From Thelocarpon superellum (taxonomy: Eukaryota): DNA of 64,000 nucleotides. Within the stretch, counting starts at the first letter, position 1. Each line of letters begins with the position of its first letter. A program made the translations under genes and the position numbers. The notes beneath the pieces are model-generated. The model was given only the letters and a program-made list of their open reading frames with translations, made no database searches and was not told the origin of the DNA. The DNA is taken from NCBI GenBank assembly GCA_026025795.1, contig JAPEUG010000035.1:1-64000 (forward strand). The letters run 5' to 3'. Below are positions 1-64,000 of the stretch, in pieces.

Positions 1-1406
1 TCGAGCGCATGGAACATCACATCACCCCCTTCGCCGAGGAGATCGTCGCCCTCCTGCCACCCCTGTGGGAGCAATCCGGCGAGACGCACCTGATGAAGCA
101 GGCTATCCTTGCCCTTTTCACCCGGCTCATCAACTCGATGCAGGTCGAGTCCCAGCGATATCATGCCATGATCCTCCCCTTGATCAATCGCGTCGTCGAG
201 TCAGGATCGGTGAGTCCTTCAAGCTTCCTACTCAAACTCGACTCCATCCGTGCCATGTCTCACACAACGTTTACGCTAGGAGATGCAAGGCTACCTCCTT
301 GACGATGCGCTTGATCTATGGGCCGCCGTCCTCACGCAGACCGTAGCTCCAGCCTCGGCGACGCTCATGTTGCTGGCGCCGCATCTCTTCCCCATCTTCG
401 AGCTCGGTAGCGAGAACCTACGAAAGGGACTGGAGATCACCGAGTCTTACCTCCTCTTGGCCCCCTCCGAGATGCTGCAGGACACGGTGCGTGAGCGGCT
501 GCTGGGGAGTTTCGCAGCGCTGCTCCAAAGTGTGAAGCCTAGCGCGGTGGGACACATCACGCGCATGCTCGAGGTGCTGGTACGCGTGGCGGAGGGCCTA
601 GGTGGGGACGCGGCGACGGAGGTGGTCGGGTCCGGGCTGGTGGCTAGCGGTATCATGGGGCATGCCGTGCATGCATTGAATCTGAACTGGGAGGCGCGGC
701 AGACGACGGGACCTCGCCGCCTGCGTCCGCCGCTGGACGGGGCGGTGGCGACCGATTATCTCAGCGTGTTTGCCCGTCTCGCCCTTGCCAGTCCCGGCGT
801 GTTCACGAGGAGCGTGCGACGCGCGTCTACATCGCCGGACGAGAGCGTGGCACACATTCTGGACGAGTGGTTCTATCACTTTGGCAATCTCGGCGATCCG
901 GCCCAGCGGAAGCTGAGCTGCCTAGGCATGACGCGCCTGCTCGAGACAGGCGAGCACTGGATCTTGAGCCGCATGCAGGACCTGATGACCGTCTGGACCG
1001 ACGTGGTGCGAGAGGTGCAGGATGGCATGGAGGACCCAAAGGCCGAGTGGGTGGTCCCACGTGGCGCCCCACCCGGAACTTGTGCTGACGCGCGCCTAGC
1101 AACCTCGTCAAGTGGGACGTCGAGGGCCTGAAGCCGGCGCATCCCGAGCCGCCGGAGACGGAGCGTCGGAGATTGGTTCGTTGCCACCTCGCCGTTGCCT
1201 CGTGCGACCATCGGTATGCTGACTGGCCCCTTCCGCAGTTCACGTTCGCGGACCCGGTGCACCGAACGAATACGTTGGAATGGATCAACCACCACTTGCT
1301 ACAGACCATGGAGCGGAGTGGGGGACAAGACGCCTTTCAACGCGAGTGGCTGGTGAACGTGGACCAGGACATCATTCGCAGCTTCGGGGAGCTCGGGGTC
1401 CTGTGA
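1..1406 (+). CDS. KAP120: Importin-11/Kap120-like karyopherin-beta, 3' part (begins before window); introns ~210-279, 1047-1099, 1176-1238
   Basis: Helical-repeat sequence with motifs LPPLWEQS..HLMKQAIL, YLLDDALDLW, ENLRKGLEITESY, RKLSCLGMT and C-terminal DPVH. GT..AG introns join ORFs 9-302, 283-1131 and 1173-1406 in frame. Confidence 0.8.
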
Positions 1407-2509
1407 GGGACGAGGGACGAGGGATGAGCACGAGTAGACTGCTAATAGCCTGGAGACAATAGATTGCGTACCCATTGACGATAGCATCAGTTAGCAGATA
1501 CTTGTGACTTTGAGGCGCCCCATGCCTCTTAAGATTCGTATGCCGATCTAATACGGAAGATATTAATCCTCTCACCACGTACTGAATGGCCCTCCCGGAG
1601 TATTGTGTTGATGTACGAGCGGACAGGGTGGACAGCCTAGGGCCTTCGGGGTCTACGCAGACTAGCGTCCAGTTATGAGGTATGTCCCCATGCAAACGGT
1701 AAAGCGATAGACATTATTGAAGATCTTACACAACCGCCCGCTCGTGTCTGTTTCTGCAGCACAATTCTCCAATGCCAGTAGCATGGTACGAGAGAGTGGT
1801 AAGACGCCGCATGCACGCCATCCATGCATTCTGCGCCTGGATATGATGTGGTGCCGGGCCAATAGGGCTTAGTGTCCGCTAGCGGAAGGCGCAACGTCGA
1901 CGACGCCAAACCGGATGAGGGTCTGGTATGTGCCAGATTGAGTTTCCGCGCGTCAGTGCCATCCATGTCTGGACGCGACAGTGCGCGTTTTCCGGGTCGG
2001 TTTGTTGGTTGGTCGGAGCGCCCCATGACAAGCAGCAAGACAAGCACCAAGACAAGCAACTCGGCCACCGGTTGTATCTGCTCCTCCGACGGCCTCCACC
2101 CACGACAAAACCTACCCCACCACACCCTCCCCATCATCTTCCTGTTTCATCGGAAGCTGGCCGTTCACGTCTCACGGGTGCCTCTTTTGTCTCTGCTCGC
2201 AGCCAATCAGCCTTCTCATCCTTCGGTAGTCTTCGTCACACTGCGTGGCGGGGTCGTGATCCCCCACCATCCTCCCTGGTGCTCGTCACTCCACGCTCAA
2301 CAAGCCGAGGAAAGACGAGACGCGGCACCCGATCTTAGGAATGAGGTAGCACCTGTCCCGCATCTGACCGCGATCTGACGTCCCGCTTCATTCTCCCGAG
2401 GACCAAGAACGCATCCTTCGTCGGAGCTCGACCCGTCGGGCCGGGCCCGGGTTCGTCCGCGCCTGACCGGCACGCAGCTCGCCATCACAACAACCACATT
2501 CTCCTCCAC

Positions 2510-4933
2510 ATGTCTCGGCCAGTATCGTTGCCGGGTCGAGATGGCGATGTGCACTCTCACCTGCATACGCCTTCTCCCCCGCTCTCCAGAGCGGATTCGT
2601 TGAGCCCTCGGCTACCACTCGTGACCTCCGCTCGTCCTTCATCTTCCCGCGTGTCGCCCGCCTTCAGTCGGCAGACTCAACGCCTACGCCTCCGCCAGGC
2701 ACGCTTTCAAGCCACGCCCTTGTTCTCCACGGAGGATGGTACAGACCCTCTCTCTCCATCCGTCGAACCCATCCCCTTGATCTTTGCCGACGGCGAGGGC
2801 GAGACCGAGGCCGCCGAGCAACCGGCCCTTGAGACGGTCCGCCGACACTCATCCGCCACGTTCGCCACTCTCGGTCACGATCACGATCAGGAGAACGCCG
2901 TGCATCGGACGCTTCGCCGCCGCGATCCAGACGCGACCCCGGAAGTCGCGTACTCCTCCCCTGCGCCGGACGAGACCATGAGACTCCGCGAGGGCTCCAC
3001 GAATCCCCGCGCCCCGAGCCTGAAGCGGCCCAAAACACGGCCGAAGCGATGGGGCAGCGTATCCTCACCCGACTCCGAGGCGGCTCAATACATCGAGCAC
3101 ATCGAGGCACAGCTTACGATGTTGCAGAGCCAGATCAAACTCTTGACCTCGCCCACCAACGCCACCTCGCAGGCCAGCAAGCTGCGGGCCGCCGTCACCG
3201 AGGCTCGTCACTTGCGCCTCGATGTGGCAGACTGGGAGGCCAGGTTCGAGCAACGAGTGCAGGAGGGCATCGCCGCCCGCGCCGTCACCGAGGCTGGCCT
3301 GAGGACGAGCATTCGAAATCTCGAGCGCGAATGCGAGATCGTGGCGGCGGAAGCCAGCGACCTGGGCTGCCAGCTCGAGGAGATGGAGAAGAAGGTTGCC
3401 ACCACGGACGCCTTGGAGGCCGAGAATGCCGCCCTCGAAAAGCGGGTCGATCTCCTGACCAAGCTATTGGCGCACTCACCCACCGACCCGGCCTCTCAGC
3501 CGGAGCTCTCGTCCACGGGGGATCTCCGACGGCAACGGAGTCGACGTCGGCCCCGGTCGATGATCGCTTGCGTCGCCTCTCCTGAGGAGGCCCCTCGTTC
3601 GGTGCCATCGATGGAGACCCCGAAGTCACACAAGCGGCGCTCCCTTCAATCCACCTCGACGCACAGCGCAAGCTCATCCATCTGCGAGGCCTGCCCGGCG
3701 GATTTTCCACGTTCTCCCCTTGCTTCGGCCTCTCGGTCGCCACTCGTCGATGGGACTCGAGATCTCGAGCCGGCATCCATGCCGCGCACCCCATCATCCC
3801 CGCTGGCGCCGGATGCCTCGAGCGCCTGGGGCTCGCCTCCTGCGCCGTCGTCGGCTCCGCCGCGGCGCACGATGCGTCGCTTCCGCGCCGGGTCCTCAGG
3901 ACCCAGGCCGTTAATCTTGCCCATCGCGGCACAGTCGACCGGCTTCCAGACCTCACCCTCGGTCGGGACTGGACCTTCGGAGCCGTCGGAGCCGACAATG
4001 CTCCGGCTCCGCTCCACGGCCTCTCCCGATCCCTCCGGTGTGGAATCGTCCACGGACAGCTCGGTCCTCCACCCGTCGTTGTCGAGCTTCGCCGAATCCG
4101 ACACGCGTCGGGCGCCGCGCAGCCTCTTCGCGGAGCTGAAGGCGCGCCACCAGCAATTGTCGTCGTCTGCGACGACCGGGTCGTCGCTGGATGCGGATGT
4201 GGCGTCGGTGGTCGACGGCTCGAGCGCCGTCTCACGACGCGGGCTGAGGACTCGGCCCGACGTCTGGTTCGGCCTCGCCTCCCACCACCGCCCTCCCCCT
4301 TTCGCCCTCACCGGCCACGCGCAGTGGCTGGAGACGTGGCGCGACCCCATCCGACTCGTGTGGCGCGTCGTGGTGGCGCTGTGGAGCCCACGGACCACGG
4401 TCCGCATGCTGGCAGGGTTGAGCTGGTGCCTGTTGGGCCTCGTGCTGGGACCGGGGACGGGTTCCGCCGAGCGTCCTAGGCGCCTGGGCCCACCCCAGCC
4501 ACACCAAGGTGCCGGAGGAAGGGATGAGGACGGCGCCGTCTTGTCGAGGTCGGTGATGGTGAGCAGGGAGTTGATCCCCGCTCCCTCGCCAACCTCCGAG
4601 GCGGCGGTGAAGCCGTCCCGAAGCCCGGGAGCCGGGTCACCCTTGCGGGTGGCCTGGAGCTGGCTTCGCTTCTCCGTCGCCTTGGTGTTGGCCGTCGGCG
4701 TGGCCGTGCGGGAGGGGCCGGACTCCTTGTTCGCGAGGGGGAGGGAGGAGGGTGGGGCCGAGGCCGTCGAGGTGGACGGGGCGGAGGAGATGGAGGAGGG
4801 GGAGGATGAGGGGGAAGACGAGAAGGACGAGGGCGATGGCCCTGATCAGCGGCGCCTGATCGGGGCACCGGAGCCCGCGCCGCGGGCGACGGGGGGGATC
4901 TGGGGGGTGGGGCTCTGGCGGTCATTCTTTTGA
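2510..4933 (+). CDS. Hypothetical 807-aa protein: S/P-rich, central coiled coil, two C-terminal hydrophobic segments and acidic tail
   Basis: Long intronless ATG ORF. Heptad-like region YIEHIEAQLTMLQSQI...LEKRVDLLTKLL. Hydrophobic LAGLSWCLLGLVLG and WLRFSVALVLAVGVAV. Confidence 0.8.
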   Translation: MSRPVSLPGRDGDVHSHLHTPSPPLSRADSLSPRLPLVTSARPSSSRVSPAFSRQTQRLRLRQARFQATPLFSTEDGTDPLSPSVEPIPLIFADGEGETEAAEQPALETVRRHSSATFATLGHDHDQENAVHRTLRRRDPDATPEVAYSSPAPDETMRLREGSTNPRAPSLKRPKTRPKRWGSVSSPDSEAAQYIEHIEAQLTMLQSQIKLLTSPTNATSQASKLRAAVTEARHLRLDVADWEARFEQRVQEGIAARAVTEAGLRTSIRNLERECEIVAAEASDLGCQLEEMEKKVATTDALEAENAALEKRVDLLTKLLAHSPTDPASQPELSSTGDLRRQRSRRRPRSMIACVASPEEAPRSVPSMETPKSHKRRSLQSTSTHSASSSICEACPADFPRSPLASASRSPLVDGTRDLEPASMPRTPSSPLAPDASSAWGSPPAPSSAPPRRTMRRFRAGSSGPRPLILPIAAQSTGFQTSPSVGTGPSEPSEPTMLRLRSTASPDPSGVESSTDSSVLHPSLSSFAESDTRRAPRSLFAELKARHQQLSSSATTGSSLDADVASVVDGSSAVSRRGLRTRPDVWFGLASHHRPPPFALTGHAQWLETWRDPIRLVWRVVVALWSPRTTVRMLAGLSWCLLGLVLGPGTGSAERPRRLGPPQPHQGAGGRDEDGAVLSRSVMVSRELIPAPSPTSEAAVKPSRSPGAGSPLRVAWSWLRFSVALVLAVGVAVREGPDSLFARGREEGGAEAVEVDGAEEMEEGEDEGEDEKDEGDGPDQRRLIGAPEPAPRATGGIWGVGLWRSFF

Positions 4934-7066
4934 GCTGAGGGCGAGGGCGCTCATTCCTCGCGCCTATGCTCCGCCTGTCTGAACATTAGTATACCATGGC
5001 GGGCGTACCATTACCCTACCGGCGACGAGCAGTACTTCCTGTAGTACTTAATACATATATGACTCCGTCTTCGTACCATGATGGTGTTGTAGGGACGAGT
5101 GACCATGGGGGATGTGGAAGGCACTTAAGATCGCCCTTCGACGTCACATCTACGCCGGTACTCGTACCTCTCGTTCCGACATCGGAACCCGCCTGGTACC
5201 AGGGCTATCACTCACTACGACTGCACGTTTTACCTGAAGCGCTCCGGTGGCAGTCGTAGAAAGGGTACTGACAGGGTCATTACGATTAGGTACTTCGTAT
5301 GTCGACATGTTTTTGTGGGAGATCTGGCTCCCTCGGGACTGGGCTGTCATCCACTTGGATACGCATAGCTATCCTAGGGGGAGGGGCTGCTAGGTCTGAT
5401 CGATTACATGAAGAGCCTCTAATACCGATCGAAGGCCCCAGGGCTGTCAATGGTCCCGCTGTGCCCCCGGGAGCCTCCTCTGTCCTGTTTTCTACCACTG
5501 CCGTCGTGGGGCCGGGGCATGCCGACCTGTCAGACAAGATTATCGGGGACCCTTACAGCGCGCATCGCTGGTGATGTACCTTGATGTACCTCATAGATTC
5601 TGGAAGGCCTCCCGGGACGTGAATTGCATTGGGGTTGTAGGTCGTGCCCCCCCTACCTCCTCGTCCCGGCTGCCGGAGACCTCGAGTAGTTATTTGACCC
5701 ATCCTATGCACACGGAACTTGCGCGGACACTTGTGCAATACGAAAAAAAGTCAACCAAACGCCCGGCCCTGTTTCGCATTGGACAATATGAGGAGTGATC
5801 GTGTCTTATTAGTGCCGTCCGCCGCCGATCGATTGACACCTGACACAGGATCTCTCATGTGCCAGATAAACATCCGCCCGACTTCTGACGGCTGACCTTG
5901 GGATCTGGTCCAGCGACCAACAGCTGCGTGGACGCTACTTCGAGCAGTGAGTCGGAAGAGTGACCTGCGTGGACCCTTTGTCCTGCACCCGGTGGCGGTG
6001 CCCAGCCCGTGGCCGGGGCCAGGGGGCGCAAGCGGGTTTGAAACACCTTAGGTGAATCCTCGAGTCCTTCTATCTCCGTGCCGAACGAATTCCTCCCGTA
6101 GTCGGGCGTGGGCACTCGACTCAAGCGAGCAACGGCGAAGCGAACGGCGACTACAGGGCCAGCAGACTGTCCGGACGCCTCGCTATTGCCCGACGGGTAA
6201 TAGCATGGTGAGCGCTGGCGTCGGTTGGGAGGTGGATTCCGGTCCACACGTGCCTAGCATCCACGCGTGGACAGGCACCTCGCCTCGCTGCGTACGGTGG
6301 CACGACCGCAGATTGGCCCGGTGGAGGAATTGGCCTGGATGGGTTGAGATTACGTGAGGCGTTGATTGGTCGCCCCCCCTGAGCCAGGGCGATCGGTTGG
6401 TCGGTCAGCCTGGGCCTGGTGCCTACGGGGCCGCTGCGCTTCATTACTTCATTTGTCACCCCGGCTCGTGGGACGGTGCGCTCGGCTGAAGCGAGCCCAC
6501 CGGCGGCCTTCCCCTGGAACTCTCACGGACCAGGGAGTGGAAACGGTTCCTGCATCAATGCATAAGTTTCGCACGCCATTGGTCGCGGGTCCGCCCAGTT
6601 GGCCAGCGATGACCGCGCATTTCCCTCTGGAGCACTGGCGTGCGCGTGGTGGCTTGGGCGGACCGACGGATTGGTGCGTCGCTGCGGTGGGGAAGCGATG
6701 TGGCTGCGGGCGGGCTCACGGTGGACCAAACGATCTGCGAGGCCTCGATGAGAGGGGCCATGGAGGCGCCGGTGGGGAGCCGCTGCGCCCACGCCCACGC
6801 CCACCGCCGCACCGGGCCGATGATAATGCTCGTCACCCACTTCCATCCTCTGCCAGTTTCAGGCGCCGTGCTCCTCTGCCTTTTCCGTCTGCCTCATCGT
6901 ATCTGTTTTTCGTCACTCCCTCAACCTCGTGGTGATTTGTGCCAGTGCCAGTGCCCGTGCCAGTGCCAGTCGTGAGTCGATCTCTGAGAGATACGACGCG
7001 TCCAATCCTTGGTTGCTCCATCACCCTCACGGTCCTCGTCCTCCCCTTTGATCAGCGCCCGTCAGC

Positions 7067-8060
7067 ATGCATCTTCACGTTCTGGCACTCTGTGCCTCGG
7101 GCCTTGTCAGCCTGACGGCCGCCTACACCCAGCCCGTTGGCGCGACGCCCACGGGCAATCCCATCTACTCTCCGGCGCTGAATGAGATCGTGCCGTGCGG
7201 TGAGCCGTACACGATCAAGTGGAATGTAAGTCGTGTTTCTGGCCGCGATGCCATACCGCGACTGATGCCTGGGGTAGGCGACGTCGGACAGCACAGTGAC
7301 ATTGCTCTTGTTGCGTGGCCCGTCGGCGGACATGACGGTGCTCTATCCCATCGTGCAGAACATTCCCAACCTCAGCTCGTACCGGTGGACACCCAGCTAT
7401 GAGCTGCAGGCCGACACGACCCACTACGGCATCCAATTGATTCAAGATTCCAATGGCGCCTATCAGTACACGTCGCAATTCGGCATCAGCAACAGCCATC
7501 CGGAGTCGCCTTCGTCCTCTTCATCTTCGTCCGCCACGGGATCCAGCTCGAGGGAATCCGCCGAGTCGCCAACACCCTCCGCACCGTCGGCGGTCAAGCA
7601 CACAACGTCGACGATTTACAGCACGCAAGTCAAGACGATCACCAGCTGCGCGCCGACGGTGAGCCACTGCCCAGCACGCTCGACTGTCCTGGTGACGTCG
7701 GTCATCCCCGTCTCGACGACGGTGTGCCCGGTGACCGCCACGCACGGGCACGGCAGCAGCAGCGAGGCACCCTTTGGCAATGGCACCATCACGTCATCCA
7801 GTCCATTCGCCGGAACGACGGGGAAGCCGACTGCCCAGCTACCGGGATCAGGGAACATCAGCGTCCCGACAACGACGACGTTCGTCCCGCTCACCACGTC
7901 CTCCTCCACCGCCGCGCCAGTATTTACGACAGCCGCGCCTGCTGGCACCAAGGCGGCTGCCGCGCCGGTGGCCTCCTCGATGGCCAGCGCCGGACAGCTG
8001 GTGGGCCTCACGACGATCGTCTTGGGCGCCACGGGGATGCTGTACGCGCTCCTCCTATGA
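7067..8060 (+). CDS. Secreted GPI-anchored Ser/Thr-rich cell-wall protein with Kre9/Knh1-like N-terminal domain; intron 7226-7277
   Basis: Signal peptide [34 protein letters not shown]|..[16 protein letters not shown] motif; [13 protein letters not shown] repeat; hydrophobic C-terminal GPI signal; GTAAGT..CTGAT..TAG intron restores the frame. Confidence 0.9.
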
Positions 8061-8283
8061 TCAGCCGTGCATGTTTGGATCGATGGGTCTGCACGCTTTC
8101 CGGTACTTCTGTACTCTGTATATCACGGTACAGCGTGTCGTGCGAATCTGTAAATAGTAATAGGGGGGTAGATGGGCGAGGGACGTGTACGCGTACGTTT
8201 ACGTGTATGTGTACGTATAGTTTCTAGTTGACCTGGCCGGTACGATACCCATCCCTAGCCAGCTGCACTCAAAGCAGCAATAG

Positions 8284-9099
8284 TCAAGAACAGAAGGGAG
8301 GATTCCAGAATCTCGCCGCGAGTTCATGAACCGCGTACCCATACACAAACGGGAGCAGCGGCGCCCACAGCTCGAAGCACTCGGAGTTGACATACGGAGG
8401 CGTCAGCAGAAGCGCCGCCAACGCCGCCTCGGACCCGCGGCTTCCTTCCGCCTGCGTGACTCTATGCATCTTCAGCTCTTTCAAGCATTTGAGATACTTG
8501 TGCGGGATGTTGTGTTTCTCGAGGTCTTTGTCCGTGAGCGTGGCGGCGAACCTCATCAGGCGCGCGGTACTGTGCTTGCATGTGCCATTTTTCACCCAGA
8601 GAATGTCGCCGTGATTCATGCGCTCTTTCGAAGACATGAGCGAGGCAAGCTTGGCGGCAAGGTCGAGGACTAGGTTATCGGTGTAAGCTCTGAAATGCGC
8701 TCGTTCCATCACGTTGTAGCGCTTTCGCTTTTGCTGGAACCGTGCCACGTCTGCCTCGACCTCTGCCAACTGCTGGTCCATCCGTGCCAGTGTCTCCGTC
8801 TCCGTCTCTGTCTCTTTGTCACCCTTCCGTGTCTTTGTCCGCTTTGGCACTCGCCCTTTCGGCCCCAGGTTGACCGGGGAATGAACAGTGAGACTGAGCA
8901 GACGAGAAGAAGGTGGATTGAACCCCAAGTTGACGAGGCTAAGAGTGTCTTTGGGGAGACGAGAAGGTGGATTAGCTCCCGGGTTGACCGGGACATGAGT
9001 ACGGTGAGCAGGACGAGTAGGTTGAGCGGCTCCTGTCTTTCTTCTCCTGTTGCTATCCTTGGCCACGGAGGGAATATTTCGTTTGCTGGTGATGTACAT
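8284..9099 (-). CDS. Hypothetical 271-aa protein with N-terminal imperfect repeats, coiled coil and helical C-terminal domain
   Basis: Intronless ATG ORF in a visibly less GC-rich segment. Natural-looking helical composition (LARMDQQLAEVEADVARFQQKRKR; LWAPLLPFVYG). Confidence 0.65.
   Translation of the reverse strand: MYITSKRNIPSVAKDSNRRRKTGAAQPTRPAHRTHVPVNPGANPPSRLPKDTLSLVNLGFNPPSSRLLSLTVHSPVNLGPKGRVPKRTKTRKGDKETETETETLARMDQQLAEVEADVARFQQKRKRYNVMERAHFRAYTDNLVLDLAAKLASLMSSKERMNHGDILWVKNGTCKHSTARLMRFAATLTDKDLEKHNIPHKYLKCLKELKMHRVTQAEGSRGSEAALAALLLTPPYVNSECFELWAPLLPFVYGYAVHELAARFWNPPFCS
8862..9020. repeat. Imperfect ~57-60 bp tandem repeat (~3 units) inside the 271-aa ORF
   Basis: Recurring GTTGAC and GAGAAG(AAG)GTGGATT; encodes PVNPGANPPSR / LVNLGFNPPSSR / PVNLGP. 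Confidence 0.7.
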
Positions 9100-9718
9100 G
9101 GTGTAAATGGATCGCCGAGGGACGATTCAAATCCGTGTCTGAGAGTTGCTCTACTTGGTGGGATAAGGGAGTCGTAGGTTGGGTTTCAAGCACTGTGGTG
9201 AACTGAGAGGCACAGGTAACTTTCTCCGTAAGATGGGCAAGTAAACCACTTTTCCCCGGTGCTTTACGTTAACTAATCGGCAAGCTCACGGTCAAGCTGT
9301 TGGGGCACTGACACGCCACAAGTCGCCTAGCTTCAACCGCCAGTACGATGTTCGTAACAATCCACGAACCTGTCGTGCCGCACGGTATCGGTACTGACGC
9401 ACCCCGGTTATTCAACTGGAGATGGGTGGTTTATTCTACGGAAGCTATCCGTCGTTCTAATATACAGCTATTGTGGGTCACGTGAGGCGGCTTACTCAGA
9501 AGCCTCGAGCTCCGGTATAGAGCCTCCACAGTACGGATACCGGTAGACAGGCGAGGTGCACAAGAGATATGCCAAACGCACATCCAAAACACCCAATCAC
9601 CTGATCACCTATTCACCGAATCACCCAGTGATGCATCGATTGATCGTAGCGCCAACAAGTCAAGAAAGCAATTGAAGAAGCCCGACTTCGCCTCATCCAC
9701 GCACGCACAGGAGACACA

Positions 9719-10194
9719 ATGGCACAAGGAGCAGCATCAATGAAGAAAAGCAAGCCGAACTCGAAAGCAGGAGGGAGGAAATCGACGGGTGGTTCAGGAT
9801 CAAAAAAGTACGTCCTGTACGCTCTCTCGCCCCTCCCTCGCCCCCCACCTGCCCCTCCGTCTCCTCATGTGGTTGGTGGAATCCACTCGTTTCCGCCCTT
9901 CTCACATACCTCTCCAGCACATCGTCCGCGATTCAAAAACGCACAGCACCACTCACGAAAAAGGGCAACCGCACGGTAGCGCCGAAGCGGGGGTCGTTGA
10001 TCGCGCGCAGCAAGAAGGACCAGGCGATTCGAGCGCGTTTGACTGCCCTTACGGAGACGCAACTTGCGGGGAGAGTCGGACATTTGGAGCTATTGAGGGG
10101 TGGGAAGAGAGAAAAGGGAGTGAGAGGGGAGGCGAAAGGGACAGGGACGGATGGGAGGGATAGGGGGAAAAGCGGCGGCGGCGGGAGGAAATAG
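9719..10194 (+). CDS. Small basic DUF2462/UPF0390 (Leydig cell tumour 10 kDa-like) protein; intron 9808-9917
   Basis: MAQG start. Spliced product contains KKGNRTVAPK..LTALTETQLAGRVGHLELLRGG, typical of the fungal family. GTACGT..CAG intron joins the frames. Confidence 0.8.
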
Positions 10195-10498
10195 TCAAGG
10201 GCAGTTTGCGGGATGACCGTGTGGAGTGGTGGCTGCATGAGACGGGATGGACCGGGACGAAGAAGCTGGGACCGGTCAAATGGGAGGAAATGAGGAGTCT
10301 GGGACGGCCGTCTTAGCTGCATCTTCGGGCGTTTGTAGATGATGTGACTATGACGATGGTGATGAGTTGCACCCTACCAATGAATGAATCACCCCAACTC
10401 CCGAGATACTCGAAACTTACATACATACTTACAAATAGGTATCGGCGGAGGAATGAACGATAGAAGGAATAAAGGAACAATGCCAGAGTGAGGATGAC

Positions 10499-12117
10499 TC
10501 AGATCGCACGAGCAGCCTCCCCACCCCCGGCTCCCACCGCCTCATCTCGCGCCTTGCCGCGTCCCAAGCCACCCTCGCCCACGCCCATGCGTCGCGCCAC
10601 GTAGCGCTGCGCCACCACGCCCACGCCCAGTGAGAGCACTTCCTCCACCCACTCGGCGATCCACTCACGAGGATCGACGCCACCGCTCTCGATGATGTCG
10701 ACAATCTCCGCCGGGAGCGATCCTGGCGCCGCCGCCGTTCCCTCCTCCGCGGATGCGGCCGGCGCGGGGGACGCATCCAGCCACGAGATCCATTTCTGCG
10801 GCAGCGACTGCGTCAGCGTGTGAAAGGTGATGCTGTGCACCGGGTCGTGCAGGTAGATGGCGAAGCTGATGAGGTCCTCGGCTGTCTTGGCTGGCTCGAC
10901 TACGCTGTCATCGGCGCTCTCCTCTCCGGGCCCGCCGAAGAGCTCGGGCGCGGCCGTGTGCTGGATACCCTGGATGGCGAGGAAGATGTCGCTGCTTCGC
11001 ACCGGGTTGCTCTCACTGAGCACGTCGGCGGCGCGCTTGGCGGCCGCTTCGATGCCGCCGCGCGCGGCGTAGAAGTCCTGTGCGTAGGCCTCCGCGCTGA
11101 CTCGCACCAACTTGGTCGCTTCCCTCATGCCCTGGACCACGCCGAGATTCCGCTGTTCGGTGGTCTGCCGCCACCACGGCCCGTCGTTCCATCCGGTGCT
11201 GCCGGCATTGCCGACGCCGACGTCAGATCCGCGCCGTGGCGACGACTCGTGCCCGCGTTGAAGGACCATCAGGTCGCCACCCTCAACTTGGGCCATCACG
11301 CGTGAAAAGGTCTGGTAGATGAGAGAGTCCAGCGACGGATAGCCGATGAAATCGTGGGTGATGTGGATCTGGAGTCGCTCGTGCGACGAGATGGGCGGCG
11401 CCAGGGTGTGGAGGATGTTGGTAAAGGTGGGTAGCGCGCGCGAGCGGAGTTCACCACCTGTCTGTCGTGAGCCCGGGCGTGTCCTGATCGGTCAGCGGCA
11501 TTGCGGCATCACTCACCCAGGCCGCGCAAGGCCCCGACATTGCCCTTGACCTGCTCCGTCCAGCGCTTGGCCTCCTCGGTCTGTTGAATCTCCTTGACCG
11601 CCGCCTCGGCCGTCTTCACCGCGGCACTGGCCGTTGCCACCAAGCCGCCCCACCAGCTTCCACCACTCCCGGATCCCGAATCGTCCCCATCTACGGCCTC
11701 CACGGCCGGGGCAGCCGACGAGTCCGGGTCGAGGCTGGTGTGAAAGGGCCGCGAGATCTCGCCCGACTTGCGCGTGGCGCTGGGTGCATGCTTCTCCTCG
11801 CTGGTCCGACCCGACGTCGACGGCGGTGGCGTGGCCGCGGCACCGCGCTTGGGCGACCGGGTCGAGCTGGTGGTGGAGAGGCGGGGCGTATGGGGTCGAC
11901 TGACGGTACTTTCGCCCGCCAGATCGTCCAGCTCTGCCAAGATATCTTGCTCCGACGGCGCGCTGGCTGCATTCACATTTGCATTCGCATTCGCACTCGC
12001 CTTGGCCGCCGTCGGGTCTTTGCTGCCTCCCTTGACCGCGGCACTCTTGCCGATGTTGTCCAGCTCATCCAGGAGCTCCTCGTCCGTGGCTCGGGCGGGT
12101 GGCTTCTTGCCCGACAT
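10499..12117 (-). CDS. MTC1: Maintenance of telomere capping protein 1 (Mtc1, DUF5427); intron 11458-11516
   Basis: GGSWWGGL..ASAAVKTAE, APPISSHERLQIHITHD, FSRVMAQVEGG, SDIFLAIQ, DPREWIAEWVEE..VAQRYVARRMG. Confidence 0.85.
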
Positions 12118-13305
12118 GTTGTAGGTTCGGAGAGGATTGTGTGGTATAGACGAAGGGGGGCCTATTTCATTGTCTGAAAGGGCCGAGCGTCCGGGGTGGA
12201 TGACGGGCTCAACCAGACGTCGTTCCTTTGCGGATCTGCGATCTGCTGTCTGCTGTCTGCTGTTGGCCGCCTGCGGTTTTCGGGTCCTGCTCCGTCGCTG
12301 CACCGTCCCACGTAAGGGAGCCCCCCGTAACTAGCAGTCTATCCCGGTCGGCGCTAATCCCACCACGATTTAGTGCACGATCCGCCAGCGTTGTCACGAT
12401 TGACCACGCTGACTTCCAGTTGTTATCATCTACTCCCATCCACTCACCATTCACTGTCCGGCATCCATCGACCCCAATTCTCTTCCTCTTGCGTCATTCC
12501 CCTTCAAGCGCGACAGCGCTTGTTGCTCGGTGAATGCATCGCTTTAATGATGATAATGATGGCCGCCATACCCCGGTCGCACGTAGCACAACCACCATAA
12601 CAGCCCGGTAGGTTAAGGGTACTTCACTTCTTCTTCCGCCTCCTGCTTCAGCACGACTTGAGTTCTTGAACCCTCGAGTGTCACATTCTTTTGTTCGACT
12701 ACCACGCTCAAATTCGCTCTGGTGCATCTCCTGTTATGCACACGGCTGGTGAATTCTGCCTCTTACTTCCGTGCCCGTTTCATTCATCCCTCCCGTTTCC
12801 ATAACACGCTGCTCGCTTGAGCCAACATTCACGCCAAAGTACTTCGCGCCAATTTCCGTGTCAATACAACAGCGGTCTTCTGTCACACCGTGTCAACAAG
12901 CATACGTCAACTCCTTCCCCTCGCTCACCCTCCAAAGTCTTTTCCACAAATCATCTCGTCGTCGGCCTTCGTTGTTCTTCAGCCCATCATCCTGCCGTTC
13001 CCATCTGAAGTACTACCGATTCATCCCTGGTCAGTGCTTTCGTAACCATCACCAAGGTACCATTTGTCGTCATTCTGAAAACCCTCTCTGTTTGTGTCGC
13101 AATTCAGAGACGAAGTGAGGCTGTGGTCTCTCGGTCTCTCGGTCTCTGCTCTTGCTGTGATTCCTTTCTTCTTGCAACGATCGCATCCATTCCTCCCACC
13201 CCGGATCAACTCCGGAGCCCCTGTCTTTTCTCATCATACATTGGATCTACCGTCTCTCGTTATGGAAAAGCGGGTTTGAACAACAGTGGCTAATCTGCAT
13301 AGATC

Positions 13306-16300
13306 ATGGCACCTTTGACAATGGACGAGCCATCCTCCGACAAGCTTCGAGATCAACGCCCTCCGAGTCGCGAAAAGATGATGGAGATGTACAAGACGCC
13401 ACTGGCTGGCATCCAAGTCACCGAATCAGACACAGCAGTCGTATCTGCCGACCGCCTGATCCTCCTCGCTGCAGAGCACGCCAACCTGAGCGAGACCAAG
13501 TCTGCCGATCGAGATCAGAGCGAGCTCAAGTCCCAAGGAGAGCCTGAAGTCTTAGCACCAGAAAGTACCGTTCGCGAGCCATCTCAGCACATCCAGGCAT
13601 CTTACAAAGCTGGTACGCTGGTCATCTCCGGACTGACCGAGCAGAGATTGCGCGAAGCGCACATCGACCTGCGGGACCCGAGCCAGGCGATAGCCTCCGG
13701 CGACGAAACCGAAACCTCAGTGGCATACACCAAGAGTAGCACCAAGAAACGCCTTCGTGAGGATGACGATGAAGACGAAGCCGAAATGACTAGCAATGCG
13801 GGAGTCGTAATCAAGAAGCCTCGACGCAACGGCTACAAAGGCTACTCGCGCGGTAGCCGAACGTGGACCGCGAAGCAGCGCGAGAGCTTCAAGGCGCGGC
13901 AGCTGCAGAAAACGCTGGAGAAAGATCGAAAGTCCGACGCCCCGCTTGACTCTCTCGCCGGTTGGACCTTCCCTGGTGCCGATGAGCACGCGAAGCAAGA
14001 GCAATCACCCCATGCAGCGGAGCATACCGCGGCCTCTAGCATTCCGGATGCGACGTCGCAGCAAGCGTCCTTCGATCCACGGCAGAGCTCACGATCACCC
14101 ACCCGATCTCGAATCACGCGACTGAAGTTGGGCGCCCGCCTTCCACCCGACTCGGCAAATGCGAGCGATGTCTCCTCCAAACCAGCCGATCTCTCCTTCA
14201 GCAACCTCAAACGTCTCAATGAAGAGTTAAGCCGTTCCTTGATGAACCTGACCACCGCCGACCATCTGCTTCGCATTTCTGAAAACGGCGCGGATGCTCC
14301 ACATGGACTCACCAGCGAGCCATCCGTCCTCGACGGTCCCGCATTACCCACGCTTCCTGGAGCGAACGAGGTGTCGGCAGATGAGCACGACCACCAGGTC
14401 AGCCGACGACCGGGCCTCGACGCGATCCCATCCGGCAATCCTAGCGAAACCACTCTGATCCGATCCCCGTCACGAGCGTCTGCAAGGCTGGCGCGCCGAC
14501 CGCCCACCGCGGATGTTCGCCAACCCGATTCTCTCCCTACTTCGCTCGAAAAGGGCGTCCGCGATGCGGCCGCCTGGGCACCGACGTCCACAGCATTTGC
14601 ACAGACTGGCGAGACGCACCACCTTCTGCCGACGGTCGCGGATGGTCGACAAGACGTCACCACCTCGTCAGGCTCACGAGTATGCCCAATGTGCCAGGCT
14701 GAGATGTTGAGCCTCGATGTCTCGGTAAGCGGCATCTGTCCAAGGCGTAGGACCTCGCTCATGTGGTTTAGGAGTTTCGACAGCACGTCTGGACGTGCGT
14801 CGAGGAGCGTGGAGCATCTGATCTGGCCATGGGTGAGGGCGAGGAAGCCCGAGACTCTGTTGTCGGCGCAGATACCGGAACATTGTGGGGTCGTTCTTCG
14901 GCTCAACGATCCTCGCAGCGCCCAGAGGAGCTCCGGAGCGAGGTCCGGTCCAACCTATCCAGCATCGCGGCACGCCTGACCCCGATCGATTCCGAATCCG
15001 AAGCATCCGGATCTGACCGCCATGTGACCCTCGACGGTGTCGAACACGATGACTTCCCTTCCGCGTATACGGACGATGGCGCCGAGTCGCGAGAAGAAGA
15101 GGGATGTAGGGATGGGCCGCCGCTCCCCACGTTCCGCAAATTGACGGATCCGGCAAAGCTTCTAGCGGCGCTCGAGAGCCCGGAGGAGCGCTCGACCGAG
15201 ATGCTGTACGACGTGCTGGAGAACGTGGCCGAGGTCCTGAAGGTGTGGCAAGTAGAATGGACCGAGCTCGAGAAGACGGTGGCGATCAACTCACATCGGG
15301 AGGCGCGAGATCCACGCGCGCCCATGGACCCGGTGGTCTTTGACGACCAGAAGGAGGCGGCGCTGTACGGCTACCGCTGGGATCCGAATCCCGCGAAGAA
15401 AGGCATGCAAGATCCCACGACGCAGAAGCGGGGCACCGTGGTAGGCGGCAAGGAGCTCCGCAATCGGATGCAGAGCCTCAAGCGGGCGCATGCCGACTCG
15501 GGCGAAACTGGTGAGGTGGAGGGTACCGGTCGCGGGCGACCCAAGCGTGCGCGAGCGGCGGCCATGGATGCCGGAAGCATGCAAGATGCCGCTCAGTCCG
15601 GGCGTGAGAGCAGCCGCGCGACGAGGCTGCGGGCCGTGCGTCCCGCCGGTCGAGATGCTGGCACGCCCGACGCATCCGACGCGCCGCGGCGGCGGGGTCG
15701 CCCGCGCATCAACCGCCTCCCCTCTCGCGTGCAGGACCTGCGGCAGGCTCCATCCGGCGCCAGCACCGAGACGGAGATGGCGGCCGCCACCCCGCCACCG
15801 CCCAAGCGACGGGGTCGACCGCCCAAGAAGGCGACGGCCAGCGCCGCGGGGAGTCAGGCAGGGAACGTGGCGAGGAGCCGGCCCCCGGCCGCGACCGCGG
15901 CGAAGCGAGTCCGGGCCAAGATGGAGGAGGACGTGGACGCGGACAGCGAAGGCCCCAAGAAGCGGACCAAATCCGCCAAACGATCGGCGGCGATGCAGCT
16001 GTGGTGGAACAAGCGGAAGGGCTTGACGGCGGCGCAGCAAGGGCCCGCCGAGCGCGACGACGGAAACGGCGGTGACGTGGGCGGCGGGTCCACGGCCGCC
16101 GCCAGTCCCGCGTCGCAGCAAGCCCTTGAGCTGGCCATGTCTGCCAACCCGGCGCCGGCTCGAGGCCCGCCGGTCTCATCCCTCACCGAAGGCAGGTCAC
16201 CCACGAAGGTGGGGTCCGGTCCACGACGGCCTCAAGAGGGCACGTCTGTTATATCCGCGCCCGCGCCCACGCCCTCGTCAACGATCACGTCCACCGCCAA

Positions 16301-16598
16301 TGGAGCGGGCGCATCCGCGGCCTCCCGAGGCGATGGCCTGACGGAATTCGAGCGATTCCAGCGTCTGAGCAACGGCGATGTGCAAGGCGGACTGGGCGGC
16401 AAGCGGAAGCGGGCCAGCCGACGGGATGCTGACGAACTTGGCCCGGGGGACAATGAGGCAGGCGCGCAGCCGCCCATCCCGCCGCTTGATGGGGTCTACG
16501 AAGACGACCTCGAGGAGGAAGGAGAAGAGGAGGACGACTTTGATGACGATGGCGCTGACGACGGCGCGGACGACGGCGACTCCTGGGACGGAGAGTAG
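13306..16598 (+). CDS. Large low-complexity nuclear protein with AT-hook motifs and a putative C2HC zinc finger; intron 14725-14771
   Basis: GTAAGC..TTTAG intron joins ORF 13306 to ORF 14829 in frame. AT-hook-like GRGRPK, RRRGRPR, KRRGRPPK; acidic tail. Confidence 0.8.
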
Positions 16599-16792
16599 TC
16601 CATCTCGCCCCGCCCTGTCCGCTCAGGTCGGTCACATATATGTACCATAGCCGCGGTTGGCCCGTCTTCTAAAGCGGCTGTTACTCTGCGTCTCGATCTG
16701 ATGCGAAAGACGATACCATATTCTTGATGCGTGTACTAAACTGCGCACCTCCATGGTAGCCTGCGAGGGCCCCTTCGCTGCCAAACACCCGG

Positions 16793-18950
16793 CTACGACG
16801 CTTTTCGACTCGACCCAGCACCCAATTCACCTCGGGCATAGCTGCTGGCGCTCTCCGGCTCGACGCGCTGCAGCGCGCGGTACGAGGGGTCCCACATCTG
16901 CTCGCGGATCCACTCCGCAAGCAGCGCGTCGTCATCGGCGGGAATGTCGTCTTCCTGCGCCAGCCCTTCCTCCGCCGCTTGCTTGATCACGGCCTTGGCG
17001 ATCTCGACGCTGATCTCCCTCACGTCGGCCACGTCCGGGAGAAGTCCCTTGTCCGGGTCTTGCAGCGCGGGCGACTGGCGAGCGAGTGCCTTCACGGCCG
17101 CCACCAGCATCTTGTCCGATAGGAGTCGTGCGCGGCAGAGCACCGCGCCCAGTCCGATGCCTGGGAAACAGGTGGAGTTGTTGCATTCCGCTGCTTGACG
17201 CCTTAGCTTCTCAGGTCACGTCGTGGGCAAGCGATGAGTACTCACCAACTTCATATTTCTTGCCGTCGTGCTCGACCGGCGGAAAGGGACTTCCCGTTGC
17301 GATCAGCGCCTTTCCTTTCGTCCAGGCATTGAGGTCCTTTGGATCTGCCTCGTGCAAGCGGGTGGGATTGCTTAGGGGAAAGATGATGGGCCGGTCCACA
17401 TGCTTGGCCATTTCCTTGACAATCTCCTCGGTGAAGGATTTGGGACGTGTCGATGTGCCCACCATCACGTGGGGCTTGACGTTTTTGACCACGGAGAGGA
17501 GATCATCGTGCTCTTTTCCCTCCCACTCGCTGTCGTTCCGAGCAAAGGGCACCTGCGCGTGAGTGAGGGCGTCTCCCTGGGACTGGAGGAGTAGCCCCGG
17601 TCGATCGACACACCTGATCCAAGTCAGGGCCATTTTCCTGCCACGGCGAGGAACGGACTTACCAAATCTGCTTCGCGGCGTCCTCCTTCGACTTGCCGCT
17701 TTCCGCAGCAATAGCGTCTCGGACCATCTCCGCGATTCCGGTCCCAGCGCTGCCAGATCCAAAGACCACCATCCTCATGTCTGCGAGGTCGACTTTGCTG
17801 ACGTGTAAACCGCTCATGATTGCGGCCAACGTGACGCAGCCGGTTCCTTGGACATCATCATTGAAGCAGGCAATATCAGGGCGGTACTGGTCGAGGATGC
17901 GGCGGGCGTTAGGAAGAGCAAAGTCTTCCTTCGTAACGTCAGCAGTGTCGAGGAATCCCACCCTCTGCCTTACGCACAAAATGAATGTAGGCTCTGGGGT
18001 ATAGCTTGCGTGCAGACTTGACAAAAGTGCCGACGAACGCGTCATATTCTTTGCCGCGAACACGCGGCCGTCGTAGGCCCAGGTAGATCTCATCGTTGAG
18101 CAGCTGCTCATTCTGTGTCGTGCGTTAGCACCCGACATGGCTCGGATTCAGAGGAGCTCCTCACATCTGTTCCGCAATCGAGAACAACAGGAAGCGTGCG
18201 AGCGGGATGGATGCCAGCACACAAGGTGGTCAAGACTAGCTTTGCCACGGAGATCAAAATGCCTCCTACACCTTGGTCGCCGATCCCCAATATCTGTCAC
18301 GTAGATGATCAGAAGCTCGTCTGCCTCACAAGCATGGCTGACCCTACCTGTTCGCCATCCGTCACCACGATATAGTCAATATCTTCTGCGTCGCCGAATG
18401 TGGCGAGATTCCCCTCGATTTGATCTTGCTCCGTGATGTTGAGGAAGCATCCCTCGGGTCTTCGGAAGAGGGTCGAGAAGTTTTGAATGGCATCACCCTC
18501 AGTGGGCGTGTAAATGACGCTGAACATCTCTTTGAGATGATCTTGGATCAGCTGTATGCGACATTAGGACATCACCTGCGATCGAGACGGCTGTGTGCTT
18601 GCCCGATAGTAGAGCACCTGGTTCTGCTCCTTCATGCTCGTCATGAACGTATTTTTGGCCAACGGATCTTGTCGACTACTGTACTGCCGATAGGCTCTCT
18701 TGACCTGCTCGTCCAGCGTCTGCACATTGGCCGGTAGAAGGCCATTGAGCTGGAAGGCGCGGCGTTCCTCCGCTGGAAAGGCGGAGCCCTTGTTGAAGTA
18801 TGGCGATCGAAGCAGCGCGGCTCCCTATCAAGGACATCAAGGTTGTATCAAGACATGGCGAGGTATGAGGGAGTGTACCGTCAGTGCACATTTCTCGGGG
18901 CCGGATGTGGACAACGGCAGATGGGAGAATCGGGGGGTCTTGGTAGACAT
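16793..18950 (-). CDS. MAE1: NAD(P)-dependent malic enzyme, 8 exons (introns ~18825-18878, 18552-18602, 18294-18347, 18113-18164, 17929-17977, 17614-17662, 17191-17245)
   Basis: [80 protein letters not shown]. Confidence 0.95.
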
Positions 18951-20117
18951 GGTCGTGTGGTTACGTCGAGGGTATCGATACCACGAGCTGGCCAACCTAC
19001 GTGGTTGACAGCCGCGCAAGAAGTGCGACATACATCTGTCTCTGGAAGGAAGCGGAGAGGAAGGAGGAAGAGGAAAGATGAGCGAGGAATAGGCTGATCT
19101 TCGCTCAACAATTGTCGTTGAGGTGGATAGCTCCTTTGCTCCATGAAGGGCCCCGAAACTCTATAACCCCCCCCCACCTGACGTCACTCGTTGGCATACT
19201 AGTGGTATGCCAGCCATTATCTGCTCCCTACAGCGTTGACTCCTGGACCACCCAAATCTGCAGCCATCGTATTCTACCGACAAATGCTGGCTGTGTGGAG
19301 ACATGGATGTCCCTATCCCATGGCAGAGTTTCATGAAACACGGTCTTTGTTCATAGTGCAAGGCAGGCGAGACACCGATCCATCCAAGTGACACAAGTCT
19401 ACCGTAGGAGTCAGATGAGTTCGAATGGCATGGGCAACGACGTTCGGCCGAGAGCCGCTTGGATGTAGGTACGCCTGGAGTCACCGCACTGTGAAAGCAT
19501 CCGAGGAGCAGAGTGCGGGGAACTATGATGGTCCCTCTTGTTCTGGCAACCGGCGGTGGGAGCAGCATGAGCAGCGCCCCACCACGCGGGTCCTCAGTCT
19601 GCGAACGGTATCCACGCAAGACGCATGGGCCACCACCGCCTCTTTCGAGAAGATCCTGAGATGATTCGACGGACGAATCGTAGGTGACTGAAGACGGCGT
19701 TGCAAAGGTCAGAGGCGGTTGATAGTCTTGATCACTACGGGCCACCGCGTTGTAGATTTGTCAACCAGATTCATTTGGAATCATTGGCGAACGGACTACT
19801 TCTTTGTCGTCGCGATGAGAGGCGTGATGAGAATGCCGATGACACATGGCGACAGGGATGTGCTGCAATGCACTACTTGCACTCGTACGTGCGAGTGATC
19901 GTGATCTGCAGTCGGCATGCATCCCCGACCTCTTTCCCGTCGCTCCTGGTTTCGGCTGACGTAATCATTCAAAGACTGAGGCCGTGGTGTCCAGTTGCGG
20001 CGACACTTTCGTATTCCATTCCCCCCTCGCCGTCCATCAATCCCCTCGACGACCGTCATCATCCACATCGACTTTGGTCTTTTTTACGAAGCTCTTTCCC
20101 CTTTGGCGTCGCTCGCG

Positions 20118-21657
20118 ATGGGGAAGAAGAAGCGGGGTCATCCCGATGTAGAGGAGATCCTCGCCCGACCCTGGTGCTACTATTGTGAGCGCGACTTTGA
20201 TGACCTGAAAATTCTCATCTCTCACCAAAAGGCGAAGCACTTCAAATGCGAAAGATGCGGTCGTCGACTAAACACCGCTGGAGGTGAGTGCCTGGATCGA
20301 ACGACCTGCGCGTGCCCCTGGCTCGATGGTCGACTGATCCCTCGTCATAGGTTTGTCCGTTCACATGAACCAAGTGCACAAAGAGACTCTCACGACAGTG
20401 GAAAACGCCTTGCCCAATCGGTCCAACCTCGATGTCGAGATCTTTGGCATGGAGGGTATCCCGGAGGACGTGGTGGCGTCGCATCAGCAGCGCGTACTGA
20501 GCCAGATCCAGCAAGCCGAGGCGGAACGGCGGGCGGCCACGGGCAACCCAGCGTCTGGGACGGCGGGAGGGAGCGCGCCCAAGAAAGCCAAGTTTGAGTC
20601 GCCTGCGGAGATCAAGAAACGTTTGGCCGAGCACAAGGCCAAGGTCAAGATGTTGGAACAGGCAGGAGATGGCAGCAGCGGAGGCGTCACGCCGGGCGGC
20701 GGCATCGACCAGACCAGCCCGAGTCCTGGCATGGGTCAGAGCCCCGTGTCCTACGTACGTGCCTTCATGTTCCCCCTTACCTTGACCTATACTGACAGCA
20801 TCCCTCAGCCACAATCCGCATCACCCTCCTTTCTACAGCAGCCTACACCATATCCCCCACCGACCACCGGAGCCGTCTACCCTGCCTACGCACCACCGTA
20901 CGACCCCTCGGCCTTTCCGCATGCCCCTCCCGGCTTCTCTCCATCACAAGCACCGCCGGGAACAACGGCGGCAGGATCACATATACCTGGTTTTCCCCCG
21001 CATCCGGCCTCCGGCGCTCCTGGCTTTCCCCCGGGACCTCCCGGAGGAAATCGTCCCTTCACTGCGGTGGCCCCCCCGATGCCCTATTCACAAGGCTATC
21101 CTCCACCGGGCCGCGATCAGAGCCCTGCTCAGGTGGGGTCGCTCCCTCCCCGGGCGCCGAGTCTCCCTCCGACCGCACCTGGCTTGCCACAGCGGCCGTC
21201 CTTTGCCGCACCTCCCGTCAATGCCTTCCAGATGCAGCAATTGCATCAGGGCCAGGCCCTTGGCCCGCCGCCGCATGCGCCCGCCGAGGCTGCGCCTGGC
21301 GGATTCCCTGGCGGATTCCCAGGCGCATCTTCAAATGGGGACACGGGAGCGCCCGGGCTTGGATCGGCAAGTCTGGTCAGTCCACTGCAGAACACGACCC
21401 TCTCAGCGACACCCGGCCGAGACGCAGCGAAAGCGACGGAGCCAGCAGGTGAGAAGAAGGGCAAGAAGGACAAGGACAAAGCGACGAAGATGGTGTACTC
21501 GGATGACCAGGTTAGTCCGGAGGAGAAGATGGCGCGCTTGCCCAGGTACGCATTCGCTCCTTCTCGGAAAACGGAGAGCGTCTTGGACGATGCCACTACC
21601 GCTGCAGTCACGGGTGTGGTCACGGGACCCGACGATGTCGTGGATCGTCAGGGTTGA
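20118..21657 (+). CDS. ZNF207: BuGZ/ZNF207-family C2H2 zinc-finger protein with Pro-rich region; introns 20284-20350 and 20755-20808
   Basis: [66 protein letters not shown]-terminal [12 protein letters not shown]. Confidence 0.92.
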
Positions 21658-22492
21658 TCCTTGGATGCCGTGCGCGCGCCGAGGGGTCGTTCGTTCGCTT
21701 TCGCGTCGCTTGACTTCGGCGACTGCGGTCGGCTCGACGGCGACGGCGTCCGAGGCCGAAGCTACGCGCCATGCATAAGATCGCAGCTAAGTTCGACTGG
21801 CTTTAACCCGAAGATGTCATGTAGCCTCCTTTTTTTTCATCGATCATCGACAGTCTTGTGGCTGGTTTACGGGAGGATGGCGGGATGGGGCGTGTTGGGT
21901 GCCAGGAAATGTCCAGATGGTGAGTGGGACTGCTGTGCAGAAGGACGCTCCGTAGCTCGTGGCGGACGACGACTGATGGGTCGTGACCAAAGGGTCTTCC
22001 GCCGTGACCTCCCTCTCTTCGCACTACCCGTTTGCTGCGGTTCCCCTCTGTAAGTGCATCACCACCCATCACCGGTCCATCCTGCTGTACGTTGCGGGTA
22101 CCCTCAGTCCTGAAAGCTGTATTGTGCAGACAATCCATGGCTTCCATTGTCGTTATCACAGCGCATATCGTGCCCGAAACCCGTAGGACTGCAAAGACAG
22201 GTGCCATCTCCAATGACGTGTCAATGTATCGTAGTGATCTTGTCCCTTCGCAGACATCTGTGAAACGGGCGATGCATTGAGTAGAGCGGGAGAGTTGTGT
22301 GACCATGCGTAGGTCGAAAAGATTTCGAGGGTCATCCGAGGATTCAACACCCCACCATCCATCCGCCACTACCATCGCACACCAACCCACCTGTGCTCTT
22401 CCCGTCGCCCACCTCCGACGAGAGGGTCCGTTCCCTGCATAACCTCCCTCCCCACCACGCCGTGCATCGTCAGTCCACATTCGCCCACCGCT

Positions 22493-23119
22493 ATGGCCGA
22501 CACGGAGATGGACCTAGACCAGCCCGCCGGGGCCGAAGCCACGAACGGCACCGGCGACACCCGCACCCACGCCAACGCGACCGCAGTTCGATCGATCGAA
22601 GGCTGGATCGTGCTCGTCACCAACGTGCACGAAGAAGCCAGCGAAGAGGACCTGAACGAGCTGTTTGGCGCATACGGCGAGATCAAAAACCTGCACATGA
22701 ATCTAGACCGGCGGACAGGCTACGTCAAGGTGAGTTGTCATCGTCCCCCAATTACCATCTCACCACATTACCACCTTCTCTCCCCGCTGGACCGCAGAGG
22801 AAGAGGACCCTAGAGGGGAAATCTGGAAAAGAACATAGAAGAGCTAACCTCCGTCCGTCCTCGCCTTCAGGGCTACGCGCTGATTGAACTCTCGACGCTG
22901 GAGGAGGCCCGGGCCGCCATCGACGGCGCCCACAATTCCAAACTGCTGGACCAGACGCTCTCGGTGGATTTTGCCTTTGTGCGGCCGCCGCCAGGTGGAG
23001 GTGCCAAGGGGAGAGGAGGTGCGCGAGGTGGTCCGGGCGGAGGAGAGGCCGCCAAGCCGGGCCGGGCACGCAGTCGTAGCCCAGAGGGCCAGAAAAAGGA
23101 TACGGACGAGGTGTCGTGA
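22493..23119 (+). CDS. RBM8A: Exon-junction-complex RRM protein Y14; intron 22730-22870
   Basis: [56 protein letters not shown] tail; stop TGA 23117-23119. Confidence 0.95.
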
Positions 23120-23692
23120 TGTGACCGTGTTGTCTATCTCGGAGGTGTGCGTACGTGCGTGCGTACGAGGGGGATAGGTCGGCGTCCCGCTCGCCCATCT
23201 CAGCCAGACTGTCTGAGCCGGCTGGCTTTGATCCCATCTCAAGGCCAGTCGGCCGTTTGTATGCGGTGCCAGGGGTGAGTCCCGTCTATCGGAGCTGTGG
23301 CTCCCATCCAGGTTCTTCTCGCTCACCGGTTCTAGGAGCGGATAGACCATATCGTTGGATCATCGCGTCATTCACTACCCATGTGTCCTTTGGTCGTAGG
23401 GAGATATCGTGGGCATCTGAGATCGTCCGTGAAAATTCGAGGCTCGAAGCATGAAGGGTGGAAGCAAATGGACTGCTAAAAAATACACCTTCTCTGATGG
23501 CTTGTGTGAGAAGAATACAACACGTAGAACCCTACATACCCTGTCCTGTTCTCCTCCATGCCCGATAGATACCCCGCGCCGTGCGTCCCATATTCCTGTT
23601 CCTTTTTCCTGGCCCGATGATGTCCACTGAGCCATCCACCCATCCACCCATCCTTTCGTTCATACAGCTATTGGTCCATATATCCCCATTGC

Positions 23693-25447
23693 TCAAGATG
23701 AAAACTGCCCGATTTCATGATATGCGCGCAAAACCGCCAAGCCTCCTCCCTGTGTCTCCACCGTCCGACCTCTTCCTCTATCATTCACGTCTCCACCCTT
23801 GCCCGCACGATCGCTAGAAGCCGCACTGCTGCCGCGGGATGAGAGCCCGGTCCCCGCTGCCGCCGCGTCCTCCTGGTTCCGATAGTCTACAGCACCTTCG
23901 GGGATGTCGCCTCCTGGAGCATCCTCTGCCTCCTGCCGCGACGCGTGCTGGCCCCACCACATCCCGTACTTGCCCTCTGTGTTTCGCGTCATGTAGGCCG
24001 CGTGGGCGTTGTGCGTGATCCACGCTTGGTACGACATGCATTCCGCGGCGTGGAAGCGCGCGGTGTCTGGAGAAGCGGCGTAAGTGCGATTGGGAGTTCG
24101 TGGGATGTCTGGTAGAGCGGTGCAAAAGAGCGACAGGTGGTGGAAGAAGATCCCTTTGAAGGTCTGCGCGTCTTGTGAACATCGGCCTCGCGCGTCGCAA
24201 TACTCCTCCAGCACCCCGTTGCGGCCCAAGCCGGCCCACTGATCGCGCCGGCTTTCATCCGTGTCGTCGCGGAAACCGGTCGATTTGATGACCGCCCGGA
24301 TGAGCGCGTGTCCCTCGTCTAGAAAGCTTCGCGCCCCCGTGCTCTCCCACAACCCTCGGAGCCCCGATAAGAGTACGCCTTGGTTGTAGGTATAGACCAT
24401 CTCGTTTCGGTCGTCGCATTGGGTGTTGTGTGTGCCGTTCCTCCGTCGCACGTGGTAGCCGTCAACGAACAGGCCCGCTGCATTCGTCATATTGCTGGTG
24501 GACAGCCATTTGTAGGCCTCCAGGGCCGCGGCGAGGTATTTGGGGTCGTGCGCCTTGGCGGGTGGGACGGCCGACGACTCCATAAAGGGTGCTGCGATCG
24601 AGTCGCCTGGGAAAGATAGGTACATGCTCACACTTGCGGTGATAAACAGCTCGTTGGTGATGGCATTCTTATATGGGCGAAGGTAGGGGTTCCACACCAT
24701 CCCTCCGCCGCATAGCGACGTATCCCAGCCTTGTGAAGCAATGTCGTAGAAGATGCGGGCGCGGTGGGCCAGCGCCGGGATGAACTGGGCGCCGTACCAC
24801 GCATACGAGTCGTACTCGGTCGTGCCAGTGTATTTGGTAGGATAATGTCGGGATGAATGCATCTTGATAAATTTGATGCTTTCGAGCCAGCCCAAGACCA
24901 CCCAGAGCATGTCGTCATACGCCTCATTGCGGAGACCAAAGGCGTCTTGACCGTGGTAGTAGCCCATCACCTGGGTGAAGTACCGATTCACTAGGTTCTC
25001 AATGGCCAGGGCTTCATTGTTCAGGTTCGTGGTGGGTGATTGTGGTGACTGAGGTACGGTGTAGGATGCGGCCGATGAGAGGGTCATCAAGGCGGCGGAG
25101 ACGTAGGTGCCCAGCACCGCCCCCGTCCAGTCGATTGACTCAGGCCAGACCCCCTGCCAGACCTCGAAGAATTCCGATTCCATCACCTCGAGGGCGTCAA
25201 GCAATGCTGGAATGGAATCCATGGGCAGGGGCGACGACGTGGTCGAATTCGTATCGTCATCCGAAGGGGTGAGGCCGAGAGGCTGCTGCCACCGGTCGGG
25301 CGACCTGTTGTCTCGCTCCGTCGCCGTGTCATCGCATCGGGGAACCGCGGCGAAGGAGAGAACGGCCCATCCAAACATCAAGAGGATGAGAATCCATCGA
25401 CGACCCCTCCCGCCGTCGTAGCTTCGTGGAGGGTCCCGGAGAATCAT
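23693..25447 (-). CDS. Glycoside hydrolase family 76 (alpha-1,6-mannanase-like) secreted/membrane protein
   Basis: N-terminal hydrophobic segment; catalytic YDD motif (EAYDDMLWVVLGW); CGGGMVW, YKNAITNELF, YTYNQGVLL, QTFKGIFF. First ATG at 25447. Confidence 0.92.
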   Translation of the reverse strand: MILRDPPRSYDGGRGRRWILILLMFGWAVLSFAAVPRCDDTATERDNRSPDRWQQPLGLTPSDDDTNSTTSSPLPMDSIPALLDALEVMESEFFEVWQGVWPESIDWTGAVLGTYVSAALMTLSSAASYTVPQSPQSPTTNLNNEALAIENLVNRYFTQVMGYYHGQDAFGLRNEAYDDMLWVVLGWLESIKFIKMHSSRHYPTKYTGTTEYDSYAWYGAQFIPALAHRARIFYDIASQGWDTSLCGGGMVWNPYLRPYKNAITNELFITASVSMYLSFPGDSIAAPFMESSAVPPAKAHDPKYLAAALEAYKWLSTSNMTNAAGLFVDGYHVRRRNGTHNTQCDDRNEMVYTYNQGVLLSGLRGLWESTGARSFLDEGHALIRAVIKSTGFRDDTDESRRDQWAGLGRNGVLEEYCDARGRCSQDAQTFKGIFFHHLSLFCTALPDIPRTPNRTYAASPDTARFHAAECMSYQAWITHNAHAAYMTRNTEGKYGMWWGQHASRQEAEDAPGGDIPEGAVDYRNQEDAAAAGTGLSSRGSSAASSDRAGKGGDVNDRGRGRTVETQGGGLAVLRAYHEIGQFSS

Positions 25448-26287
25448 GGCGCTTCTCTTGCCGCGGGCCGGCAATGTCGATGTCCGGCAAGCTCGGCGAA
25501 TTTACCACATTGATCCACCAGCGACAAAGTGGAGTGACCGAAGCGGCACCTGATGAAGTAGCAGGAGACCGCCCCGTAGTTATATGGTACGTATGGGTCA
25601 ATGTTGCATGAGATTCCCCTCGTTGTGGTGAGCGTGACCCTGTCAGAGAGATCCGGCGGCCAATCGTCGTCATAGGTGATGTCCACACGTGCCACACGGC
25701 CAATCACCTCCGCTCGTTGCTTCTCCACACCGCCGACAGACTTTCAGCCACGAGCCGCGCCGCCGACCATTCCTATCCGGCTTGTAGTCATTCCCCTGCC
25801 CTGGTGCGCGACACGGCTTTCTACTGCTATGAGATAGCACTCTGGCCGTGAGAGAAGTGCTTATTTACCTTATGCACGCGTCAATAGACGAGTTGAACCA
25901 ACCGATGGACAGTGGCTTGCACGTCTGCCTTCGACAAGCCGGCCTATCGCACGTGATCACAAAATATCAGCTCTGCAGGAGCCCTCCAACAAGCGCTTTC
26001 AGGACGACGAGATTTTTGACGAGAGCTCTCGGTAGAGGTCTACAGGTCAATAAATGGGATGACTCGGCTCCTTCATGGCACAAGATCAGGTTCGGAGTCC
26101 TCGCCAAGGCTCCGCATCGCCTATCCTGTCCCGGTCCCCCGCCTTTGTCAGCAAGATTCGACATCCGAGTGTCTCTGGCCGAAGACCAGCTCCACGTCGT
26201 ATATGAAGGCTCGTTCAGCTGGGAATAATGGGACCAATGTTTGGTCACCGTCGATGTACCACCCATCGCTCCTAATCATCTTCTGCC

Positions 26288-27939
26288 ATGGCCGAACTCT
26301 CCAACGATGGCACGACGCTGCTGATGAAGCAGGTAGTTGATGGGTACGATGCCCTGCTGGATGAAGTCAACCGCCTCACACGAATGACCGCGTCCTTGGA
26401 GCGTCGACTTGCCTGGGCACATAAAGAGGTAAGGTGTCTTGCATCGTTGTTCAGACGTCTCATTCTCTCCCATGGAGGTTTCGTGTGCATTGCGGGATGA
26501 TCTCAAATAGCTCTAGATCAGGAGCTACCACGTAGCGATGATCGATTTCCTAGTAACGGTCTGACAATTGTTGAAACTACCCATCTCTCTCTCGACCGCC
26601 CCGGACTTATCGGCGCTTGGAATGTAGCTGACATGGGTATATGCAGTACAAACAATTGGCCTCACGCTACGCCGTGGCCAAGGACGACCCGATCTTCAGC
26701 GCCCGGGACCGGTGGACCTTTGGGAGCGATTCGGGCGCCGGAGAGACCCATGAGGCCCTGGTCATGGATGCTGTCAGCCTTTTCCAGCGCAACTTTCCGC
26801 AACGGACAGCCGACGCGGCCATTCATCCGTCCATTCAACAAGGATGGGAGGCACGCAAGAAATTCGCCGTTATCATGCAGTGGCCAGCCCTCCCTGATGG
26901 CTATATGCCCTTTGACTCGGCCGAAAGCAGCGCGTCCACTCAGCCTTCAACACTTGAGGGGGATGCCACAGAGTCAGGCCACGTCAACGAGTCCACCTCA
27001 AACCGACCGTCATGTCCGTTCGCGAAAATGGGCGGCGCCAAGCCTCCTCATCACCCCAAACCTGCCCCTCCGGTCTCCGCGCCACGCAGCTCTCAGAGTC
27101 TCCCGAACCCCATCGCGGTGGGCCCCTCTCAAACGGCATGCGCGGCCCATCCCTCGCCTCCGCCCTCAGCGACTGGCTCGGCGGCCAAATGCCCCATTCG
27201 CTTTCTCACCCATCAGTCACCGGAAGCAGTGGCCGAGTACCTGGAGAAGCATAAGCACGAAGTCCCTCGGAGCCACGAGGTTTGCGTCAAGCGACACCAG
27301 ACCAACACCGAGGACATTCGACGCCTCGACGCCAAATATGGAAGCTTAGTGCAAATGGTCCAAGAGCTGGGCGCCAAGCATCAACCACTCTTACCACCGA
27401 AGGAGGATGAGGAAGGCCCGGGGCGAGCAGAGGAACTGACCAATGAGAGAGTCGAGTCGTGGGCCCGAACTGTCAGCGGAAATGTACAGCTCACTGAGAA
27501 CACCGATACGAAGACCGAGGGCAGAGAAAGTCGATTCGACCGTCCGATGAACGAGGTTCGTTTGGGAGAATCTCCCAGTCGCCCATGGGGAATCCCCGTC
27601 CCACCCTTAGACGACCCTATCAATGTGACGGACCCGACGGGTGTTGACCTCTCGGAACGTTCCGTCGCTGCCGCCATTGCTACCGCCACGAGTGAGCCGT
27701 CGCGGCAAGAGTTCCTGCGCGGGAAAGCATCTGCCAGGATGCAAGAGCCCGCACCTCAAGCAGATATACCCGACGTCAACTTCAAGTACGACGCAGCATT
27801 TCTGCAGCAGCTCCCCACGACGAGGGCTAGGCAGTCGAAGATGATCTTTACGGGACCTGTTTTTATCGGGTATCCCATGGAACAGGCCATGTCATTCCTA
27901 CAACACCACAACGTTGGCAAGCCTGGATCGGGTGAATGA
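26288..27939 (+). CDS. Conserved-looking fungal hypothetical protein; 218-nt intron 26429-26646
   Basis: Exon 1 coiled coil (YDALLDEVNRL..LERRLAWAHKE) spliced via GTAAGG..GCTGAC..CAG to ORF 26641. Motifs KCPIRF..SPEAVAEY..HKHEVPRSHEVCVKR, GESPSRPWGIPV, FTGPVFIGY. Confidence 0.85.
26489..26568 (+). ncRNA. Candidate intronic box C/D snoRNA
   Basis: Terminal stem ATTG(26489-92)/CAAT(26565-68); box C GGGATGA 26494-26500; box D CTGA 26561-64; internal hairpin GCTAC-cac-GTAGC followed by C'-like GATGA; TAGCTCTAGA complementary to the conserved 18S motif UCUAGAGCUA. It lies in the longest modelled intron, ~80 nt from the 3' splice site. Confidence 0.7.
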
Positions 27940-28805
27940 GGGGGTGTCTTGTTCTATGTTTCTGCGGCGTACTTCTTGTTTTTTTATGTGACGCAAGCAT
28001 ACGGATGGAGTCCGCTTTGCATGGCCCGGCCTAGGTGTTTGTGCGTCGGTTCTACGTCGGTATGGTGCTCTCGTTGCGGCGTTGACCTTTGACGTGAAGA
28101 CTTAGCGTTATAATTGCAGACATTCTACTCGTTTCTAACTGACCGACATGGTCTTCCTCGAGCATCGCTGTGGGCTCTATTCCATGACTTACCATCTGTG
28201 CGGTCCACCTTGTCATTCTGCCTCCTGACAGACTTTGGTGCTTCTCCACTTGTGCTCTTGCTTCTTAACACCTCGTCCACGATCAGCTTGAGGAGCATGA
28301 AAGTTGCGGAACTTACGACGAGGACCTCTCCTCTCAGCAGAGCCCAGCTCGACAATTACCTCTGTCGACATAGTGCCAGGCTCGAAATCCTGCTTCAACG
28401 ATCGAAAAGTCGAGGCGTGCTCGGTCTCCTTCACCCTCGTCAGCCGTGCATTCCTTCAGCCTCTCATTTCCACTGACATGCGAGTGATGTGACCGATTCT
28501 TTCTGCTCCCGCACTTAGTGATCAGGTATCAGTCTTAGGGCACTACTGCATCCCCTCGGCCCGATCTTGATCTTCAACCGGACTCACTCGACTTTGGTTT
28601 CGATCTTTAACGAGTCGTGCTCCTCCTCTCGTCAACGATTCACTAGATGACTGAATACCCAGCAAGGTCAAGTGAGCGGCATCGCGACGAAAGACGAAAG
28701 CGATGTCTTTAGTTCCCCCTCGTTATCCTGGCCCGGTCAAGACTAAGTGCCTTGAGTATGTGAAAGACTGATTGACAGCAATTGCCCCTGTTCACAAGCT
28801 CCTAG

Positions 28806-29435
28806 CTTGCTGAAGGGTCCTCATTTCGATATCTACGCTGGGTCAAAAAAAGTTCAATGGCCGGTTCCGCGGAAACTCCTTTGCCAAAATTCGAAAGCTC
28901 CTTGGCCAGCCTTCGAAATAATTCCGATCAGCTCTGTCGAGTGGCTTTATAGAGGCCGAGAGCAATCCGGTCCGCCTGCCCGAAGATGATCCTGAAATCT
29001 TCCGACATCTCCTCGGGTGGTTCTACCGACGCATGTGTGAGGCTGAGAGTCATGACATCAACCACTCGATGCCCTATTCGCTGTTCATCCTCGCCGACAA
29101 GCTCTCGATGCCAGCGTTGCGGGATTCAGATCATGGATGTCCTCAGATCAAGCCTTCGCTTGCGCGACCTCCGCGTCTCGTGCGAACGGACCATTCATAT
29201 CCTCAACAGCACATGTTCGTCATCACCACTCCACGTTCTCGCCATTAGCTGGTGCGCCTTCTTCATCAAGAAAGAGCAGACAATCCAGTTCTATCAGCCT
29301 TGTTTTGAAGCAGATCCAGGATTCATGAGGAATGTCTTTGAGATGAGTTCGAAGGCCGGGAAAATCCCCGATCCTCGACGCGAGATAGCGTGCGAGTATC
29401 ACGTCCACTCCTGCCAGCTACCTTGTCCCAATTGA
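28806..29435 (+). pseudogene. BTB/POZ-domain protein pseudogene
   Basis: Reconstructed FDIYAG..WPVPRKLLCQNSK*FRSALSSGFIEAESNPVRLPEDDPEIFRHLLGWFY..LFILADKLSMPALRD/QIMDVL..CEYHVH. Lesions: 22-nt insertion 28897-28918, in-frame TAA 28919-21, +1 frameshift near 29125. Confidence 0.8.
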
Positions 29436-30477
29436 CATCTCGGGCAAGTCTTCGTGCCGCAAATTTTGTTGTGACATGTCCTGATGATCATGACGTGTGC
29501 GGATCCCTGGCGTTTGCACCCGAGGGGCCGAAGTCTCTAGGGAACGAGAAGAGTAGGTATGGAAACAGTGTCACCAAGCCTTGATTTATGCTAAGGAGGG
29601 ATCAACAGGTCAGCGAGGGACATTTAGCGGGCGCCGGAGTCTTACGAAGAGCGTTCTTGACAGGATCCCTTGCCCAGTCTGTTTGAGATGCGGGTGCTGT
29701 TCTCTGGCTTTCAGTCAGCCGGCAGTAGAACGTACAGTGTGCGGCCAAAACTTCTACTTGAGCGGGTGCACCTTTCGGTAAGACTGCACGCCTTATCGAG
29801 AAGGTAACTCAGGGTTCAAGTCAAAGATGTGGAGTCGTGAGATGGGAAAGGGAAAGGTCCAGCCGGCGACGCGTCGGCGAGCCCCAAGTGCAGACGACTC
29901 GAATCAGGTGCTTGAGCGTGGTATCACCATCAACGGATCGTCACACTCTCAACCTCCGATTCTGTTGTCGGACATGCTATCAAGATACACTGAACTCTCA
30001 AGAGAGAAACGGTGAGGCATGCCATCGAGTATTCACTAAACCACCACACGACGTCGTGCATACCCATCACGTCGAATTTGGCTGTCTCCGCGACGCGCCT
30101 TAGCCAGTGGTCGAATTCCTCATTCACCATCGTTGACAACACAACAAGTGTCTCAGCAGAAGAGAGAAGAGATGACGCGCCTTCTCTCCCTTCCCACTCC
30201 TGGACGCGGTTGTTGGGCCAGGACATTCTTCACCCACCCACTTCATTCGCTGTTCCACTTGCACACGCTCGAGACTGTTCACCCCATCGGCTCGGTTCGT
30301 GATAGGGGCTGCGATGAGTCTTACGATGATGGAAGAGACTCCACGCTGAGGTGAGAGTCCTGTCCATCCTTGTGCAGAGTGCCAGTCGCTCAGTCAATCT
30401 CGACCCTTCTTTAGATCCCTAGCACCGTTCCATCAGAAGCTGATGCCACGTTCGAGGCGCCATCCCTACCCGCCTCG

Positions 30478-32425
30478 ATGGCCGCCCCTGCCGAGCCGGA
30501 ACCGTCAAAACCGATCCCTCCTACGGTTGATCAACACCATGGCCGACAACAACAGCGGCAACGCAGACGAGAAGGACAAACGCAGCGACGAGGTCGCCGG
30601 CGATACATTGACACGGACAAGCATGGCCGATCGGACCGCGGAGACAGTGACGGAACATCGCCGACGGATACCAAACCCGTCGGCTCATCACTGCCGCCTC
30701 CCCTCTTTCCAGCTATAGACGCCATTCTCGGTCCTCAAGTGGAAGAATCACAGGGCGGCGTCGGATACTTTCGCTTCCATGCGAGGGACAACCCGCTGGC
30801 GTTCATCGAGAATTTGGACCCGGTACACCTCATGCCGCTAAGCAAAGAGGAGATCGATCAGTTGCTCGAGAAAAGCGACGAAGGACAAGGAAAGAGACAA
30901 AGTCTCCACCAGCTCACCAGCGATCCAGTCCTCGACTCATCGATCTTGGAAGGCGGGACGGCGTTCTGGGATGCGAACGCAGACCGGATGGAAGGGATCG
31001 TCAAGCGCGTGAAAGAGAAAGATGCGGCCAGGAGCGCGTCTACGGGCTTGGTTGAAGCGAACATCTTGAAGAAATACCAGGACGATTGGATGAAGTTACA
31101 AGGGGCGTGCTTGAAGGCCAGAAAAGCAAAACGGAAAGCCCAGGCTGGGTATGAACTCCACCAAGTCCATCGCGTTTGATTTGGGCAGCTGGCTGACGCT
31201 CGATGATGATAGACGCTGGGGGATTTCGCAGGTGAAAACTCCCCAACCGATGCCCGACTGGGATGAGCCGACCCAGCTCAATAAGTCGCCTGTGAAGATC
31301 AACATGGACGACTTCACGTTCACTTATTCCGCTCCAGAAGGCATCTTTGCGCCCCCGCCCACCAGCCTTCAGCACTTCAACGTCGTCTCTGAACGCCGAA
31401 TCGGATGGAAGAAGAGAGATGCGGGAGAGTCCGGTCGTATCGAGCTCGTAATTCCGCGATGCCTCCATAGCGACAACCACCCAAGTGACCTACCGCGTCA
31501 TTTCAAGATTCCGCCGCAGGAGGTCGCCCGCCCTCAACGGCCGAGCCTGCACCCGGCATTCCGATCGTTCGAAGATGGTCAAAAAACGTTGAAACCGACA
31601 CCACCCTTCGTTGCCCAGACCGAAGGATGCATCAGACGTAGCGCGACAGAGAGACGTGCATCGCAGACAGTGGGCCAGCCGGACGCTGCTCAGGAGAAAA
31701 TGGTCAAGCAAGCCGCGGGCCAGCGCAAGGTTGCGCCCATGGGTCTCTTTCAGGTGACTCGACATATCGTTCCTCGGAGAGAGGTCCGCTCGTCAAAGGG
31801 GACCGATCACGAAGGTCGACGAGAGATCAATCCCAACGCCGCGGCGCAGGCGATTTTAGCGTCGAAGTTAATGCAGCAGCGACAGCGACGACAGCGAGCA
31901 GAGAAGTTGCTCCATCGACCACCACCGGCTCTGGAACCATCGATCCGCCCGGTATTGCCGACACCACCGGCGATACAGCTCGAAGTAGCAGCGGTGGCGC
32001 CGACAGCACCTGCGTTACCAGTGTCGCCGGTCTCACCGGGACCCAAGGCGTCACTTCAAGCTGCCCTGCCCATGACGCCCAGTAGGACGCCACCAACGCG
32101 CGTGCAGACGCAGCTGTACCGTACCCCGGACCAAGCCGTTACGCCCTATCCCGTGCTAAGAAAGTGGAGAGCCTGTCCGCTGGGTCGGCCGCTGCGATCA
32201 TCGCCACATGCCGTCCCAACGCTGCGCTCATCGCCTCTAGCCGCTCCACGGTCGGCGCGCAAGACTTTGACCGCAGTGCCCTACGAGACTTCCCCCCACC
32301 AACTTGTCCAGTATTCCTTTCCACTAGATCCTCGACTGCACGACCAGGACACGATCGACATGCTAGCTAGCATGGCCAACAAATTTGGAGAGACGCAGCG
32401 GAAACTTTGCGAGAGTCGCCAGTGA
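30478..32425 (+). CDS. Orphan-like hypothetical protein, P/S-rich; intron 31149-31212; 5' end uncertain (may extend upstream through intron 30351-30422)
   Basis: GTATGA..GCTGAC..TAG 64-nt intron joins ORFs 30478-31179 and 31151-32425 in frame; no recognisable domain. Confidence 0.7.
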
Positions 32426-32642
32426 TTCATTCTTGCCTTTGTTATCACTGTCAGAGGATTCTCGATGGAATGATGTACGATGAAGCCGGAGTTCCGGTCG
32501 ATTTCACTTTTGTCATTGTGCGCGCATTTGAGATGTCTCATGGATGGCACTGCATCGGCTTTCAAAGAGGGACTGTGTCACTGCGATGGAGAGAACCCGC
32601 GAGCGTCAAGTAGATAATCCGTCCGCTCCTCAATCATCGTCC

Positions 32643-33265
32643 TTACGACAGGGCAATACACTCAATCTCGACATCCACACCCATAGGCAGTTGTTTGACG
32701 GCGACGCAGCTGCGAGCGGGTTTAGTCACAAAGTGTTTGGCGTAGGTAGCATTCATTTCGGCAAAGTTGGCCATGTCCGTGAGGAAGACGTTGACCTTGA
32801 CAACGGACTCGAGGCCGACCCCCGCAGCCTTCAGGATGGCGGTGATGTTCTTGATGCAAGCCTCCGTCTTGTCGGCGATGCTCCCTTGTACGAGTGTGCC
32901 CGTCTGATTGGCGGGGATTTGGCCCGACACGTAAATCTGGCTCCCAGCGCGGACGGCCTGGGACTGCACCACACACAGACCTCACGTCAGAGACAACGAC
33001 ACTGATGCTGACGAAATCATCGCGGCACCTACGTATGGTCCCGCAGCTATGCCCCCGGGGGAGGTTAGATGCTGAGAAATGCTCACGAGTGGGCTCACTG
33101 CTTACGAGGGAAGGCGGCGGCAGAGAAGACAGGGGTGATGTTGGCCATGTTTCGAGTCACCCGTGGTGTGGCGACGTTCGATCGGAACTGGATCTGCCAG
33201 ATGGCGGGGAAGATGGCGGGGGAGATGTTTCGTGCGCAGGCGGTGGCACTGCGGCGCAGAAGCAT
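32643..33265 (-). CDS. MMF1: RidA/YjgF/UK114 imine deaminase (Mmf1/Hmf1-like) with mitochondrial-type presequence; exons 33265-33106, 33046-33033 (14 nt), 32963-32643
   Basis: AGPY|SQAV..IYVSGQIP..VVKVNVFLTDMANFAEMNATY..KPARSCVAVKQLP..VEIECIA. Confidence 0.93.
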
Positions 33266-35539
33266 AGGGCTGAAGAGGCGGGTGGATGACGGAAGCTCGA
33301 AAAGGCGCGATTTGCGTGCTAAGTGCGGCGTCTATGTGCTTAGTCGGTTGGCTTGGGGTTGGATTGGTAGGGTTCAAGTCATGGTCTGAGATATGACGCA
33401 GCTGCGCCGCGCATCCTCCAGCCCTACTCACCTAGTGGGTGCTACGTCCCATTGCGACCTAGTAGTAAGTCGTGGGCTGGTCTACTCCTGCGGTACACTT
33501 CGTCGTCAACTGGATCACGCTTGGGGTGTGGGTCACTTGTTTGTTGCGATGGTCCAGCTCATGGTGGTGGGGATGCCCCGCGTCGAACCTGCGTCCGTGG
33601 CGGCGGGTACCTCCCGTCCGGCTGTCGTGCGGGACGGCGAGCAGTGAGTTTTATTGTGTCTCTTTCGCCCCCAGTCGATTGCCATCATCGTCTTACTAAT
33701 GCCGAGACAGCCGGCCCGCCGCGACGATCGACCGCTAGGGTCGGGGCAACGCTCCTCAGCTCCACTCGCCATAGGCCAGTCTGACGTCAAGTCCAAGGTG
33801 AATCGGCGCACCGCCGTTCGGACCATGGCGCAATGATCCCAACACTGCAGAGCTGCACGATTGTGGCACGGACGTGCCACACGTGGTCCTACGTAATGCT
33901 CATCTGGGGAGAGGTGATTGTGCAGGCATGTCACGGGGACGCCAGATTACCGCAGCGATTCCAGGGTCAACAGGGTCGACCGGCTTACGCAGCGAGGGAA
34001 TTTCGGTTTCATCGTCGACCACGAGGATTCCTGGCGTAGAGGTCGGGGCCAGGCCAGGTCCAGGTAGGATACTTTGGCGCTGGACGCCGGTGAGTGTGAC
34101 TTACCTCGAAACTTACTAGTAGTAGACCTAGTAGTACTGGAAGTCAGAGTCGCCGTCGCACAACCAAGGTGGACAAGCGGATGCTCATCTCAGAGGGGAA
34201 GGCAGGATGACCTGTCGGTGGTGTTTGAAACGTCGAGATAAGAGACCTGGCGTGCCAAGGCAGGTGCTGCCTGGATGTCGTGCTCGTTGTGCTGGTCCAC
34301 TCCCAGTCGCGCCAGCCCTCTAACCCACCTGGGCAAGTATATGTTGACCCTAGTGTAGTATTTTGGCGTTTTCGATGTTGCAACGACATAGCCTCACTGT
34401 GATTAATCAGGAAAACCATGAGCGTCCAGGTGATCAGCATTCGGCGCGCCCGAAATCGAAGGGCTTGTGGGTTTGATTGCCATCGTCAGCAGCAATTTCT
34501 TGACGCTGACCTCGGTCCTCTCGTCTGTGGCGACGCGCGGAAGAGGGTAAGCTGGAGGTAGGACCCGGACGACGGATCGTAACAGGGCTGCCGTTGGCGT
34601 TGTGACCGGTTGACCTGGACGACCGACCATAGCATTCATCCTCTGTTTCATCCTCTGGCGAGCCAGCCCCAATGGGGACTGGACCTTCGGTCGGGCGCGT
34701 GACCTGGTCCGTACACGCGCGATCACGAGAGCCGGCGGCTATAGCGGTGATTATGCGCACGAGTGAAAGGCGCCCCACGAGGCCCCGAGGGGCTCCAAAG
34801 TATAGCCGAGATCTCAGCTTCTTATCCGTGGGCGTTGTAGGCGCAAGATCACGCCAGAACGGCCCCCGGCCGGCTGAGCATTCTCGTCGGGTATTCCCCA
34901 CGGGGATCTCCAGGTACACCCGCCGGCCAATCAGCCGTCAGCCCCTGTCCGGACCACGGAGAGCTCGGCCATGACCGTCACGATAGAGGATGCCTCAAGA
35001 TCTCGTGGCTCGTGACACTGCCCTCGAAATCACCACCACGCGTCGCCCCGTTGCCCCTAGCGTCCAGAGATGACACCAGGCTCCGCGACCGGACCACCCC
35101 TCTGCTCGTGCCAGGCCCTCCGCCATGGACCAGGCCCGCAAGCCGTGGCCGCTGCGCCAATTGCTCCGAGTCTCCGTCTCTCGGCCGTTGCTGCCCTTGG
35201 TCCGATGCGCGTTTGTCGCCTCCTGCCCCGCGGGGTAACGGGGAGCTGCGCCTCCCCCTCATGACACTGTCCTCGACATCGTCAGCTGCGCTCCGCGTCC
35301 GCATCCCCGTCTTCCCCGCCGACGCACGTTCACACGCTCCTGCGCCTGCACTCGCACCTGCGCGCATGGACCATTGGCCCTCCCGCCCACATGGCGCGCC
35401 ATCTCGCTCTACATAAACAAGCACCGACCCCCCCCTCCTGCTTCTGCTGCCATCTGGACATCACCCGTCACTCCTTGGATTATTCGTTGACTGCATCATC
35501 CGTCCCTACCCTCCCTCCCTCCCTCCTTCCGCCTTCACC

Positions 35540-36277
35540 ATGCATCTCACCACGCTCTCCACCCTCCTCGCTCTCGCGTTGCTCTTTCCTCTCGGTCTCT
35601 GCATCCCCTGTTCCCTGGAGGACGGCCAATGCCTGGTGGGTGCCTCCTTCCCCGTGCCCGCGCCTCGCGTCACCCAGCCACTAACGCGTTCGCAGACCCG
35701 CCCTGACCTGACTCCCCGACCCGTCGTGCAAGTGGCCGACTCGAAGGCCGAGCATGAGCCAGTGTTCTTGGAGCTTCCCGCTGCCAAACGATCCCACTCG
35801 GATGACGGAAACGGCTGGGAAGCTGCAGATCGGATACAACAGAACACGCCGGCCGTCGCTGGTACCGAGAACAACGGTGTCGCGCCCCGAGACATGACGA
35901 GAATCTCGACAAGTCCCACGGAGAACAACGTCCCTCAAACCAAGAGCTCTCTCATCTCCTTTGGAGACGATCAGGGACCCCCGCCCGCCCAGGAGGAATC
36001 GGCCTTCTTCTCCTTCATCAACGTCAACGCCACCAACACCATCCCCTCGCTCGGCGGCGCCACGAACTCGGACATCAAGATCGACGGCGTTAACATCAAG
36101 GAGCGTCGCGGATCACAACCGGACATCACTGCGGAGCGCCCGTTCAAGCCCGCCGCCGAATCTGCTACTTCACCTCGTGACCTGGATGTCACGAAGCGTG
36201 AGACCCTCCTTCCAGCCCATGCCGGTACCGGTGTCCCCGCGGTCATCTCCGACAATGGCCGGGCCGATACACGTTGA
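35540..36277 (+). CDS. Orphan secreted low-complexity protein (245 aa) with dibasic sites
   Basis: CACCATG start; signal peptide MHLTTLSTLLALALLFPLGLC; C-ending codon bias; pyrimidine-rich leader and ACATAAA ~125 nt upstream. Confidence 0.8.
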   Translation: MHLTTLSTLLALALLFPLGLCIPCSLEDGQCLVGASFPVPAPRVTQPLTRSQTRPDLTPRPVVQVADSKAEHEPVFLELPAAKRSHSDDGNGWEAADRIQQNTPAVAGTENNGVAPRDMTRISTSPTENNVPQTKSSLISFGDDQGPPPAQEESAFFSFINVNATNTIPSLGGATNSDIKIDGVNIKERRGSQPDITAERPFKPAAESATSPRDLDVTKRETLLPAHAGTGVPAVISDNGRADTR

Positions 36278-37116
36278 TCGCCGAATACAAACATCGGATT
36301 GAAGCCGAGGCCGAGCCTGAGGCATGATGTATGACGAACGACGTCTTTGTTTTTGGTACCACTTGTATTCTTTATTTTGGATTCCCCAGGACGGCGAAGG
36401 GTGCTAGGCATCGAGGCATTTCATTGCTGGCATGACGGGAGGCATTTCATCGGACGCATTTCATCGGACGTATTCGCTTGAAGCATTCGCGGATGGACAT
36501 TTCATTGGCATCGCTCGACGGAGCAAGGGAGTCGCGTCTGGACGATCGCTACATTTCTGTATCTCCTTGGATGTGTTCTGGACGGAGCACCATCATGTAT
36601 GCTGGCCTTTTCTGTACCTACCTGTCTATGTTGCGCGTTCATGTATATTAACGAGCCGCACGCCGCTGGCCGGATTCTCATAGATGACTTATGCCAATTG
36701 TGACTCTACCTGATGTACTCTGCCTGCACGATGAAGATGAGACATGGGCACGAGCAAGTCGGGGCTTATGCGTGTTCTAAAAGACGGGCAGGCCAGGCTG
36801 GATGAAACGCGTCGGATTACACGTAGTCGTACGAGTGCGAGAACTCGTGGGATCCGGATCTTGCTCAGAATCCTACGGCATCTTTTTCCGACTTCGGCCT
36901 CGGCAAGATCGCACTAGGCTCGTTGTGGTAGCTGGGCTGGTCGTGTACCCACATCCAGTGGTGGTGGTTAGCCGGAGGATAAGTAAGCGGAGTTGAAGTT
37001 TGTCGTCCACGTGCGAGTGACAGGCTAGTTAAGTGCCACGGCGCCTTGGTCTGACACTGACGAGAACGCGCACTTGTACATGTACGAGAAGAAGTCGACA
37101 CGACCGGACAGACGCT

Positions 37117-37152
37117 TACTACTACTAACCATTAGTAGTAGTACTACTAATG
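37117..37152. repeat. Overlapping perfect inverted repeats built from TAC/TAG triplets
   Basis: TACTACTACTAA-cca-TTAGTAGTAGTA (37117-37143) and CATTAGTAGTA-g-TACTACTAATG (37130-37152). Confidence 0.9.
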
Positions 37153-37842
37153 TTACTACTACCACCATGGTACGGTGGGAAATAGAGCAACTAGGATGCA
37201 ACTATTGAAGGGTAAGAAACAATTTGTGTGTTACCGATGTTGCGTCCGGGTGAGGCAAGAGCGAGGGCGCCGTAGATTTACATTCCGTACGTGACGCGTG
37301 ATCATGACGCAAGCCCAGAAAACCTCTCGTGGTCGATACAGCAAGGCACAGTCTATCAATGCACAGAGGTCCCCCGTCAGTAGGATTACTCCGTAGCGTA
37401 TGGTACGATGGGTAAGGGTAGTGGTGTCCCAGCGCGCTGACTGACGGCGCCGGACCCTGGAACCAGAAGTCTATCTGGACTCTCCCGCCACTCCGCCTCA
37501 TTCAAACTTTTGCGATGCCTCCTCACGCGAGCAGGCGGCCAGATGAATGACATGTGGTGCTATTTAGGGTCTATGTTTATTCTGCCATGCCTCTCGTGTC
37601 TCGTGTCTCGTTTCTCTTACTTCATGGATGCATCGATCTTTTTTCGGGGATGAGTTACCAAGCTCGGACCTGGTCGGTCCCTCGTGCTCCATATGCCGCC
37701 CCCGTCCTGACCGCTTCTCTGTCCTCGGAGTGACTGATAAACCGGGATGATGGCGCTGTTGGTGAAAGTCCTGTAGCCCGCAGACCATGCACACCCGAGC
37801 CATCCTCGACACACGCACGCGGCCTCGCCTCCTCTCGCCGCC

Positions 37843-38452
37843 ATGGCTCTCCCCGGCCTCCGCCGAGTTAGTGGTCTGACGGGCTTCCTCGTGTGTCTCT
37901 TCTTGCCTCTGATCGTCCGCGCGGTCACCATCCCTAGCCCTTACGATGTCACCTGCGTGGGCAACGGGCGTGCTCGAGTCAGTGCCAATGCATGCGTCAT
38001 AGCCGCGATGAACGTCGTGCGGGACATATTTGGCTCGACATGGGATTCGTCTCGTAGCGCCTTCACGCAGATCCGGATGAGCACTGCCAATGTCTTTGCC
38101 AATTCGGACATCGGGTCCCCATCGGAGGACGGGAGCTGTCTCGCGACTTTCGTAGCATACGCGGATGATTCTATCTTTTGCGATGTGGACAATGATGGCT
38201 CGAATTGCTCTTTTCCACTTATTCCTGAACAGGTCTGCGATGGGTGAGTTTCACTCGTTGTCTCCATGTCTGCGGGCATGAAATGTACAAAATCTAATCA
38301 ACGATTTGTCTGCTAGATTTGTTTGAAGCATCAACGTGTATCAAGACAAGAATGGAGATATGAGTGTCGCCAATGCGACTGTTCTCACTGAATTTGGTGT
38401 TTGGACCATTGTTGGCAACTTCACGTCTGCTGACATCCCCCAATCGCCATGA
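37843..38452 (+). CDS. Small secreted Cys-rich protein, truncated or pseudogenised: intron 38244-38316, in-frame TGA 38324-26, frame continues to TGA 38450-52
   Basis: GCCATGG start; signal peptide ..FLVCLFLPLIVRA; 6 Cys in the mature exon-1 part; GTGAGT..CTAAT..CTAG intron. Confidence 0.7.
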
Positions 38453-38978
38453 CAACTTGGCAGCTCTGCACTACAGCTCAATCATACTTTATGAAGTCCG
38501 GGGGTTGGGTCCTAGCGCTCCATTGCGGAAGAGCCTCCAGACATGAGGAAGTGACAATTTCCGTCCTGTCCAACATTGTCAGGAGCATATCATACCATGG
38601 TACATGTTAGCGAATGCCAGAATGACAACGACAGGCATTTGATCAAGATAACTTGCACATTCAAGTGTTTTCACCTATAGCAAACCATCATCAGGCGCTT
38701 GTGTTTTGGTCTGGGCCTGTGCTCTGTATGTGACCACGAGTACAAATGAGTCTGGCTTCTATTCGTATTATTGATGAAATCCCGGTCTTCCTTTTATAAA
38801 TCTGTCATACTTTTGGTCTTGGGCGCTACTGAAGATTACCATCTATTGAGTCTCCAACCATATCGATGCGCACAACCGCCGCCCTGACCAACGAGGGCTG
38901 CAAGTCAACAAGCTGCGTTACTCTCAGTCTGGAAAGAACAGAATAGTTGTTATATTTATATAACCTCATTCCGGTAAT

Positions 38979-39068
38979 GATAAGATGGCCGAGTGGTTAT
39001 GGCGGCGTGTTCAGGTCATCAAAATCGCGTTGGAGCAATCCGCCGGGGTTCGAATCCCCGTCTTATCA
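38979..39068 (+). tRNA. tRNA-Leu(CAG) with ~9-nt intron (39016-39024)
   Basis: Acceptor GATAAGA/TCTTATC, discriminator A; D arm GCC-GAGTGGTTAT-GGC; anticodon stem GCGTG/CGCGT with loop TT-CAG-G; long variable arm GGA-GCAA-TCC; T arm CGGGG-TTCGAAT-CCCCG; upstream TATA-like TATATTTATATAA and downstream T-run terminator. Confidence 0.93.
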
Positions 39069-40314
39069 TTATTTTTTGGCTCTTTTTTTCTCCCTTTCCA
39101 AGAATCTTATCAGATTTCCCTTCGGCGAGGTTTGCTCACCGACCAGCGAAATCCTCCTTTTCGGACATACATCCTGTCTGCATGGCAAGCTAGTTTGGAA
39201 TGATCATAGGAAGGTACGAGTGTTTAGTCGCTCGATGGGAGCGCAACTTCCCTACCTCGGGTTTCTGGTGTTGATTTGCGCGACGATCAGCCGCGATCGC
39301 CCAGGCGCTCCTCCAGGCCGCGGTTTGGTTTGCCTCCACCTCATGTGTAGATGTTGAGGAACCGGTCTGGTCGATGGCCGAAGGAAGAATCAGGGTCGTG
39401 AAGAAATATGCCGATTTGGTGGTATTACAGCCGGTGGTACGGTAGAGATCACCAGACTAAAGTGTAAGAACAGGACAGTCTTCATATCTTCCGGGCCTTG
39501 TCTTTTCAATCTTCCTCAGACCGCAACAAATCTTCGGAGATCCTTCACCTCCTGTCCTGACATCCTGCTCTCTCAGTGAATCTCACCGCGTCGTGTCGCG
39601 TGGGATGGTTGGCGGAAGCAGGTGGGGGGAGGACATGTGGGGAATTTGGTAAGAGTAGAGCGGTAGGTACGGTCGAAGTACCTCACAGAGCTTCATGTAG
39701 CCAGACGCACCCACTGAACCCTGGAGCCTTGAGGGTTGAGACAAGGGATGTGAAGTTCTTCTTCTTCCATGTTGAACTGTTCCTGCACAAAGTGGTGGTC
39801 TGCTGGTGGTCCAGCAGATGAAAAGAAGGGGATAGACAAGACGACCTCACCCACATCCAGACCAGCGATTGATCTCAACCCCTGGCCTTTCGACCATCGA
39901 GATATCACACTGCCCCCCGTGCAAACCCAACCCGACGAGAACATGGTTCGACTCTTCATCGTAATCCGGCGGTGTGCGTATATCCAACGTCGCGAATCTG
40001 CTATTCTGGTTGGTAGCAAAGCGGCGTAGATGGAGATGAGCATTCATTCAATCACTCAATCAGTCGAGCAACATTCGTTCAATCTTCACCTCTTGAAATG
40101 ATGGCCCGCGTGCGGGTGCGAGTCAGTCAGTCGGTTCAAAACTACCTAGGTAGATGTCTAGCTGGATCCAGTCACCTGTGATGACAGACATTATGTAGGC
40201 AGGAGATGAATGGGGGAGTGTGAACGTGATGGGACGAGGATGGAATCGGGACGGGAATGGAGACGGGTCCGAGGGAAGGTGGGAGAAAACGGATGGAGGA
40301 AGGAATAGATCGAT

Positions 40315-40378
40315 GGAGGGGCGGAGGGGCGGAGGGGCGGAGGGGCGGAGGGGCGGAGGGGCGGAGGGGTGGAGGGGA
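40315..40378 (+). repeat. (GGAGGGGC)8 tandem repeat downstream of Ras2
   Basis: Six perfect and two end-variant 8-mers. Confidence 0.95.
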
Positions 40379-40599
40379 TGGATGCATACGTGGACTCGGT
40401 CAGGTTCGTCAGACGCTCTTGATTTGGAAGATGGAGATGAAGAGATGTGACTTCATTAGAGAGGAAAACAAAATTCGAGAGGTTAACGCCGCCACACCTG
40501 CCGCCCGCCAGCCCGCACCTACCGCCGTGTCACCGCCGGCGCCGCTGAAGTCGTCACGGCGGCTGCCGCCACAGCAGAGACCAAATTTTATGTGCCCAT

Positions 40600-41396
40600 T
40601 CACAGTATGACGCATTTGGGGCCAGGCTTAGATCGACCCGTCTTCTCCGGCTGCTTCCGTGTCGTGCCACCCGTGCCACCGTCTCCGTGACGTCCCCCGC
40701 TGCCGCCCAGAATGCTGTTGTTCATGCGCGGATTTGCTTGTTGTCGTCGCCGTCGCAGAAGTCGCACCACGTCGTAGAAGGCCTTCTCCACGTTGATGCA
40801 ATTCTTGGCTGACGCCTCGACAAATTCACAACCTAGCTGTCGTGCCAGGGCGTGCCCTTCCTGTGTCGACACCTCACGCTCCGTCACCCGATCGCATTTG
40901 TTCCCCACCAGCATGATCGGTGCCTCACCCGGTGGTGCCGACCCAAACGACATCTGCGGGCTGGCCGTCGGTCCGCCGTAGGTGGGTGAGCTGGCGCTGA
41001 TGGACTCCTTGACCCGTTTGATCTGGCTATGAAACTTGCGGATGCGCGTAAAGGATGATCGTGACGAGATGCTGTACACCAGCACGAAGCCTTCCCCGTC
41101 CCGAATCCACTGGTCCCGTAAGGCTGTGTACTCCTCTTGTCCCGCGGTATCTAGCACCTCCAACATGCACGATTGATGATCAATCACCACCTGCTTTCGG
41201 TATGAGTCCTCGATGGTGGGGTCGTACGTCTCGACGAAGTGGTTCAAGCATAACTATGTGCGTGCGCGCGGTTAAAACGACATCCTCCGGAGGCTCGCCA
41301 TGTGAGGGAGGAGCTCACCTGTATCGTCAACGCCGTCTTGCCCACGCCACCGTCCCCCAACACCACCAGCTTGTACAGCGTCATCTTGCCCGCCAT
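40600..41396 (-). CDS. RAS2: Ras-family GTPase, Ras2/RasB type; intron 41254-41318
   Basis: YKLVVLGDGGVGKTALTIQ|LCLNHFVETYDPTIEDSY, DTAGQEEY, NKCD, EASAK, CAAX CVIL; RasB-type insertion. Confidence 0.96.
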
Positions 41397-44197
41397 GTTG
41401 CGTGGAGAGAAACCGGAGACGGAAGGAAACGCTAAAAGAGCGACAAGCACACCCGAACGACGTCGTCAACGGGTCGTGACCGTAAGAGCCGGTCGCGATG
41501 ATGGGGTCGTTCGACGCCAGGGCGAGGGGCGGGCGACGCCGCGATGGGAGGTGGGTGGTGGGTGGTGGTCGGGGGCAGATTGGCCGCGCTCCAAATTCCC
41601 CGACGGCGGAACACGTGGGGAGTCCGATAGGGAGGCTCCAAGAGACGAAGGCACGATGGTGGTGGGAGCAGAGAGCGTGGGGGTGCGTCCGCCGGTGGGG
41701 AGGGGTGGGCAGCAACGGAGCGGGCGTGGGAGAGGTGATGGTGATGGAGATGGGAATGGAGTTGCGGAGTCGCCGAGCGTGACCGAGCGCTGCTGCTGCT
41801 TTCCAAATTATCGTGGGCGACGGGGTGTGAAGCGTGGCAATCGCTCGCCCGCGGTCGCGGCAACTGCAGGTCGGGCTGCTCGGCGGTGGGCGGCGGCGAG
41901 CACGACGTGTTGCGCGGTGCGCGGCGCTGCGGCTGCACGAAGGGGAGGAGCACCGCAGCCAAGGGCGAGAAAGGCGAAAGGCGAAAGGCGAAGGCGAGAG
42001 CGAGCGAGGGGCCGGGAGAGTTTGGACGAGACGAGCAAATCGGGTTGGACGTGGTACGGAAAGGGTCTATGGGACGCCGTCCGTCCAAAACGCGAGAGAA
42101 TACCGTCGCCCAGGAGGGGAGGATGGACGGAGTTGTTGGATGCGGCCGGGCGGCGGGCAGAATGACCAAAATACGAGACTGCGATCAGTCCGTCCAGATG
42201 CACCTCACACCGTGGTGATGATGACCTCCTCGTCCACTTCCTCTGCGTCGTCCGAAGAAAATCGGAGGTGAATAGACTTCCGCACTGACGCTTCGCTAGA
42301 CCGCACGACTTCTCAACCGGGCCTTCTGGCGCCTTTTGGGGCCAGGGTGGGGGAGAAGGATGCAGAGACAAGTGGTTGTATCATACGATTGCACATCTGC
42401 TACGATTACCCTCAAGTCTTGTGCGGCCAGGCCAGCCCGCCGGTCTTCGGCCCTCCGATGGCAGGCCCACATCTCCACGGGAGGTACTTCTCGCAACTAC
42501 TGGAGGAAAAGGACCAGATCCTGTCTGTAGGTTGACGGACTCACTAGTTCACGAAGAACTGCTGCGTGGGAAGGGAGGGGGGGGGCCGAGGAGTGAAGAA
42601 CCGAGCTGCTGCCGCCTCCGAGCGCTTACTTGGGGACACACTCTCCAAAACGAGAACCAGTAGCACAGCTCCGGGTCGTGGGCCCCCGCTCCGTAGGACC
42701 CCCCCCGTCTGCAAGTCCACTCATCGTGCCTTCCGACCACCTGGCCGGGGCTGCACGAGCCAAGCCCGCACCACTGGCGAAGTAGCGTCTCCCGGAACCC
42801 TAGAGCGGGGACCGGGGGAAGTCACGGGAGAAGGCTGCAACGAGAGCCGACCGAAGTGCAGCGTGCAGTCAGTGCAGTCCGTCGGGCTCGTCCGCGGCGC
42901 TTCTTCCCGCCCATCGCCGCCGCGCCCATGACCCAGTATCTCAGCGTGGCGGCGTAAGCTACTTCGGCAGCGCATGTCGGTGGTCCCGGTATTGTCGAGA
43001 ACAAGTGCGCTCGAGTCTAGGTGAGGTCATCAGGGTCGCGTCTCCCCTCCTTCCAATACAGGCGGCAGCCTACACGGTCCGCGGTGTGCGCACGCATCCC
43101 GCAAGATGGATGGCACGAGTGCAGGAGGCACCCACCACTCCTCCTGACCACCTTCCACCTTGCATCATGGACCGATAATGTGGCCACACGTACGCCTTCG
43201 TTTCACACGTAAGAGAATCACCCAGGTGCTTGGGGCGAACGATCCAGATGGGGGGGTGGGAGAGACAGGCCTGACACGAGTGACGGTCGGAGACGCATGT
43301 CCCTCGTACGGCCCGGGAGGAGTTCATGGGGTCAGATCGACCGGGTTGGGGGTGCCACAGGCTCGAAAGCCAAGGGCCCCAAGCCAGTTGCGTTCGGAGG
43401 AGCACCCGCAGCCTGCGGGCCTGCTGCGGTGTGCTGCGGCGTGCTGCGTGCCAAGCGGCCAGGCGGTCCACGGAATGTCCCTAGCACCAACCACGATCAA
43501 CTGGCTATCGGCGGCAGGAGACGTCCAACTACCGGCGCCCCGCTGCATTAATCTATTTGCAACCCGTCCGCCAGTCGTCTGGCGGACGACTGTCGCGCCT
43601 GACCGCTCATCGGTCCGCGCGTCTCTCTCGATTCGACCACCCCCGTTGCCCCCATCCTCCCGTGCTTTTTCTTCCCGGCTCGCCTTGGCCCATGGTTGGT
43701 GCGCGGCCAGTAGCCGGGTGGGTGGAATGCGCCGTGGACGACGTTAGGGTGAACGCTTCGGCAAATACGACGACTAACACGACTAACCCCACGACGACCA
43801 GGCCGGCGTCAAGGAAAATCAGCCTTATGTGGGTTGAAGGCGATGACAGAGCATGGCGCCACAGCTCGGAGGTGGCACAGAGTGGCAAAGAGCGGCACAG
43901 AGGGGACGGCGCAGACAACGCACTCGACCAATTGACATGAGGGCGATGTCATGAGGCGCGACCAAGACGACGGGCATCCCCGCGCGCCCCCCATCGCCAA
44001 TCTATTTCGTACAATGAGGCCCGACAAAACTCCCGAATCTAAGATCATAGCGCGTGGGGATTGGTACGCCATCCGTCCCAGCCCAAGCATCAACCCGAGG
44101 ACAAGCCCACCGTGGTGAGGGGACTCCCTCCACCCCCCCCAAGAAGTGATATCAACCAGAGCCCCGACCAGGCAGCGCCCACACCTTTCACGGCTAC

Positions 44198-46392
44198 CTA
44201 TATGAACGCACCGCCACCCGAACCTGGCGGACCCGAGGCGGTCCCATCGCGCCCATCCTTCTCACGCACCGGCGGGAGATCGTCCTTGGCGGGGACGGGA
44301 GGGGACGGCCCGTCCGACCGCGGCCCTCTCCGGCCCGGTTTCTTTTTGATTCGCTCGTAGTAGGCCTCAATCTCCTTCTCTTCGTTGGGCGCCAACAGGC
44401 GTTCCGGAGGGCTCTCTGGCGGCTTGCCTTCGAGCTCCCACTCTCCATCCTCCTCCTCGTATGCGGGGGCAGGTAACGTGCCGCTCGAGTCGCCCTTGAC
44501 GAGCCCCAGACGCTCCTCTTCGGTCGCTCCTTTGAGGACACGTGAGTGTTCTTTGCTGCTGTGGCGCGCGCTTACCCCACGCCGCGCCGTAGGTCGGGCG
44601 CTTCCGCCGGTCGCGCTGGACGGGCCGTCTGGCGTCGGCGGGTCCTTGTTGCGGTGGAAGACGTTCTGGAAGGAAAATTGTCGCCTTGTGGTGGATGACG
44701 GCGGACTGAAGGTGATGCTGCCTGGCGACCGGGACCGCTCGGGTCCCGATTCACCGGACCAGCCCTGCGGGGGAACCTCGCGCACCGTGGCCGTGTTTAC
44801 GCGAGGGCGGGACAGATCGGGGGGCAAGCCAAACACGTGCGGCGCGCCCTCGTCGCTATCGCCGTGATAGGCGGGCACGGAGATGTGCGTCAGGGCGACC
44901 GGGTGGATGGGACTTCGCGAGTCAACCGTGCCACTGCTCAGCCGCTGTCGGAGACTGCCGAGAACCCCCAGGTGCTCGCCCCGTTCCGCCTGGCCATCGG
45001 CATCGCCAGGCTCCGAGCCCTCGGGGAAATGGCTCAGGCCGAGGGGCGGATGGAGCGTCTTCCGTCGAGAGACACTCCCACCGCTGGAGCTCGGCGGGCC
45101 ATGTTGCGTTCGGCGTCGCCGAATGCCATCCCACTCGAATTGCTCGTTTTCGCCAATGGGCTCCAGGTGGCTCATCCGATCTTCGTAGATCTGCTTGGCC
45201 TCCTGCACCTCCTTTTGCTGTCGCGAGACGGAGAGGCGCCGAATCAAGGCGGCCGTACCCCGAATGGCGTCGGCCTTGGGTTCCGACTCGGGCTGCTCTT
45301 GCTCGGCCACGGTCCGCATTTGATCGAGATCACCCGTGAAAACCGCTGTATCGGGGACATCCTTGGCCGATTTAGACAGCTGCAACAGCACAACGCCGGA
45401 GCAGATGGTGAGAAATCCAAGGAGCACCGTGACGATGGAAGTCGCGGTCCCTTTGAATCCCTGAAAGAGAACGGCGGATGTGACGATGGTGGAGCTGGTG
45501 AAGAAGACGTAGTATGTTGGCGTCACGAGCGCGGCGTTGAAGAGATTGAGAGCTTTCTGGAAGGCATTATCAGTAAGATGGAGCGACGGAAAGGCGTGCC
45601 CAGGGCCACCAAACGCACGTTGAGGAAGATGATTTCTGTCACCAGCGTGGCGATGACAAAGACGAGCAAGACATAGATGAACCACTGGTTGAACTGTGGC
45701 GTCCCGGCAATCTGTGTCGTGATTGCGGCCCCCAGACCCTGCGTGGCGACAACGCTGAGGCCGCCGATCAGACTGCAGATGCTTAGATAGACCAGCATGC
45801 TCTTCTTGCCATATCGCGGACCAGCCCAGAGGGCCAGAAAGAGGCAGATCAGGATGATGACGCCCGCGTAGCTGAGGAACCCGGGGGCAACAACAAAGTG
45901 TTGCATCTCTTGGATAGTGTTCGCTGACGACTCGGCTGGGGCGTTGAGGACAATGACGACGGAGCCGACGATGCACAGGAAACAGGCGACTTTGCCGACG
46001 AAGCTGAGGCGCTCCTTCAAGAAGATGGATGAGAGCATGGCGGTGATGACGACGGAGAGGGCGCCCAAGGGCGTGACCAAGATGGCCTCGGTGAAGGCGT
46101 AGGCGACAAAGTTCAGAATCTCGCCCAGGATCATCAACGACATGCCCGTCCACCACCACACGTTCTTGAGATAGCCGTAGCCATCGCCCGCTGCCTCGTT
46201 GTATTTCATGTTGGCCGCCAAGAGGCCCTTCTTCTTCAAGACAAAGGACGTGCCAATGAAGAGTCCCGATCCGACGGCCAGACAGATCCCGATGACCTTG
46301 TAGATCGGTGGTCGCGTCGCCGTCGCCGGGTTGGAGGCGGCGCGGGCGATGAGGCCATCGGCGGCGTACAGGACGTCGGCGGCGGACTCCAT
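44198..46392 (-). CDS. NIPA-family (DUF803) magnesium transporter with long disordered C-tail; intron 45557-45618
   Basis: GTSFVLKKKGL, YLKNVWWWTGM, NFVAYAF..LVTPLGALSV, LN|KALNLFNAALVTPTYYVFFT; multiple TM helices. Confidence 0.93.
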
Positions 46393-48120
46393 GATGTCGC
46401 TCGCGCCAGCGCCGGGCGTCACGGTCGTCCCCGTCCACAACCGGGGTCGACCCCGTCCGGAGGAAGCGTCGTCGTCGACTGCGTGCTGACGGGCCGCAGG
46501 CGGAGGAGAAGAGGGAGGAGTGCAGAGTGGCTTACGGCCTTACCCCGAACGGCTGCATCGGTAGGATCCCACGCGAGAGCCAAGCAGAGAGGATGAGGGA
46601 GCGAGGAATGGGGGGCGAGCGCGAGGCGGGACTCGACCCACGAGATTGAGGTGTGGAGACGATGGAGCTGGGGGATGAGGTGTGACCAAGGATTGGCGCT
46701 GAGGTTTGGGGGAGGGGGGAGGCTCGAGAGGCGGTCGTGTCTCAGGTGCGTGAGAGGACGCTACCGCTACCGCGCACGCTCACGACAATGGTCGCAAGTC
46801 GCAGATCTATGCGGCGAAGCGATAACGAATCACCGTGGCCGCGAAGCAGGACACGGCGCGAGTACAGAACATGCACTGCCGGGCTGCGATCAAGACCGAG
46901 GCAGTTCCTGGAAAGCACGAGCATGGGAAGTGTATGGCATGGGACGAGTAACGGAAAGAACTGCGATTCAAGTCCTGCCACAGTGCGCGGTAGTGTCTAG
47001 GAAACCATTGGCTCCAGCGTCGTCATCGCTGGCAACGTTCCTGGAGCGGAAAGGTCGTGGCCCTTGTAGACGGGCCCGGCTTGTGATCGAGACTTGCCGA
47101 CGGTTCTGACGGGAACCAGGCTAAGGCGCAGTGACTAACGAGCAGCGCCCCCATCCTGCTCCAGATCCGCACCCACTTTGACTTCCCCCAACACACCGGC
47201 GAGAACGCGTACTCGTGCCAGCTCGTCTGACCATCTACCAGGGCGTAACCGACCGACCGGCGGACCGCTGCTCGCCCCATCTACGGATCGATCGCTTTCC
47301 GGTGGCGTGGATCGAGACAGGGAGATCGGACGCATGTACCAAGCTCCAGCTGAACAAATGTGATGTGACTCGGTCCAAGCTGGCTGATGTCCTGGTGGCA
47401 CGCGTGCATGAAGGCATTGCGCAGTCAAAGTGGGTCTGCAGCGCCCAGCGTAGGCGGACGAGTGGGTGGGAAGTGCCGACGGGGAGCATGGTTGACGTCC
47501 GGACAGAGGCTGGCGCCGCGACCGTTCGGGCGCTGTGACCGTCGCGGTCGGGTGGCGGTCGGCTTGAGCATTAGTGAAGGAGGGCGAGAGAGCTATTTGT
47601 GGACGTGCACGCCATAGCAACCACTCGCATCACCCCACGCTGGAAGTAGTACGCAGTTGGACCTATACTATGTTACCAAACTACTCGTACTAGAAGTACG
47701 AGTACGAGTACCCAAAACCGAGTGCGGAGTGCTCCACATCCCACAGGTACAACTTCTACGAGGATGGAGAACTTCAAAGCCCACGTACCAACGCCGTCTT
47801 GTTTAGCATGTCCCAATTGCTCGCGGCTCAGTACGATGGCACGAGAGGGAAGTGCCGAGTCAGTCATCCAAGGGGCCAAACATGGGCATGTCGCATGATG
47901 TCGAGTAGGACGGACGGTGTGTGGAGTTGCGCTCACTGGTGCGGGAACACCCCTCGCCTTGTTTAGGACCAGGATGCCGGCACTCGGGTGCGGGCTTGGC
48001 ACAGGTGTACGTCGCCCTCGCGGGAGTGGGACCCATGACACCCTTGTCACCAATAATGTCGCCCATGACGACAGGCATGCTAGAATACCCGGCTCAGCCG
48101 CTATGAATGCATCCACCATA

Positions 48121-48153
48121 GCATCACGCATCGCGCATTACGCATCACGCATC
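48121..48153. repeat. Imperfect (GCATCAC)n 7-mer repeat
   Basis: gcatcac gcatcgc gcattac gcatcac gcatc. Confidence 0.85.
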
Positions 48154-48331
48154 TACGTCTGCTATGAAGAAGGCTGGGCATCACTTGGCGCAGGAAAGTG
48201 AACGGATCATGCTCGGCGCAACACGGACCAGCACAAAGCGAGACTGAAGGCCCGTCACGACTACGTAGGGAGCGAAACTCAAGGTAGATAAGCTAGATAC
48301 GGCGGAAAGATCCCCCTGGACGATCATGTGA

Positions 48332-49908
48332 TCATGTTCCGGGAGTAAAGGCAAGGTTCTCGTTTCCCACGACCCCCTACATCAGGTCAGCATGGATGCA
48401 GTGGAGGGGAAACGGGAAGAGGTTGCGCACCGTTTTCACGTTGCCGATGCCGGCGACTTGGCCATTGCCTCCCGGGAGAATGACATTGGCATAGCTGTTG
48501 GCCATCAATTGCACGCCTCCGTCAAACGTTTGGCCGTCAAAGGCACTGGGGGTCGTCAGCGTCACGAGCCAGTTACTTATGGGAGCGGGCGTGAGCCTCT
48601 CGTGACGTACCAGTGTCCCCCATTGGGCTCGTTGTTGACCGTCTGCATGGCGTTGATCTGAGCGTCGGACAAGCCGGCGTTGCGGGCCAGACGCTCATAC
48701 TCCGTGATGGCCGCTGGGATGGCGGGTCTCAGGTCGTCGAGCTCTTGTTTCGTGCTCTGGTAGTGAATCACCGTCGTCTTCATGACGTCGTCGGGGTCGA
48801 CGAACTCCACGCCATACTGCGTCTGCGGCGGCAGCGCGCCACAATTCAAGAGGACACCAGTCCTGTATTTGTTCATGAAGGCTGGGACGAAGAAACCCGC
48901 CAGGGTGAGCGACCCGCCCGAGACACCGGTGAAGTACACTTGACTTTTGTTGAAGGCAACCTGTGTTGGGAGAATCTGCTGGGCCAGGCGGATGAGCGAC
49001 GGTTTGGGGGACTTGGCCAAGTGAGGAGGTTGTGCCTACGTTTTGGATGAGATCATCCACAGCGGCCGAGTGCGAGACGCCATCTGGTCGAGTGAGATTG
49101 CCCGTGCCTCCGCCCCAGTGGAGTCCAGGATCGGGCGTGCGAATGACGACTCCCATTAGATTCGACTGCACGGCTTGATTGGGGAAGGTGTCGAAGGAGT
49201 CGGCGCCATCGCCATGGAGCAGGACGTTCAGACCAAAGGTTCCCGCGGCGCTCTCGGCTTGTGTAGCACCAGGGACCTGCGAGCTCGTGCTGAACTGGGC
49301 GGCAGGACCGGAAATCTTGTAGCGGAGCGCGAAACCACTGCAAGAGGTCAGTAGCAACACGGGCGACTGGCGGTAGAGACCGACCCCGCGTTTGATGTCT
49401 TGTCGAGGATCAACGAGCCGTCGGAGGCTTGACTGATCGGATCATTTCCCGTGGGATCACTGGCCGGTACCTGAGGCGGTACGCTTGCTGGTGGAATGTC
49501 GACGGCCTGTGCGCCCGCTGCCGTCGTCGTCGTCTGTTGTACGGCGTTGACCGCCCCCGTCGCAGCATTCGCGGCAGGTACCGCGCCAGCCACTGCTTGC
49601 GGAGCGATTCTAGTCTGCTCTTGTGTGGCCGCTCCTGTCGTGCTAGCCCCAATGGCCTGAGCCCCACCACCGCTACCGCCAGCACCCGCTTCTCCGGCTC
49701 GCGCTCCGCCAGCACCCGCTCCGCCAGCACCAGCTCCACCTAGCGCCCCCACGACCGCTCCGCTCAGCAATCCATTAGTACCCTTCCTTCCCCTGTTTCC
49801 TCCGCCTCTCCTCCGTGGAGCTGGACCAGGAAGTGCCGCCGCGTGGGCCAAGAGGACTATATCGACGAGGGCTATGAAGAGTAAACATGCGCGGCCAATA
49901 GCCCGCAT
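48332..49908 (-). CDS. Secreted alpha/beta-hydrolase-like protein with G/A/T-rich N-terminal linker; introns 49338-49384, ~48979-49039, 48546-48610, 48377-48430
   Basis: Signal peptide; NVLLHGDG oxyanion-like motif; FTGVSGGS (GxSxG); GGH|CAFD. All introns GT-AG and frame-consistent; stop 48332-34. Confidence 0.85.
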
Positions 49909-50686
49909 CTTTCAGTGGAAGGGCGCCCAGCGGCTATCTTGAATCGCTCAAAGGCAGAGCCCGAGGGCTCACCAAGCAAGTGGGCAACGGGAAGAAAGGG
50001 AAGCGGTCACGAGTAGAAAGGGAAGAATAGAAGAGAAGAGCTGGGCCCGCCAGCGACGAGAGAAAGAAGGCATCCAGAGACATGGAATGGCGTAGAAATG
50101 GCATAGTTGCGAAGATGGGCGACCTCAAGAGTTTTGTACGACAAGGCGGCCGGTCGCCGTCTCTCAGCGGTGGCCACCTAGGCAATGGGGAGAGCTTGAC
50201 TAAAACAATCTTGGCATTCATCGTGTCGTGATGTGTCTCAAAGACGAGCAAAGCGCGGGGCTCGAAGAGAGCCACGAGGACTGAGCGCGGTAGCTGGCAC
50301 ACGTAGAGTATGATGGCATTTGCCAGTCATTGTGGCCAGGATCTGGATCTGTAAGCGGGACGCCGGAGAGGGCTCGTACAGGAGAGCCGCGCACGGGCGC
50401 ACGAGCCAAATGAGACGAGCACCGGCTCGTGCGACGAATGTCAAACACGTCCCGCGAAGCTGGTCCGTGCCGGGGAGCTCTAACTATGTTACTCTTACGA
50501 AAGCGCGCAGTCAGGAGACGTTACGTCAGGAGTATACGCGAGAGATTGATGCACTTGGACTCTTCCTTCTCGAAGCTCGGCCGTGTACGACCGCTCAGGT
50601 TTCCATGGGAGGGCTGGTCTTCTGGCCGCAACACACCTTTCCTCACTCCTTAGTGCAGCTGTAGGAGCGCACGGATGACCGTCATC

Positions 50687-51780
50687 CTATGAGGTGGCAC
50701 GTAACAGCCTAGCGTCTCCCTTCATCGCATCTTCCAGCAAGCCCAAGGCAGCAGCGGCGAAAGCTACCATGTTCGGCGACCGCTCGCCTCCAACCTCCGG
50801 CAAGACGTCCTTTTCAGTCCTATTGATGCTGCCAGTATTGGCTTGCAAGTCGTCCATGGCCTTGATGATTTCTCGTACTACGTCAGCCACTTCCCCTCGA
50901 TCACCTCGCCTATACCATGCTCTTTCGCCTCCAAACTCTCCACTCGCTCCAGCATGGTGTCCTCCCACGCCATTGCCCCAATTCCGAGTACATCTACTCT
51001 CACCACCGACCTTCGTCTCGTTCCAGCGCAGCCAGAATCACCAGACGTGATAATCCCAACCGCACCGACACCATCTGACTTTAGCGACGCCCACATTTCC
51101 AATACCAACTCTCGCGCAACCATGAGGTCCTTGCACGTGAGTGCAGATCCGAATCTGAGCGGATACAATCTTTCGAGCTCCGCTGCGGGTGAAGTGTTCC
51201 CGCAGCAATATCCATTGCAGTAACTGGATGTTGATATGGGCAGTATATTTGGATGGTCTGTCGTTCTCGAATAGCGAGAACCTATGATGTGGCGACAATT
51301 GGGACGCAATGATGTCGCTCCGCAAGGGGAGGCATAATGAAGCGTCTGAATCGCTTCAGTCATGGACAGGTATGCGTCGGACGCTTGAGCCCGAGCCCCT
51401 TGCGAGCAATTTACTCCGATAATACGACCTGGTAGATCACGAAGGAAAGGCACGGGGCCGCCCGTGGTCGACAGGTTGTGAACCACGTCGTGGCGGGTTT
51501 TGTCCCCTCTGGACCTTGGGTTGATTGAAGACGCTTCTTCTCGAGGGTGATGTCATGCATGCAACAGATCCGACCTTCACCACGGAGGTCGCAGTGCTAG
51601 GGTCGATTGAGTTTGGTACGCGATTGCGCAGGCTGGATTAAAATGCCGTGCACAATGCCTTCAACTTGGTCCAGATCAATAATGGAGGCATCGCCATGAA
51701 CAGTCATCCTGTCCCTTGACTGATCCTAATGGGAATAGGACCCCGAAGCGGTAAGCGGTGGATGACTACTCACTCACCAT
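50687..51780 (-). pseudogene. Possible degenerate coding relic of unknown family
   Basis: ATG|GTGAGT at 51780 with a downstream acceptor, followed by broken overlapping ORFs (51486-50878, 50968-50687) with stops and shifts; no recognisable motif. Confidence 0.25.
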
Positions 51781-53126
51781 TAGCAGCTACGGCACATAGT
51801 ATCTGCGATAGCGTATCCAGACAGGTACGATCTTTAATTATCATACTATGAGTACTACTCATAGTAGTATCAGCACCGGCCCGAGACGTCATCCCGCCCG
51901 TTGGAGGTATGCGAGGCGGCCGCTAGTCTAGGTGCAAAGTGGATGGATCGACAGCGCCTGAAGGAGACACTGAGGCTATTGATCGCAATGGGGTGACTGC
52001 CGATTTCTCTGGATGACACCGGACGATGCAACGGCTCATATGTCAGGGCCACCCACGGACCCAGTCTTTGATTGAGGGCCGGGGCTATTTTGGACCCTTT
52101 CGACTGGCCCAAGGCCTTTCCTTTACGTAATGGCTTGATATCTGCCTGGGGACAAGTTCCATGAGTGTGGGCCGATCGGAGATACTTGCGAGATCACGTG
52201 TCCAAGTCGCTTTCTATCCGACTGCTTCAGACTCCTACACCGCACAATGGATTATGAGTCTGATTCATGACGAATGGACGAGAGAGCGTGAGGAGAGGGC
52301 GTACAAAATGCCGCATCGAATGAGACCTTCTGGAAGCATCGGCCGGTTATGGTGGGGTGATGATGGTAGAGGAGGTGGATGGTCGAGGTCGGATGTTGCT
52401 GCGCCACAATCCGCCTGGTGAGAAGGCGCATTAAGTCGCAAGCGCACTCCGTACTAGTCGTATTCGTGGTAAGGGCGCGCATAGAGACAGGGCAACGTCA
52501 CTCGGCCACTCCGGGCTGGGATTATGGCGCCTGCAACGAGGCGATTGGGGCGAGGTAGCATTCGCTCCACTGCGGTGCGCTGTTCAACATGTGGCCCTGG
52601 TCGGCGTCCTATCATTGGTCCAGCGCTCCTTGACTGTGCTCGCCCCTCGACGCCTCGGAGCCCCGCGCCCGTGATCGTCGTAGTCGCCGTGGATTTCGGA
52701 AAAAGTACGCCAATGAGAATGAGAGAAATTGGGTACAGGTACTCATGCGATTCTACGGACTAGGACTGCGTGTCGACGTAGGTCGGACCTTCATGCTCAT
52801 TCGGCCTATGGCGTACGAGTGCAGAGTAAACCAACAGTTGGGCCCTCATTTTCGTCAGCGGCTCTGACACCGCCCTGCCCCAAACCACCCACCACGAGGC
52901 CGCCATCAGCGTCAACTTCTTCTGCCACCTTCCGCCACTTGAGCGACATCCATCCAGACAGACTGGCACACCGTTCGCATCGCAGCGTGGCTTACTGAAG
53001 GTGCAAAGCGATCTCTCTCCTGATATTTTACGAGGTGCGACGACGTCAGAGGCGAAACACATCTTCCACGGCGGTCACCCAAGAGCCCCGCCGTTGCAGG
53101 TCTCGCTGGGAAGGCAAGGCACAAGC

Positions 53127-55077
53127 ATGGCGGCGACGCATCTACGACGGAAAGATACCACGAAAGGGCCCCCGCTGCGGGTGCTGTCACTCGGTAAGGA
53201 CTTACTACCGCTCTGGAGGCGCCGTGGATACATGGCTGATCTGATGGATAGATGGTGGCGGCGTGCGGGGATACTCGATGCTCATCCTGTTGCAAGAGCT
53301 CATGTACCGAACCTACGTCGAGATCGAGGGCAAAGCACCCAAGCGCGACCAAATTGCCAAGCCATGCGATCATTTTGACCTGATCGCGGGCACGGGCACG
53401 GGCGGACTGATCGCCATCATGTTGGGCCGGCTGCGCATGGACATCGAGACGTGCAAGGACGTGTACGTCCGCATGACCAAACGGGTGTTTGAGACGGACA
53501 AGACCATCGCCGGCATCCCTTACCGATCTACTCTCTTCAAAGCCTCGCGGCTGGAGTGGGCCATCCAGGAGTGCGTGCGCGAGCATACCGCGGCCGAACA
53601 CGATAGCAACGATGGAAGAGATCCCTATGATCACGCCACGCCCACTAGCCCCAGATCAGAGAGTTTCCACGAATTTGATCTGGCACAACGACCCATCAGT
53701 CGGGTCAGCACGCTGAGCGGAAAGAGCGACAAGAGCTTTCGGAATGGGCTTGCGCCCGCGCCCCTACGATGGGGCAATCCCAACGCCCCAATGTATGATG
53801 TGCGGGAAGACCGAACCAAGACGTAAGTCGGATTATGTTGCGCATCGAGTGATTGCTGACCGGGATGCAGCGCGGTGACGGCGGTGTACAAAGGAACGCC
53901 CAAGAATGGATCATCCGTTCTCCTGCGCTCCTACGATTCAAGGAAGGAGCCGGCGCCAGAATTCAACTGCACCATCTGGCAGGCCGGACGGGCGACGTGT
54001 GCGACAGGGCTAGCTTTCAAACCCATCCAAGTCGGACAGTCAATGTTCCACGACGAAGGGGCCGGCAAGTATAACCCGGCACCGCAGATCCTCGACGAGG
54101 CAGCAGTGAATGAGTGGCCGGGTCGTGAGGTCGGCGTCTTCGTCAGCATCGGTACAGGGAAACGGCCGTCGGGCACGAACGGTCAGCAACACCTTTGGTG
54201 GGAGGGCTTCGGCGGGGGGGTGATGGGCGACTTCGCGGAGGCTCGACGGCGGCTCATCTCCAAGACCGAGGGCTGCGAAGACACGCATCAATACATGATC
54301 AAGGAGCATCTGTCGAAACGGGGTGTCAACGCCGAGAACTACTTCCGGCTGAACGTGGAAGTGGGCGTCGGGGAGTTTGGCATGAACGAGTGGAACCGAT
54401 TGGCCGACATCAGCACGAGCACGCGGCGGTATCTGACGAAGAGCGAAGTGCAACGGATGAACGTCGACGCGGCGTCAAAGCTGGCGCGGATCCACCGAGC
54501 GCGTCTGCGGGCGGCGGGACTATCCATGCCACGCCGGCTCGACCAGGACGATCTGGACGAACCGGAGTACATCATGCCGTCGGATCCGATGGCTGTCGAA
54601 CTCCCCGGCACCGATGTCCCTCCCCTTCCTCTACGCATCCGACCCGGGCCACCGTATAACTCGCGGCTGCACTACCAGCAGGTCTCATCGAGCCAGGACA
54701 AATTCGCGGTCATCTCGTCCGACGAGTATCCGCAATCGATTGATCCCGCCTCGCGATCACATTCGCAGTCGCGGTCGCGCCGCTCTACCGACCTCCCGTC
54801 CTACCGCTCCAGCAACGAAAACCTCCCGCCCGCTTCTTCCGTGGGATCCTTCGTGCCCTCGCCCCGGCATAGCGGCGAAGGCCGCGACCCGGACCGACCC
54901 AGCCCGCCCCCACTCCCACCCAAAACTCCCCTCCAGATGCCCGCCGAGCCTCCACGACGCAACCCCGCCCGCGTCATGAATGGAAACCACCATCCTCACC
55001 ACCTCCCGTACCCGGACAACGACGGGCCCCCTCCTATGATCAACATGGCGCGCAAGCCGGAATACAACGGACGATGA
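53127..55077 (+). CDS. Patatin-like phospholipase-domain protein (iPLA2-gamma-like), Pro-rich tail; introns 53194-53251, 53823-53870
   Basis: LRVLSL|DGGGVRG, FDLIAGTGTGGLIA, IWQAGRAT, VSIGTG, NYFRLNV. Confidence 0.92.
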
Positions 55078-55833
55078 GGTCCACCCCTTGCGATCTCGGG
55101 TTTCACACGCCTCTGCATATTCTCTTTGGGATGTTCACGGTATTCACCGACGATGCGACTATGATATCTGATGATTTCCTCACCGGCCTTTCGGCTTCGA
55201 CGCAGCGTAGCATGGTGGCTAGGAATCATGCGACTGCGATCCTCTTTCTTTCTTTCTTTGTTTCTCTTTCTACGGCTGAGTGCCTCTGATGAGATACATC
55301 ACGGAAAGGGGGGGAAAGGAAAGGAAAGGAAGGAATGGGCTGGACTGCTGAAGTTATGGATACAAGGATCATGGATATTTGGATATAGGGGGTTCTTGAT
55401 TCCGCATCTTGTGCAAGCGATACCTACCTCTTTCCATCTCGGCTTATATCACTGCCCGTTCCATGACCTACACAAAGCACCTGGCACTTCTGCGCCATTC
55501 TTCGATATCCCCATTCCTATATTTGAAGAAAGTGCAAAGTCCGTCGCGTAGCCAGGGAAGGCCCTTTTTAACAAAATGGCAATCCGGGTTCAACCAACTG
55601 TCCCGGTCATTACCATCATAGTCGCTTCCACGCCTCTACTCGTGCGGTGGGCTCCGTTGCTTCCGTTACGACGTCAATCATTTTGATTTCCTCTGTCTCT
55701 ATATATCACGGCTAATGCTGAAGGCTGATGGCCGAAGGCTGAAGGTGATTCGTCATGTGCTCTCCAGACTATCATGATGCCAAAGGAGAAGTGAGCCTGT
55801 AAGTATAATGGGAATGGAATGGGAAAGAAAGGT

Positions 55834-55863
55834 AAAGGGAAAGGGAAAGGGAAAGGGAAAGGG
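55834..55863. repeat. (AAAGGG)5 microsatellite just 3' of FRS2
   Basis: Five perfect hexamers. Confidence 0.9.
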
Positions 55864-55915
55864 AGAGGCAGAGTGGGGGTGGAAGTGGACGTAAAAGGGA
55901 GCAGGAAAAAGACAA

Positions 55916-57831
55916 TCAGTCCTTGTCGAGGCGCACGGCAGGATTGTTCTCCACGAAGTTCAGGTCCACTTTGTGTCCCAGTAGCTCCCGGATGTTCTTG
56001 ACGCCGTACCTGCATTACCGTCAGCTATTATTCTTCCCTCGCTTGTCCCTTTTCTTCTCTGCTGTTTCATAGCTGTCGCATGGAGAGGAGAGATGAGATC
56101 TCACTTGATCATCGTCGGTCGCTCCAAACTCAATCCCCATCCGTAAACGCGCATGTTCTTCGGCAAGCCCATGGGCTCGAGCATCTCGGGACGGAACATG
56201 CCACTGTTGCCGATCTCGACCCACTTGCCCAGTCCCTCGTGCCATCCGAAGATCTCCATGCTGGGCTCGGTGTAGGGGTTGTAGGCCGGCTTGAAGCGTA
56301 GATTGCCCACACCCATCTTGCCGAAGAAGGTCTCCATGAAGCCGATGAGCCCGCCCAGCGTCAGGCCGAAATCGGCAATCACGCCTTCGACTTGGTGGAA
56401 CTCGGCGAGATGCGTCGCGTCGACCGTCTCGTTGCGGAAGACGCGGTCGATGGAGAAGTAGCGTGCCGGGCGTGGATTCGCGGCCAGTTTATGGAGCACG
56501 TTGGTCGATATCGACGTCGTGTGTGTCCGCAGCACAAGCCTTAGTGATTCCTCTTCTTTCCACGGATACCGGTAGCCGATCGAGCCATACTTCCCTTTCT
56601 CGTGCACGTCTCGAATGTCGTTCCAGTACTTGTCGTAGTCCAGCGCGTTTTCCGTCTTTGCCCGGCTCTTTCTCTTTGCACCTGGTGTGGTAGGTGAGGG
56701 ATCGGCGCGAGGCTTGTCAGCATAGAGGGGATCGGCAATGTAAAAGGTGTCTTGCAGGTCTCGGGCCGGGTGCTGTTGAGGTACGAAGAGGGCGTCGAAG
56801 TTCCAGAATCCCGTCTCCACGAAACTGAATGAAAGGATGAGTACGGTAAAAGGGAATGCGCCAGTGTGAGAGACCTACCGATTCGTGGGCATCTCCTCGA
56901 ACCCCATCTCAAAGAAGATCTGGCGGAATTCATGCCGGACCTTGTTCACTGTCCCATCCCACTCGATTAGCCGGGCACCTTCGAATGATCCAGTCCTTGC
57001 TTACGAGGATGCAATGCACCGCAAGGTGTGACGGCACCGAGAGAGTTGAAATTGTATGGTTTGAAGGTCAAGTCTTTCCACGAACCGCTGCCAGGGGTCA
57101 GCAGGGCCTTGTGCTGCCATCCACCAGCACACCAACCTCGCGAGCATATCTGCGGTCAAATCCGTCTCCTCTTTGATCATTTGTCGTGCGTACTTGGGGC
57201 CCTTGGTAATCTTGAAGCTGATGACTTTTTGTAATCCGACCAGTTTCCGCTTTCGAAGCTCAGCGATGGCCTTGGCGTCCGGGTACGCCTTGGTTTCCTG
57301 GATGGTGCGCAGCTGCTCTCGGGTGGTATCTTTGATGGATCTGGTCTGGGGAGCATCAGTCACTGTCAGGAAGCTTGGGCAAGGTGGGAGCATCCGACGT
57401 TGGCGTGTAGTAGCCCCTCCTTGTCTTTCCGTACCCAGCCCTCCTTGAAGGCCTTGCCCTGCCCCACTTTGGCGCTCTCCTTGCCAACCAGGCCCTGGAC
57501 AAATCAGGTCAGTCGGGACCATGAGACTGCATGCTGACGGTAATTTTCGACCTACTGGTAGGTCGCCAATCTTCAAGCCGGCGACAGCCTTCTGCACGGC
57601 CTCAAAGACTTTTGCTTCATGGCTTCCCTCCTGGGCAATTATCGCGCCTTCCGCAGTCAAAATAGCTTCTTCTCGATCAATCGTCTCGTAGACTACCATA
57701 TCCCGCGAGCCCAACCGATCCAGAGCGGCTTTGACCACGGTGGAGGGTGTGGAGGGAAAGGCATCGGCGGAAAGCAAGGTCTCATGTGACGAGAGCAGGT
57801 CGAGGACTTGCGATGTGAGATCGTTGGCCAT
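55916..57831 (-). CDS. FRS2: Cytoplasmic phenylalanyl-tRNA synthetase alpha subunit, 7 exons
   Basis: [83 protein letters not shown]; six GT-AG introns. Confidence 0.97.
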
Positions 57832-58453
57832 GATACTCGATCAAGCTGCAGCTCCCCAATATCTGGTAGAGAATCAGACGAGATGCCGTGCAATGGGTCT
57901 GGGCCAGTTGCCGGTCATACTCGAACACTACGCCGTCGATCTGAGCCGCGGGTAAACGGTCACATATGCACGCACTGACACTCACAGCTCGCCGTTACTC
58001 GCAATGTCGCGCACAGTCCGCGTCCTGAATCCTGACTCATCCGTCGCTCGCTTCGCCCCACGTAGGCGAAGCGGCGGACGTGGGACACACAGGTGATCCC
58101 ACTCTCTGGGGCGGGCCGAAATCTGGCCACAGCGTAGCCAAGTGCCTGGGCAAGGTGTTTGATAGGCATGCTGCTAACTGACGTAGGGACGTTAGTAGGA
58201 GGTAGACGGCCTAGGACTTCGACCCATAGCGGTCCCTGTGCATTCTTGGGCACCGCTGAACACCAGTCAAAGATCAGCGATCAAGGGCCAATCAGCAGGA
58301 TGGCACGCTGCCAAGGCACCGAAGACCCAGCAATCCCACCCGCGGCTCTGTGAGGATTCTGTTCGCCGCCATTCAACGCAAACGTGGTCCACCTGGTCGT
58401 GTGCTTGCACGTTCGCCATGATATGCTCGTCATGTCAAGGCTTGCATCAGTAA

Positions 58454-61400
58454 ATGGCACCATGGAGATGCTCCACCTCCCCGTGGCGATGGGTCCCCGC
58501 TACCCTCGGGCTCTGGTCGCTGTGGATCTTGATGGTCCATGGCATGTCCAGAGAACAGATCGGACACCTTAGGCGGGAGACCGTGGCCATGTTCTATCAT
58601 GGCTACAACAATTACATGAAGCATGCCTTTCCCGAGGATGAGGTGAGTGGTCCTGACCGCTTGGCCGTGTAGGCGCCTGCTAACACGCGCCCAGCTCCGT
58701 CCGGTCTCGTGTGGCCCCTTGTCCCGCGATCGAGAACATTCCAACAATATCGGCCTCAACGATGTCTTGGGCAACTACTCTCTGACGCTGATCGATAGCC
58801 TGTCGACCCTCGCCATCATTGCCTCATCTACGAGCAACCCGCCTGTGACTGAGACCGCGCTGCGAGACTTCCAAGATGGAGTCATGTTGTTGGTGCAAAA
58901 CTACGGCGATGGCACGGACGGTCCCAGTGGGGAAGGTGTCCGCGCCCGGGGCTTCGATCTGGACAGCAAGGTCCAGGTCTTTGAGACGGTCATCCGCGGC
59001 GTCGGTGGACTGTTGAGCGCCCATCTCTTTGCGGATGACGCCATGCCCTTTGGTCGGCAGCAATCGAAGGCCCGTCCCCAGACGACACCCAAGGCAGCGT
59101 GGGCCACAGGATTCATCTACGATGGGCAGTTATTACGCCTGGCCCATGACCTCGCCTCACGTTTACTACCGGCCTTTTACACCCCGTCCGGCATTCCCTA
59201 CCCGCGAGTGAACTTGCGCCATGGCATTCCATTCTACGTCAATTCCATCTACAATCAGGATCCAGCGTTTGGTCAGTGCGGCACTACCAGTCCTTCCGCC
59301 GACATCACCGAGACGTGCAGCGCCGGTGCTGGCAGCCTCGTATTGGAGTTTACCACCTTGAGCAGGCTGTCGGGTGATGCTCGTTTTGAGCAGTTGGCAA
59401 AGAGAGCATTTTGGGAGGTGTGGTATCGGCGGAGTAGCATCGGCTTGATCGGGGCTGGCATCGATGCCGAGACGGGGCTGTGGACGGGACCCATCACCGG
59501 CATTGGGGCGGGCATCGACAGCTTCTTTGAATACGCCTTGAAATCGCATGTGCTTTTGTCCGGGTCCGAGCGACTTGTCTCCACCAACTACACCGCGCCA
59601 GGAGCAGCCAGTCACCCTCGACACGATCCGAACCTCTTGTTCCGGCCGCTGACCCCGGAAGAGAATGGCCCGGACGCATTTCTGTCGACCTGGCGCCAAG
59701 CCCATACGGCCATCAAACGCCACTTGTATCGCGATCTCCACCATCCCCATTACATCAATGCCCACATCAACACCGGTTCGCCACAGGCGCTGTGGATCGA
59801 CAGCCTCGGCGCGTATTACCCCGGCCTGCTCACCCTGGGCGGCGAGCTGGAAGAGGCCATCGAGACAAATCTGCTCTATACGGCACTGTGGACGCGCTAC
59901 TCAGCCTTACCAGAACGATGGTCGACACGCGATGGTGGCGTCGAGGGAGGTCTGGGCTGGTGGCCGGGGCGGCCGGAATTCGTCGAGTCCAACTATCATC
60001 TCTACCGCGCCACCAAGGATCCGTGGTATCTCTATGTGGGCGAGATGGCCTTACGAGACATCAAGCGGAGATGCTGGACGAAATGTGGCTGGGCCGGACT
60101 GCAAGACGTTCGGAGTGGGGAATTGACCGACCGCATGGAGAGCTTCTTCCTTGGCGAAACGACGAAATACCTGTTTCTCCTCTTCGACGAGGCACACCCG
60201 CTGAATACGCTGGATGCGCCGTTTGTCTTCACCACGGAGGGCCATCCATTAATGCTGCCACGACCGACCACACGCAACCTCGAGTCCAACGAGCTCTCGG
60301 AGCGCCTCAACGACGAGACATGTCCCAGGGCACCAGATGTCATCCCATTCAGTATCTCCGCCACAGCAGCGAGACGCGACATCTTTCACGCGGCCCGGCT
60401 AACGAAGCTTCACCTCCTGCCCGAACCCGAACACATCGAATCGCCGCTCTTCGAGTATGCCCACGACCATCCCAGCATCTCGTTGAGCGATCTGCAGTCT
60501 CCCACCAACTACACCTTCTACCCCTGGACCTTGCCCGCGAACCTCATCCCACCCAACGGGTTTTCGTCCAAGCTTCGCGCCAAACACACCTTTGACATAC
60601 AATTCCCCTCGATTTCTCCCAATATCCTATTAGGGCAACAGACTCTCTCCCGAGTCGCCGAAGGGATTCTGATCCACTCGCTCGAAGGGGTCCGGATGGG
60701 ATTTGTGCTAGACGAGCCGGAAGATAGCGACGTGCAGCTGGTCAACGGGGACACCTTCCGAATCCACAGCATCGGCAACTTTGCCCTCGGCCGAGACGAG
60801 AAAGTCTTCATCCGCAGAAACGTGCTCGGCAACATCGTGGATCCAAACTTCTCAAGGGTACGCGATACCAGCGTCCTGGATCTGATTGTGGATTTTGGCA
60901 TCCAGGACGCAGCTCCCAACGCCACGGAGCCCAAAGCACCTACCGCGTCCAACCCCACGCCCAGCCTCGACGTGGCCCCTCCGGCCGTCCAAGTGGCACC
61001 TCCCAACCTTGGCGCGGCCGAAAACACCATCAAGGAGATGCAAGGCGTGCTGCAGTCGCTGCTGCAACAACTCAGTTTCGGTATGGTTGAAGAGCCGGAA
61101 GCGCCCATTGCGGACGTCGTTCCACAGGGGCAGTACCAGCGTCTAGCGGCCACGGCACCAACGGGGGTAGGCGCCGCCCCTCTCCCCGACATCGAAGACG
61201 TGCCGGACCCCAACGACGCAGGGCAAGAGACAGGCGCGCTGCCTTGGCGCGGCATCTACATCACCGACGAGGCGTGCACGGCGAAACTCCCCGCCCACGC
61301 AGCGTCGGATCATCACATCATCATCATGAAGCGCGGCGGATGCAGCTTCTCTACGAAAATGGCCAGCGTCCCGTCCTTTACCCGGTCGCGCTCTTCGCTC

Positions 61401-61697
61401 CGCCTCGTCATCGTCATCTCTCCCTCTCAAGAAGAAGAAGAAGAAGAGGAGGAGGAGGAGGAGGAGGAGGAGGAAGGGTGGGGAGGGGGAGAAGTAGATC
61501 CTCAGATCCGCCCACTGCTCGACGTGCCGCAACGCACACCCGGCGGCTTACTGCGCCACCATCCCATTCCAATGGTCATGGTGCACGGTGGACGTAAGCT
61601 GTACGAGCGCTTCAAGCACGCCAGAGCCATCGGGCTGCGACGGAGATATTGGGTCCATTCGCGCGGGGTGCCGGTTGGCAATCTTGTTGTATTGTAG
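58454..61697 (+). CDS. MNL1: GH47 ER degradation-enhancing alpha-1,2-mannosidase-like protein (EDEM/Htm1) with C-terminal PA-like region; intron 58643-58694
   Basis: MFYHGYNNYMKHAFPEDE|LRPVSC, LTLIDSLSTL, VFETVIRGVGGLLSAH, GAGIDSFFEY, RPEFVES, MESFFLGETTKY, FTTEGHP; KRGGCSF. Confidence 0.93.
61431..61475 (+). repeat. (GAA)5(GAG)9GAA trinucleotide tract encoding poly-Glu15
   Basis: Directly visible in the sequence and in the ORF translation. Confidence 0.95.
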
Positions 61698-62469
61698 CGC
61701 TGAGATGCGTATTCTGCGCTGTCTCCCGGTTGTTGTTATGATTATTGCGCGTCTCGCCTGCTGGTCAGTGAAAGTCTGGTGCTCGTGTGGGCCGGTTGTG
61801 TGTCATGGCGTCTGGTTTCTTGCTTTTGCCTCTGTGTTTGCGTATGAGTTGAGGGATGCAAGTACGTCTGTGTGGTCTGAGTATTAATTGTTCTAGTATC
61901 GCGGATCGCGCATTATAGCAGACATAAGCTTGAAGTAAGCAAGCACTGAATCAAGTACTCAGATCAACTGCTCATTTACTCGGCCCATGGACGCGAGTGA
62001 GGAAGCAAGCGATTGAACATGCATGCTACGATCCATCCATCGAGGCTATCTATCTACTGTCTTTCATCGCCCCGCTTGGATTTTGTGCAAGACGCCCACT
62101 ATCGTCAAAGAGTCAAAGAGATGGAGAAGACAATGAGAGGAGAAAGAGAAGACATGGGGGAAGCTGAAGGTGGGAGGGTCGAATTAGAACCTTGTAATCT
62201 ATTACGTGCCGGCGCAGTGCAGAGTGGGGCAGGACAGGATAGAGCAGTGTGGAGCAGGAATAGTAGAGCGAGATTAAAATCATTTGTAATCTAGGCAGGT
62301 GAAGTAGGGAAGGTTTGGGATTGTCCCATCGGTTCAACTGCGCCTCCCGCCGAAATGGACGAGAAGGAGGAAAGGGGAGAATGAAGAGACATGTCTACTT
62401 ATTGAGTCGTGATGGTTGTTCAGGTCGTCATTGTTCTCGGCGTCGTGTCATGATGGCATGCAGTGTAAG

Positions 62470-63194
62470 TTAGGAAGCTTTGGGCCCGTCTTCCTGGCTA
62501 GAGAGGAGGGTGTAGGCAGGGGCATTGAGCTTTTGTCGTCCCTTGAGAAAGTCGAGTTCGAGAAGAAAGGCATATCCAATCAGATCACCGCCGAGTTGTT
62601 GAGCCAGCGATCCCGCGGCCGAGGCCGAACCTCCTGGGAGCCTGTTAGCTCCGTCATTCCGAGATGTCGTGGGGTGTCTGAATGGTCGTGTCCCCTACCC
62701 GTCGCTATGATATCATCGACCACCAAGACCTTCTGTCCGGGCTTGATGGCATCTTTTTGCACCTGGAAGAAGTCTTCCCCGTACTCCTTGCGGAAGCTCG
62801 CCGTCTCCGTCGGTCCGGGGAGTTTGCCCTTCTTCCGTACGGGAACAAAGGCCGCCCCAAGCTTCAAGGCTAGACTGGGACCGAACAAGAAGCCCCGTGC
62901 CTCGAGGCCGAGGATAACGTCGGGTTTGCCGGCGCCCTCGTATGTGGTTAAGACATGAAGCTCCAGGGCACGGATGAGGTTGCCGTGTAAGGTCGGATCG
63001 GCGAAGATAGGTAGGATGTCTTCAAAGAGGATGCCCGGTTCGGGAAAGTCGGGGAACTGCCGGATGGCGCGCCGCAAGCTTATCGTAAGACTGGAGAGTT
63101 CGGCGGAGCGGGAGGAAGGGGCGGAGGAGAGCCGGGTGTCTTGGGTGGAGTGGACGGCATCTCGGAGCGCAGGTGAGGAAGTCGAATCGGTCAT
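62470..63194 (-). CDS. APT1: Adenine phosphoribosyltransferase; intron 62634-62698
   Basis: FPDFPEPGILFEDI, GLEARGFLFGP, PVRKKGKLPG, KEYG, VVDDIIATG|GSA PRPP-binding motif; stop 62470-72. Confidence 0.96.
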
Positions 63195-63857
63195 GTCGAG
63201 AGGAAGGTAGGGAGGGGGAGGGAAGAGAGGGGAGGAGGAAAAAAGGATGCACAGGTGATGGGTGACGAGCGGTCGGTTCAAGAACCTTCCGACTTCACCG
63301 TGGCAGAGCTGGTCCGACGAGTCACAAGTCGCGCACTGACAATAGGCCTGGCGCGTCCGAGTACCGGTGTGGTACTTTGTCCTTACTTCCGTCCCTCATT
63401 ATTCACGTTCCCCTCTACTTGGACTGCTCCGAGAAAAATAATCGCTCCTGGGTCCCCTCGGGGAAGGGGCGAAGCCGGGGGGGAAGGGAAATGGTGTGGT
63501 CGACGCAGCCACAGCTTACGGTTTGACGGTTGGGGGTCTAGCGCCCCCTCGGTTCTCTCGTTTCTCTCTCGTCTCGAGCTTTCACTACGACTTGGACTCC
63601 TGCAGAAGGGTTACGTTGCATGGAAGGATGAGGGAAGAGGCGTTTGGAGGTTTGGAGCTATGGAGGGCGTGTTCGTCGCCGTGCATGCAAGGTCGACTGA
63701 GTCAAAGGGCTAGCGACGGCCTAGGGTAGGGCGCCGCGGGCGCCAGGGTGGTGAGGGTGGTGCGCGTTAGCCTTTCGGGCCACACCACGCCTCGACCCTC
63801 TTCCTCGGCTTCATCGGACCAATCGTCGTCACCCATGGGCCCAACCAGGATCGCGAT

Positions 63858-63927
63858 TCAGTCCAAGGCCCGGATGTCTCTGCCCCACGGATGCCCTGCG
63901 AGTCCGATGCCATTCTCAGCCATCATG
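63858..63927 (-). CDS. Probable last exon of a gene starting beyond the window (..MMAENGIGLAGHPWGRDIRALD*)
   Basis: GCTGAC branch point and CTAG acceptor followed by a short open frame; product not identifiable. Confidence 0.35.
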
Positions 63928-64000
63928 CTAGGCCGCGCATGCGTCGGCGGACCACGTCAGCGAAGGAAAGCGCCCAGGCGAGGGCATGGGAGGGGACATG

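Follow-up and report, generated by a model that had tools for sequence, protein, structure and literature searches.

Box C/D snoRNAs are stable RNAs of 70–100 nt bound by fibrillarin, Nop56, Nop58 and Snu13, and are recognised by a RUGAUGA C box near the 5′ end, a CUGA D box near the 3′ end and a short terminal stem. Their guides form ∼10 or more base pairs with a target RNA, and the target nucleotide that pairs with the fifth guide base 5′ of the D or D′ box is the one modified. The closest described relatives of the locus considered here are two fungal snoRNAs, Afu-199 of A. fumigatus and CD15 of N. crassa, both of which have been detected as RNA. Afu-199 (AM921939) is presented by Jochl et al. 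2008 (PMC2377427), in the sections of that report drawn on here, as an orphan represented by 26 cDNA clones, its cDNA measuring 79 nt and its northern band 80 nt, which lies in sense orientation within intron 1 of Afu7g02320 and is down-regulated during conidiogenesis; the same sections describe A. fumigatus C/D snoRNAs as being without a canonical terminal stem. According to the main text of Canzler 2018, seven of nine A. fumigatus orphans have been mapped to families with validated targets, with neither AM921939 nor CD_15 named in the portions of it consulted.

The N. crassa snoRNA CD15 is tabulated by Liu et al. 2009 (PMC2780460, Table 1) as an intronic RNA of 73 nt, detected both by cloning and on northern blots (deposited within the GenBank range EU780925-EU780999), for which modification of 18S-Am159 is predicted via the D′ guide (11/0); the D guide is given no rRNA target and a proposed tRNA-Thr target, and the table gives no homologue for S. 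pombe, S. cerevisiae, Arabidopsis or human. Neighbouring 18S sites are assigned in the same source to other guides: A154 to CD17 (U45A/C-like), and both A161 and U167 to CD32 (U44- and U45A/B-like) (PMC2780460).

The locus lies in a 64-kb stretch of DNA (the window), in which an initial annotation, made from the sequence alone, had proposed a hidden and novel snoRNA within a long intron. It is very probable, from the features set out below, that positions 26489–26568 of the window hold an intron-borne box C/D snoRNA that is an orthologue of Afu-199 (Rfam family RF01501) and, by predicted target, of CD15, the latter link resting on a shared predicted site and organisation and not on the CD15 sequence. 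Judged by its homologues, the snoRNA is a further member of an already known family, with a host-gene position conserved across many fungi; the initial annotation had itself held that a match to Rfam would remove the novelty of the RNA, and membership of a known family does so.

Host gene, intron and snoRNA anatomy

All features described here are on the forward strand. Exon 1 of the host gene (26288–26428; 47 codons, beginning MAELS and ending AHKE), delimited from the open reading frame listing and the sequence, is followed by a 218-nt phase 0 GT..AG intron (26429–26646) placed by sequence and by the flanking reading frames, with GT directly 3′ of exon 1 and AG directly 5′ of exon 2 (26647–27939; 430 codons plus stop, in frame throughout). 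The exon 1/exon 2 junction is read through without a break by annotated homologous proteins of named fungi (alignment A1), in which a similar coiled-coil N-terminus runs into the exon 2 sequence. Homologues of the host protein number 1258 at E ≤ 0.001, the named ones all being ‘hypothetical’ and coming from Leotiomycetes, Lecanoromycetes and other Pezizomycotina, and a Pfam scan of the protein found no family; on this homology, the predicted product is a conserved Pezizomycotina protein without assigned function.

A full box C/D layout, spanning 80 nt between the outer ends of the stem (26489–26568) and 71 nt between those of the C and D boxes, is contained in the intron, and is matched by both RF01501 and a covariance model of the family (R1, below); the proposal of a box C/D snoRNA in a long intron is upheld, and the boxes, the ATTG/CAAT and GCTAC/GTAGC stems and the degenerate D′ and C′ elements of the initial annotation hold position for position. 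The 5′ half of the terminal stem, ATTG (26489–26492), is complementary to the CAAT of its 3′ half (26565–26568), which directly follows the CTGA D box (26561–26564). The C box GGGATGA (26494–26500) has G, not U, at the second position of the RUGAUGA consensus. The D′ guide (26508–26518), of which the core TAGCTCTAGA (26508–26517) is complementary to 18S rRNA and T26514 is the fifth base 5′ of D′, leads into a degenerate D′ box, CAGG(A) (26519–26523), standing in the same register as the CTGG/CTGA of orthologues. Between D′ and a degenerate C′ box, GATGA (26537–26541), lies an internal hairpin, GCTAC-CAC-GTAGC (26524–26536), with arms at 26524–26528 and 26532–26536; a stretch of the C′ region, GCGATGATCGA, is identical at two other loci (L056 and L060). 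The D guide region TCGATTTCCTAGTAACGGT (26542–26560), for which no convincing target was found, extends from the C′ box to the D box.

Features of the class present in the window are accordingly C and D boxes, a 4-bp terminal stem, D′/C′ boxes and a guide of ∼10 bp under the fifth-base rule, the last for D′ only. The minimum free energy of the single sequence was no better than that of shuffles (z 0.48), as is usual for C/D snoRNAs, for which class the measure is uninformative.

The snoRNA would be released from the spliced first intron of the conserved host gene and would assemble through its C/D and C′/D′ motifs into a snoRNP, whose D′ guide would pair with 18S rRNA for 2′-O-methylation of adenosine A159 (N. 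crassa, L137 numbering). The D guide would have drifted from an 18S-directed guide retained in Eurotiomycete-type members. Expression, processing, protein binding and methylation by the window snoRNA are thus what its sequence would predict. The distance from the snoRNA 3′ end (26568) to the A (26631) of a branch-site-like CTGAC inside the intron (26628–26632) is 63 nt, a spacing within the range favourable for assembly of intronic C/D snoRNAs in vertebrates.

Family membership and conservation beside the host gene

Eighty metagenome loci were collected by host-protein alignment alone, and the 17-nt guide core (≤3 mismatches) was present upstream, on the host strand, in 61 of them. An alignment of 37 distinct copies, window included (A2), was used to build the covariance model R1, for which the sole match in the 64-kb window is 26488–26571 (57.1 bits, E 4e-10, with the window sequence itself part of the model alignment). 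Matches to R1 at E ≤ 6.7e-5 were found in 69 of the 80 loci, 68 of them on the host strand and 150–660 nt upstream of the protein match; a snoRNA of the same build thus stands upstream of the host homologue, on the same strand, at these 68 loci, the initial annotation having named conservation of the boxes and guides in orthologous introns as a check. Location in the same intron is directly evident for the window and for locus L072, and for the other loci is suggested by position and strand.

Ten of the 12 remaining loci have no sequence reaching the snoRNA position: eight are truncated upstream, L072 starts within the snoRNA D box and continues to the end of the intron, and L044, itself lacking upstream sequence, has a copy on the opposite strand. 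At L080 the exon junction is read through and the intron is absent; at L045 the boxes are kept and the D′ guide is replaced by a different sequence. Five members were found by R1 only (L060, L033, L048, L044 and L059), and 42 distinct family members were compared for boxes and guides.

Invariant columns of A2 (37/37) comprise both C-box GA dinucleotides, AGCTCTAGA, CTGA and a single C in the D′ box, with variable intron flanks and a variable D-guide region; this invariance is partly built in, because the guide motif itself served to select the sequences. The five members found by R1 only keep AGCTCTAGA with no more than one of its 9 bases changed. In the internal hairpin, 82.7% of cells are paired and each of the five pairs shows compensatory changes; the covariation score was reached by 0 of 500 shuffles, in a control on hairpin and terminal stem jointly, and slid registers gave lower scores. 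The R1 match and the hairpin covariation together indicate a layout beyond chance. Across the family, 38.5% of terminal-stem cells are paired, the stem columns reading ATGC/GCAT in L011, L058 and L073 versus ATTG/CAAT in the window, and this weak family-wide stem agrees with the A. fumigatus C/D snoRNAs as characterised in the consulted sections of Jochl et al. (PMC2377427).

A scan of the whole 64-kb window against Rfam at the gathering threshold returned no match. A permissive scan of 26380–26680 (301 nt) aligned RF01501 to 26490–26567 over model positions 1–77 of 77, at 31.2 bits and an E-value of 5.5e-4 for the 301-nt search, equivalent to ∼0.1 when scaled to the whole window; the standard scan was empty because this score is below the gathering score of 45. 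The Rfam check proposed in the initial annotation yielded a full-length match, but one under the gathering score. The RF01501 consensus is matched almost base for base by the D′ guide and the adjoining D′ box, the stretch UAGCUCUAGAUCAGGAG agreeing with it, but not by the 3′ guide. When 20 representative orthologous loci were scanned, two passed the RF01501 gathering score (L016, 50.4 bits; L020, 46.2 bits), each at exactly the R1-model coordinates, and their acceptance ties the orthologue set, with the window, to the known family. Since only these two of the 20 clear orthologues pass, the RF01501 model is too narrow, and the value of the locus is mainly one of annotation, as a probably genuine snoRNA missed by standard Rfam thresholds.

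The window snoRNA resembles Afu-199 in box order and size (79–80 nt), in lying sense to its host within a first intron, in having a D′ guide and D′ region of almost the same sequence, and in a hairpin between D′ and C′. It differs in the D guide, which in the RF01501 consensus (and in L059) is complementary to 18S rRNA around U167 and in the window is not. Locus L059, carrying this Afu-type D guide, adjoins, on the upstream side, a host homologue closest to Chaetothyriales proteins; no A. fumigatus protein is among the best 120 listed homologues of either the window host protein or the L059 host protein. The likeness to CD15, as the latter is tabulated by Liu et al., consists of an intronic position, a D′ guide predicted for 18S A159 and a D guide without an rRNA target.

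The D′ guide and 18S A159

Two rRNA references, with boundaries set by Rfam, were used for target prediction: L137 (complete 18S and 5.8S, with 2215 nt from the LSU 5′ end) and L140 (a complete rDNA unit), targets being assigned by the fifth-base rule given above. Scanning of prokaryote-labelled assemblies with a 20-nt LSU motif gave 51 loci, mostly eukaryotic LSU fragments, and the references come from the contigs of two of these loci. A search of viral contigs for rDNA gave L081, with a short 18S-like piece only, fused to unrelated sequence, and three LSU-motif matches that were rejected as not rDNA, with 0 Rfam matches.

The best rRNA match of the window D′ guide is at 18S A159 of L137 (A160 of L140), opposite T26514, where TAGCTCTAGA forms 10 contiguous Watson–Crick pairs with the 18S rRNA of both references, in agreement with the antisense relationship to 18S first proposed for this guide. 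The 10-bp duplex is not significant by itself, being equalled by 16% of 150 shuffled guides on the L140 rRNAs, so that the case for A159 rests on conservation: in the fixed D′ register, the 18S duplex around A159 is 8–13 bp long in all 42 members and reaches 10 bp or more in 40. The numbering of A159 in the L137 18S is the same as that of Liu et al. (PMC2780460, Table 1), in which 18S-Am159 is likewise a prediction. 2′-O-methylation of 18S A159 is therefore the predicted, and not the observed, outcome of D′ guide pairing; among the RiboMeth-seq literature matches listed, taken at the level of titles and abstract beginnings, no rRNA methylation mapping for a filamentous fungus was found.

The 18S region had originally been likened to that targeted by U44/U45-type guides, and in this the region was correct and the site was not. 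The D′ guide is predicted to act in the short part of the 18S 5′ domain that U44/U45 guides also target (human SNORD44/45; CD17 and CD32), but its predicted site, A159, lies 2 nt 5′ of the U44-type site, and the D guide of the window has no complement in the A154/A161/U167 region served by guides of that type. Identity as a U44/U45-type guide was rejected, as the D′ guide selects A159 and not the A154, A161 or U167 listed by Liu et al. (PMC2780460), and Rfam scans of the window returned no match to U44/U45 families. No human, plant or yeast homologue of the A159 guide is given in the table of Liu et al. (PMC2780460). A159 is a Pezizomycotina-type site, distinct from the U44/U45 sites; Eurotiomycete-type members of the RF01501-related family carry, in addition, a D guide for U167, which is itself a site of the U44/U45-type stretch.

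The variable D guide

Across many Pezizomycotina-type contigs, the family combines one fixed host-gene position and one fixed 18S guide with a second guide that changes by lineage, being aimed in Eurotiomycete-type members, by complementarity, at a neighbouring 18S site. The D-guide segment varies among family members: L059 has the RF01501-consensus D guide, forming 12 bp with 18S rRNA and selecting U167; in many Leotiomycete-like copies a short core, CATGTA, retains complementarity to this 18S stretch, at variable spacing from the D box; L060 and related copies form 10–13 bp with 18S at U1250/1252; and L011 forms 11 bp with the LSU at A1571. The window D guide (TTTCCTAGTAACGGT) is common to no orthologue. 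Its best match under the fifth-base rule is to LSU U1109 of L140, with 9 Watson–Crick pairs (CTAGTAACG with CGTTACTAG) and, beyond one mismatch, 3 further G–U pairs. A match of this length is at chance level: 28% of 150 shuffles do as well under the rule, and a 9-mer complement of any sort arises in 22% of 2000 shuffles. The initial view that this guide has no convincing rRNA complement is sustained, with 9 bp at most in the two reference fungal rRNAs. Most likely, as far as comparison among orthologues can indicate, the window D guide has no conserved target.

A double-guide function has to be weighed against this, in which the D guide would also be functional and would methylate LSU U1109, just 5′ of UAGUGGGCCAUUUUUGG, its target having switched from 18S U167. 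The run of pairs at U1109 lends itself to this reading, as do the good lineage-specific D-guide complements of L059, L060 and L011, and the LSU stretch 5′ of the conserved UAGUGGGCCAUUUUUGG differs among fungi (11 variants, among them a related ACGTTAT in L086), so that the LSU of the window organism could offer a better match than the references; the shuffles, however, reach the same length readily, L137 has no complement at this place, and the guide is shared with no orthologue; a methylated U1109 is quite unlikely. Re-tooling of the D guide in the broader sense, for lineage-specific methylation somewhere in the variable LSU segment by UAGUGGGCCAUUUUUGG or for a non-rRNA partner, is also unlikely, and would, if it had occurred, represent recent guide switching within an otherwise fixed scaffold and host intron. 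An action of the D guide through its sense likeness to the LSU 5′ region (nucleotides ∼75–85), whose binding partners it would pair with as decoy or chaperone, or on mRNA, tRNA or snRNA, is extremely improbable. The likeness itself, pointed out in the initial annotation, is real: the 11-mer CCTAGTAACGG stands in sense orientation in the LSU 5′ region of both L137 and L140, occurs in further fungal LSU fragments such as L086, L088, L097, L115 and L118, and is a match reached by only 1.25% of 2000 guide shuffles; and a tRNA has been proposed for the D guide of CD15 in the table of Liu et al. (PMC2780460). It is nevertheless weak evidence, as two D guides out of the 42 in the family, those of the window and of L033, have 11-base sense matches to the same rRNAs, such lengths thus arising without shared meaning, and for this reason the likeness is treated as coincidence until the RNAs of the organism itself are searched. 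No complement of the D guide with ≤3 mismatches occurs elsewhere in the 64-kb window, its single tRNA gene included, the guide sequence is conserved in no orthologue, and a decoy or chaperone mechanism is not described for the RF01501/CD15 family in the consulted portions of the Jochl, Liu and Canzler papers; the chaperone or non-rRNA role first suggested for this guide thus finds no support, and its region simply varies.

A further reading is decay of the whole copy, the snoRNA sequence being a relic that forms no stable snoRNP, with a drifted C box (GGGAUGA) and D′ box (CAGG). Departure from RUGAUGA at position 2, an RF01501 score under the gathering score, and the losses seen elsewhere in the family, of the intron in L080 and of the D′ guide in L045, are in keeping with such decay, which is nonetheless very unlikely, given that the C, C′ and D boxes retain the GA dinucleotides of their sheared pairs, and that the guide of 10 bp, the internal hairpin and the terminal stem of 4 bp are likewise preserved. 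Comparable box variants (TGAGGA, TGACGA, AGATGA and GGATGA) occur in other members alongside a fully conserved guide. The D′ box is likewise variable family-wide, taking 12 forms among the 42 members, with CTGG in 21, CTGA in four, and CAGG in the window only.

Sensitivity of the RF01501 model

The Rfam model RF01501, to which the intronic box C/D snoRNA belongs, under-detects its own family: across 20 orthologous loci, all clear orthologues, the gathering score (45 bits) was reached by only two, the metagenome loci L016 and L020, and another metagenome locus, L059, fell below this score for RF01501 despite carrying the consensus D guide.

Loci departing from the usual arrangement

In the orthologue at L045:1530-1625, the C box, hairpin, C' box and D box are all retained, with the D' guide TAGCTCTAGA, invariant elsewhere, replaced by unrelated sequence. 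Locus L080 (1-560) holds a host-gene homologue that is continuous across the site of the intron found in the window and in other loci, and no snoRNA match is present within it; this looks like intron loss, with the snoRNA also lost or relocated. At L044:1148-1233 (minus strand), a family member scoring 43.1 bits sits ∼560 nt downstream of the host-gene fragment and in the opposite orientation to it; it could be a copy that has moved, the product of an inversion or an artefact of assembly.

Eukaryotic rDNA in assemblies labelled bacterial, metagenome-assembled or viral

Among the 51 matches to the eukaryotic LSU motif (L085-L135) in assemblies labelled as bacteria or metagenome-assembled genomes (MAGs), 49 showed eukaryotic LSU 5' context when inspected by eye, indicating contamination of these assemblies with eukaryotic rDNA, often fungal-looking; the matches in L112 and L129 are unrelated sequence. 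The reference rDNA unit (L140) comes from a MAG that carries a bacterial label, where it lies in a tandem repeat on a 24-kb contig; its LSU rRNA gene is interrupted by a group I intron (L140:4854-5196; Rfam RF00028, 109.5 bits). A viral-collection contig (L081:1-330, minus strand), probably a chimeric assembly, carries ∼107 nt of 18S-like sequence fused to unrelated sequence.

A tRNA gene in the window

ARAGORN identified a single tRNA gene in the window, a 92-nt tRNA-Leu(CAG) at 38978-39069 on the plus strand.
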